Below are positions 1 through 64,000 of a stretch of DNA of 64,000 bases, one piece after another (the first letter of the stretch is position 1; each line of letters opens with the position of its first letter). A program made the translations under genes and the position numbers. The notes beneath the pieces were generated by a model that saw only the letters and a list, made by a program, of their open reading frames with translations, was not told the origin of the DNA and ran no database searches. This DNA is from Magallana gigas (taxonomy: Eukaryota). The stretch spans positions 47,864,001-47,928,000 of the forward strand of contig NC_088857.1 in assembly GCF_963853765.1 (NCBI RefSeq). The letters run 5' to 3'.

Positions 1-1569
1 CTTTCATGTGCGACAATGTGACGTCATAAGAGCGAAATCAATTTTTCACTTTTTAATCTTGAAGAGAATAAGTTCTTGATTTATTATAATAAAACAATTA
101 TAGCTTTTGATCTTGGTCAATACATGGTTTTATAGACCTGATGAGAATATATACAGATATGTACGATAGCCGATAGCGACTGTCACTTTATAAATTACAC
201 AAATGTATTGTGTGTAACGTTGACAGCATTTTCACTGAAACTTTCCGACACATTACACCTCAAAAGTAAAAGTGTACAAAGTGTACAATGTCATTGCAAA
301 ATTCCATGTACACTCTACACCAATGTTATGTGCATAACGTGTCAGGAAATCTAAAGGTGGTGTCAAGTAACAATATGGAAAGTAATATTCTATTTTTTTC
401 TTTCTCTTCTCTCACATCGGTCCCCCTTTCCTATTTTAATTGGTTCATAAATCGTCGAACCTTAGTTTTAAGTTTACGTGTTTATTGGATTCACAGTAGC
501 TTATGCGACAGACTTGAAAATTCTTGAGAAAACTCTTAAAATGGAGCATGTAAGTTACTACATGTAATTTTTAAATGTTAAAATGTTTAGATTTTAAATA
601 TAATTAATTAGTATAATTTCCAAATTTATGCGGAATCGAAAACAAAGAGGGAAATTGCCTATTTTTTGTTTGTTTGTAGGTCTTCGTGCATTCCAATACG
701 TATTTCGGGGGATGATAATGAAACGATTGTTTGTAGGCAGAAAACTGTAGCAAAATGTGACTTTTACGGATTTTTTCGTCATGGTCTACTTGGTTTAGAG
801 CTTTTAGCGTGAAAAGTAATCCGTCAACATATAATTTATTTTACCAAATCTTTTTTCTAAGATGTCAATCTATAGAACAAACACCATGAATTTAAGTTTG
901 AGTCCATAAAATAGTAAAAAAAATTATCAAACGCGACACTAGCATTGCATTTTTTGTATTCTATTTTGATACATCAGGTCCATAAAGCGTACTTACTTAC
1001 AAAAACTTGCGCAAAATTATTGATGAGATATGGCTTAAATAAATATTTATACTCCATTTTGTATGTTCAGTTCTAATTTTCCCAAAATAGGTAATTATTT
1101 TTATGGAAAACGGACGTCTGGCAAATTTCATCATTGTCAATAATTTTCGCAAGGGGGTACACCTGTCTGAGAGGTGATAACAAACAAACTAGCATGTAAA
1201 CATGCATATTTTCTTTTGTATATGTATTGCTAGAATGTATATTTATCATTTAAAGCTAAGCTTTTAATGATTGAGCCCATTAAGTGCCGAGTATACGACT
1301 ACCTTAATTTATATGCATAATAATATCTACCCTATACTTGTCTACTTTATAAAATAAATTTGATTTTATATTTATGATAAAAATAACTCCTCATTTGATT
1401 GGATAGAAATGCGTGTAAATTGTACCTATGGTTTGCTTTGTCAATGTATTTTTGGATTCATCTCCAATGCATTTTTCATTTGCTGAAAAAAGGTAATAAA
1501 TTTCTATAGTCTATACATGTAAATAGACAAAAATATTGCTTTGCAAATTGTTTCAATTCATTAACTTAC

Positions 1570-1588
1570 CATGTGATCTTGTCGCCAT
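1570..1588 (-). CDS. Candidate first coding mini-exon (M-A-T-R-S-H-G) of a gene transcribed divergently from PDK
   Basis: Minus strand reads aaaATGGCG (good Kozak, ATG at 1588-1586) followed by a perfect G|GTAAGT donor (1569-1564). No downstream exons identified in the window. Confidence 0.3.
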
Positions 1589-3120
1589 TTTACTATGTCA
1601 CAGTCTGTTGTAAAACGCCCAAAGAGGCACCTAATTCAAAGAAACTCTTCCTGACACTTTACACACACAATGTTGATGTAGAGTATACATGGACTTTCGA
1701 TACGACCATGTACACTTTTACTTATAGTTGTAATGTGTCAGTAAGGTTTCAGTGAAACGTTGTACACGCTACACACAAAACGTTATAGTGTAGAGTATCG
1801 GCCATCGTAGATATGGCATGTAAAGATTTTAAGATAGCAGCTATAGATTAACAAATGTATTATGGTAATAAAAAAAACAAGTTTTTACATTACTACAAGG
1901 CATCATTTCTTGAATCTTTTAAAACATGTGCTCTGTACATTTTTTTATATTTGCAGATATTGTTTCCTATATTTAACAACGTGCATGGCTTTCTGGGATT
2001 GTGGGTTTTTTGTTGTTGTTGTTGTTGTTTGGTTGTTTTTTTTTTTTTTTGCTTTAAAAAAAGAACCTCATGAGGAAAATATAATGCCCAAATATTTCAA
2101 CTCATTTAAATTTTCTATAGCTTCTCCATTATGAAACGAACAATTCAAACAAACTGAAAACAGTCTTTTGCAGTAAAAGACTCAGGTGATGAGTAACGGT
2201 GTCACGATTTATAAACTGGAGATAACAATCTGATACATATATTGCATATACTTTTACGATTCATGAAACTTTAAGATCTATACGTGAATTGTAGTTTACA
2301 GATTTATCAGTAAAATCTATATGTATATGCATATTGCAAATAAAACAAATATAGTTTCAATCATAACGGTCTGTAAACGATATAGATTAATAAAACCGAT
2401 AAACCTAGCTAGTTTATCGACTGAAACTACATGTATTTTTAGCTCTTTTTTGTGAATTTGGCGTGCCAAGGTTGTCAGTTACTGTTATTTTTTTTTCTTC
2501 GAAATTACATCAAATTGATGATCAATATGTGACATCTGTAATAACTTTAGTTCTCTGTTGTTTAAATTTTGTATAGAAGAGTATATATATCTATAAAGAA
2601 CACCAGTAAGTTAAAATGAATCACGTGGTTAAGGATAACACATACATGTATACATGTATTCTGTTATATATCGATTTAATTATATAATACTTTGTTAAAT
2701 TATTGGTCGCCACCTGAAAAATACGAATTAAAATGGTAACGTTTTAAAAATTACGACTATTGCCTTGTTAATTATTTCCCAATAGAATTGGAGGTTGTTA
2801 TAATTAACTTTTCTATGATAGAATAAAACGTTAGACAAAGGCCTATTTTAGTTGTATGAGCACCCCTCCATACAATAGCGCTGTCATTCCTCATTTCAAA
2901 ATAAATGCTCCTCCTTGTGGACTTTGAACTCGACAGTTTAGAGAAATTTAAGTCGAAGAAAAAAATCGTTTCCCATTTTCTGATTTCTTTAATAATAAGT
3001 AGATCGATTAATTAAGAATGTATCTTCTAGGAAAATAATTAACGACTATTCAATTCCATACGACATCAAGTTTAATGCGGTTAAAAACGGTGTAAAAACT
3101 AGATTTTTCCACTCTGGAAT

Positions 3121-3137
3121 CCAATGGATCACGTGAC
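3121..3137 (+). promoter_or_regulatory. Putative promoter of PDK exon 1a: CCAAT box plus CACGTG E-box (TCACGTGAC)
   Basis: CCAAT at 3121-3125 and CACGTG at 3130-3135, about 80-90 bp upstream of the exon 1a ATG. Motif match only. Confidence 0.35.
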
Positions 3138-3214
3138 TTCTTGATCGGGGTCATGACATGTTGGTTTATTCTTCGTTCATTTTCATTGAGGAAAGCTTGT
3201 GAGACGGCATTAAT

Positions 3215-3317
3215 ATGATGATGAAGTTTCGGAAATTCCGATGTCTACTCCATGCAAGGCATCTTCATTCCAAATATGTGCCTGTGCCGTTGTCAATGCA
3301 ACAGTATTTGGAATTCG
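3215..3317 (+). CDS. PDK: PDK alternative first coding exon 1a (MMMKFRKFRCLLHARHLHSKYVPVPLSMQQYLEF-G), too short for the ORF track
   Basis: Arg/Lys-rich, acid-free presequence followed by YVPVPLSMQQYLEFG, matching the PDK N-terminal motif (human FSPSPLSMKQFLDFG). Phase-1 G|GTAAGT donor is compatible with exon 2. Confidence 0.85.
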
Positions 3318-3566
3318 GTAAGTTTTTATTTATAACCCTTATCTGATTATTATGAAAACACAGCTGGTTGAGACGTTCTATTTAGGTCGTTATAGGAACA
3401 ACGATTCTTGAATGAGAGTAGGATTGTGTTTATTTGGATTTTTATTTCTGTTTTGTTCTCTGTATCAATCTGAATCTTGATTGCGAAACAAAGGAGAAGT
3501 TGCATCGCATCGGCGAAATAAAATTGTTAACCTCAGTAGTGACGCCGGGAGGTGTGTCCTAAAAAG

Positions 3567-3608
3567 CCAATCGCATGCTTTATTCGGTTTATTTTCTCCA
3601 TGACGTAA
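3567..3608 (+). promoter_or_regulatory. Putative second promoter (for PDK exon 1b): CCAAT plus TGACGTAA (CRE/ATF-like)
   Basis: CCAAT at 3567-3571 and TGACGTAA at 3601-3608 in a CpG-richer patch between the two first exons. Motif match only. Confidence 0.3.
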
Positions 3609-4028
3609 TAGCTTGCAGTGGACTGGGGAAATTTTCAAAAAACCTATTGAACATTTCATGTTCTTCTGAAGGACGAGTGTCCAAGAACCAGTACAACTTT
3701 GGGTATCAATAAGATCTGGCGATGACCGGTTTTTTACTGACCGGAATAGACGAATGTTTACACACAGCAATGAAATATTGTAAAATAATTCAGGTATACA
3801 CATGTAGATAATGATTAAATTTGGGAAAGTTCTATAAGAACAAATAACTGATATACAAGATATGAAAAAAAAGAAAGAAGAAGAATACGACAGTCGTTGA
3901 ATCCACGCACCCATTGCTGTCATTAGCCGTGTCGTATATTTGTTATTGTTTGGCCTTCAGTCAAGCGAGACGCTAAACAAATCTAATATTAACTGTGCAT
4001 GTTTATACTGCATAAGAATAGTGTAGTA

Positions 4029-4149
4029 ATGTTAAGAGCAGGAGTTTTTAGGAAAATATTTGGAGGGGTCAGGTGGATGAGCCATGTTGGGTCATCCAAA
4101 CCCATGTACAGACCATCTCCTATGTCTCTCTCTGAACTCCTGCACTTTG
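4029..4149 (+). CDS. PDK: PDK alternative first coding exon 1b (MLRAGVFRKIFGGVRWMSHVGSSKPMYRPSPMSLSELLHF-G)
   Basis: Mitochondrial-presequence-like N-terminus plus YRPSPMSLSELLHFG motif. Phase-1 G|GTGAGT donor. Confidence 0.85.
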
Positions 4150-4544
4150 GTGAGTTTTACAGCTGTTTTGGGCTGTTTTGTTAATCTATGCATTTTTTGC
4201 ACACGTTTATTTCGAAAGTATTGTTGAGGCATCTGTTCACCAATCCACGTTGGCTGTTTTCTGTTTTATGAAGCCCAATTTGTTACTATTAAGGCAATAT
4301 TTTTTTTCAGTTTTATGTCCATGCAGAGCATGATTGCTTTTGATTTAAATTGTAAAAATTATTTATAGATAGAAAATGTTAATGCTATATCAATACAAGT
4401 ATAATAAAAATAAAATGAAAGTAGAAAAATGTACTGCATTATGCATCAGAATTATTCAAGTTCTTAAAGTATAAAAGTTCCATACACTACATGTACCATA
4501 TCATAGATCAGCTGTCAGTTTATTGAAATGATAAATATAAATGA

Positions 4545-4600
4545 TGGATCAGACTGGGATTGAACCTGGTCCCCTAAAATCTCTAGACTAGTCAGTGCTA
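4545..4600 (-). mobile_element. tRNA-derived SINE-like fragment
   Basis: Minus strand contains GGTTCAATCCCAGTCTGATCCA, a B-box/T-arm-like sequence. Not a complete cloverleaf. Confidence 0.3.
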
Positions 4601-4873
4601 GGTGCGCCTGTACTAGCAGCACTGTCTGCTCATAAGCGATAAGTTCATCTTGGCCATCTCAAATTGGAACTTAACATTAATCCCATTTTATCCCTTTCTT
4701 GAAATATTGAACTGAGACAATGATCACATAGCATTGTTATTTATTGCAGACTCATTAAACTGAGAGAAGTTTGATGTTATCAAGTAATGACCATCAAGAT
4801 ATTGATCGACTAGTAAGACTACAGTGTAAGATTTTCCTTAATCATGTTAATGTTTTCATAATAACACTTGCAG

Positions 4874-5012
4874 GGCAAAAGAAGTGTGAGAGGAAATCTT
4901 TTCAATTCTTGAACGATGAGATCCCTATCCGATTGGCCCACATTATGAGGGAGTTTGAAGATCTCCCAAAGGAACTACTGACCATGAAATCGGTTAAGCT
5001 TGTACGTAGCTG
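4874..5012 (+). CDS. PDK: PDK exon 2 (GQKKCERKSFQFLNDEIPIRLAHIMREFEDLPKELLTMKSVKLVRSW)
   Basis: ttgcag acceptor, GTAAGT donor. Matches PDK '[21 protein letters not shown]...SVQLVQSW'. Confidence 0.95.
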
Positions 5013-6826
5013 GTAAGTTGTCTATTATTCAGCCCTAGGACAACTGAGATAGCTGGTGTCATTGTAAAAATATGGGTACATGTACTTGTTATACTCGTTC
5101 AAATTTATAAAGTTTCTTATTCAGGTACTAAGCTGGCAAGTTATTCACACTGGACGCTGATATAGAGTGTCATTGTAAAATGTAAATATACTTGAATTAA
5201 CTGGTAAATAAGTATGATGGGTAACGACCTAAAAACTAATACGAGTTGAATAAACTTGGCAAAACCCCTAGAATTTGTTGTTTTGCCAAGTAAAGGTATC
5301 CTAGCTATCTGGATGTATCAGATGTACAAGACATGCAAGTACAGCAATGGAAGGGGCATTGTAAGAGCAACTCTATGTTTTGACGAGTTCATCTGTCACA
5401 ATATAAAGATACCTCAAATCTGTTTACCCATCACAAAATAAGTATACCTCAAATCTGTTTTGTTCTTCAATAAGTACTATATTTACATTTGAGAAAAGAT
5501 TTTGATAAGTAAAAAGTTTATGATATTAGTTAATAGACTTTGTAATTTAATTATGGTAATTTTAGATTTGACAGTGCTTTGTTAAAAATAAACTTTACAC
5601 TGAACTTGAGCATTATACTAGTACACACATATTCAACAAGAACATATTACTCTATGTATACGCCAGCACTGTAAACAGATTCTTGTAAACATGCTGATTC
5701 TGAAGCGTAGGCAGGTACGATAACAAACACTGCTACATATCTCAGCCTTATCATGATTTTCCTTGCCACGTTTTATTTTTAGAAAATGTGAGAAGAAAAT
5801 GTAAGGGTAAAAAAAGAAAATTGAGCTAAATCTTTAAAAACATTTTTCACTCAGCCTCAATTAACATCAAATTTTTTGGAGAGATAATAAGACTGCATGA
5901 TTGAAAAATGGCACACCAGTAATTTTTTTCTTGAAATGCATACATCTGATACATGCTCACACAGACAGTTGTCAAGAAATTTTTGGGCTGTATTTGTGTG
6001 GTCACTGATTGGTCTTGTATGAAGATTGAAGATACTTTAATTTTACAAAATATCAAGAAAAACGCACACACTCTCTAAACTTATAGTACCGGTATATACA
6101 ATTCCACTTTTAAGTAAAGTTTGACTAGGGGAAAGATTATTCTGATAAAAAAATTAAGTTACAAGAATTATGGATGGAAATTCTTCCTTTTCATTATCAT
6201 TCGTTAATGCATAGTATTGACAAAGGCATGCGTTGCATAATTTGAATGTCACATTGAGTTTATTTGGCAAGCTTTCAATTCTTACATGTTTCTTAAATAA
6301 CTAGCTCTGGTACATTTGTTATTCAGTGCTCGTTTGGTCAAAATTGATTCTCTCCTGCGTGAGCAAGAATATTGATTTTTCTTTATTGGTATTCATGTAA
6401 ACTTGAATTTAAATTGTATAATATAATTATGCAATGTGTGTTTTTTGTTCTTAAACTTTGAGAAGTATCGAAACTGTTCTCATCTAGCTTGTACTAATTT
6501 CTCCTTTATAATGCAAAATATCTCATTACCTCTGAACAATTTATAAAGAAAAGACTTGTTTCAGTTGTGCTTTATTATTCTGATTTAATTAAGATAAGGA
6601 TCAAATACAATAAAATTTGATTCAATAAGGGTTTTTTTGTGTTAAACATAAGATGTACTTTAGAAAATGCATAAACAGACTTGAACCTATTGGATTATTT
6701 CTTTTTTGGTAAATTTGATTAAAATGCTGAAAGTTAGGTCTTTTGTTGCACATACCAGTACATTACATGTATATAAGGAGATGAATGAAGCAACTCTATA
6801 TAAACCTATTGGAGATTTCTTTGTAG

Positions 6827-6898
6827 GTATGACTTGAGCTTCAAAGAAGTACAAGCATTTCAAGACAAGGACCCTGATGATAAAAAAGTCTTAACAGA
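6827..6898 (+). CDS. PDK: PDK exon 3 (YDLSFKEVQAFQDKDPDDKKVLTD)
   Basis: ttgtag acceptor, GTAAGC donor. Phase 2-2 fits both neighbours. Confidence 0.9.
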
Positions 6899-7279
6899 GT
6901 AAGCAAACTGTGTTCTTAATGATGGAAAAGAAACAACAGATTTATTAATCAACTTATAAATTAAAAGGAGTATTCCATATTTTTGAACTGTGCTGTATCT
7001 AGCTTTAAAAGTATCTGGAAAAGTCCTGGTTATCTTAGTATAGTAAAAATTTAAAGAAAGAGTCCTAGTGTAACATTTATTGAATGATTGTGATTAGAAT
7101 AGTCTCTGTTCTTTGTTATTTTAAAATCATTTTCATGTGTTGATGAGGTAGTTTTGGCACTGAATCAACAAATGAGGGTCGTATTTTATGAAAAATGCTT
7201 TAAAAATGTCATTACACAAACAGCAATTATTGATGGAGAAGTAAATTGTATCATGATGTAAAATTTTGTTATTTTACAG

Positions 7280-7343
7280 TTTCTCAAAAACCATCCAAGA
7301 CATTCTAAATCGTCATTCCTATGTAGTGGAAACAATGGCTCAG
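7280..7343 (+). CDS. PDK: PDK exon 4 (FSKTIQDILNRHSYVVETMAQ)
   Basis: ttacag acceptor, CAG|GTAAAC donor. Conserved RH...TMAQ. Confidence 0.95.
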
Positions 7344-7959
7344 GTAAACTGGTTTATTATTTTATAAAAGTAGGTCATTTTTGGTGAGGTCAAAATGAGA
7401 GGTGATAACATTGATGCCCTCATAGTGAACCATTATAAGCCTATTGAATGTTTGTTTATTATGACTAGTAAACAGACAAAAACTTGAGGAAGAAGATAGC
7501 AGGCTTTTATTTTAGGATTTTTAAAGCTGTTCAAAGAAATATGTCCTTGATTTCCAGCTGAAATGATGGATTAGATAAAAATGCTTAAAAAATTTGTACG
7601 TCAAATATCACATGTACTTAAAACCAATGCTGGTATTTGAACAAAATCCTAGGAAAATGCTATACCGATTAGTCAAGTTGAGCAGGAAGAAAAATTGTTA
7701 AACTACCGGTATATACAACCATTCACTGGTTGAGTGTTAGCCCCGATTATGTATATACTGTCTGATTAAACATTTAAAGATTAGCAGCTGTGTAGAAAGT
7801 AAATAAATTTTACAGTATTTAAATGAAATGTAAAGTTTGAGAAAGATTTTCCTGAAGCTTGTCAAGTTAATAGAAAATGTGATTGATCTGAGCTTCATTT
7901 TGGTATGGGCTCATTTCATCAAGATGTCCCTCTTTCCTAACAGTTGAAATACAGTGTTC

Positions 7960-8438
7960 ATGCAATATCTCACACAGTTAAATGCTTAAATCCCATACAC
8001 ATATTTCATTGTATTGATGAATCATTTATGGTTGCTTGTAATACAAACCTGGACATCCTATGCCATTATTTCATTCATTATTTGTTATAATCATGATATT
8101 ATTTTCTTTTAAAGTATGCAATATCTCACACAGTTAAATGCTTAAATCCAATACATATATTTCATTGTATTGATGAATCATTTATGGTTGCTTGTAATAC
8201 AAGCCTGGACATCCTATGCCATTATTTCATTCATTATTTGTTATAATCATGATATTATTTTGTTTTAAAGTATGCAATATCTTGCACAGTTAAATGCATA
8301 AATCCCAAATATATATTTCATTGTATTGATGAATCATTTTGCATATGGTTGCGTGTAATTCAAATCTGGACATCCTAGGTAATTTAATATTTCATGCATT
8401 ATTTGTTATAATTATGATATTATTCTGTTTTAAAGTAT
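7960..8438. repeat. Intronic tandem repeat, three copies of about 156 bp
   Basis: ATGCAATATCT unit starts at 7960, 8116 and 8272. Confidence 0.9.
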
Positions 8439-8974
8439 ATATGCCCCCTGGGGACCCTTGATTAAATAAATATACCCGGCAATACATATCAAGATAGATT
8501 AAATTAAGCCTTCTTTAAAGAAAATGTGACTGACCTCTTTGTGTCAATTTTATCATTTATAAGATATCACAAAAATATTTTCATTCAATGAAAAGCATGT
8601 GTATGGGCTAGCACACAGTATCACCCACATGTATATAGCTGTGGCAGTGAATTCATCTTCATTACCCTACAATACGGGTCGCAGCAGTAAAAAGCAAATG
8701 CGTTGTATCATTTTAATTGTGGACAACTGTAAATCAACTTTTATTTGCAACAACTTTATTTTGCCATTTAGCAGACATCAACTGTTTTTCGCAACCAAGC
8801 CTTATCTATAACCTTTATGTTATTACTCCCATAGGGCAAAGATTGGTTCCCACCAAGAAATATTTGAAATGATGATGCTCTCATGAATGTCTTTTTCCTG
8901 TACATGAATAACAGTTGGTTTACTGTATTTGGCATAGCTTTTATCATGCTTACTGGATGGATTTTAATCTACAG

Positions 8975-9095
8975 GGTGTTATAGAAATGGAGGATACTTA
9001 TGGAATGGATGATAAAATTTCAGAGAGGATACAGTATTTCTTGGACAGATTTTACATGAACCGAATCAGTATACGCATGCTTCTAACTCAGCATG
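8975..9095 (+). CDS. PDK: PDK exon 5 ([40 protein letters not shown])
   Basis: Hallmark [17 protein letters not shown] motif. AG/GT boundaries. Confidence 0.97.
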
Positions 9096-9346
9096 GTAGG
9101 TAGCCAAAGAGTGCCCAACAAGTTTTTAACATTGCGCCACAGTCTTTGATATTTTCAATCTCGCAGAAAGATCCTCACCACACTTTATTTTATTCATGGT
9201 TATCCATTTTGATATTTTTATGTATGAAGCCAGTCAACATTTTTAAACCTGAAGATAGTTAATTTACTATTTTTTAAAGAAGAAATATGCTGATAAATGT
9301 ATTCAAGTAGTACTGTTGACAACCTATTATCATTTTGTACCTTTAG

Positions 9347-9430
9347 CTGCATTGTTTGGAAACATTTCAAACCATCCTCGACGTATAGGGCATATTGATC
9401 CCAACTGTGATGTCATAGAATGTGTGTCAA
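9347..9430 (+). CDS. PDK: PDK exon 6 (ALFGNISNHPRRIGHIDPNCDVIECVS)
   Basis: IGxIDPNC motif. ctttag acceptor, GTAAGT donor. Confidence 0.95.
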
Positions 9431-9728
9431 GTAAGTACAAAGATTTACTTAGATGTGTTGTAATGAAATGTTTTATCTTAATGAACCTATCTATCTATAA
9501 AAGAACACATAATTATATACACACACACATTAGCAAAAACTGGCGATTTTTTTCCCATTAAGAGAATACATGTAATAAAAATTGATTCAGAAGTGTATTA
9601 AGGTGCCAATCCTAAAGAAATAAAAAAAAACCCCAGCTGTTAAGAGAAGTTCTAAAGCTAATATCTGATGTTGCATGTTTGTACAATGTTTGTTGCTGCA
9701 ATTGGATGGCCACCTGTTTTACTTGCAG

Positions 9729-9806
9729 ATGCTTTCAAAGCGGCAAGACATATCTGTGAACATTATCACATGCAGGCACCAGATCTGGACATTGTCACAG
9801 CTGAAG
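9729..9806 (+). CDS. PDK: PDK exon 7 (AFKAARHICEHYHMQAPDLDIVTAE)
   Basis: A(R)xLC..Y...P motif. ttgcag acceptor, GTATAC donor. Phase 1-1. Confidence 0.93.
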
Positions 9807-10158
9807 GTATACCACTCCTCAAAACATTTCTCTCTATGTATTATAAACTTATAGACTGAGGTTAAATGTCCCCAAAGACTGTATGTCAAGGGTGACAATA
9901 GTTTTGATTCGCTATGGGCAAAAAAAGCATAGTAAATATTTCACGTTACCTAGGTTAATTAGCAAGTTTATTTGTCATAATTTAACATAGTAAAAATGCA
10001 CAAGTACATTATAATAAACATGTTTAGATCTTTAATTAGTTTCTAGAAAAAAGAGATTTTTTTAATATTTTTTTTTCTTTGAGAATGTTTGAATGTTTTA
10101 ATTTTGTTTGTAAAACTGGTACACTGCTTAGTAGTTTTTGAATATTTTGATATTCCAG

Positions 10159-10226
10159 GTTCCAAAATCGTTGACTTTGTATATGTACCCAGTCATATAG
10201 AACATATATTATTTGAAGTTTTTAAG
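10159..10226 (+). CDS. PDK: PDK exon 8 (SKIVDFVYVPSHIEHILFEVFK)
   Basis: YVPSH...FE.FK, start of the N-box. AG/GT boundaries. Confidence 0.95.
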
Positions 10227-10366
10227 GTATGTACATTTTTAATAAATATTAGCATGATTAGCAACTGCATTAATAATTCTCAAATATATTTTATAGCAAA
10301 ATATCAATTTGTTCTTGAACAAGTTTGGCAGCTAACACCTTAATAAAATTGTTTGTATCTCTTCAG

Positions 10367-10465
10367 AATGCCATGAGAGCTGTTGTAGAGTTTCACAGAG
10401 ACAAAATGGAGCTGCCAAAACTAAAGATTATTGTAGCAAAAGGACAGCAAGATCTTACTATCAAG
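10367..10465 (+). CDS. PDK: PDK exon 9 (NAMRAVVEFHRDKMELPKLKIIVAKGQQDLTIK)
   Basis: GHKL N-box KNAMRA. cttcag acceptor, AAG|GTATTT donor. Confidence 0.95.
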
Positions 10466-10809
10466 GTATTTCAAAATTCTTAAACAGAGAAAACAACTAC
10501 TGATATTTCCTCACTTAATGCCTGAAATGTTTATGTTCAATCCAGATGAACTTAATGAAAAATGTTTGTATTTTATTATATGTGAAAAATGAAGCAGTAG
10601 GATCCAATAACTGAGGATCCATTAAATCATCCTAAAAATTGTGATATGTAGATGGTTTAGCTTCATGATTCTGTGTGAGAAATGAATTGTTATGGTTCTG
10701 TATGATATAGAAGCATGGTTTTTTTCATGGATCTGTGAGATATCTAAATACTTTTTAATCCACAGTTCTAAGTTATATGTCAAAAGGGGTTGATTCCAAT
10801 TTTAGTTTG

Positions 10810-11081
10810 TTACATGAATGGTTATGATATATGATACACTTTTCTGTGTGATTTATGAATGGTTTTGATACACTTTTCTGTGTGATATAAGCATTGTTTT
10901 GATACATGGTTCTTTGTGATACATGGTTTTGAAAACTGTTCTGTGTTGTGTATGGTTTTGATACAATTTTCTGTGTGATTTATGAATGGTTTTGATACAC
11001 TTTTCTGTGTGATATATATGCATTGTTTTGATACATGGTTCTCTGTGATACATGGTTTTGATACACTGTTCTGTGTTGTAG
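10810..11081. repeat. Degenerate intronic minisatellite (GGTTTTGATACAC-TTTTCTGTGTGAT motifs; higher-order repeat of about 120 bp)
   Basis: Repeated ggttttgatac and ctgtgtgat units running directly into the exon 10 acceptor. Confidence 0.85.
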
Positions 11082-11189
11082 CTGTGTGATCAAGGAGGAG
11101 GAGTTCCGTACAAGGTTCAAGACAAGCTGTTCCAGTACATGTACTCTACCGCGCCCCGCCCCCAGTACACAGGTCACGACTCACCACTG
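11082..11189 (+). CDS. PDK: PDK exon 10 (LCDQGGGVPYKVQDKLFQYMYSTAPRPQYTGHDSPL)
   Basis: G1 box DxGGG and YMYSTAP.P. CTG|GTAAGT donor. Confidence 0.97.
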
Positions 11190-11603
11190 GTAAGTCATCA
11201 GGGACATGGTGGTAAAGCCAGGCACCCACCCGCTAGTATGCAGGGGCAAATCCCCTTACCTGATCCAATCACTAACAACAAGCTTTAAAGCTTCAAAAGC
11301 TTTGACAATCTTAAAAAACATACATCCTTGTATGATTTGATATATCATGTAGGAGAGCATGCAAAATGGTAAATGCATGAAAAGAGCCAGTAGTTTGATT
11401 TGTTCCTTGCCCATTGTCAAATACAATAAGTTTTTCAGCTCCTGGTAAATATATATATATATGAAACTATGACCATGCAACACATATCTTTACCTACAAT
11501 GGAATGATGACCCACCTCTTATCTCCTAATGGAATGATAGTCCTGACGCTGACCTTGATTTCCTACATATCCACTGTGATCTGTACTGGTGGGGCAGTGA
11601 TTG

Positions 11604-11683
11604 TGGAATCAGATCAGTTTATATAGTAACCCAGTCTCTGCTATGGAATCAGATCAGTTTATATAGTAACCCAGTCTTTGCTA
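11604..11683. repeat. 40-bp direct tandem duplication
   Basis: TGGAATCAGATCAGTTTATATAGTAACCCAGTCT(C/T)TGCTA, two copies. Confidence 0.9.
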
Positions 11684-13039
11684 TGAACTACTTTATTTCA
11701 TATACCAAAGTTAGAGACAATCTTGATTTACAATCCAAACTATCACTTTCTCTAAATAGTTGGCAGTGGACAGAAATTTGATATACCAAATTCAAATGAA
11801 TCAACTATAGAAAGGTAATACCTGACATTGTAATCTCAAAATCCTTGACACATTAATGTATGTCTCTGTCACACAGTGAATTTAGCATAATGACATAAGT
11901 GACCTGGCAAATACAAGCACTTTCATGGGAAATTGGATACTTTTGAACTGTTCATCTTCTGAATATTACATTATTAATTTTTTTGCTGAACTACGCAATC
12001 AAATTGATATTGAACCGGGAGCAGGTCTATTTTGGGGCTAACAAAATTAATTGTTATTCCAAATTTTGTAAGTTCATGAAAATATGTTGATAAGTTCTCT
12101 TAAAGAGATGAAAATGTTGTATATAAATCATATATTAATTCAGTTGTCCTATTTAACAGCTAGGCTACACAATTTTGACATTGCATAAAGTGTTTGGGAA
12201 TATATCAAAATATTATATACATTTGAAAATATATAAATGTGCTTTACACTGCATTTTAATTAATTGACATCTTTTGTTAGAGCAATTTTCTGAAATTTGA
12301 TGATAGAAAATTTAAACTGAACTTGGAAAGATAAAATCATAACCTTTGTTCAATGTGGCATTTTATGCTTGTTAAACTGTCTATAAATACCAGATTATGA
12401 ACTGTTCTAGCTAAGTTACTGGGTATGCTTCAAAGACAAAGAATGTGTTAAATAAAAAAGTAAAAAGCATTCGTGTATAGAATTTTAATAAAATGCATGT
12501 GGTCTGAATGTTGCTGCATTTTGAGCAGCTGCCATTGCATTGTCATTAATTGGTGAGCATGACGGCTACCAAGCAAGTTATGTCATTGATAGAGTCCATG
12601 TGTCCAACACTGTCATGTGTAACAGTTGCTATAGTACACACAATGCACGCCCACAAAATGTTTGGTCCACAGTCAGGGTACGTCTTTAGGGGAAGGGGTA
12701 GAGCACTCTGTCTGTCTGTTAGATCTTGGTTTCTGTCCTTTTGTCTGAGTTATGTAACCTTGTTGGTTTGTTAGGTCCCACTAAGGTCCACTTCATCAAT
12801 AGTCAGATGTTCCTTGATAGCTGAAATAAAACCTGTAGTATGCATTAGTAGAATGGATTTAGTTTTTCAAATAAGTAGATTTATATTATAAGTGGACAGA
12901 CTAGTTATCATTTTATGAATTATTTCTGTTGAATATAGATTGTCTTGTTTTATAGGCTAGATATTGCCCCATATATTTCAAGTGGACAGACTAGTTTGGC
13001 TTTATCAATAATTATAATTGTTAATTGTCTTCTTTAGGG

Positions 13040-13133
13040 TAGATATCACTCAATTGTATGAAGTTTCTTGTTGAGGCTAGATATCACCCAATTGTATGAA
13101 GTTTCTTGTTGAGGCTAGATATCTCCTCAATTG
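13040..13133. repeat. 38-bp tandem repeat, about 2.5 copies
   Basis: TAGATATCAC(T/C)CAATTGTATGAAGTTTCTTGTTGAGGC units at 13040, 13078 and 13116. Confidence 0.8.
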
Positions 13134-13226
13134 GTTTTGGTTCTGTTTTACCATGTATTTATTGGTCCATTTGTTATCTTAGACGGGTTGTTATGCAAAT
13201 CTCAGTCTTATTTCATGTTGTTATAG

Positions 13227-13283
13227 GTAGGCTATAAGGATATAGACCGATTTGCACATGATAATGGACCAGCAAGCTTAATG
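13227..13283 (+). CDS. Candidate 57-nt in-frame cassette exon of PDK (VGYKDIDRFAHDNGPASLM)
   Basis: Pyrimidine-rich ttatag acceptor and ATG|GTAAAT donor. Phase 0-0, no stop codon, fits between exons 10 and 11. Confidence 0.4.
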
Positions 13284-13927
13284 GTAAATGCAATCATTTC
13301 AAATTGAAGCTTTTTTCACTTCAAATGTAGCAGTCATATAAGCCTGGATCTGCTTTTATCACAAATCTTCCCTCTTATTCTAAACACTTGGACTTTAGAA
13401 ATGAACATCCCTCAGTGCTGTTTGATTAAAAGATATATTTTACAATTACATACATTCATAGCTGAATTTAAACAAGTTTCAAAAAGCTGAAGAGAAATTA
13501 AACGTATTAAAGTCAGTGGTACATTTGCTATAATTTAAAGGTGCTATCACCCTTTTACCCCATAACTTTCAATAAGGGGTTATGTATAGTCATTTAAAAT
13601 TATTTTTAAAAAATAAAATGAAATGAAATTGACAGGTATAGAAAGCCATGAAAAAATACACATAGTTACTTGAAAAGAAATGACTTTTGTTTGTTGCTGA
13701 GGGGTGTCGCATTTTTGAGTTTCTGTATTTTGATATCTACATTGACATCGCTATTTATTTGGTTTGATTTTAACTGACAAGCAGACTAGTGTAGTGTGAA
13801 TGTTTGTGTGCTGTTTATAACTTGTACACTCTAAATTGCTTACAACTGAAGAAAATTTTCATACTTCCATAATTTAATTCTAGTTGTAATACCTCATTTG
13901 CATTTTGGCTTAAAAAATATATATAGG

Positions 13928-14456
13928 ATCTCTCATGATTTGCGATGGTATATGATTTTTATCCAACGAGTTGTGTGTTTTCTATCCCCGAGCCTTGGCG
14001 AGGGGATAGAAAACACACAACGAGTTGGATAAAAATCATAAACCATCGCAAATCATGAGAGATTCTTTTTATCACATGTTTTACCAAGTATTTTGTTAAT
14101 CCCAACTTTTTCTGTAAAAATTGTGATTGTGAGCCGCACAACACATTATTTACAACACGTCAACAATGTTACGCGTGGAAAAAAAGTTCCTTGAAGTTTA
14201 ACCAACAGACATTCATTTTCGAACATTTTTTTATGAATTCATGACAAATAACTGAAACAACATTAAATGTTTCAAATTTATATCTCAACACCCTCAACTG
14301 AATTAATTATTTACTTTTTCATTCTACGTCAACCAACCGTCTAAACCTACATAATGATTAACTATGACGTCACGTGGCGTAAGAACACACAGTGGAATAT
14401 CAAAAATTTATCCCATGAGTGATATCCACCGTATATTGGGATAAACATGTGATAAA
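13928..14456. mobile_element. Non-autonomous element with a 62-bp-arm hairpin (13928-13989 / 14002-14063) and a second 14-bp inverted repeat pair (14068-14081 / 14443-14456); family not determined
   Basis: Near-perfect inverted arms read directly. TTTATCACATGTTT / AAACATGTGATAAA pair. Confidence 0.7.
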
Positions 14457-14578
14457 TCAATATACCTGATTTTACATTAAAATTTATATGTATACATCTA
14501 GAAAAACATTTTGCTATGCTTGTCATGATATAATCTTTTTCTCAAAATAAAAGCATTTGTTTAGTTTTGATTTATTAA

Positions 14579-14896
14579 TGTGGTATGGGAAATCTGTCAA
14601 TATTGATGTGGATTGAAGTACATTATAATTAGAATATTTTCACTGGTTTAGATTTTTCAAATTTTACAATTTTTAGTAAAAAATAGCTTTTAAAATATTT
14701 GGAGAGTTAAAAATTGTAAAACCCCGAGTGGGATTTGAACTCGTGGCTTACAGATTTGAAGTAAGCCCTCTAATCCACTGTACTATGCTGTTAGGTGAAC
14801 AATATTTGGAAAGAAACTACTTATATTAGTAACCCTTCATTTTATTGTTTATCTCAATAAACAATAAGTCACAACATGGAGGTGTCCCATACCACC
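14579..14896. mobile_element. Kolobok-like MITE with TTAA TSD and a tRNA-like internal segment
   Basis: TTAA at 14575-14578 and 14897-14900. Ends (T/G)GTGGTATGGGA ... TCCCATACCACC. Internal GGATTTGAACTC. Confidence 0.65.
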
Positions 14897-15584
14897 TTAA
14901 TCAATTCATGAATAACTGTTGTGTATGGTACTGTATGCTTTGTATTTGAATGTATTGCATATTTTGTGACACCTATATTTGAACTGAAAGCAATAAGCTG
15001 ATGTTTCTTCATGTTAAATGCACTTGAAATATTAAGCAAAAAAGAGTCATCATTAGAAAAGGTAAAGATTTCAAGAATGCTGACAATCCAATTATTAAGG
15101 AGGAAATTTTAATCTTCAGCTTTTAAAAGCATAAAACAAGCAGGAAATAGAAAACTGTACACAAGTTATCCACCAAGGCCTATGCTTGTACAGAATGGTT
15201 CTGTAATGTGCATTTCCTGGTGATTTTCCCCATATCATAGAGGAAAACTTCCCTATCTGTTATTCACACCTTGACACGGTCTTATTTACCCTGCACCTTT
15301 TGACATCTGTCAGAAGTGAGGCCAAACTGGGGGAATGGGTCCATTGTTTGTGTATAGATGGCAATGCACATTTAGATAGTGCTTTATGGTGGCTTTATAT
15401 ATATGGAAGAGGATACACTGTACTCATTGCTATAAATCAGACATTTCTCATTATCAAAAGTTGATTAAGTTTGATAAGATACCATATTCTTTTCATACGT
15501 TCACCGGTATAAAAGTCAGATACTATAGTAACTACAGTGTTATTAGTCAACTGTTTGGCACTGACATTCTCTGCTTTGTTGTAG

Positions 15585-15698
15585 GCTGGGTATGGGTATG
15601 GACTTCCTTTGTCCCGTCTATATGCCCGGTACTTCCAGGGGGATCTAGTGGTCAGCTCAATGGAAGGCTACGGGACAGATGTCTACCTGTACCTCAAG
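15585..15698 (+). CDS. PDK: PDK exon 11 ([38 protein letters not shown])
   Basis: G2 box [17 protein letters not shown]. ttgtag acceptor, AAG|GTGAGT donor. Confidence 0.98.
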
Positions 15699-15924
15699 GT
15701 GAGTCTACTAAAAATCAACCATAGCTTTATGTACTTATTGGAAATTTTTAAAACTGCGATTTATATTTTTAAAAAATTTTTTAAATCTTTAATTTAGGAT
15801 TGCACAAGATGTGTTTCAATGATGAATGAATTTTTTAAATAGCATTTATTTCAGAGTCACTTGAAGAACAGACACATTTGTATATATATCATATAATTAC
15901 TTTTACATATTTTCATTTATACAG

Positions 15925-16116
15925 GTTAATTCATCAGAGGCTAATGAATGTTTACCTATTTACAACACAACTACCTCAAGAATGTATGAGGCAGAAAAAG
16001 TTGTTTCCGATTGGTCAAGCAGCACCACTTGGAACCAATCAATTCGCACGTACTGTACAGCAGTGAAATCAAAGCAACCAATGATAACAGACAAGAATAA
16101 TATATCAATCCAATGA
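15925..16116 (+). CDS. PDK: PDK exon 12, terminal (VNSSEANECLPIYNTTTSRMYEAEKVVSDWSSS...SIQ*). Full protein 419 aa via exon 1b, or 413 aa via exon 1a
   Basis: E.LPIYN and the conserved C-terminal DW motif. TGA at 16114-16116. Exon lengths sum in frame (1260 nt via exon 1b). Confidence 0.92.
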   Translation, partial: VNSSEANECLPIYNTTTSRMYEAEKVVSDWSSSTTWNQSIRTYCTAVKSKQPMITDKNNISIQ

Positions 16117-18704
16117 TATGTTTGATATATTATAATATGTGATGATGTTTAACCTCAATGAAGACAACTCTTGAGTATGTTGTACAGTTTGCCAAATTCA
16201 GAATTTATCACTAGTACATGTAAATGTGTTTGTTCAATAGTATGACCATGACCTTGCTCTTGGAGCAGTATCTGTATTAAATTAATCTGAGATTTAAAAT
16301 GATACTGTACATTAAAACATAAAACATATCTAGTCATCCTATCCTATCTGTCACAAAAAGCCCAATAAAACGTTGTAATGAAGTGTTGACAATTCCATTA
16401 GAGAAGCAAACTACACTATAGATTGGTATATGTTTTGCAGATAGATACTTGTATATATACATATAGAATGATTGTTAAGCTGCCAATGACTATTTGGACA
16501 AATAGTACATATAACTGGTACTATAACAAATGATACTATGTACCTCAGGTATAACTGATGGCTCAGTAACAGGTGCCATACATGTTTCTCTGGGTGCATA
16601 CATTGGATGCTTATATCTACTACACAAAATGTGTTGTGTAATGGTGTCCTTTATATTTTGTTTGTGTAATTAATTTCATGCCATATCCCTTTCATTTTGT
16701 CTATATTTTGAGTTCTGTTATTTATTGATGTTAACAAGGAGAGGTCAGCTTTGTTGATAAATTATATTGTTTTTATGATGTTTATTAGATAGATACATGT
16801 ACATGTTCTTGCAAGTTGAAGTCAATCGTGGTAATATATCATTTAAGCTGTTTTTATTATGTCAAGGCAAATCCAGTTTACATTCAATGTGCAAACTTTG
16901 TCAAGAAGGAAATATTTTTATCATGTTTGCGAGAGCCTAATCTTTACTCATGGTATGAGTGAAGTTTCGGACTCTTGCAGTGTATGCTTTATGACTGACA
17001 ATGGTACATACAGAATTGTTGAAAATTAAAGCATTTTGTGTAATTGGCTAGTTAAATGACGCCATTTTCTTGTCCTGCTAGATTTACTTGAAAGGTATTT
17101 TAATTAGATGTTTTATAAAGAAGGCAGTTCTTGTCATGCTAAATAAACAAAGATAGCATGTTATTAAAAAAGGTATTTATGTATAAAACTTTTATTGAAA
17201 TTGTTATTGTGTTTCAAATGGTGCATTGCTTGAAGAAAGTAGTTGTTACCCGATCTCATATATCCTATATTGTAAATGTATTGATGCAGACACATCATGA
17301 GTACATGGCAGTGCAATTCTTCATGTAATAATATTGTAGACACTTTTTCAAAAGAAACATGCTGCTAAATCAGTTATTGTCACAAGTCCTTCAGATAACA
17401 ATAATGTGGAGTATCAAAGGAGCAGACAGTAATTACTAAATTCCTCCTAAAATAGAAGATGATTTATGCTAAAAAAAATTTCTTGTTGCCAGTTTATTTC
17501 ACAATTTCTCCTTCAATTATTGCATTTGTATTTATTTAAGAACAATTCTTCAAAGCATCAAACTAAAAAATCATAACCTATAGTTTTTATTTTTTAATAA
17601 ATGCAGCTATTCATTATGGTTGGAAAAGAAGTTGACTGTCATTTTATATCTAGAAGTTAATGTGTCAATTGGTCTTCGATCAAGTTATTAATGAAATCGT
17701 GTGACTAGTGCGTCCAACTGATGGTGATTTTGCAATCATTTCATTTTAAACCTGAAAGGTATAGAAATAATTTAGTACACATTGTTTGTGTATCTGCTTT
17801 ATCTGATTTTGTTGTTTTTAATTTGATTGTTGATTCTACAGAAATAAATGATATATTAGATTTTTTTACGTTTGTGTTTCCTAGTAATAAATATAGAAAT
17901 CATTAGGTAACATAATCATTTCATTGCACAGTCGCCAGCTGAACAATTTAGGAACTTGTTCAAATTTGTCATCAAATAATTTGCGTTCATACTTCCCTCT
18001 TTGATATTGTTAGAAATGAAATGCATGCCGTTTAAAGAGCTGTTTTCAGTCAAACTGAGATAAGTAGAATGATGAAATAAGGTAATTTTTTATTTAAACC
18101 ACTTAACTATAAGGAAATTGAATTTTATTTATACTTTATCAATAACAGACTGACCCAACATAGGGTATATGCTAAAGAAAATCATTTTTGATCCCTGTCC
18201 CCATAGTTGTAGTACAGTCATCTTACTCATAAAGACTTGATCGTGTGTAATGAAGTGAAAAAACAACGTAACTTATTGTAATCACCGATTTTAAGAGATG
18301 AATACGTTCATCAAATACCCGAGTTTGCTTTATCATATCTTGATAACTGACCGCCTGCAATTGAGCTGTAAAAATAATTTACCATTTCTTCCTGCTTCAT
18401 TGATTAAAACAACATTTCCATAACTTGAGTTATTTACAAGTGTAGCTTCATCTCTTCCGTGATACACGTGTTTGTTTAGTTGTTTTTTTTGTCTGTACAT
18501 GATAACTGTACCCGAGGTGTTAAGCCATGCAATAGGGTAAGTATTCACTGATGAATGCATTTATTAATTTGAACCTTGCTTGATCATAAACCGAGTTTGG
18601 GCTTCTCTTTGTTGGTTAACAAAGGAAATCATTTCCTTTTTTCATCACAGTGATTCATTAGGATTTTTATAATACACTCTATTTCTTGTTTAATAGATGT
18701 CTGA

Positions 18705-21206
18705 ATGCCAGTTTTAAGTATGGATTATTTACTTCCAACATTGATCGTGCTGTATTGGACAATATCAATTGCTCATGGACATAAACAAAAAAGTTGTTCT
18801 TCCGATAAAAGATGCAAATGCATTCAACTTGCTGATCAAACCTGGAAAGCTATTTGCTCGGGTTTAGCCCTATATCAATTCCCAACATTCCAAGAAGATG
18901 TTTCGGAGATAAACCTCAACAATAATTCCATTCGTCATTGGAATGCGACTCGCCAATTTCCATTCTACCTCCGAGAGCTTTCGATGCAGAAAAACACCTT
19001 ATTCTTCTATGGTATTTCAGATCTTTCTTTCATTAAAGATCTTGTCAATCTTAGAGTTTTGGACGTTTCCGATAATGTGGATTATGAACGGGACATGGGA
19101 TACCCTGCAAAAGACTTTCGGCTTCTAAAAGATCTGACAGCACTGTACATTGATGGACTAAGGCTTGGAAATTTCAATGCCAACGAATGGAATTTAACTA
19201 GTTTAACCAATCTTACCATTGTTGACCATTGCTTCTTTGTTAGACTCGACGAAGGTTTTTTCAGCGGGTTGCAAAATCTAGAATATTTGGTGATTAATGG
19301 TTGTCCCTTGTTAAAGACAATCGACGAGGGCGTGTTTAGTTGGCTCCCCTTTTTGCATACCTTGGACTTATCCTTCAATGAACACCTGAAGTTCGCTCCC
19401 TTTAAAAACGTGTCTCTCGATTTGCAATCTACCAAAATTCAAATTCTGAAGGCCAAGAAAGTGCATTGTACTTTTGGTATAGGAAATCTCTTGCGAAGAG
19501 ATCATATTATAAACTTTCAGAACACCTCTATCACTGAATTGGACTTGTCAAGCAATCGTATAGAGATGATGGAGAAGGATGTTCCCAAATATCTACCTTC
19601 TAATCTTACAATACTAAACGTGTCGGACAATCAGTTTACCTGGGGACTGTACATGTTATCTTACACGTTTCTGAGAAATCTTCGAATCGCAGATGTCAGT
19701 TTACAGTATTCTTACAGTTTTAAAAATATAAATGAGATGGGCTGTGAAAATTCTTTAGACTGTGGCGACACGACGTCCGAATCGTTATTATTTTCTGAAG
19801 ATGCCTCAAACCACCACCAAGCATCCTTATCCAGAAAAATTAATATTTCTGTGTATGTACCCTGCAAACTCGAAAAGATATTTTTTCATTCAAGCAAGTT
19901 TTATTTCAACATAGGAGAAGTTCATGTCAGGCATAATCATATCAAGGAATATCATGTGAAGAACAATTTTTTCTACAGTTTAATTGGGCCTATGTATGGA
20001 ATGGAATATGCAGAGTATGTAGATTTCTCTAGAAATTTCGTGAAAAACATCTCTAAATCTTTCTTTGACACTTTTCCAAATCTTACGTATTTAGATTTGA
20101 GTAAAAATTTATTAGGAAACTGTTTAAACGAGAACGTTCAATATGACCACTTTAAGTCCCTACAAAAACTCGTAGAAATAAGACTTTCATCGAACGAAAT
20201 ATCAACGATTCCGAGCAAACTACTTTCAAATGCTGTCTCTTTGGAGATATTGGACTTAAGCTACAACCTGATATCAAATTTTACTTTCACATTAAGCGTC
20301 AAGAGTCCACTAAAAATTCTCGATCTATCGAACAACCGACTGCGGGAAATTTCTCGGGAAAATATCAACAGTCTGGAGGACAAACACAGGCGCTTCAACC
20401 TAACATTGGATCTCTCGGGCAATCTGCTAGACTGTACCTGTGACACAATTCCTTTCATACATTGGATCAGAGATTCGGAAATAAATTTCCCAAATAAAAA
20501 CTCTTATCAGTGCAAAATGTCTCACAACAGAAAGCGTACTTTCAGTGAACTAACCAGTATATTGAATGAACTTGGAAATGAATGCTCCTCCAATGCAGCG
20601 TCGATGACAATCGGGATAACGATGACCGTGATGGCAGTTATAATCGTCGGTATAACCACCCTACTTTATAGATTTCGATGGACTATTCGATATTTTTTCT
20701 ATCTTACCAAATGGGAATTTCAAGAAATTATCAGCCCAAAGGAACAGAAAAGACAGAAAGATTTCGAATACTCTGCTTTTGTGACGTACTCGGAGAACGA
20801 TTCGAACTTCGCAGAAATTGAGATGGTGCATCACTTAGAGGAAGAAGGGACACTCAAAATCTGCTTACCAAATCGAGACTTTAGCCCAAATGTTCGTACT
20901 TATGGCAGCATAACCCGTGCTATTCACAATAGCAAGAAAATAATCTGTATCGTTACAGAGGCGTTTCTTGAAGACAGATGGTGTATGTACCAGTTACAGA
21001 TGGCCGAAGAGGACAGGGTACATCGGGAAGACAGCGACTGCATCGTTTTCATTTTCTTTTCACCTCCATCGGAAGAAGATATGAGAGGAGTTGACAGATC
21101 TCTCTTTCTTGTATCACTCATTGAGCAGAGATCGTACGCGCTATTTCCAAAACTTGAAGCGGAGCGCGCTCTATTCTGGCAAAAGTTGGTTGATGTTCTT
21201 AAATGA
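18705..21206 (+). CDS. Toll-like receptor A (833 aa; signal peptide, LRRNT, LRRs, single LRRCT, TM, TIR); divergent member of the cluster
   Basis: Intact ORF with LxxLxLxxN repeats, NLLDCTCDTIPFIHW LRRCT, TM segment around IGITMTVMAVIIVGITTLLY, TIR with FEYSAFVTYS and terminal FW. Acceptor taatag at 18696 and an upstream donor after 18536 suggest a 5' UTR intron. Confidence 0.95.
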   Translation: MPVLSMDYLLPTLIVLYWTISIAHGHKQKSCSSDKRCKCIQLADQTWKAICSGLALYQFPTFQEDVSEINLNNNSIRHWNATRQFPFYLRELSMQKNTLFFYGISDLSFIKDLVNLRVLDVSDNVDYERDMGYPAKDFRLLKDLTALYIDGLRLGNFNANEWNLTSLTNLTIVDHCFFVRLDEGFFSGLQNLEYLVINGCPLLKTIDEGVFSWLPFLHTLDLSFNEHLKFAPFKNVSLDLQSTKIQILKAKKVHCTFGIGNLLRRDHIINFQNTSITELDLSSNRIEMMEKDVPKYLPSNLTILNVSDNQFTWGLYMLSYTFLRNLRIADVSLQYSYSFKNINEMGCENSLDCGDTTSESLLFSEDASNHHQASLSRKINISVYVPCKLEKIFFHSSKFYFNIGEVHVRHNHIKEYHVKNNFFYSLIGPMYGMEYAEYVDFSRNFVKNISKSFFDTFPNLTYLDLSKNLLGNCLNENVQYDHFKSLQKLVEIRLSSNEISTIPSKLLSNAVSLEILDLSYNLISNFTFTLSVKSPLKILDLSNNRLREISRENINSLEDKHRRFNLTLDLSGNLLDCTCDTIPFIHWIRDSEINFPNKNSYQCKMSHNRKRTFSELTSILNELGNECSSNAASMTIGITMTVMAVIIVGITTLLYRFRWTIRYFFYLTKWEFQEIISPKEQKRQKDFEYSAFVTYSENDSNFAEIEMVHHLEEEGTLKICLPNRDFSPNVRTYGSITRAIHNSKKIICIVTEAFLEDRWCMYQLQMAEEDRVHREDSDCIVFIFFSPPSEEDMRGVDRSLFLVSLIEQRSYALFPKLEAERALFWQKLVDVLK

Positions 21207-21210
21207 CAGT

Positions 21211-21365
21211 TTTTCTTTTCACCTCCATCGGAGGAAGATATGAGAGGAGTTGACAGATCTCTCTTTCTTGTATCACTCATTGAGCAGAGATCGTACGCGC
21301 TAATTCCAAAACTTGAAGCGGAGCGCGCCCTATTCTGGCAAAAGTTGGTTGATGTTCTTAAATGA
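21211..21365 (+). repeat. 159-bp-period tandem duplication of the TLR-A 3' coding end (copy of 21052-21206)
   Basis: Second copy differs at 3 visible positions (GAA>GAG, TTT>ATT, GCT>GCC) and ends in its own TGA at 21363-21365. Confidence 0.95.
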
Positions 21366-22208
21366 CTGTAACATATCCCTGAAGTGTAAACTATTGCAAC
21401 TTATTGTTTTCCCTTTACTTACGCTGCAATGGTTAAAAGACGTACGAAGCACAGACTTATTGATAACAAACCCTTACACACCTTCCTAATGACCATAAAA
21501 ATGAAATATATTATGATGTATATGGCTAATGAAATTTAATGTTTTGATAGAATGTACATGTATGCATAGTGCATTTATTTGTTGAAGATACTATCGATTT
21601 GTTTTCTTTACCAGCGGCAAATTGAATCTTTCAGAAGAATCAGCTTTATTAGTTAATATATAGTTTAGTAGTGTATGAGACAAATCATACCATATATAAA
21701 ATATGGTGTTTTCTTTTAAAAATCATTACCTCATATACATGTATTGACTTTAATGAGACAGTTCAACTTGAAATTATATCTATGCTGAAATAATATACTC
21801 AGATTACAAAATACTGTTATCTGTCGGGTATATTTGGAGGCGTGTAATGATTAATGCATCTGTGACCTACAACATTATCCGCCACTTGTATATACCTAAT
21901 TGGTTTAGGTGATTTTTGATCACAACTACATTGTCTACATTTACATTTAATTTGATTAAAAAAGAAAAGAAAAATACAATTACAACCAGTGAGGTATTAG
22001 ATTGGCACATATATCCAAACATAACGCGTATGTACGTTGCATTAAAATGATGGTGTCAATTAAAACCAAGTTGACAGTATCATATTTTGATTGAAGGAAT
22101 AAATTTATTTTAATTGGAGAGTGATACCTCTATTCGTCCTTGTTCCGCATAAAATATGATAATCATTTTTTTAAATTCATGTTTGAAGAGGAAACCTAAG
22201 CCATCTTC

Positions 22209-22217
22209 TTCCGGGAA
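22209..22217 (+). promoter_or_regulatory. Perfect GAS/STAT motif TTCCGGGAA upstream of the putative non-coding exon of TLR-B (donor AAG|GTAAGA after 22342)
   Basis: Exact TTCCNGGAA match about 125 bp upstream of a strong donor. Motif only. Confidence 0.35.
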
Positions 22218-22476
22218 GAAAGATACAAAACACAATCAAGGCAGAAACTGATGTACATAACCACGAAATGACAGTGACTATTGAAATTAATATAAGAAAC
22301 AGCAGAGCAAAAGAAACGTTGGACTTTTGATCATATTTAAAGGTAAGACACAGAGAAATTGAAAAAGAGACCAGAGAGATCGTTGACTATATATACATTG
22401 TATTGATATAATTTTATTTTGCAAGATTCTAAAAGTTCACCTTTCACGCCAGCTTCACACGGAAATTGATTTAATT

Positions 22477-22729
22477 TAGAACCATTATTACAAGGCCTTG
22501 GACTTTCCGTAGGACGTAGCTATCATTTCTTGCATCAAAACATGTTAAAAATGATGCTGGATTCAAGTGAAATATGCACCGATTGCGTAGTCTTAGCTCA
22601 GAAGCCAGACAAATCGTGTTGATTTCAATGAGCTTTCACTGAGTGGGCAGCAATGAAATAGACAGGCATACGTCACATTGCTGTTTGGCACAACTACCCA
22701 AAGTCCAAGCTCCTGTTATAATGGTTCTA
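22477..22729. mobile_element. MITE with about 30-bp TIRs (TAG...CTA ends; Academ-like, tentative)
   Basis: TAGAACCATTATTACAAGGCCTTGGACTTT versus reverse complement TAGAACCATTATAACAGGAGCTTGGACTTT. Confidence 0.65.
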
Positions 22730-23112
22730 ATGGAACTGGTATATAAACTCAAATTTCCAACAAATTAAGAGTTCCACCAATCTTGTTCAATTTGACATTT
22801 CTGATGTTAATGATCCCTTTGAAATTTTAATACCAACTCATAATCCAATTCTCAAGGCTTTTTGTCCATATAAGAAGCCTTCCTTTCCATACCAAGATTT
22901 TAAAAAATTGTCGGAGTATTTGCTATTTCATGATGATAACAATGTCCTAACAAAGGTGTGTTTTGTCAAATCTTGTAAATGCTAGTAGATCAACGGCTTA
23001 TGAATAAAAGGATTTCCTTTCATTGCATATAAGTTTCAAATTATCTTACGTAATGTATTTTCAGATCAACATCAAGAATCCATCATAATAAACATACAAC
23101 GACGTCAGTGAA

Positions 23113-34439: not shown

Positions 34440-35810
34440 TTTTTTCATTTGTCAGACTTAACCTAAGTTGACCCCATATTGACCCTGAGACAATTTGTGT
34501 ATTACATGTCAGTAAGTGTACAGACTTATCATGTTTATATAAGTTATTATAGGAAGGAAGGAGTAATTCTTTCTTAATGCATTATGATGTATCAAATACA
34601 ATGTAGGTCACGACACTATGGGATTGTCCGAATCACATGAAACAGGAAAATACCAAATATCTTCAAAAATATTGAGTTCCCAAACACTAAACAATATATG
34701 TTGTTTCTAATGCCATTATGATGCACCAAATGGTGTATTTACATGACTCTCAGGAGTTATCTTTCCACCACACTCACACCTCTGTAATACAAAATGATAA
34801 TATACTTCGCCTCTGAAATATGAAATTATAATATATTTTGATAACTTTTGAGATCCCCATCCCTATATATTATTTATTATTGCCCCTTTACATGTAAAAT
34901 TAAGTTTATCTTAAAGATAAATTAGTTTATCTTAAAGATAAAAAAAACCAATTTCCAAAATCTTATTGTTCATCTACAGAAAAATATCAATAAAGAAATG
35001 GTTTAAAAATTGCTCCTGTACAAATGTAGGAATTAAGAGACACCAAATCTTTGGAACCAGGTTTAATGGGGGTTGGGGCGGAGACTAAAAATTTAATTTT
35101 AACCATTTATTGTGACCTGTAACTAGTTTATCTTGAATATTAGTTATTGGTCCCCAGGTAGAAAATAAGACTTTTGATCATATCTCAACATATCATTTGT
35201 CATTTATGAAAAGTGTAAATGTGACTTTTTTATAAACTTTTTTTATAAGTTTATAATAACTTATAGACCCCAAATTATATTTTGATTTTAATAGACCACT
35301 TAACAATCATATAGATTTTTTTATTTAAAGAAAAAAAATGTCAGTTTATTTACAGTTAACGAGAGATAAAAAAAATAATATCCAAAGTTAAGGTGTGGCT
35401 ATTCATTAGTTCTGGGATCTAGGTTTTTTTTATACTGATAAACGTCAATTTTCTGCAACTATTTGACTCCCTGAATGAAATTTAAATTTTCAAAACCGTA
35501 CTGCACATTTATAGGACAGCCCTTTTAATATCCAAAGAAATGACATAGCTACTGCATAAGTTGTAATAGAAATTCCGAGATACATACCTTTTTACGAAAA
35601 AATCATTTTTTGTTGCCAACTGATCCCCTTGATAAAAATAATTCATGACACAACATGACACCCCAAATCAAACTCCAAGACTTCAGTTTGCTGGTTTATA
35701 AGATGTAAGAGCACTTTAAGAAATAAAAAGTGATAGACGGACTAACCGACAAACGGACCGGGGTAACAACAATATTACCGAACTCTCTATAGATAGTGTG
35801 GGTGTAATGA
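34440..35810. mobile_element. Decayed Helentron/HINE-like non-autonomous element(s)
   Basis: 3' end GACGGAC..GGGTAACAACAATATTACCGAAC...GTGGGTGTAAT (35757-35808) resembles recalled oyster HINE termini. Boundaries uncertain. Confidence 0.35.
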
Positions 35811-36832
35811 ATTGTATACGCACAATACAAAAGTATTAAGTTCTACTGAACAACTATGTAATTGTCTGCACCAATCATATTTAACCCGTTTTTGAAGATA
35901 CAATATGAATTGTTCAGGTTAGAGAGACAAGAAAAGAATGAAATAAAATTGGTATTCAGTAGATGCGAATACATATGAATGAATTTGTTCTTAAAGTTTA
36001 TTTAGGCTTTATTTAGTATCTAACTTGATATTGTAATTTGAATACACAATTTAAACAGTATCAAATTCAAATGCTTTAGAGACTATTGTCTCTCCCGTGT
36101 AAGTGTATCCATAACTTTTTTACGAATTTTAACGAGAATACACGTACCTTTCAAAAAAAGTACAATTAAAATCGATACAAGAGAAAAAAAGCATCCCACT
36201 CCGGTATACTTTTAATTTTTGGTTGTGTTTTAAAACTTAAAGAGGGGCGTTTTAAAACAAAAATCAGGACTTTTTTCATTCCAACGAAGGTTGTTGTGGT
36301 ACAAATGTATCTATTGTTTTCGAAACATTTATCAACAAGTGGCGGAAGCAGAAACTTGGGACAGAGAATAGAATCAGATATACATGTTTAAAAATGTAAC
36401 TCTCTGCATATTTGAACAATTTATTGCGCTTCGGTTTCAACATGCTGAAAAGCAGAAATCGAAATGTTTAATATGTTTTATCAAAGTACAAGGTGTGAGA
36501 ATCTTTTTTGGGTATATCTATTAGTGGTTGTCGTGTTCGTTAAAGAAAGATGCGCATAAATTGAGTCCTTTGCATTCGTACAATACATACTGAAAGGAAA
36601 AATAGTCATTTACGTAGTTGTCTTTATTTGTATAGATGACTATTCAGCTGTTGCGAGTATTTCCATCTCGGTGTACGGATTTTCTGCATTCTGTATATTT
36701 ACATCACTTACTTTTGCATGAATGTAATGCCGTTTTTGGAAGTAAAATTAGGAATCAACATCAACATTTAATACGTTTATTGTTTATTTAACTTGTCACA
36801 AAATATTCTTGAATAATATTGAGAAAGATATA

Positions 36833-37052
36833 CAGTAGAATCATTTTATTTCTTGGGGGCCAATTTTCGTGAATTGTGGTTTTTTTTTGCATATTCGTTG
36901 GTATGTAATTTCGTGGATGCGTCAGCTTTTAGTTTCAGATGGTAAATTAAATCTTTTATAACTAGTTTTCGTTAAGGATGTAAATTCATGGGCGAGGGCT
37001 ACCCACGAAAACAACGAAATATGAGCCACAACAAATTCTAATGATTCCACAG
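36833..37052. mobile_element. Tc1/mariner-type MITE with TA TSD
   Basis: TA|CAGTAGAATCATT ... AATGATTCCACAG|TA. Confidence 0.7.
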
Positions 37053-37396
37053 TACATATACATACTGTATATGGTTGAATAGTTAGAATATATTCTTTCT
37101 TTTAAAACTCATATTGATAAGCAAAACCTCATTTTTCTGTGTCACTCATATTTACAAACAATTGACTTTGGCCCATTAAGCCCTAAAAACTGTAAATATA
37201 TATCGTACAAATGATTTTTAGACATTTTACCATACTATGTTTCTCTTACTAATCTAAACTTATTCTTAGACAAGTCAGTAAGTGGAGGAATTGAAGAATG
37301 CTAACGTGTGGCATACATTTATAAACGTTTTCAACACGTTTAATCATATCAAATGTTTGTTTTTTTTCTCAGTATTTGGTTTTATTAAGGAATAAA

Positions 37397-37720
37397 GAAT
37401 CATTCTTTGAGTATTATGAGGTGATGATTTTGGTCGGGGCGTGATCAAATCCAATCAAGTCCGAAGAGCTTTTTGATAGATTTGATCACGTCCCGACCGA
37501 AATTATCACCTCATAATATTCAAAGAATGATTCCTTATTACTTATATTTATATAGTTTTAAGCCATCGTATGATTGAATATTTAAATATAAATAAGCAAA
37601 CCCCGCTGGCGCCTCAATTTGGCGTCATTTTAAGTTATGGGTTATATAATAAAAAAATCGATACGTAGTGTTATTACAGGCTAAGAAACTGGAAAATGTA
37701 AATATTAGCAGATAAAACCA
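37397..37720. mobile_element. Non-autonomous element beginning with a 55-bp-arm hairpin (37397-37451 / 37479-37533)
   Basis: GAATCATTCTTTGAGTATTATGAGGTGAT...GTGATCAAATC and its inverted copy, read directly. Confidence 0.7.
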
Positions 37721-37853
37721 AGGTTATGATTATTATTGTCTACATTTGCTACCTTCTTTCATTTACCATGTCTTTTTTTTATTTTTAGATCATGGAAAAT
37801 ATTGCACAGAAATAATTTTTACAAGAATAAAGAAAAATTAGTTCGAGTGACAA

Positions 37854-40430
37854 ATGGCACACAACATACATTATTTGACAATTTTCGTTTGCATTGTTAA
37901 GTTCTTGAAAGGACCAAAATGTACGAATGAAGAAAAATGTAACTGTACAAAATTACCAAATTTTAAAGAACTGTTTCACATGGACTGTTCCAATAAAGGA
38001 TTGACTGAAATGCCAATTCCTTCCATAGACTTTGAAGTTTATAGCATTGATTTATCTCAAAACAAGTTACGGAACGTTTTAATTACTGAAAATTATTCTA
38101 GGACATTAAAACAATTGAATTTATCTCACAATGCATTAAGAAATCTATCGAATAACAGTTTTAACTGGATTCCATATCTTGAAGTGTTAGATTTGTCATA
38201 TAATAATCTCACATTATCCAATACAAGACTTCCCAATCTGGTATTCCAATATCTGAGTAACCTTAAGGTTCTGAACTTGTCTCACAATGACGTCATTGGT
38301 ACAGACCATTACAATGCAGAAGTATTCCGGCACACTGAATCTCTGGAGACGCTAGTCATTGACGGCCTCCGAAATGGCAACTTTGATTTTACAAAACATG
38401 ACAAAAGGTGTGATCGTCCACATAAAGATACAAGCATATATTTGAAAAAGTTGACAACACTTGTAGTTTCAGGACGTAGAGAACGCAAAAAATGTTTGGT
38501 AAAACATCTGTCCGCCGACTTTTTTCAGAGTGTCTTTAATCTAAAGTATTTAGACATGTCTGCTTGCGCAATCCAATCAGTGGATAAAAAAAGTTTGTTG
38601 CTGTCAGAGCTACAATATTTAGATTTGTCCTACAACGAACATTTATCTTTTAAATCTTTTCAAAATTTGTCTATACCGCAAACTTTGAAAACACTGAAAT
38701 TGGACAAAATTTGTTGCACATTTGGAATTGGTACCTACATCACACAAGATATGGCCGAATTATTCTGGAAGAGTTCAGTAGAATATCTTTCACTTAAAAG
38801 CAATAGACTGGAGACGGCAGTAAGCAATGGGTTTAATTATTTACCTCAAAATCTAACCCGTTTGGATGTATCAGACAACAGACTCACTTTTGGGGCCTAT
38901 GGCTTTCCCATTCCTTTTTTGAAAAAATTGCAAGTTGTGAATATGCAAAATCAATTCTATCCACATTTTAAAGAAAGGTATAACAATTTGGAAGAGTGTA
39001 AAGAAGGCTTCGTGTGCTCCTCTCGTCCAGATGGAAATAACTCTACCTCTGGTTGGAATTTTGCGAGTTACCATTCAAAAGACTTCGTGTTTTACGCACC
39101 TCCCAGCCTGGAAACAATCAATTACTCTAATTCTTCACTAAATACAGTTATCCGTCAGATTAATGTAGACCCGAACAACAGTGTAAAAAACGTCGTTTTA
39201 AGTCATAATTTTTTGGAAACTCTTGAAGGGCCGATTTACGGACTACACAAACTTGAAAAAGTTGATTTTTCCCATAATTATATTTCTTATTTATCACCAG
39301 TTTTCTTTGGAAATGGTTCAACTTTAAAGAACTTGATCTTAAAAAACAACTTATTAGGAAACTGCATGAGCAAACCTAACTTGACATATTTCGGAAACCT
39401 CTGGAATTTAACATTGTTAGATCTTTCATCCAATATAATCCGCTTTGCAGCTCCTGACATTTTTGAAGGTCTAGAATCACTGCGGATATTGAATCTTAGT
39501 TTTAATTTACTGCGAAATGTTTCATTCAGAATGCACCAGATGCCTTCTTTGAGAACATTAGATCTTTCTTTTAATGCACTTTTGCCATTTTCCGACTCTA
39601 CAATTCAAATTCTGGAATCGAGACAACAAACTCGTCAACTGGAAATTATCCTTTCAGGGAACGAATTTCAGTGTACGTGCGACTCTCTTAATTTCCTAAA
39701 GTGGATGCTACGAAACAAAAATACTGTCATTGTAGATTATTCATACCTTTGTCGAAATATGTACCATGCCATCGACAACAATGATGAGTTGGACATGGTA
39801 AGTAAGATGCTAGATAAGAAATGCGACGATTACAAAGAAATCATTGGTATTGTATCTGGACTGTTTATTGTTTTCTTTGCGTTTATTATTGGTGGAATTA
39901 TTCATCGCTACCGGTGGAAACTTCGCTATTTCTATTACATGTCGAAATGTAGCGCTACCATATCACACATATCCTATGGTAGAGTATACGACTATGACGT
40001 ATTTGTTTCTTATGCCGATGAGGAGAAGGATTTTGTCATACAGGAAATTACGTCAGAATTAGAGGAAGCGTCAGATTTGAAACTGTGTCTACATGAGCGA
40101 GATTTTACACTAGGTTTATCAATCGGCGAGAACATAACCAAGGCAATATGTAACAGCAGAAAGGTTTTGTGCGTCGTAACAGAGAACTTTTTGTGCTCTC
40201 AGTGGTGTATGTATGAACTAGAGATGGCCCTCACAGACAACAGGTACTCCAGAGTCGATCAGTCTGTTTTCCTCATCATGTATGGGGGATTGCCGACCGA
40301 TAGCTGTAAAATTCGTTCATCGAAACAACTTACCTCATTAGTAAAGAAGCACGCCTATCTGGAATATCCTAATGATGAGAGTGGTAGAGCTGAGTTCTGG
40401 AATTCACTCAAAATTAAGCTAGGGGAGTAA
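37854..40430 (+). CDS. Toll-like receptor C (858 aa) with a BB-loop Pro->Leu substitution
   Basis: Intact ORF with the same architecture as TLR-B. TIR box 2 reads LCLHERDFTLG. Acceptor atttttag at 37788. Confidence 0.96.
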   Translation: MAHNIHYLTIFVCIVKFLKGPKCTNEEKCNCTKLPNFKELFHMDCSNKGLTEMPIPSIDFEVYSIDLSQNKLRNVLITENYSRTLKQLNLSHNALRNLSNNSFNWIPYLEVLDLSYNNLTLSNTRLPNLVFQYLSNLKVLNLSHNDVIGTDHYNAEVFRHTESLETLVIDGLRNGNFDFTKHDKRCDRPHKDTSIYLKKLTTLVVSGRRERKKCLVKHLSADFFQSVFNLKYLDMSACAIQSVDKKSLLLSELQYLDLSYNEHLSFKSFQNLSIPQTLKTLKLDKICCTFGIGTYITQDMAELFWKSSVEYLSLKSNRLETAVSNGFNYLPQNLTRLDVSDNRLTFGAYGFPIPFLKKLQVVNMQNQFYPHFKERYNNLEECKEGFVCSSRPDGNNSTSGWNFASYHSKDFVFYAPPSLETINYSNSSLNTVIRQINVDPNNSVKNVVLSHNFLETLEGPIYGLHKLEKVDFSHNYISYLSPVFFGNGSTLKNLILKNNLLGNCMSKPNLTYFGNLWNLTLLDLSSNIIRFAAPDIFEGLESLRILNLSFNLLRNVSFRMHQMPSLRTLDLSFNALLPFSDSTIQILESRQQTRQLEIILSGNEFQCTCDSLNFLKWMLRNKNTVIVDYSYLCRNMYHAIDNNDELDMVSKMLDKKCDDYKEIIGIVSGLFIVFFAFIIGGIIHRYRWKLRYFYYMSKCSATISHISYGRVYDYDVFVSYADEEKDFVIQEITSELEEASDLKLCLHERDFTLGLSIGENITKAICNSRKVLCVVTENFLCSQWCMYELEMALTDNRYSRVDQSVFLIMYGGLPTDSCKIRSSKQLTSLVKKHAYLEYPNDESGRAEFWNSLKIKLGE

Positions 40431-42919
40431 CCGTTTTCAGAGTTTTGGTAAACTTTATTTATAATTTTTGTAAAATCTAAAATTGAGTAATGGCTAAAAC
40501 CCCGATCCCCACATATAAACTCCGCGGTTTTTACTCTTTGTTTATGAACAAGATGTTAACTTTAACTATCATTCGAAAGGCTATTTGTTGACAGGTTGTG
40601 TGTGGTTTAACTGATTTAACTTCGTCATTAGATGTAATGGCAAATTCATAAGCAATTTAAGAAAGGTGCAAAGGTTGCTTAGGTATTTGTGTAACAATCG
40701 AACCACTCAACAAACCATGGCATATTTGAGAAGCTTGGTAACCCCTGAAAATATATTTTGCGTTGACGTGTGTGAGAACAGATATTTGGCAGTTCTTTTA
40801 ACAGTAAATGATGTGTTTTTCTGTGGATTTTCGAGATCATCAAACTTTGCAGACTAACCTCTACACTATGACATTATACAGATGTTTTGTAATAACTGAT
40901 TTATATTAATAAAATATGTATAGGTAATTTCAATTTTTTTGTTTACAGAATTTTGTCTCGACGACATCGGGAAAGCTTCAATATGTGTATATAAAAAAAT
41001 ATACTTGTAAAAATATCATATTATCCAACCCAAGCATTTACATTCTGGTATTTTAAAAACAACTTAAGTATTGCTGGGTTGATGAAGATTTCATTCAAAC
41101 TCATAAGATATATTTACATTGCAAAATTAATATATTAATATAATGTATTCCTGCAAGCTTTTGCACAGTAAACATTGACCTACTTAACATTTGCAAAACA
41201 GTGTCATACTAATTAGTCATTAGTACACACTTCCTTATTGTTAATAATACTGTACAGGTACATAAATATATTTACTTCCATCAAATACAAAGGAAACTAA
41301 ATTAAACACTCATAAAATATCTTATATTTTTGTTGTTTTCATGACAACAAAGGAAATAATATAAATAAAACTAAGAACTGTTCATACCAAACACTTTATT
41401 AAGTTTAAAACAAACAATTAACTTTTTTGTCTTGATTTGTTATTCAAGATTTCCCAAACAAACCCTTTTGAGTCCTCGTCCTTCTCCCCAGAATGAATGC
41501 GCCTGATTTTATATGATATTATATTAATATTATATTTTTAAAAAAAATCTAACTTCAAGGATACTTTTTTGTCATTTCCTTTTACAAACAGAAATTCAAA
41601 ACATAAATATTATCTTTAAAACAAAATTTATCAGATATACCTTTCAGAAAGTTGAAGACACTGGGTCATTTGTTTTATTTAAAAAGACGGCCTATGAATA
41701 TAAGATGATTTTTAACTGAATAAATCTTGTGTTTGAAAAAAACAACATCATGCCCAATAGGAATTTTTTCACAATCATTATTTTCTTCCTGAGACGACGG
41801 GGGTTACAACTTTTATTTATATCAATAACCCTTTACCTAAAGGTTTATATTGCATAGTGGTTTCAGAGAAGACGAATGTACAAGAATACATATAGAAAAA
41901 CGTTGGGTCAAAGGCATAGACGGCACGCTTGAACAAATGGTTTAGTTTTTCCTCAATGGTCTTTGGGCACTGTATTAAGGTATATACATTTACGCCGATT
42001 TTAACGTTGTTTTGGTATGTTAGAGACTTGACCCAAACTTTGTCAATTTGATGATCTACATAAGTTAAAATTTCTGCTATTTATACAATTCAGTTAAAAC
42101 GCATTTAAAAGTATTGATGATAATTTCCAATTAATTTATTCACTGACCCGTCCAGTAAGTAAATACTCCAGTTTTAATACTCATTATCACCTAAACATGT
42201 AATGTTGCAAGCATATTCAGTTTTACTATGTGAACAAGAAGGCGACACAAAAGCGTGGTCGGCATGCACGTTTGTTGAGTTGAACTTACTTTATTGACTA
42301 ATAATGCCAAAAGGATTGGACACAAGTTCTAAAAACTTTGATAGACCTTTCGAATTCATAATCGAGTTATTCTTGAGTCGAGGGGCCACCAAAAGGGATG
42401 ATATTGACGTTTTGTTTAATTTATTCTGTGATCAGCTATGAATTCAAATGGTGGTATATTGGTTTATCGATAAAAGTTATTTTTTTGTAACGAAAGTTTT
42501 GAAGGAATAATTTTTTGAGCGTCAAAAAAGTAATTTCACTATCTTATTATGTTAACAAAATTACTGTGAATCCTCCCCCTAATCACGGGATTGTTCTCTC
42601 GATTACTTTTTTGCGGTCATACGCAGATTTACACTTCCGTGATTTTTTTATGAATATGCATTTGAACATTCTCATATCTTCTTACATAAAAAACCAGAAT
42701 ATTTAATTAGTAACAATGCATAACATTGCACATCCATCACTGTCTCCTTTTAATACAGATCATCACACTGACACAGTTTAGATCGGGTTTCCAACACAGA
42801 AAAACAGCGCTAAAAACGGCAAACATATCTTTAAGTGTATGCATTTGAGACTATTATTAAAGAATATTTACATCTACCAAGTATTATTCCCTCTTTTTCT
42901 TACGGAAACGTATAGTTAA

Positions 42920-43630
42920 TTCATTTAAATTTTAGACCACGTGGTTTTATTTGACCCTTTCAGTTTTGCAGTAATAATCACGCCTCAAGTTTATAGTCTA
43001 TTTCTAGAATCTAGGTATTTTTAATCAAATATAAAATCTAGAGGTTTATTGATTTTCAACTTTATCTTTATAAATAGGTGGATAAAATATGTTCTAAAAA
43101 TAAAGTGATTGTGATAATACCAAAAAAAGTAGGTTTTGTCTGCTGTTGCAACAATTGATATGCTTCCCCCGTGGGATTAATTTTCGATCCGCGCCTGGCC
43201 TAGTAATAGCATCAATAGTGAAACAGATTATATCACATGTATTTTATGCAGAATGTTTCTTGAAAATGGTTCGATATACTAGGTTTTTGTGCAAAACAGA
43301 CACCCATTATTTTTCTAAAAACATGGTATTGCACACCACAGGCATAAAACATGGCTATGATTTTATTAAGCAACCCAATGTTTATATTTTCAACCACTCT
43401 ACATGTGGTTGAACACGAACGATAACTCTGTTCTGAATATCATCGTTTAATATAAATAACCGCTAGATGGTGAAAGAAGATTTTCATGTTTTAACATAAA
43501 TCGAAGTAGGATATGATATAAAAAACGACCAGTACTTGTACGTATTTTGAGAATATTATCTGAACACTCATACTTTCGCTCGAAATTTCACAGGAACTGA
43601 ACCAATCTCAGTGAATACTCGTGAACTTTC
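42920..43630 (+). repeat. Segmental duplicate upstream of TLR-D, paralogous to 33445-34170
   Basis: Same co-linear blocks. Strong donor CGG|GTAAGT after 43845. Confidence 0.85.
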
Positions 43631-45489
43631 AATAAAATGCTTTCTTTAATGATTCATGCAGGTTATGAATGTAGCGATCATTGCAGAAAAAAATACATAT
43701 TTTTCTGCAATGTCGCTACCTTCATATCCCGAATAAATCACCACAGAAAGCATTTTATTGTTTAACTAATGTCAATCACAAATTTGCAATGAATAAGCAG
43801 AACGTGCTGAAAAAAACTAGTTCTTGTTTTTATGTTACATCACGGGTAAGTGTTTTCAATTAGTGCCGTCATATGTGCTGTTGTTGAAAGACGTTACGAA
43901 ATCTTGAAAATTTCATTTCATTTTTTTTTCCATAATTTTCCAATTATTCCATTAATCAGTATAAACACGTTTTTGTTAAGTGTATGTTGGTAATTTTCAT
44001 AAGAAACATGATTCCCAGATATACTATGCTCTTCAAAAAAAGGCCTCGACTTTAGATATCAATATACATGTATCTGCATAATTGCAGAAACATCCGCTGT
44101 TTATTTTTAACTATACCATACAGTATTAATTAAAACACAATAATGATATATAGAAAAGGAGTATTTGTTTGTTTGGTTTTTCTACTTTTGATGACAATAT
44201 CAAAAGTCGGGTTTGATGAGAAATATTCACTACAAGAACAGTATTGGCAGCAATGATAATTTTAACTAGGGAGAAAGAAATCGAAATTAGCATTGTGATT
44301 TATATAATTTGACATCTTTTTTATATTTAATAGTAAACTTAATATTGAATTACGATTAACGATTACTTTTTATTACAAAACTTTTCATAATAATTCTGAA
44401 TTCTATGCACTCAACCTCTCTAACACAACATTCTTTTCCTACCCCGGGCATCTTCCAAATTACAGTGTAACCGAATTAAACATGCTGTGTTTTTTGTGCA
44501 TGTGTGTGTTAGTGCGTGTGTGTGGTGAATTTATATTTCCGTGTTAGCATACGGTACTTCCCATTTGATTTAGGAGCGTATTCGATCGACAATTAACAAA
44601 TCAATTTTGCTCCTGATACGCTCATTACAATACTATATCCTTATGTACCGTACTAAGTATTTTCCTGTATAAAATGATTCCAATAGGCAATAATCTTGGG
44701 GTTTTTTTAAATGTTCAAAATTCAGTTATAAATTTCAAGGAAAAAACATCAATCAAAGGAAAAACCTTTAATTTTAGCACATGTAATAAACGTTTGAGAA
44801 AAGGGAAGCCTTCCTTAAGGAAGGAACGAAATAAAAAAAAAAAAAAAGAGAGGTGAAAAGTTTTTTCTACGTTTACAAAGGCAGTGGTTTAAAGACGTAA
44901 CTAGATGCCGAAGGTAAGAAATTGATACCTCGTGTTTTTCTTATTATCAATGAACATGAATCAATATACAAGTATGTTTTGGATTTGAATTTCAAAGTCT
45001 CATGCCCACATCACACGGCAATAACTCAGTGGAAATTTCATTTCCAAAAATCCAACTATTTTAATAATGTTTTGTAAATATAAATAATGGTTAAGTCATG
45101 CTTGTAAAACCCACATCTGCGAGGACCGGGTTAAATTCTGATATGAGCTGTAGGCTATATTCATAGATATGCTACAGCATACAAAGAAGAAGTTGGTGCA
45201 TAAAGTATCAAAGATATCATGAACGTAAATAAACAAGGAATTAGAAGTATATCTATGAAGAGATGTCGTTATAAAGTATATATGAATAGATATATTGTTT
45301 TCAATTCTCAACCCAATATGAAATTCATATCAAGTCAATAAATAATACAATTTCTTTTTATTCAATATCAACTTAATTGATATCAAATTATATGTTGCAT
45401 GTAACATTGCACGGTATTTGTGGGAACACATTAAAAGAAAAGAAAAGATTCGGATAAAAAAATTCCACTAACTTTAATGTTTCAGTTAA

Positions 45490-45964
45490 AGAAACATGGC
45501 AATAATTTTTGTCAAAACTTATTTTTCTGTTTAAAGGTTTACAATGCTTCTGTGACGCATTTCTAATAGTCAACCAAAATTTGAGTGTCAGTCGTCGAGT
45601 TTTAAGCGGGATAGAGAGCTCACACTTCTTTGTTATGTGAACAAATCAAATTCATGTTTTCGTTTACATTTTGAATGTTGACGAAAAAACACACTTTTTT
45701 AACTATATTAAATGTCACCGAAACTCAGAAGTGCTTTTTTTTGTTCAAGACAAATTAGCATGTAGAAAAACCAACTTAGAAAATAACTTTTATTGGTATA
45801 TATTGAACCAATGTAAATAAGGACATGGCTCGAGCCTTGTTTACATAACATTACATAACTCTACGACTGACACTCAAATCTTTGTTGATTATTCGAACTG
45901 CATTACTAAAGCATCGTAAACACCAAAAATAGAAAAAAATAACTAAGATCGTGAACCAGCCTCC
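45490..45964. mobile_element. Old Kolobok-like MITE related to 31361-31831
   Basis: TTAA at 45486-45489 and 45965-45968. Shares ATGTAAACAAGGCTCG and GACACTCAAAT blocks. Confidence 0.6.
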
Positions 45965-46164
45965 TTAAATCAACCCGCTTAGGTAGTTTTTGTTCCCAAA
46001 CATTAAATTTTATTCGCAGAAAGATCTTTACTTTATTTTTGTACTATATAATAATAGTGAAAAATATGAATAAATCGTTGTAACAATTTTTTTTAGATCA
46101 ACAAAGAGAGCAAATACTTCATGAAATGATACAAGATTAAGACAATTCAAGTATTGAGTGACAA

Positions 46165-48759
46165 ATGGCACATTGCATTCAGTATTTTATTATCTTTTTC
46201 TGCTTTGATGAGTTCGCGCGAGGAAGATCTTGTTGCAATGAACAGAAATGTGTTTGTGCTCAATTAGAACACTTTAAAGAACTTTATCACATGGACTGTT
46301 CCAATAGAGGATTGACTGAGATACCAATTCCTTCCAAAGACACCGAAGTTTATAGCATTGATTTATCACGAAACGAGTTACGAAACGTTACAATAACTAA
46401 TCATTTTTCTAGAACTTTGAAACAATTAAATTTATCTCACAATGAACTAAGCATCCTTTCGAATAACAGTTTTAACTGGATTCCATACCTTGAAGTTTTA
46501 GATTTGTCCTATAATATTCTCAGATTGTCCAACACAAGTCTTCCCAATCTGGTATTCCAATACCTGAGTAACCTAAAGGTCCTGAACTTGTCTCACAATG
46601 ACGTCATCGGTACAGACCATTACAATGCAGAAATATTTCGTCATACTGAATCTTTGGAGACGCTAGTCATTGACGGCTTGCGAAATGGCAACTTCGACTT
46701 TAAAACAAAAAATAAAAGGTGCGCTCCATCATATGTAACAAACCATGACACAATAGAATTAACCAAACTTACAACACTGATAGTGTCCGGACGAAGAAAT
46801 CGCTCCAAGTGCTTAGTTACGGATCTGTCAGCAGGCTTTTTCGACAGTGTATCTAATATCACGTATTTAGACATGTCTGGTTGCGCAATCCAATCAATCG
46901 GCAGAGAAAGCTTGTCGCCTTTATCACATTTAACATACTTGGACGTGTCCTATAATGAACAACTTTCTTTTCATTCCATTCGAAATATTTCAACCCTCAA
47001 AGGTCTAAAGACACTAAAACTGGACAAAATCCATTGCACATTTGGCAGGGGTATATACATAACAGAAGATATGGTACATGCTCTCCGAGATACTTCCATA
47101 GAAAATATTTCCCTTAAAAGCAATAGAATAGAGATGGCTGCACGCAGTGTGTATTACTATTTACCTCCAAATTTGACAAATGCAGATATCTCCGACAATA
47201 GATTGACTTTTGGAGCATATGTTCTTACGGCTTATGCTTTCAGGAATCTTAAGTTTGCTAATCTAAGCGGTCAATCATCATCCCATTTTACCGGTAAAAC
47301 TGATGATTTTATGATCTGTAAACACGCGACGGTGTGCTCTTCATTAAGTACGCAGCATACTCACCCGGTCCTTAATCGGGAAATTTCATTGTTTCGTTCG
47401 AAAGAAGGCGTAAAACTCTACCTACCTCCCCATCTAGAAACAATAGACATTTCTAGTTCATCACTGAGTTCGAATATTCATGTACTCTATATTGACCCGA
47501 ATAACAATTTGAAAACAATAAATTTTAGCCATAACTTTTTTCAACATCTCGGGGGACCAGTCTATGGACTACAAAAAATTGAAACATGCGATTTTTCAAA
47601 TAACTTTATTTCTTATCTATCGCCAGATTTCTTTATATATTGTACCACGTTAAAATATATTAATTTCAAAGGTAACTTGTTAGGGAATTCGATGAGCAAA
47701 TCAAACGCGACTTATTTTGTACATCTCAGAAATTTGACATTTTTGGACCTTTCATCAAATGTTATTCGCTTTGTTTCCCCTGACATTTTTGAAGGTTTGG
47801 AATCTCTGAAAACACTGAATCTTAGTTTCAATTTACTTAGAAATTTTTCATTTAGAACGCACCAGATGCCTTTTTTAAGAACACTAGATCTTTCGTTTAA
47901 TGAACTTTTGCCATTTTCCGATTTTACAATTAAGTTCCTAGAATCAAGACAACGTTTGCAGTCACTGAAAATAATACTGACAGGAAATGTGATTCCATGT
48001 ACTTGCGACTCCCTTGATTTTTTTAAGTGGATGCTTAGTCACGAAAAAACTGTCGAAGTAGATTATTCATATATTTGTCAAAATATGCATTCTGTAGAAA
48101 ACAGCAACGACTTGGAATTGATCAGAAAGATTCTTATGAAAAAATGTGACGATTACGATGAAATTATTGGGGTTGTGTCTGCACTTTTTGTTGTGTTCTT
48201 TGCGTTTATTGTTAGCGGAATTATTCATCGCTACCGGTGGAAGCTTCGATATATCTATTACATGTCAATATGGAGCACTACCACGTCACACAAATCATAT
48301 GGTAAAGTATACGACTATGACGCTTTTGTTTCTTATGCCGACGAGGAGAATGATTTTGTCATACAGGAAATGACGCCAGAGCTAGAGGAAGTGTCAGACT
48401 TGAGACTGTGTCTCCACGAGCGAGATTTTACACCAGGTATATCAATCGGCGAGAACATAACCAAGGCAATATGTAACAGCAGAAAGGTTTTGTGTGTCGT
48501 AACAGAGAACTTTTTGTGCTCTCAGTGGTGTATGTATGAACTAGAGATGGCCCTCACAGACAACAGGTACTCCAGAGACGATCAATCGGTTTTCCTTATC
48601 ATGTACGGAGGATTGCCGACTGATAGCTGTAAAATTCGTTCATCGATTCGACTTATGTCTTTAGTGAAGGAACACGCCTATCTAGAATATCCTAATGATG
48701 AGAGTAACAGAGCTGAATTCTGGAATTCACTAAGACTAATAGCTGGGAAAAAACCTTAA
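46165..48759 (+). CDS. Toll-like receptor D (864 aa)
   Basis: Intact ORF with LRRNT, LRRs, LRRCT (NVIPCTCDSLDFFKW), TM and TIR. Acceptor ttttag at 46096. Confidence 0.97.
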   Translation: MAHCIQYFIIFFCFDEFARGRSCCNEQKCVCAQLEHFKELYHMDCSNRGLTEIPIPSKDTEVYSIDLSRNELRNVTITNHFSRTLKQLNLSHNELSILSNNSFNWIPYLEVLDLSYNILRLSNTSLPNLVFQYLSNLKVLNLSHNDVIGTDHYNAEIFRHTESLETLVIDGLRNGNFDFKTKNKRCAPSYVTNHDTIELTKLTTLIVSGRRNRSKCLVTDLSAGFFDSVSNITYLDMSGCAIQSIGRESLSPLSHLTYLDVSYNEQLSFHSIRNISTLKGLKTLKLDKIHCTFGRGIYITEDMVHALRDTSIENISLKSNRIEMAARSVYYYLPPNLTNADISDNRLTFGAYVLTAYAFRNLKFANLSGQSSSHFTGKTDDFMICKHATVCSSLSTQHTHPVLNREISLFRSKEGVKLYLPPHLETIDISSSSLSSNIHVLYIDPNNNLKTINFSHNFFQHLGGPVYGLQKIETCDFSNNFISYLSPDFFIYCTTLKYINFKGNLLGNSMSKSNATYFVHLRNLTFLDLSSNVIRFVSPDIFEGLESLKTLNLSFNLLRNFSFRTHQMPFLRTLDLSFNELLPFSDFTIKFLESRQRLQSLKIILTGNVIPCTCDSLDFFKWMLSHEKTVEVDYSYICQNMHSVENSNDLELIRKILMKKCDDYDEIIGVVSALFVVFFAFIVSGIIHRYRWKLRYIYYMSIWSTTTSHKSYGKVYDYDAFVSYADEENDFVIQEMTPELEEVSDLRLCLHERDFTPGISIGENITKAICNSRKVLCVVTENFLCSQWCMYELEMALTDNRYSRDDQSVFLIMYGGLPTDSCKIRSSIRLMSLVKEHAYLEYPNDESNRAEFWNSLRLIAGKKP

Positions 48760-48884
48760 TGATGATATTAAAAACTGGTTTTTATTAAAAATTAATTACT
48801 ATTTAGAATATCAGACTTAATTCGTTAATTAGTTTTATGCAAATTATTGAACATTCTTAAAATTCTATGTTTATGATATCTTGA

Positions 48885-49198
48885 AAATCATTTGGGGGGG
48901 GGGGGGGGCAGCCCCCCTCAAACTTTTTTGCGCAGGAAAGATTTTTTCTTAAATTTACATACAAAAAATTGTATTGTATTGACATTGAATCCCCCCCCCC
49001 TCCCTCTTTTATGGGCCCATGTAAACAAATTGAATCGAATAACCAGTGAAATGGAGGTTATAAAGTTAAAGGTATACTCCCCCCCCCCCCCCCCCCCCCC
49101 GGATTAGGATTTTGGAAAGTCATCTTTTTGTTTGCTTGTCAAATTTTTTTGGATGAGTTTCCCCCCTCACCACTTTCAAAAACGAGGCAACGTGCCTG
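48885..49198 (-). mobile_element. Poly-G/poly-C-containing non-autonomous repeat (AGGCACGTTGCCTCGTTTTTGAAAGTGG end); related copy at 54618-54870
   Basis: Both loci share an AGGCACGT(A/T)GC start followed by long G runs and A/T-rich cores. Confidence 0.5.
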
Positions 49199-50068
49199 TA
49201 TACACAATGTTACTTTTTTATTATAGAGATCTCACGGTTTATTTTTCTTTAGAATTTCTCTATTTACAATTAATGAAGTGATTAAATTGTTCATGTTATG
49301 GTGTTAAAATTCCCACTTCTGATTTGTTGACATGTAGTTCTCTATTGTCCCAGTCCACCTGGCTGAACTTAGGTACCGAATTAGGCTGGGGGTTATCCTG
49401 TGATAGACAGAAATCCCAACCAGATGTGAAAGGATGCCAATAGGTCACATCTACTATGCACCATGAAAACCGCAGAAAACTAGAAAAAATGATTTAATTT
49501 TAACGTCTTCATGTTTACCAATTGAAGCATCTAACTCCATGTCAAAAATGAGGAAGATTAATTTCCGGCTAAATTGAGATTTCAACATTAAGTGGGTAAA
49601 GCTTGTGCCATCAGATAGCTGATGAACGAAAATCGATCATTAAGAAATGAATACAAGAAGATAAAATGCAACTGAAATTTATAAAACCAAGCGGAACGTT
49701 TTTGTTGATGTACATGTATTTAATAAATCTAACACCATTGTTTGGGCTTCACTTCCAGATAAAGCATAATTTTTCCCCAAATGATTAATGCTTTCTTTCT
49801 TGTTACAATTAAAAGGACTTTTGTATACTTGAATATGACTAAAATTTGCAACTATATTGAATAGCATGAGTTAATATGATAATTGTTTGACATAAAAAAA
49901 AACATTTCAGCAGCCCACATATGTTTCTACAAGCCTTTTTTTTTCAAGCATTTGATCATCTTCATTTAAATTTTGTATTTCAGACTAATAACTTAGAGAT
50001 ACTCTGCTAATTAAAATATTTTTCACCCATATCCTTTAATTTTTTGTCATTTAATAAAGTGAGGTATA

Positions 50069-50243
50069 CAGCAAAACTCGGTTATAACGAAGTCACTGGG
50101 ACCTAAGAAATTACTTCGTTATATCCGTATTTCGTTATAACCGTATAAGAAATTCATTAAATTTACATAGCTGGGGATCCAAGATGACTTCGCTATATCC
50201 GTGAATTCGCAATATCCGTGTTCGTACTAAACAAGTTTTACTG
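50069..50243. mobile_element. Tc1/mariner (pogo/Tigger-like) MITE with TA TSD
   Basis: TA|CAGCAAAACTCG ... CAAGTTTTACTG|TA, with internal CGTTATA(A/T)CCG repeats. Confidence 0.75.
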
Positions 50244-51156
50244 TAGTTTCAAAATATATCTTTTGTCATTTTACCACATAAAAGGCGAACAATTTAAAAA
50301 TAATTATTGGTGAAAATCAAATTTACCTGCATTAAAGAGGGTCCCGATTAATATAACACCCAAATATATATATTTTTTTTTTACTAATGTAGATTTTTAA
50401 AAGTATTTATTAATTTATCATTGTATATTTCATCGTTTTTTGTCAAAGTTGATCCTCATAATACATTATTTCAAATCACATTTGACAAGAATGTTGTTGA
50501 AAAGGTGAGTTCTCGGTGATTATGACATATATATATGACATATATATATATTCAAATACAGGTCACAACATCTTTTACAGCCAAAAAAGTAATAATCCCG
50601 AAAATGTTGATAAGAAGCAGATAATGAGACCATTCTAAGCTTACACTTTCTTAAGTTCTGGAATGCGTTTAAGATCGTACCTGCTACGCAGGGCTTCCAC
50701 CGTAGCAGCTTCAATGATGAACGATCCTCTCCGCCACTGAGATATTCGTAGCCTAAATTTTAATTGCTAAATTCAAGATTGGTACATTTGTTTGTTCATT
50801 CAGTAAGTTATATATATTTTCGCTTGAAACTAACAAATTATGTCAATGTAATAAGTGTGTAGTTAAATATTTCCAATTTCAAATCAGAGACATAGCGGCT
50901 AAATTAGCAATCCGTTCAACAGACCTATATATCTACGACTTAGCGGCTATAGGCTAGCTCCTACGATCTTGAACGCAGCCTTGTAGACACAACCACAGCG
51001 TGTACGTAGATCAGCAAATTACTTCCTATAACTTAAAATCATCCATCTCGATCAAACGCAAACATTCAAACATTTTGTTCATGTTTTAAAGAAAAGATGT
51101 ACTCTTCCATTTCGTATGTCTCACTGTAGTTCTGTATCTGAACATCATATAACGTA

Positions 51157-52532
51157 CATTGGCGGATCCAGAGGGGGGGTTCCGGGGGTCGGAACCCCCC
51201 CTTTCTCTGGGACATATGAATTTTTTTGAAAACGTTTAATGCCTAGTTAAAGGCAATTTTTCCCATTTACAATAGAAATACTGTTATTATCTTAAATAAA
51301 TGCTTTTAAAATTGATAATTTAAATAATTTCGTACTGCGTTTCATAATTTTGTTCTTACATGAAAAAAACTAATCGATTTTTTATCGAAATAAAGTACAT
51401 TGTACTCCCCTTCAGCATCTGGTGTTTACTACACTGAGTAAACATGTGGAAAATTAAAGAAAAAAATACATAAAATTAAGCAGTATGGCTAAAAACACAG
51501 ATTTATAATAACATCCACAATGTTTTTTCTACTCTATTTCTTTTTTTTTTAAAAATTGATTATAGTTCATATACAGTTTTGAACTGTCAAGCCATCGAGT
51601 AAAACGACGTTCAAGTACGAGTACACGCATTCGTTTTACTTTAAAACCGATTTCAAATGTATTGTTTAGTTAATTAACTAAAGTAATTATGATAGATGAG
51701 TTTTACTTCGTTTCATACGAAAAATACAAAGAAAATTACATGACCCGCTTATGCGGGTTATGCTATTTTTCTGGAATGCTAGCTACCTTCATACCCACAT
51801 GAAACACAAAAGAAATTTTTTTTTGTTTTGTTTCCAAGAATCCGAAATTCTGTTACAAAAATACCGTGTAAAGGGTTTATATGTAAACCATTATGAAAAT
51901 GCCCAACTTTTCAAAACTTTTCTAAATATGATCGCATATGTACTAGTGCCGGATGATGTAGCGCACCCATTACAGAGGTCACATCAAGTTCCCTGGGACG
52001 ACAATTGCTTTTACCACTGTAATACACACGTACCATTTATTCAGCAGATAAATTATTCCCATTCTTTTGTCATATCCTATCATTTAGACCTTTATTTAAA
52101 AAATCAAAATTGATAAATAGTTCAGAATTAATTTAAAAACATCAGACATAAAATAGATTACCAAAACATCCATTTTTATAATAGTTTGTCGTAATTAGTC
52201 TGAGTTATTTTTTGATTCTTAGTGCAAGTGTTTCTTTTCTATCAAGCATGGGCGCACTTTCTCATTGCTGGAGACTTGTGTTTCTTGAGGTTAGATATTA
52301 TGCAAATCTTCCTTACCTAAACCAAAATGGCAAAACGCTCAATGATGCAGTGCACTCTGCTGTTGAAATAGATGTGAAATAGATAGTGATGAGATAAATG
52401 TTTATTAAATACAGTTGTATCCGCACGGAAAACGTTAAAAAGTCCTTGTTTATTGACAAATGATGAATTTTGCACATATTGGTTTTCATCAAATGGAACC
52501 CCCCCTTTTTCAAATTGCTGGATCCGCCTCTG
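51157..52532. mobile_element. Putative TIR element with CAnnGGCGGATCCAG ends and an ACGTA 5-bp direct repeat
   Basis: Left CATTGGCGGATCCAGAGGGGGGGTTCC; right GGAACCCCCCC...CTGGATCCGCCTCTG. ACGTA at 51152-51156 and 52533-52537. Confidence 0.5.
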
Positions 52533-54510
52533 ACGTATATACATGTATTTATGTTTTCCAGACTGTACATATTATGTTTTAGATTGCTATTATTATCAGA
52601 ATGAAATGATGCGTTTTAAAGTGCTGAATACTGAATAAATTCCAAACGTGGGAAATTTCTCCTCTGTAATTTTCCTGCACACTTCATGATGTCTCTCAGG
52701 TTACAGTGTACATGTACCTCTATTTATCCAACACTTCTTCCGGGTTTGTTTGCGTTATCACCAACTTTATCAAATTAGCACAGTATTCAAATAAAAAATA
52801 CTAAATGTTTTTATTGCTCCTAGTACACTACTTTAAAAAATTATCTCAATCCTTGTTCATAGCATTTCCCTGTATTTTGATACCAATATTTATATAAACT
52901 CCATAGGTCGGTAATTTAAATCTATGATTAGACATTAATCAACAGCTGGAGAGAACCCTCCCTCATATTACATGATGAATCAAGTCAAAAACTTGTTTGT
53001 TGAGTGATCTCTTCAAGAGGGAAGAAATAAAGTCCAGACAAGAGAGGTGATGTTACGAATTATCAAGTCACCGAGTGTTTGTTGGGCTCTTCAAGAAGGA
53101 AGAGAAGATATGGAATGCTGTCAAACAATATCCTGAAAAGTAGTAAAGATATTAAAAACGGTGCAACAACATCATATGAAGCAGACAGCTGGATCTAGTT
53201 AAAGACTGAAGGTGAGAGACAGAAATGGAGAAAAAATCCGTGAAATTTATTTATTTATAAGAATATTAACATTTCTATTGTGTTATACCGTAGATGTTGG
53301 TCTTCACTTTGTCATATCAAGTGGAGAAGGCACTCGGACAAGGTCATGTCAATGCAGAGAACAAACTATTGTTTTACATGAAACAATAATTTTCTAAAAA
53401 GTAATCTAAGATCGCTGTAAAAAATTCATTGTAACCTTGCAATTAAACATTTGAAACATTATTCTGATACCGGTCTCTGAAATGCAACCTAAGTTGATAT
53501 TATTCAGTAATTGTATTATCATATCGTTTGTAAAGAATTAGTAAAATTTGAACAGCTTTTACATCTTGTTGGTAACTGGATAGTACGTAATATACACCAG
53601 AATTAACATCTAAAAAATCATTTAATACTTCATCTACACGTAACCAGATCGGCAAAATATAATCAATAATATAAATGTACAAGAAAAGAAAACAAACCAT
53701 GAAAACTAGAATAGCACGGACTCTGACTCTCCCGCCTGAACATAATAGCTAGGATTAAGGAAGCTGGATGGTAATCATAAACAAATTAACATTCAGACCT
53801 ACCAAAAATTTTAAGATATGATTTGTTTGAGAAACTATAAACCTATAAACTATTACCTAGTAAAGAAAAATCTATATATTTTTACCTTTTAAGTTTTAGT
53901 ATTACTTATATTTTATATACTTAATATAGAGCTCTTTTTCTAAAGGAGATCAATACAGTCTAACAATGGCTACGACCATCGAGCCCTCTAAAAATCAGAG
54001 AGGATTCTCGGATCAGAGTATACTTAAGATAAATGTCAAAAACAATGACACTCCTATTATAAACAACCATTTTAATGTTAAGCTGTTACACATTTACCTC
54101 ATCATATAAAAATATTTTATATCAACATATATTGATCGATTAAGTACACTTAAAGTAATTAAACTAGTTCGTTTAAAGAATATATGTTCTTTCACTTATT
54201 TCTCTCGTCTTTTACACGCATGTGTTCATTTTAAGATTAAAAGAATGTTTTTAAAAAAATAGAAAAACTTTGGCGAACGTAAAAATATAAAATTGGTATT
54301 ACAACTTTTTAATACTACCACCTCTATACAATAAAATACACAAGGGAGGAATCAAAACTCGAAAAAATCGCTACCCCCGATTTCAGTCGCGTCGTATTAA
54401 TTTTTTTTCGGACGTTAAGCCTTGCACTCTAGGTACAAATAGACCGGGGAAGGACCGTAGTTTTTATAAATACCTGCAAAATTTAAACATCGGCAACAAT
54501 GCTAGACGTG

Positions 54511-55049
54511 TTTACGCATTTTCTTCCTGTTTACGCTCCGGTGACACGATCAGCTGTGGCGCTCTCATTGGTCAGTATAATATTGATCAAGATAACTCGT
54601 ACCGGACTCGTATTTTCAGGCACGTAGCAGTAGCATCAGGGGGGGGGGGGCGGGCGGGGGGCCTGTCCCCACTTTTTCTCGCCAAAGCAACATTTTAAAA
54701 TATTTTTAATTTTTTTTTTAAAATTAACATATAAAAAATTAAATTATCATGGAGTTGCCACCCTCCCCACTTTTATGTGAGTATGTAAAAAATTGATGTG
54801 AAAATAAGGAAATTAGGAGTGAAATTGGAGTTAAAAACTACGCTAGAAAATTAAAACATTAAAACATATACTCACCACGTTATAAGAACTTCTTCACTCA
54901 TCATTTGAATATCTTTCGAAAATACGAGTCTGTGTACGAGTTATCTTGATCAACAAAATTAGCCAATGAAAGCGCATGAATAAATTTGGTGGGCGACAGC
55001 TGATCGAAGAAATTGTCATCGGAGCATAAACTGGAGGAACATGCGTAAA
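54511..55049. repeat. Imperfect inverted repeat (arms 54511-54617 and 54918-55049) interrupted by a poly-G repeat
   Basis: GATCAAGATAACTCGTAC..GACTCGTATTTTC and TTTACGCAT..GCTCCG.TGACA occur in both orientations. Confidence 0.75.
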
Positions 55050-55165
55050 AACTTCTAAAATTAAAATATTTATCAATAATTAATTCTATTCTCAGATTGG
55101 TCAACAAAGACATTTCACGGAAAAAGACAAAACTTGGACAGAAATGTATTAAGGATCGAGTGAAA

Positions 55166-57772
55166 ATGGAACATCCAATTCATTGTCTTATAATTTTTCT
55201 ATGCACTAATGCGTGCTTGCTTGGACTATCTTTATACAACGAAGAAACGTGTAGCTGTTTTCCAATGAACAATTTTCGACAGCTTTATCATGTGGACTGT
55301 TCTGGAAAGGGACTGACCAAAATTCCTTCTAGTTTCACCAATATAGCAGTATATAGTATTGATTTATCCCATAACAAATTACAAACGGTTATGATTACCA
55401 AAAACTATACCAGAACTTTAAAAGAATTGAATCTATCTTACAATGAATTAGAAACCCTGTCTGATAGCTCTTTTAAATGGATTCCCTATCTTAAAGTATT
55501 GAATTTGTCAAATAATAATCTACATTTCTCCAAAACCAGTCTTCCAGATCTTGTATTCCAATATCTCAGTAACTTAGAAGTTCTAGACTTGTCTTTTAAT
55601 GGAGTGAAGGGCCCAACTCATTATAATCCAGAAATATTCAAATACACTACATCTCTACGAATTTTAATCATTGACGGCCTGCAAGATGGCAATTTCAGTT
55701 TTACCACTAATGACAAAAGGTTTTCTCCATCACATGATTCACATCATGATACATATATAGAGTTGACTAAGCTGACAAAACTTATAGTGTCTGGACGAAG
55801 AAATCGCACGAAGTGCTCGATCAAAATCCTGTCTGAGGGTTTTTTCAAGAGTGTTTCTCATCTGAAATATTTAGACATGTCTGGTTGTGCAATTCGATCA
55901 GTCGATAAAGAAAGCTTGTCACTATTATTAAATCTACAATATTTAGATTTATCCTATAACGAACTACTTTCTTTTATATTGCTACGAAATATTTCACTAC
56001 CCAAAAGCATGAAAACGCTAAAACTGGATAAAATCCACTGCACGTTTGGAATAGGAACGTATCTTACACATGATATGGTCAAGATATTCCTGAATAGTTC
56101 CATAGAGTTCATTTCTCTTCGCAGCAATAGACTTGAGATGTCCATAGAGAATATATCTTCTTATTTACCCCCAAATCTGACCTATTTAGATCTAGCAGAC
56201 AATAAACTAACATTCGGAAGGTATATTCTTTCCGTGAAAGGTATGAAGAGTCTAAAATTTCTGGACCTGCACGAACAACATTCGACACATTTTACCGGCA
56301 AAGGTAAAGATTTCGTGGAATGTTACAACACCGAGCAGTGTTCTTTAACGCCTCCGGGTCGATTCTACCCAGTGTCAACTGAGGTGTTATCAAAGTATTA
56401 TTCTCAAGGTTACAGATTTTACGCGCCTCCTCTGTTAGAGACTTTGGATTACTCTAGTTCTTATCTTAATTCGGAGATAGGTAAAATTACCTTGGATCCA
56501 AATAACAGTGTGAAAAAAATAAATCTCAGTCATAACTTTTTTCAAAATCTCAGAGGACCAGTATACGGATTCTACAAAATTGAAACCGTTGATTTTTCTC
56601 ATAATTTTATATCTAATTTATCGACAGTTTTCTTTGAAAATGGTACCACCTTGAAATACCTTAACTTCAGCAGTAACTTGTTAGGAAATTGCATGAGCAA
56701 ACCAAACTCGGCTTACTTCAAAAATCTTTATAATTTAATGTCACTGGATCTCTCCTCGAATGTTATCCGCTTTGCAGCTCCTGGCATATTTGACGGCCTT
56801 AAATCATTGGAAATATTAAATCTTAGTTACAATTTACTGAGAGAGTTTTCAATACATTTAAACCAGATGCCTTCATTAACTACCTTAGATCTTTCTTTTA
56901 ATGAACTCTTGCCATTTTCGGATTCTACCATAAAGATCTTTGAATCGAGACAACAGAAACATCAAATGAATGTTATACTGACAGGAAACGAAATTCCATG
57001 CACTTGTGACTCATTAAATTTTCTTCAATGGATGTTACGATGCAGAGAGCAAATTACTATAAATTATTCAGATATTTGTCAGAATATGCATATAGTTATT
57101 AAAAATAGCAGCGACTTAGAAATGATCAGCAAGACGCTAGGAAAGAAGTGCGATGATTACGAAGAAATCATTGGTGTGGTATCTGGACTTTTTGTTGTTT
57201 TCTTTGCGTTTATTATTGGTGGAATTATTCATCGCTACCGGTGGAAACTTCGATATTTCTACTACATGTCAAAATGGAGCACTACCACGTCACACAAATC
57301 CTATGGTAAAGTATATGACTATGACGCTTTTGTTTCATATGCCGATGAGGAGAAGGATTTTGTCATACAGGAAATGACGTCAGAATTAGAGGAAGTGTCA
57401 GACTTGAGATTGTGTCTCCATGAGCGAGATTTTACACCAGGCAAATCAATCGGCGAGAACATAACCAAGGCAATATGTAACAGCAGAAAAGTTTTGTGCG
57501 TCGTAACAGAGAACTTTTTGTGCTCTCAGTGGTGTATGTATGAACTAGAGATGGCCCTCACAGACAACAGGTACTCCAGAGACGATCAATCGGTTTTCCT
57601 CATCATGTACGGAGGATTGCCGACCGATAGCTGTAAAATTCGTTCATCGATCCGACTTATGTCTTTAGTGAAGGAGAACGCCTATCTGGAATATCCTAAT
57701 GATGAGAGCAATAGAGCAGAATTCTGGAATTCACTAAGACTAATAGTGAGAGAAGCCGCTAAAGCTGAGTAA
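55166..57772 (+). CDS. Toll-like receptor E (868 aa from ATG 55166, MEHPIHCLIIFLC...)
   Basis: The ORF track starts at a TTG (55097). The first ATG followed by a signal peptide is at 55166, matching the paralog starts. Acceptor ttctcag at 55096. Confidence 0.95.
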   Translation: MEHPIHCLIIFLCTNACLLGLSLYNEETCSCFPMNNFRQLYHVDCSGKGLTKIPSSFTNIAVYSIDLSHNKLQTVMITKNYTRTLKELNLSYNELETLSDSSFKWIPYLKVLNLSNNNLHFSKTSLPDLVFQYLSNLEVLDLSFNGVKGPTHYNPEIFKYTTSLRILIIDGLQDGNFSFTTNDKRFSPSHDSHHDTYIELTKLTKLIVSGRRNRTKCSIKILSEGFFKSVSHLKYLDMSGCAIRSVDKESLSLLLNLQYLDLSYNELLSFILLRNISLPKSMKTLKLDKIHCTFGIGTYLTHDMVKIFLNSSIEFISLRSNRLEMSIENISSYLPPNLTYLDLADNKLTFGRYILSVKGMKSLKFLDLHEQHSTHFTGKGKDFVECYNTEQCSLTPPGRFYPVSTEVLSKYYSQGYRFYAPPLLETLDYSSSYLNSEIGKITLDPNNSVKKINLSHNFFQNLRGPVYGFYKIETVDFSHNFISNLSTVFFENGTTLKYLNFSSNLLGNCMSKPNSAYFKNLYNLMSLDLSSNVIRFAAPGIFDGLKSLEILNLSYNLLREFSIHLNQMPSLTTLDLSFNELLPFSDSTIKIFESRQQKHQMNVILTGNEIPCTCDSLNFLQWMLRCREQITINYSDICQNMHIVIKNSSDLEMISKTLGKKCDDYEEIIGVVSGLFVVFFAFIIGGIIHRYRWKLRYFYYMSKWSTTTSHKSYGKVYDYDAFVSYADEEKDFVIQEMTSELEEVSDLRLCLHERDFTPGKSIGENITKAICNSRKVLCVVTENFLCSQWCMYELEMALTDNRYSRDDQSVFLIMYGGLPTDSCKIRSSIRLMSLVKENAYLEYPNDESNRAEFWNSLRLIVREAAKAE

Positions 57773-64000: not shown

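Follow-up and report, generated by a model that had tools for sequence, protein, structure and literature searches.

The gene for PDK, which acts as the off-switch of the pyruvate dehydrogenase complex, has two tandem first exons in Magallana gigas. These exons, 1a and 1b, are homologous copies of an ancestral exon 1, and each of them is spliced to exon 2 of the same gene. The outcome is two kinases, of 413 and 419/429 amino acids, that differ only in the presequence and in the first ~20 mature residues of the regulatory domain. The arrangement is not specific to the oyster: judging from the sequences compared, the first-exon pair appears to be conserved across bivalves, gastropods and cephalopods, with exon 1a representing the canonical type (type A) and exon 1b apparently a fast-evolving copy of the second type (type B). 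On balance, 1a and 1b are probably best explained as two tandem homologous first exons of one PDK gene that go back to an ancient A/B pair and provide a second PDK form with different docking or activation.

The window, i.e., the whole stretch of DNA that was analyzed, comprises 64,000 nucleotides. Based on a splice-aware reconstruction, the PDK gene lies on the + strand and has 12 coding exons between positions 3215 and 16116, with all introns bounded by GT..AG; the spliced products have 413 aa with exon 1a and 419 aa with exon 1b. The features of the gene are listed below by their position in the window.

3055 to 3214, + strand: 5' UTR of exon 1a transcripts (minimum extent, from a contig of RNA run X11 that covers 3055-3316 and continues into exon 2; the start is possibly further upstream)
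3215 to 3317, + strand: coding part of exon 1a, type A (ATG, 34 codons plus 1 base, GTAAGT donor, phase 1)
3766 to 4028, + strand: upstream part (5' UTR) of exon 1b transcripts (contigs 3753-4148 in RNA run X1 and 3766-4151 in RNA run X6, unbroken into the 1b donor)
4029 to 4149, + strand: coding part of exon 1b, probable divergent type B (ATG, 40 codons plus 1 base, GTGAGT donor, phase 1)
4874 to 5012, + strand: shared exon 2 (acceptor AG at 4872-4873; contains the equivalents of PDK1 Thr74 and Phe78)
6827 to 6898, + strand: exon 3
7280 to 7343, + strand: exon 4
8975 to 9095, + strand: exon 5
9347 to 9430, + strand: exon 6
9729 to 9806, + strand: exon 7
10159 to 10226, + strand: exon 8
10367 to 10465, + strand: exon 9 (N-box, NAMRA)
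11082 to 11189, + strand: exon 10 (G1 box, DQGGG)
13227 to 13283, + strand: optional cassette exon of 57 nt or 19 aa, VGYKDIDRFAHDNGPASLM (flanked by an AG acceptor and a GT donor; in RefSeq isoforms X1 and X2)
15585 to 15698, + strand: exon 11 (G2 box, GYGYGLP)
15925 to 16116, + strand: exon 12, including the stop codon

Exon 1a is 103 nt long, starts with ATGATGATG and ends in ...YVPVPLSMQQYLEF plus a G, after which the GTAAGT donor follows. Exon 1b is 121 nt long and extends from its ATG to ...YRPSPMSLSELLHF plus a G, followed by GTGAGT. The acceptor cttgcag/GG sets the start of exon 2 at 4874, and joining either 1a or 1b to exon 2 gives an in-frame product that reads G-QKKCERKSFQFLNDEIPIRLAHIM... 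across the joint. Both exons share the same layout: an ATG, then a basic presequence that lacks acidic residues, then a variant of PSPLSMKQFLDFG, and finally a GT donor in phase 1. The putative 5' UTR of exon 1b contains several upstream ATGs, including an in-frame ATG at 3999. A scan for the motif plus donor over the first 20 kb of the window returned exactly two sites, 1a and 1b, and in four further PDK loci from molluscs (39-87 kb) the same scan likewise returned exactly two sites each. The preliminary description of this DNA had proposed two paralogous first exons, each with its own ATG and a phase-1 GT donor leading to exon 2, and both features were borne out in the sequence and in the RNA joints described below. 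The end of exon 2 that it implied, position 5013, is corrected here to 5012. The 19-aa cassette inserts directly ahead of the GYGYGLP box and, as a second alternative exon, multiplies the number of PDK isoforms.

Profile and sequence matches point to a product of the PDK family and not to BCKDK. The N-terminal four-helix regulatory domain (PF10436, BCDHK_Adom3) was matched over the full profile (1-160) with 154.5 bits in the 1a isoform and 153.4 bits in the 1b isoform, at a cut-off of 24, and the C-terminal GHKL ATPase domain (PF02518) was matched with 48 bits at a cut-off of 26.4; the NAMRA, DQGGG and GYGYGLP boxes are all present in the spliced product. The peptide encoded by exon 2 aligned with residues ~30-74 of human PDK1-4 at E values from 3e-10 (the best) to 5e-8, compared with 0.075 for BCKDK. 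In a six-frame search of the whole genome with PF10436, two loci were detected, namely the PDK gene and a BCKDK gene on another contig (C3; BCKDK match 4e-15), and only one PDK gene was found genome-wide. The match to PF10436 begins with the latter of the two prolines in P-x-P, and the final 10 residues of each first exon occupy domain positions 1-10. The exchange of first exons was expected to cover both the presequence and the first conserved segment of the R-domain, and it does: the first 10 positions of BCDHK_Adom3 are swapped together with the presequence. A search with exon 2 yielded chiefly fragments of unspliced ORFs; the entry P0001 was considered as an isoform and rejected, as it corresponds to a genomic ORF across exon 2 only.

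The RNA evidence consists of Logan contigs from four oyster RNA runs of four studies (runs X1, X6, X11 and X14, distinct from the RefSeq isoforms numbered X1-X4), which were inspected over positions 2700-5200. Both junctions that had been singled out for checking, 3317>4874 and 4149>4874, are present, in three and two studies, respectively. The 1a joint, with GT..AG borders, occurred in contigs of runs X1, X11 and X6, in X11 as a single 405-nt contig composed of 3055-3316 and 4873-5015. The 1b joint occurred in contigs of runs X1 and X6 that are continuous from 3753/3766 to the 1b donor. Run X14 contributed unspliced sequence only in this region. Neither X11 nor X14 showed the exon 1b joint, which, given that contigs can have holes, is no proof of its absence. 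The contig depth was lower for 1b than for 1a, but depth is unreliable in these contigs and isoform abundance was not ranked from it. A joint from 1a to 1b was not seen in any of the four runs; an older RefSeq model, XP_034310432.1 (473 aa), has 1a joined in frame to an acceptor at 4026/4027, just ahead of the 1b ATG. Run X6 also contained a weak additional joint that corresponds to 3793>4874 (cag/GTATAC) and is out of frame from the nearest ATG.

Both first-exon forms are already present in RefSeq, where isoform X4 (413 aa) contains exon 1a and isoform X3 (429 aa) contains exon 1b, and isoforms X1 (448 aa) and X2 (432 aa) have the 19-aa cassette added; exon 1b is used in X1 as well as in X3. 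These entries (XP_065942034.1, XP_065942035.1, XP_065942036.1 and XP_065942038.1, with an older set XP_011440701-04) are products of the oyster PDK gene itself, but they are automatic models only. Our reconstructed 413-aa product of exon 1a is identical to protein P0303, which is RefSeq X4. RefSeq X3 starts at the ATG at 3999 and therefore reads MFILHKNSVV ahead of MLRAG; the UniProt entry starts at 4029 (MLRAG). The sequence cluster of the 1b form has 41 members, including full-length entries derived from Logan transcripts. In the literature, we found no paper on the oyster PDK isoforms X1-X4 or on the pair of first exons. A 2026 oyster study used 'PDK1' qPCR primers at 15658 and 16014. Their sites are in exons 11 and 12, so that published oyster PDK assays cannot separate the isoforms and report their sum. 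Studies of hypoxia or stress with exon 11/12 primers may consequently have missed an isoform switch.

To place the two exons in a wider context, the N-termini of about 300 PDKs were compared. Type A is the canonical bilaterian form and reads roughly (L/V)D.YSQ(F/Y)N-PSPLS(M/I)(K/Q)(Q/K)F(I/L)DFG. Type B reads roughly F(E/D)KYA.FN-PSPLSL..(L/F)..EFG and occurred, among named entries, in molluscs only. Type A and type B N-termini were found on identical downstream sequence, as isoforms of a single gene, in Mytilus species, in a gastropod (probably Haliotis), in Littorina saxatilis, in Octopus sinensis/vulgaris and in Acanthosepion pharaonis. For the cephalopods (octopus, cuttlefish) the pair was seen at the isoform level, and genomic order was taken from five mollusc genomes. 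In all five, the order is A, B, exon 2, the spacing between A and B is 0.4-2.2 kb, and each first exon ends in F plus G/GT in phase 1. The positions, each in the coordinates of its own locus, are as follows.

Magallana gigas (the window): A at 3215, B at 4029, exon 2 at 4874
Gastropod, probably Haliotis (L005): A at 10001, B at 12061, exon 2 at 16939
Mussel of the Mytilus cluster (L006): A at 10001, B at 10505, exon 2 at 16279
Littorina saxatilis (L007): A at 10001, B at 12321, exon 2 at 22699
Sinanodonta woodiana (L010): A at 8140-8244, unannotated, ending ...ENYCQFHPQPVSIQTFVDF plus G/GTAAGT, with B 1.8 kb downstream

In the freshwater mussel Sinanodonta woodiana the annotated protein is of type B only; an upstream A exon was predicted from the A/B rule and then found. 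The conservation among molluscs on which the preliminary description had made its proposal depend is seen for both exon types in bivalves, gastropods and cephalopods. The outgroup sample consisted of two genomes, one from an annelid (Owenia fusiformis) and one from a nemertean (Tubulanus). Each has a single annotated exon 1, whose intron position and phase match those in molluscs. Scanning intron 1 and the 10 kb upstream revealed no second exon 1 in either of them, although a divergent copy could escape such a scan. A region-limited search with the type-B N-terminus gave six candidates, all from one genus, and is uninformative on the distribution of type B. Arthropod entries labeled 'isoform X1/X2' were considered as first-exon variants and rejected, because they do not differ at the N-terminus but in other places.

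We then asked whether oyster 1b is a type-B exon. The mean identities over the last 22 residues of the first exons are given here.

A with A, between species: 58%
B with B, between species: 54%
A with B, within a species: 41%
A with B, between species: 39%
Oyster 1a with type A / type B: 42% / 35%
Oyster 1b with type B / type A: 36% / 28%

In a maximum-likelihood tree, built on 24 columns only, all 12 B exons including oyster 1b fell on one side of a branch with support 67/86, and none of 500 label shuffles did as well. The branch leading to oyster 1b in this 24-column tree was very long (3.5; median 0.17), and the AU test did not reject a duplication confined to the oyster (p-AU 0.29). At the residue level, Leu59 (PDK1 numbering; S-L, compared with S-M or S-I in type A) was present in 16 out of 16 B exons, oyster 1b among them. 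Glu64 is usual in type B, Leu62 is frequent, and Ala50/Lys48 occur in most B exons. Oyster 1b retains Leu59, Leu62, Leu63 and Phe65; it is without the (E/D)K(Y/F)A motif (positions 47-50 are S-S-K-P) and has His instead of Glu at position 64. Compared with the pairs of other molluscs, both oyster exons are unusually divergent, and oyster 1b has Met57 in place of Leu and Glu61. From the residues alone, oyster 1b would be a divergent member of type B at best. Its gene position is shared with the B exon of Mytilus, which tips the balance, so that oyster 1b is very probably orthologous to the molluscan type-B exon. Within genera, sequence differences are confined to the presequences, and the mature portions of A and B exons alike show none, indicating constraint on both.

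The residues at stake can be named by comparison with human PDK1. In PMC7736850 (citing Kato 2007), Leu57, Phe65 and Phe78 are given as residues of the lipoamide pocket, with Gln61 and Thr74 as further contacts. According to PMC4813202, the inhibitor AZD7545 stacks on Phe65 of PDK1 or Phe35 of PDK3, and the affinity for L2 decreases in the order PDK3 > PDK1 ~ PDK2 > PDK4. Alignment to chain 2q8f_A placed the five pocket residues on L, Q, F, T and F with a single offset of 29. L57, Q61 and F65 therefore correspond to the L, the Q and the last F of the PSPLSMKQFLDFG segment in exon 1, and T74 and F78 fall in exon 2. The swapped exon holds three of the five published lipoamide-pocket residues of PDK1. 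This agrees with the preliminary description, in which the swapped segment was said to contribute to the lipoyl/AZD7545 pocket, and so does the set of substitutions that it listed for 1b (M>L, Q>E and D/E>H), which correspond to M59L, Q61E and D64H relative to human PDK1 and are accompanied by L57M, K60S and F62L. Oyster 1a differs from human PDK1 by S55V, K60Q, F62Y and D64E. Human PDK4 reads SMKQLLDFG in this segment, and the Leu62 of oyster 1b and of many other B exons parallels PDK4; the B exons of cephalopods and Littorina keep Phe at position 62, so Leu62 is not a universal B trait. In the AlphaFold models, 1a and 1b share a short helix that spans the joint with exon 2; confidence is moderate in 1a, and at the N-terminus of 1b (pLDDT < 50) it is too low for packing to be judged.

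Three further readings of the exon pair have to be weighed. The pair might serve expression or targeting only, with two promoters and/or two presequences, and the differences in the mature segment would then be tolerated without biochemical effect. Alternative first exons are commonly used for promoter switching, the A and B presequences are wholly different and fast-evolving, and almost every B exon retains the hydrophobic pocket residues (PDK1 L57 and F65). Nevertheless, B exons of three mollusc classes have mature residues in common (Leu59 in 16/16, Ala50/Lys48 and Glu64 in most), they resemble one another (54%) more than they resemble A exons (39-41%), and it is the presequences that vary within genera while the mature segment stays invariant. 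Taken together, these observations argue for selection on the B-specific mature sequence, and a role restricted to expression or targeting seems rather unlikely.

A single promoter combined with a choice between alternative 5' splice sites appears improbable. All RNAs would then start upstream of 1a, and the 1b RNAs would be long-leader variants in which the 1a donor is passed over and the 1b donor used instead, as might be suspected from the contig coverage of the entire 1a-1b interval in 4/4 runs and from the distance of just 0.4-2.2 kb between A and B in five genomes. In such a long-leader RNA, 1b would be preceded by the ATG of 1a and an ORF of 43 codons that stops at 3346, which would make translation of 1b inefficient, yet the B reading frame is conserved across mollusc classes. 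The depth of the interval was also below that of 1b in runs X1 (20 vs 44) and X6 (15 vs 55), depth being unreliable in these contigs. Finally, oyster 1b could be a decaying or lineage-specific copy that is transcribed at noise level and is not a functional type-B orthologue. This is very unlikely, since the ATG of 1b is intact, its frame is open, and its GTGAGT donor fits the consensus and has the right phase. Further points against decay are the junction reads in two studies, the 41-member cluster with Logan transcript-derived full-length products, and a location that corresponds to that of B in Mytilus, which is also a pteriomorph bivalve. The very long branch, the loss of the EKYA and Glu64 signatures, the compatibility of the AU test with an oyster-only duplication and the lack of 1b in the X11 and X14 contigs are the points in favor of decay; they are set against the retention of Leu59, Leu62, Leu63 and Phe65 and the grouping with B exons in the best tree.

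If 1a and 1b indeed represent an ancient A/B pair that provides a second PDK form, a single duplication of exon 1 would have occurred before the split of bivalves, gastropods and cephalopods. The B-type mRNA would start at its own promoter between exons 1a and 1b, and both proteins would be imported into mitochondria. The B form would keep the hydrophobic core of the pocket (PDK1 L57 and F65), with changes at the rim or at neighboring positions (59, 60, 61, 62 and 64). It may therefore dock differently to the E2 lipoyl domain or be activated differently, and it may be expressed under different conditions, which would make the first-exon pair the equivalent, within one gene, of the PDK paralogues of vertebrates. 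More speculatively, type B could be a 'PDK4-like' kinase with a re-tuned pocket rim and a stress- or tissue-responsive promoter, and switching between A and B could gate the entry of pyruvate into mitochondria of intertidal molluscs during hypoxia, air exposure or starvation. Under this tentative scenario, molluscs would have acquired a second, functionally distinct PDK by duplication of exon 1 alone more than 500 million years ago (a date from general knowledge), and the unusually fast evolution of the oyster B exon would possibly be adaptive.

Vertebrate physiology is built on four PDK paralogues of differing lipoyl affinity and inducibility. In molluscs with one PDK gene, the two-exon device is the obvious candidate source of isoform diversity. 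The A and B kinases are identical outside the presequence and about 20 residues, including the three named pocket residues, and differences in L2 docking or activation could therefore be assigned to this segment; the two kinases amount to a clean natural experiment on it. The A/B rule also predicts unannotated exons, of which the A exon of Sinanodonta is an example, and gene models of molluscs can be improved with it.

Vertebrate PDK1-4 resemble the mollusc forms in that several PDKs exist, which in vertebrates differ in L2 affinity and regulation, and in that the lipoamide pocket is formed with the same N-terminal segment. In contrast to the four whole vertebrate genes, which differ throughout, molluscs swap exon 1 of one gene only, and the A and B forms are identical in catalytic core, dimer interface and C-terminal tail. 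What is new here is a mollusc-wide A/B pair, conserved in order and sequence type, that swaps named lipoyl-pocket residues; we found it described nowhere else. What was already known are the transcripts in RefSeq, and duplicated alternative first exons are a familiar device and not a new kind of system. UGT1A and the clustered protocadherins likewise have first exons duplicated in tandem, each presumably driven by a promoter of its own and joined to common downstream exons, and their proteins combine a variable N-terminal part with a constant remainder. Compared with these, mollusc PDK has only two copies, and the variable part is a presequence plus about 20 pocket residues instead of a whole domain.

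Variation in the oyster PDK gene extends beyond its two alternative first coding exons, 1a (type A) and 1b (divergent type B), to an internal cassette exon.

Window 13227-13283, forward strand: PDK cassette exon of 57 nt (19 aa), included in RefSeq isoforms X1 and X2

The 19 residues lie in the ATP-lid region, directly ahead of the GYGYGLP (G2) box, and at the same intron position one Mytilus PDK isoform carries a 5-aa insert (CCDNW). Inclusion or skipping of the cassette, combined with the two first exons, gives four PDK protein isoforms.

Two variant joints around the first exons, one in an older gene model and one in an RNA contig, use the following splice sites.

Window 4026/4027, forward strand: AG acceptor two bases ahead of the exon 1b ATG, used in the older RefSeq model XP_034310432.1
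Window 3766-3793, forward strand: GT donor after 3793 (cag/GTATAC), joined to exon 2 in a contig of RNA run X6

Through the acceptor, exon 1a would be joined in frame to exon 1b (..EF-V-MLRAG..), and the older model (473 aa) contains both N-terminal segments in tandem by this route. The joint was not seen in the contigs of four RNA runs, and the tandem form is not among the current RefSeq isoform set. The contig joining the 3793 donor to exon 2 was present in only one of the four runs (X6), at a depth of 11. Read from the ATG at 3770, this joint is out of frame, with a stop inside exon 2, and it may represent a minor non-productive or leader variant.

Two candidate sites near the first exons were read by eye, and both could be chance occurrences.

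Window 3130-3135, forward strand: CACGTG E-box (ACGTG core inside), within the 5' UTR of 1a
Window 3601-3608, forward strand: TGACGTAA, CRE/ATF-like site between exons 1a and 1b

The presequence of oyster 1b (..GGVRWMS..) and that of P0279 (..SGLRWAS..), a type-B PDK of a gastropod ('H...', probably Haliotis), both contain the motif G-x-R-W-x-S, whose Arg would occupy position -3 relative to a possible processing site. The motif is absent from the other B exons compared, and the match may be a coincidence.

Tandem repeats occupy two PDK introns, and large intronless ORFs follow the gene.

Window 7960-8438: tandem repeat in intron 4, 156-bp unit, three copies, 91% matches
Window 10832-11076: tandem repeat in intron 9, 34-bp unit, 7.5 copies
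Window 18705-21203, forward strand: intronless ORF 1
Window 21207-21362: short duplicate of the C-terminal end of ORF 1, following it
Window 23092-25713, forward strand: intronless ORF 2
Window 37851-40427, forward strand: intronless ORF 3

A domain scan covering two of the three ORFs detected LRR and TIR domains in both, that is, predicted Toll-like receptors. The translations of ORFs 2 and 3 show clear mutual similarity.

Among other bivalves, the freshwater mussel Sinanodonta woodiana (GCA_046254885.1) has an unannotated type-A first exon 1.8 kb upstream of its annotated type-B first exon.

PDK locus L010, 8140-8244: type-A first exon with ATG, ending ...PQPVSIQTFVDF + G/GTAAGT

The annotated protein of this mussel has an unusually long N-terminal extension, with 97 residues ahead of FG. 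P0356, a Logan transcript product (386 aa) that groups with Crassostrea virginica entries, starts with MRTEYDVL and continues directly into exon 2 (GQKKCEKKS...). The oyster that yielded this transcript therefore joins exon 2 to another 5' exon, one that lacks the PSPLS segment.

What the first reader, a model, noticed from the sequence alone, without database searches (positions are those of the whole stretch)
40090..40130. TLR-C carries a Pro->Leu change at the critical TIR BB-loop proline in an otherwise intact gene: candidate decoy or adaptor-switched receptor
Seen: CCA in B, D and E (ERDFTPG) is CTA at 40110-40112 in C (ERDFTLG, codon 753). C also has private changes nearby (RVDQ, SSKQLTSLVKKH, and SKC for SKW) and has partly escaped TIR homogenisation, while its ectodomain is a B/D-like mosaic. 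Established: this proline is the residue mutated in TLR4 P712H (C3H/HeJ), which abolishes signalling and acts as dominant negative; TLR3 has Ala here and uses TRIF rather than MyD88. Inference: a paired activating/inhibitory receptor system within one cluster, in which C shares ligand surfaces with B but dampens or reroutes signalling.
Basis: partly seen in the sequence, partly recalled or inferred. Interest (0 to 1): 0.72.

Follow-up and report, generated by a model that had tools for sequence, protein, structure and literature searches.

The report
Oyster TLR paralogue with Leu BB-loop
One of five neighbouring oyster Toll-like receptor genes really carries leucine instead of the "critical" signalling-loop proline and is intact and transcribed, but about a quarter of this oyster's TIR domains lack that proline and two of them are published to signal normally, so the change is modestly interesting and not evidence of a decoy receptor.

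Summary
Codon 753 of TLR-C (40110-40112) is CTA (Leu). Paralogues A, B, D and E have CCA, and the residue aligns without gaps to the BB-loop proline of human TLR1/2/6.

It is not an error or a private allele:
- The same Leu is in a second Crassostrea gigas assembly and in C. angulata.
- It is in contigs of three RNA runs from three studies.
- RNA contigs start at a splice acceptor, so the gene is transcribed.
- Leu is derived: C. virginica, Ostrea and Saccostrea relatives keep Pro.

C's TIR evolves about 5x faster than B/D/E (omega about 0.26 against 0.05 or less) but is still constrained.

The decoy or adaptor-switch inference loses its premise:
- 31 of 110 TIR loci in this genome have V, I, A or L at this site, mostly in intact TLR-length frames.
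- Published CgTLR1 and CgTLR2 have Ile here and activate NF-kB through MyD88.
- No TRIF N-terminal domain was found in the genome.

Several other "private" C changes (C699, V801, the KQLT..KKH block) vary between samples, apparently as gene-conversion tracts.

Most likely C is a signalling-competent, possibly attenuated receptor. A modulatory role is not excluded. The scan also noted a non-Pro TIR elsewhere in this genome.

The parts
37854..40430 (+). TLR-C coding sequence: 858 codons plus stop, single coding exon. Signal peptide, LRR ectodomain, TM, TIR.
   Evidence: ORF. Pfam LRR_8 (2.5e-35) and TIR (1.9e-18). 99% identical to RefSeq 'toll-like receptor 4' of C. angulata and C. gigas.
40110..40112 (+). 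Codon 753, CTA = Leu, at the BB-loop proline position.
   Evidence: No other letter at 40111 in four runs. Exact or matching pieces span it in X6, X20 and X15.
39993..40409 (+). TIR domain (about codons 714-852).
   Evidence: Pfam TIR/TIR_2. PDB TLR1/6/2 TIR matches. AF2 model with the usual five strands and helices.
40047..40116 (+). C-specific TIR segment (alpha-A end to BB loop) with seven C-private nucleotide states, including CTA.
   Evidence: The exact unitig 40019-40146 is found in X6 and X20 and is contained in the X15 contig 40011-40381.
40117..40254 (+). Central TIR tract with no C-private difference, homogenised with B/D/E.
40255..40350 (+). 3' TIR tract whose C-private states (V801, K824, Q825, T827, K832, H833 and synonymous sites) are replaced by B/D/E-like states in some samples.
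   Evidence: X5 and X15 are B/D/E-like at 40255-40286, and X15 also at 40324-40350. Classified.
39948..39950 (+). Codon 699, TGT (Cys), private to this reference. TGG (Trp) everywhere else examined.
   Evidence: T>G at 39950 in X5, X15, X6. (W in the other C. gigas assembly and in C. angulata).
37787..37853 (+). 5' untranslated start of the coding exon, preceded by a polypyrimidine tract and an AG acceptor at 37785-37786.
   Evidence: RNA contigs of X15 and X6 begin at 37787 with unmatched letters before it. The DNA run X5 runs straight through. Sequence.
27480..27511 (+). End of a non-coding 5' exon of TLR-C, about 10.3 kb upstream, followed by GTAAGA at 27512.
   Evidence: The X6 loose end matches 27484-27509 with 1 mismatch, and 0 of 100 shuffles match. 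Sequence. The exact junction is uncertain by 2 nt.
23113..25716 (+). TLR-B, closest paralogue of C (79% aa), BB loop FTPG.
46165..48759 (+). TLR-D, BB loop FTPG.
55166..57772 (+). TLR-E, BB loop FTPG. The likely ATG start is 23 codons inside the listed TTG ORF.
   Evidence: The 868-aa product is P0005.
18705..21206 (+). TLR-A, a distant member of the cluster (34% aa), BB loop FSPN.

Best explanation
TLR-C is a young, intact, transcribed paralogue of TLR-B in a five-gene tandem TLR cluster of the Pacific oyster. Gene conversion keeps the TIR domains of B, D and E nearly identical. C's TIR receives such tracts only in part, and they differ between individuals. In the unconverted segments C has accumulated derived replacements, one of which is P753L in the BB loop. 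The Leu is real and is shared with the sister taxon C. angulata.

Inferred mechanism: C remains a membrane TLR that still assembles with MyD88-family TIR adaptors, as oyster TLRs with Ile at this site do. The Leu, together with changes in the CD loop, alpha-D and alpha-E, most likely changes the strength or partner preference of TIR-TIR assembly quantitatively. It probably does not abolish it.

Shown here: the sequence, its derived state, its presence in several samples, transcription, residual purifying selection, and the family-wide base rate. Inferred: signalling competence.
For: Real and shared.
- CTA is in the window.
- The same Leu is in P0034 (C. gigas XP_034310217.1) and P0001 (C. angulata XP_052678822.1).
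- It is in RNA-run contigs of three studies, with no alternative letter.

Derived. C. virginica, O. edulis, S. echinata, B, D, E and the Logan sequence P0003 all have Pro.

Expressed. RNA contigs start at the AG acceptor at 37787 and continue into a sequence found 10.3 kb upstream, next to a GT donor.

Still constrained.
- The C-lineage TIR has 12 nonsynonymous and 9 synonymous changes, fewer nonsynonymous than neutral (p=0.018).
- Lineage omega is about 0.26, derived.
- Ectodomain polymorphisms are about 7-8 nonsynonymous to 7 synonymous.
- All TIR positions that are at least 90% conserved in alignment A2 are retained (L34, E35, R47, D48, G52, I59, S66, W82).

Proline is dispensable in this species.
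- 31 of 110 TIR loci have V/I/A/L. By my own tally of the frame lengths, 23 of these sit in open frames of at least 620 aa without stops.
- The site toggles V/I/A/L between paralogues that are 94-98% identical.
- CgTLR1 (99/100 identical to L072) and CgTLR2 (59/60 identical to L068/L070) have Ile. They activate NF-kB and are blocked by a CgMyD88 TIR-deletion mutant (PMC3788107).
Against: - In C's own subfamily the motif ERDFTPG(K/I)SIGENIT is conserved across ostreid genera, and all 29 closest TIRs in the genome have Pro. Here the Pro was under long-term constraint, and its loss may matter more than in families that never had it.
- C's TIR omega is 5-10x that of B/D/E (p=0.006-0.046).
- Several other ostreid-invariant sites also changed: A716V in box 1, I824K, R825Q, M827T. 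This fits relaxation or a functional shift.
- Human TLR2 P681A is strongly impaired for two of three dimer types (PMC3634009).
- No functional data exist for C itself.
- HEK293 over-expression of CgTLR1/2 is a crude assay.
Confidence: 0.55

Rival explanations
1. Modulatory receptor. L753, with the other C-private surface changes, weakens or redirects TIR assembly. C would then act as a hypomorphic, dominant-negative or adaptor-shifted partner of B-like receptors, and selection would keep the Leu despite gene conversion from its neighbours.
For: - Leu is derived in a subfamily where Pro is otherwise invariant.
- It is present in every sample examined, while flanking C-private blocks are overwritten by B/D/E-like tracts in some individuals.
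- C's TIR omega is elevated but below 1.
- The private replacements fall on the BB loop, CD loop, alpha-D and alpha-E, while the core is homogenised.
- C's C-terminal LRRs are 86-94% identical to B in DNA.
- Mammalian Pro mutants can be dominant negative (PMC3594740).
Against: - There is no assay.
- Only about seven haplotype sources were seen, so retention of Leu could be chance.
- Leu is not the His of the classical mutants.
- Oyster TLRs with Ile at the site signal via MyD88.
- 28% of TIR loci lack Pro.
- No TRIF N-terminal domain was found, so a TLR3-like switch has no obvious adaptor.
- Co-expression or dimerisation with B was not tested.
Confidence: 0.22
2. Relaxed constraint. After duplication C became redundant, its TIR is drifting, and P753L is one of several mildly deleterious changes on the way to loss of signalling function.
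For: - There are 5-10x more nonsynonymous change in C's TIR than in B/D/E, including at ostreid-invariant sites in box 1, the BB loop and alpha-D.
- Many private states are polymorphic.
Against: - The ORF is intact in three assemblies.
- Nonsynonymous changes are still fewer than neutral (p=0.018).
- Ectodomain omega is like that of its paralogues (0.35 against 0.17-0.28).
- The gene is transcribed and spliced.
- All nearly invariant TIR residues are kept.
Confidence: 0.18
3. Assembly or sequencing error, or an allele private to the reference individual.
For: Codon 699 (TGT) in the same gene does turn out to be private to this reference. That shows such cases occur.
Against: CTA is found in two further assemblies and in independent runs, in phase with the neighbouring C-specific variants.
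Confidence: 0.02

Closest known systems
Crassostrea gigas CgTLR1 and CgTLR2 (Zhang et al. 2013, PMC3788107)
   Same: Same species and same single-cysteine-cluster TLR architecture. Both have an aliphatic residue (Ile) instead of Pro before the BB-loop Gly: RDFDIG and RDFEIG.
   Different: They belong to other TLR subfamilies (26-28% TIR identity to C in A2) in which all sampled members lack Pro. They are shown to activate NF-kB via CgMyD88. C is untested, and its Leu is a recent change in a Pro-conserving subfamily.
Human TLR1/TLR6/TLR2 TIR domains (PDB 1FYV, 4OM7, 1FYW)
   Same: Best solved-structure matches, E 1e-20 to 1e-22, with a gapless alignment through box 2.
   Different: They have Pro at the site. 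TLR2 P681H abolishes signalling, and P681A gives a partial, partner-dependent loss (PMC3594740, PMC3634009).
Mouse TLR4 P712H (Lps-d, C3H/HeJ)
   Same: Same structural position in the BB loop.
   Different: It is a spontaneous Pro->His loss-of-function allele in a mammal. C has Leu, shared by two oyster taxa, in a genome where the Pro is often absent.
TLR3 (Ala in the BB loop, TRIF-coupled)
   Same: A natural non-Pro BB loop in a functional receptor.
   Different: It couples to TRIF. No TRIF N-terminal domain (PF17798) was detected in this genome (weak negative).
Grass carp TLR20.2/TLR20.3 (PMC10568090)
   Same: Tandemly duplicated TLRs with Leu at the BB-loop proline position, responsive to infection. 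The consequence for adaptor choice is unknown.
   Different: They are vertebrate TLR11-family members and not orthologous.

Membership tests
Toll-like receptor (single cysteine-cluster type) | LRR ectodomain followed by one TM helix and a C-terminal TIR domain in one polypeptide | tested here: met
   Pfam LRR_8 2.5e-35 and TIR 1.9e-18. A hydrophobic stretch lies between the CDDY motif and HRYRW. RefSeq names the identical protein a toll-like receptor.
Canonical TIR (boxes 1-3) | Box 1 (Y/F)DAF(V/I)SY | tested here: met
   YDVFVSY in C. The A->V change is derived.
Canonical TIR (boxes 1-3) | Box 2 RDxxPG with the BB-loop proline | tested here: not met
   RDFTLG.
Canonical TIR (boxes 1-3) | Box 3 FW near the C-terminus | tested here: met
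   AEFWNSL.
Decoy or dominant-negative TIR receptor (TLR4 P712H-like) | Fails to recruit MyD88 or activate NF-kB, and inhibits a signalling partner | not testable with these tools
   This needs reporter and co-IP assays.
Decoy or dominant-negative TIR receptor (TLR4 P712H-like) | Loss of the BB-loop Pro is by itself disabling in this organism's TLRs | tested here: not met
   CgTLR1 and CgTLR2 have Ile and signal via MyD88. 31 of 110 TIR loci lack Pro, most in intact frames.
TLR3-like TRIF-coupled receptor | A TRIF-type adaptor is present | tested here: inconclusive
   There is no PF17798 match in the genome, but the six-frame exon-wise search rang in no control either.
Processed or decaying pseudogene | Stops, frameshifts, or omega near 1 | tested here: not met
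   The ORF is intact in three assemblies. TIR nonsynonymous changes are below neutral, p=0.018. The transcript is spliced.

The most novel reading that the evidence does not exclude
L753 is held in TLR-C by selection against recurrent gene conversion from B/D/E because it makes C an attenuating or adaptor-shifted partner of B-like receptors. That would be a naturally evolved activating/modulating TLR pair inside one invertebrate gene cluster.
Probability: 0.12. Interest if true: 0.65.

Novelty: new member of a known kind. Interest (0 to 1): 0.3.

Why it matters
TLRs without the BB-loop proline are common in oysters, and some are known to signal, so the substitution alone is ordinary. The useful part is the setting. 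B and C are very close paralogues, with B-C synonymous divergence of 0.18 in the C-terminal ectodomain part. Their TIR domains differ at only about a dozen residues, including the proline, and gene-conversion tracts appear to segregate. That gives a clean natural pair for testing, by reciprocal P/L swaps, how much the BB-loop proline matters outside vertebrates. It is also a locus where conversion against selection could be measured in population data.

Tried and rejected
- A sequencing error or reference-private allele was rejected.
- 'Not expressed' was rejected.
- The TIR-only protein search for fragment alleles carrying Pro in the C context gave no hits. This is uninformative.
- Literature searches combining BB loop, proline and oyster or invertebrate gave 0 papers.
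- The search of earlier scan notes gave only one related note.
- The TRIF N-terminal domain search was blank, and the controls did not ring.
- The upstream exon, acceptor region and 3' UTR have no paralogous copies in the window.
- Complex prediction was not sent. TIR-TIR contacts are weak, one job could not compare Leu with Pro, and a failure would mean nothing.
- C orthologues in other Asian Crassostrea species could not be found. The only extra sequence, P0003 (Logan run SRR18178433), groups with B and has Pro.
- Read laying returned contigs only. Allele frequency, and a C allele whose whole 40047-40116 segment had been converted (which would fall below the 95% threshold), cannot be judged.
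- For run X5, the piece covering 40111 is not among those listed.

Full report
**What is there**

The window lies on contig C5 of a 564-Mb, 29-contig genome. Sequencing runs that hold the stretch are labelled oyster or mollusc. The encoded proteins are identical or 99% identical to RefSeq proteins of Crassostrea (Magallana) gigas and C. angulata.

Five intronless-CDS TLR genes lie head to tail on the + strand:

| Gene | Coordinates |
|---|---|
| A | 18705-21206 |
| B | 23113-25716 |
| C | 37854-40430 |
| D | 46165-48759 |
| E | 55166-57772 |

All have LRR and TIR Pfam domains.

**The observation**

Codon 753 of C (40110-40112) is CTA. The aligned codon is CCA in A, B, D and E. The C TIR aligns to human TLR1, TLR6 and TLR2 TIR structures at E 1e-20 to 1e-22. 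There is no gap around box 2, so L753 falls on the BB-loop proline.

**Is the codon real and common?**

- The same Leu, in the same context, is in a second C. gigas assembly (XP_034310217.1) and in C. angulata (XP_052678822.1).
- I laid contigs of four runs from four studies on 37700-40600. No run shows another letter at 40111.
- An exact C-specific unitig, 40019-40146, carries all seven C-private states of that segment in phase. It is present in X6 and X20, and an X15 contig (40011-40381) also reads T.
- For the DNA run X5 the bin is covered and no alternative letter is reported, but the covering piece is not among those listed.
- Contigs drop rare variants, so allele frequency is not established.

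**Expression**

In X15 (RNA-Seq on record) and X6 (RNA by guess), contigs cover the whole CDS but begin at 37787. That is directly after a polypyrimidine tract and an AG. The DNA run runs straight through.

The unmatched letters before 37787 in X6 match 27484-27509 (1 mismatch; 0 of 100 shuffles match), next to a GTAAGA donor. So C has a non-coding 5' exon about 10.3 kb upstream and is transcribed and spliced. The junction is uncertain by 2 nt.

**Polarity and company**

Relatives in C. virginica (14 cluster members), Ostrea edulis and Saccostrea echinata all read ERDFTPGKSIGENIT. So Leu is derived in C.

The ectodomain tree is (D, E, ((P0003, B), C)) with strong support.

C also has derived states at other ostreid-invariant sites:
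- A716V in box 1
- I824K, R825Q and M827T in alpha-D
- N844G and R853K

A739 and K743 are shared with P0003, so there B is the converted copy.

**Concerted evolution**

| Comparison | dS | Source |
|---|---|---|
| Among B/D/E, ectodomain | 0.9-1.6 | |
| Among B/D/E, TIR | 0.13-0.25 | |
| Pairs with C, TIR | 0.26-0.31 | |
| B-C, adjacent ectodomain part (codons 431-660) | 0.18 | |

C's TIR has therefore been homogenised less than its neighbours'. Inside C's TIR, 40117-40254 has no private difference, flanked by private segments.

The private states are not constant between samples:

| Site | Reference | Other samples | Source |
|---|---|---|---|
| 39950 (codon 699) | T (Cys) | G (Trp) in X5, X15, X6 and both other assemblies | |
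| 40255-40286 | C-private | B/D/E-like in X5 and X15 | |
| 40324-40350 | C-private | B/E-like in X15, on the same contig as CTA | |

This looks like segregating conversion tracts. Being contig-based, it needs read-level confirmation. L753 (with I706, V716, A739, K743 and L755) was seen in every sample examined; L753 is the one on which the finding rests.

**Selection**

- Pairwise TIR omega is 0.01-0.07 among B/D/E and 0.15-0.19 for pairs with C. That implies about 0.26 on the C lineage.
- By site counting, C has 12 nonsynonymous and 9 synonymous private changes in codons 712-852.
- That is more nonsynonymous than the other lineages (Fisher p=0.006-0.046) but fewer than neutral (binomial p=0.018).
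- Ectodomain omega (B-C 0.35) and the ectodomain polymorphisms (about 7-8 nonsynonymous to 7 synonymous) are ordinary for TLRs.
- All TIR columns at least 90% conserved in a 37-sequence molluscan alignment are retained.

C is therefore not decaying like a pseudogene, but its TIR is under weaker or altered constraint.

**How critical is the proline here?**

I read the BB-loop motif in 110 TIR loci of this genome:

| Residue | Loci |
|---|---|
| Pro | 79 |
| Val | 13 |
| Ile | 9 |
| Ala | 6 |
| Leu | 3 |

- 28% therefore lack Pro. By my own tally of the frame lengths listed, 23 of those 31 lie in stop-free frames of at least 620 aa.
- Six of the 31 (the RDEP[VAL]G family) have a Pro one residue earlier.
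- Between paralogues 94-98% identical, the site toggles among V, I, A and L.
- All 29 TIRs closest to C have Pro. C's change is thus young within a Pro-keeping subfamily.

Published experiments bear on this directly. The sequences of CgTLR1 and CgTLR2 in Figure S1 of Zhang et al. 2013 read RDFDIG and RDFEIG. They match loci L072 (99/100) and L068/L070 (59/60). All four CgTLRs activated an NF-kB reporter in a dose-dependent way. CgMyD88 enhanced CgTLR1 signalling, and a CgMyD88 TIR-deletion mutant blocked CgTLR1-4.

Other published cases:
- Grass carp TLR20.2 and TLR20.3 naturally have Leu at this site (PMC10568090).
- Human TLR2 P681A is nearly intact with TLR6 but much reduced with TLR1 or as a homodimer (PMC3634009).
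- The classical disabling mutants are Pro->His (PMC3594740).
- A TRIF N-terminal domain was not detected in the genome, though that search has little power.

**Verdict**

The sequence facts in the finding are right. The easy refutations (error, rare allele, silent gene) fail. The inference of a decoy or adaptor-switched receptor rests on a rule that does not hold in oysters.

| Reading | Probability |
|---|---|
| C is a signalling-competent, possibly attenuated or partner-shifted TLR whose TIR has partly escaped conversion and constraint | about 0.55 |
| A genuine modulatory role | about 0.22 |
| Drift toward loss of function | about 0.18 |
| Artefact | about 0.02 |

The kind of thing, a TLR paralogue with a non-proline BB loop, is known. 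This member appears undescribed. Another first-stage note (s1-385522) flagged a non-Pro TIR elsewhere in this genome, which agrees with the survey.

Noticed in passing
window 39948-39950: Codon 699 of TLR-C is TGT (Cys) only in this reference. Three other runs and two other assemblies read TGG (Trp). It is a private allele or a base error of the assembly.
   Followed up: yes
window 40172-40350: C alleles in different runs carry B/D/E-like tracts of different extent: 40172-40286 in X5 and 40255-40350 in X15. This suggests gene-conversion tracts segregating in the population. The evidence comes from contigs only.
   Followed up: partly
window 27480-27511 and 37787: TLR-C has a non-coding 5' exon about 10.3 kb upstream of its coding exon. 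A 7-codon upstream ORF (ATG at 37790) lies in the 5' UTR part of the coding exon.
   Followed up: partly
G000:C2:21957575-21992908; G000:C9:19872540-19991912 (L031-L049): Two tandem TLR subfamilies whose members are 87-98% identical in the TIR vary at the BB-loop position among V, I, A and L. The site looks like a hotspot of change between close paralogues.
   Followed up: partly
G000:C2:30895868-30896173 (L064) against L059/L065: A second case of Pro against Ala at the BB-loop site between fairly close TIRs (76-79% identical).
   Followed up: no
window 55097-55165: The listed ORF of TLR-E starts at a TTG 23 codons upstream of the probable ATG at 55166. The 868-aa product matches the database protein.
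   Followed up: partly
window 32137-32248: A GC-rich 32-bp tandem repeat (3.5 copies, palindromic unit) lies inside the long 5' intron of TLR-C.
   Followed up: no
L012 (G000:C1:67186353-67189742): Besides its intact TIR, this locus holds a second, degenerate TIR-like piece reading RDLITG. It is probably a pseudogene fragment.
   Followed up: no
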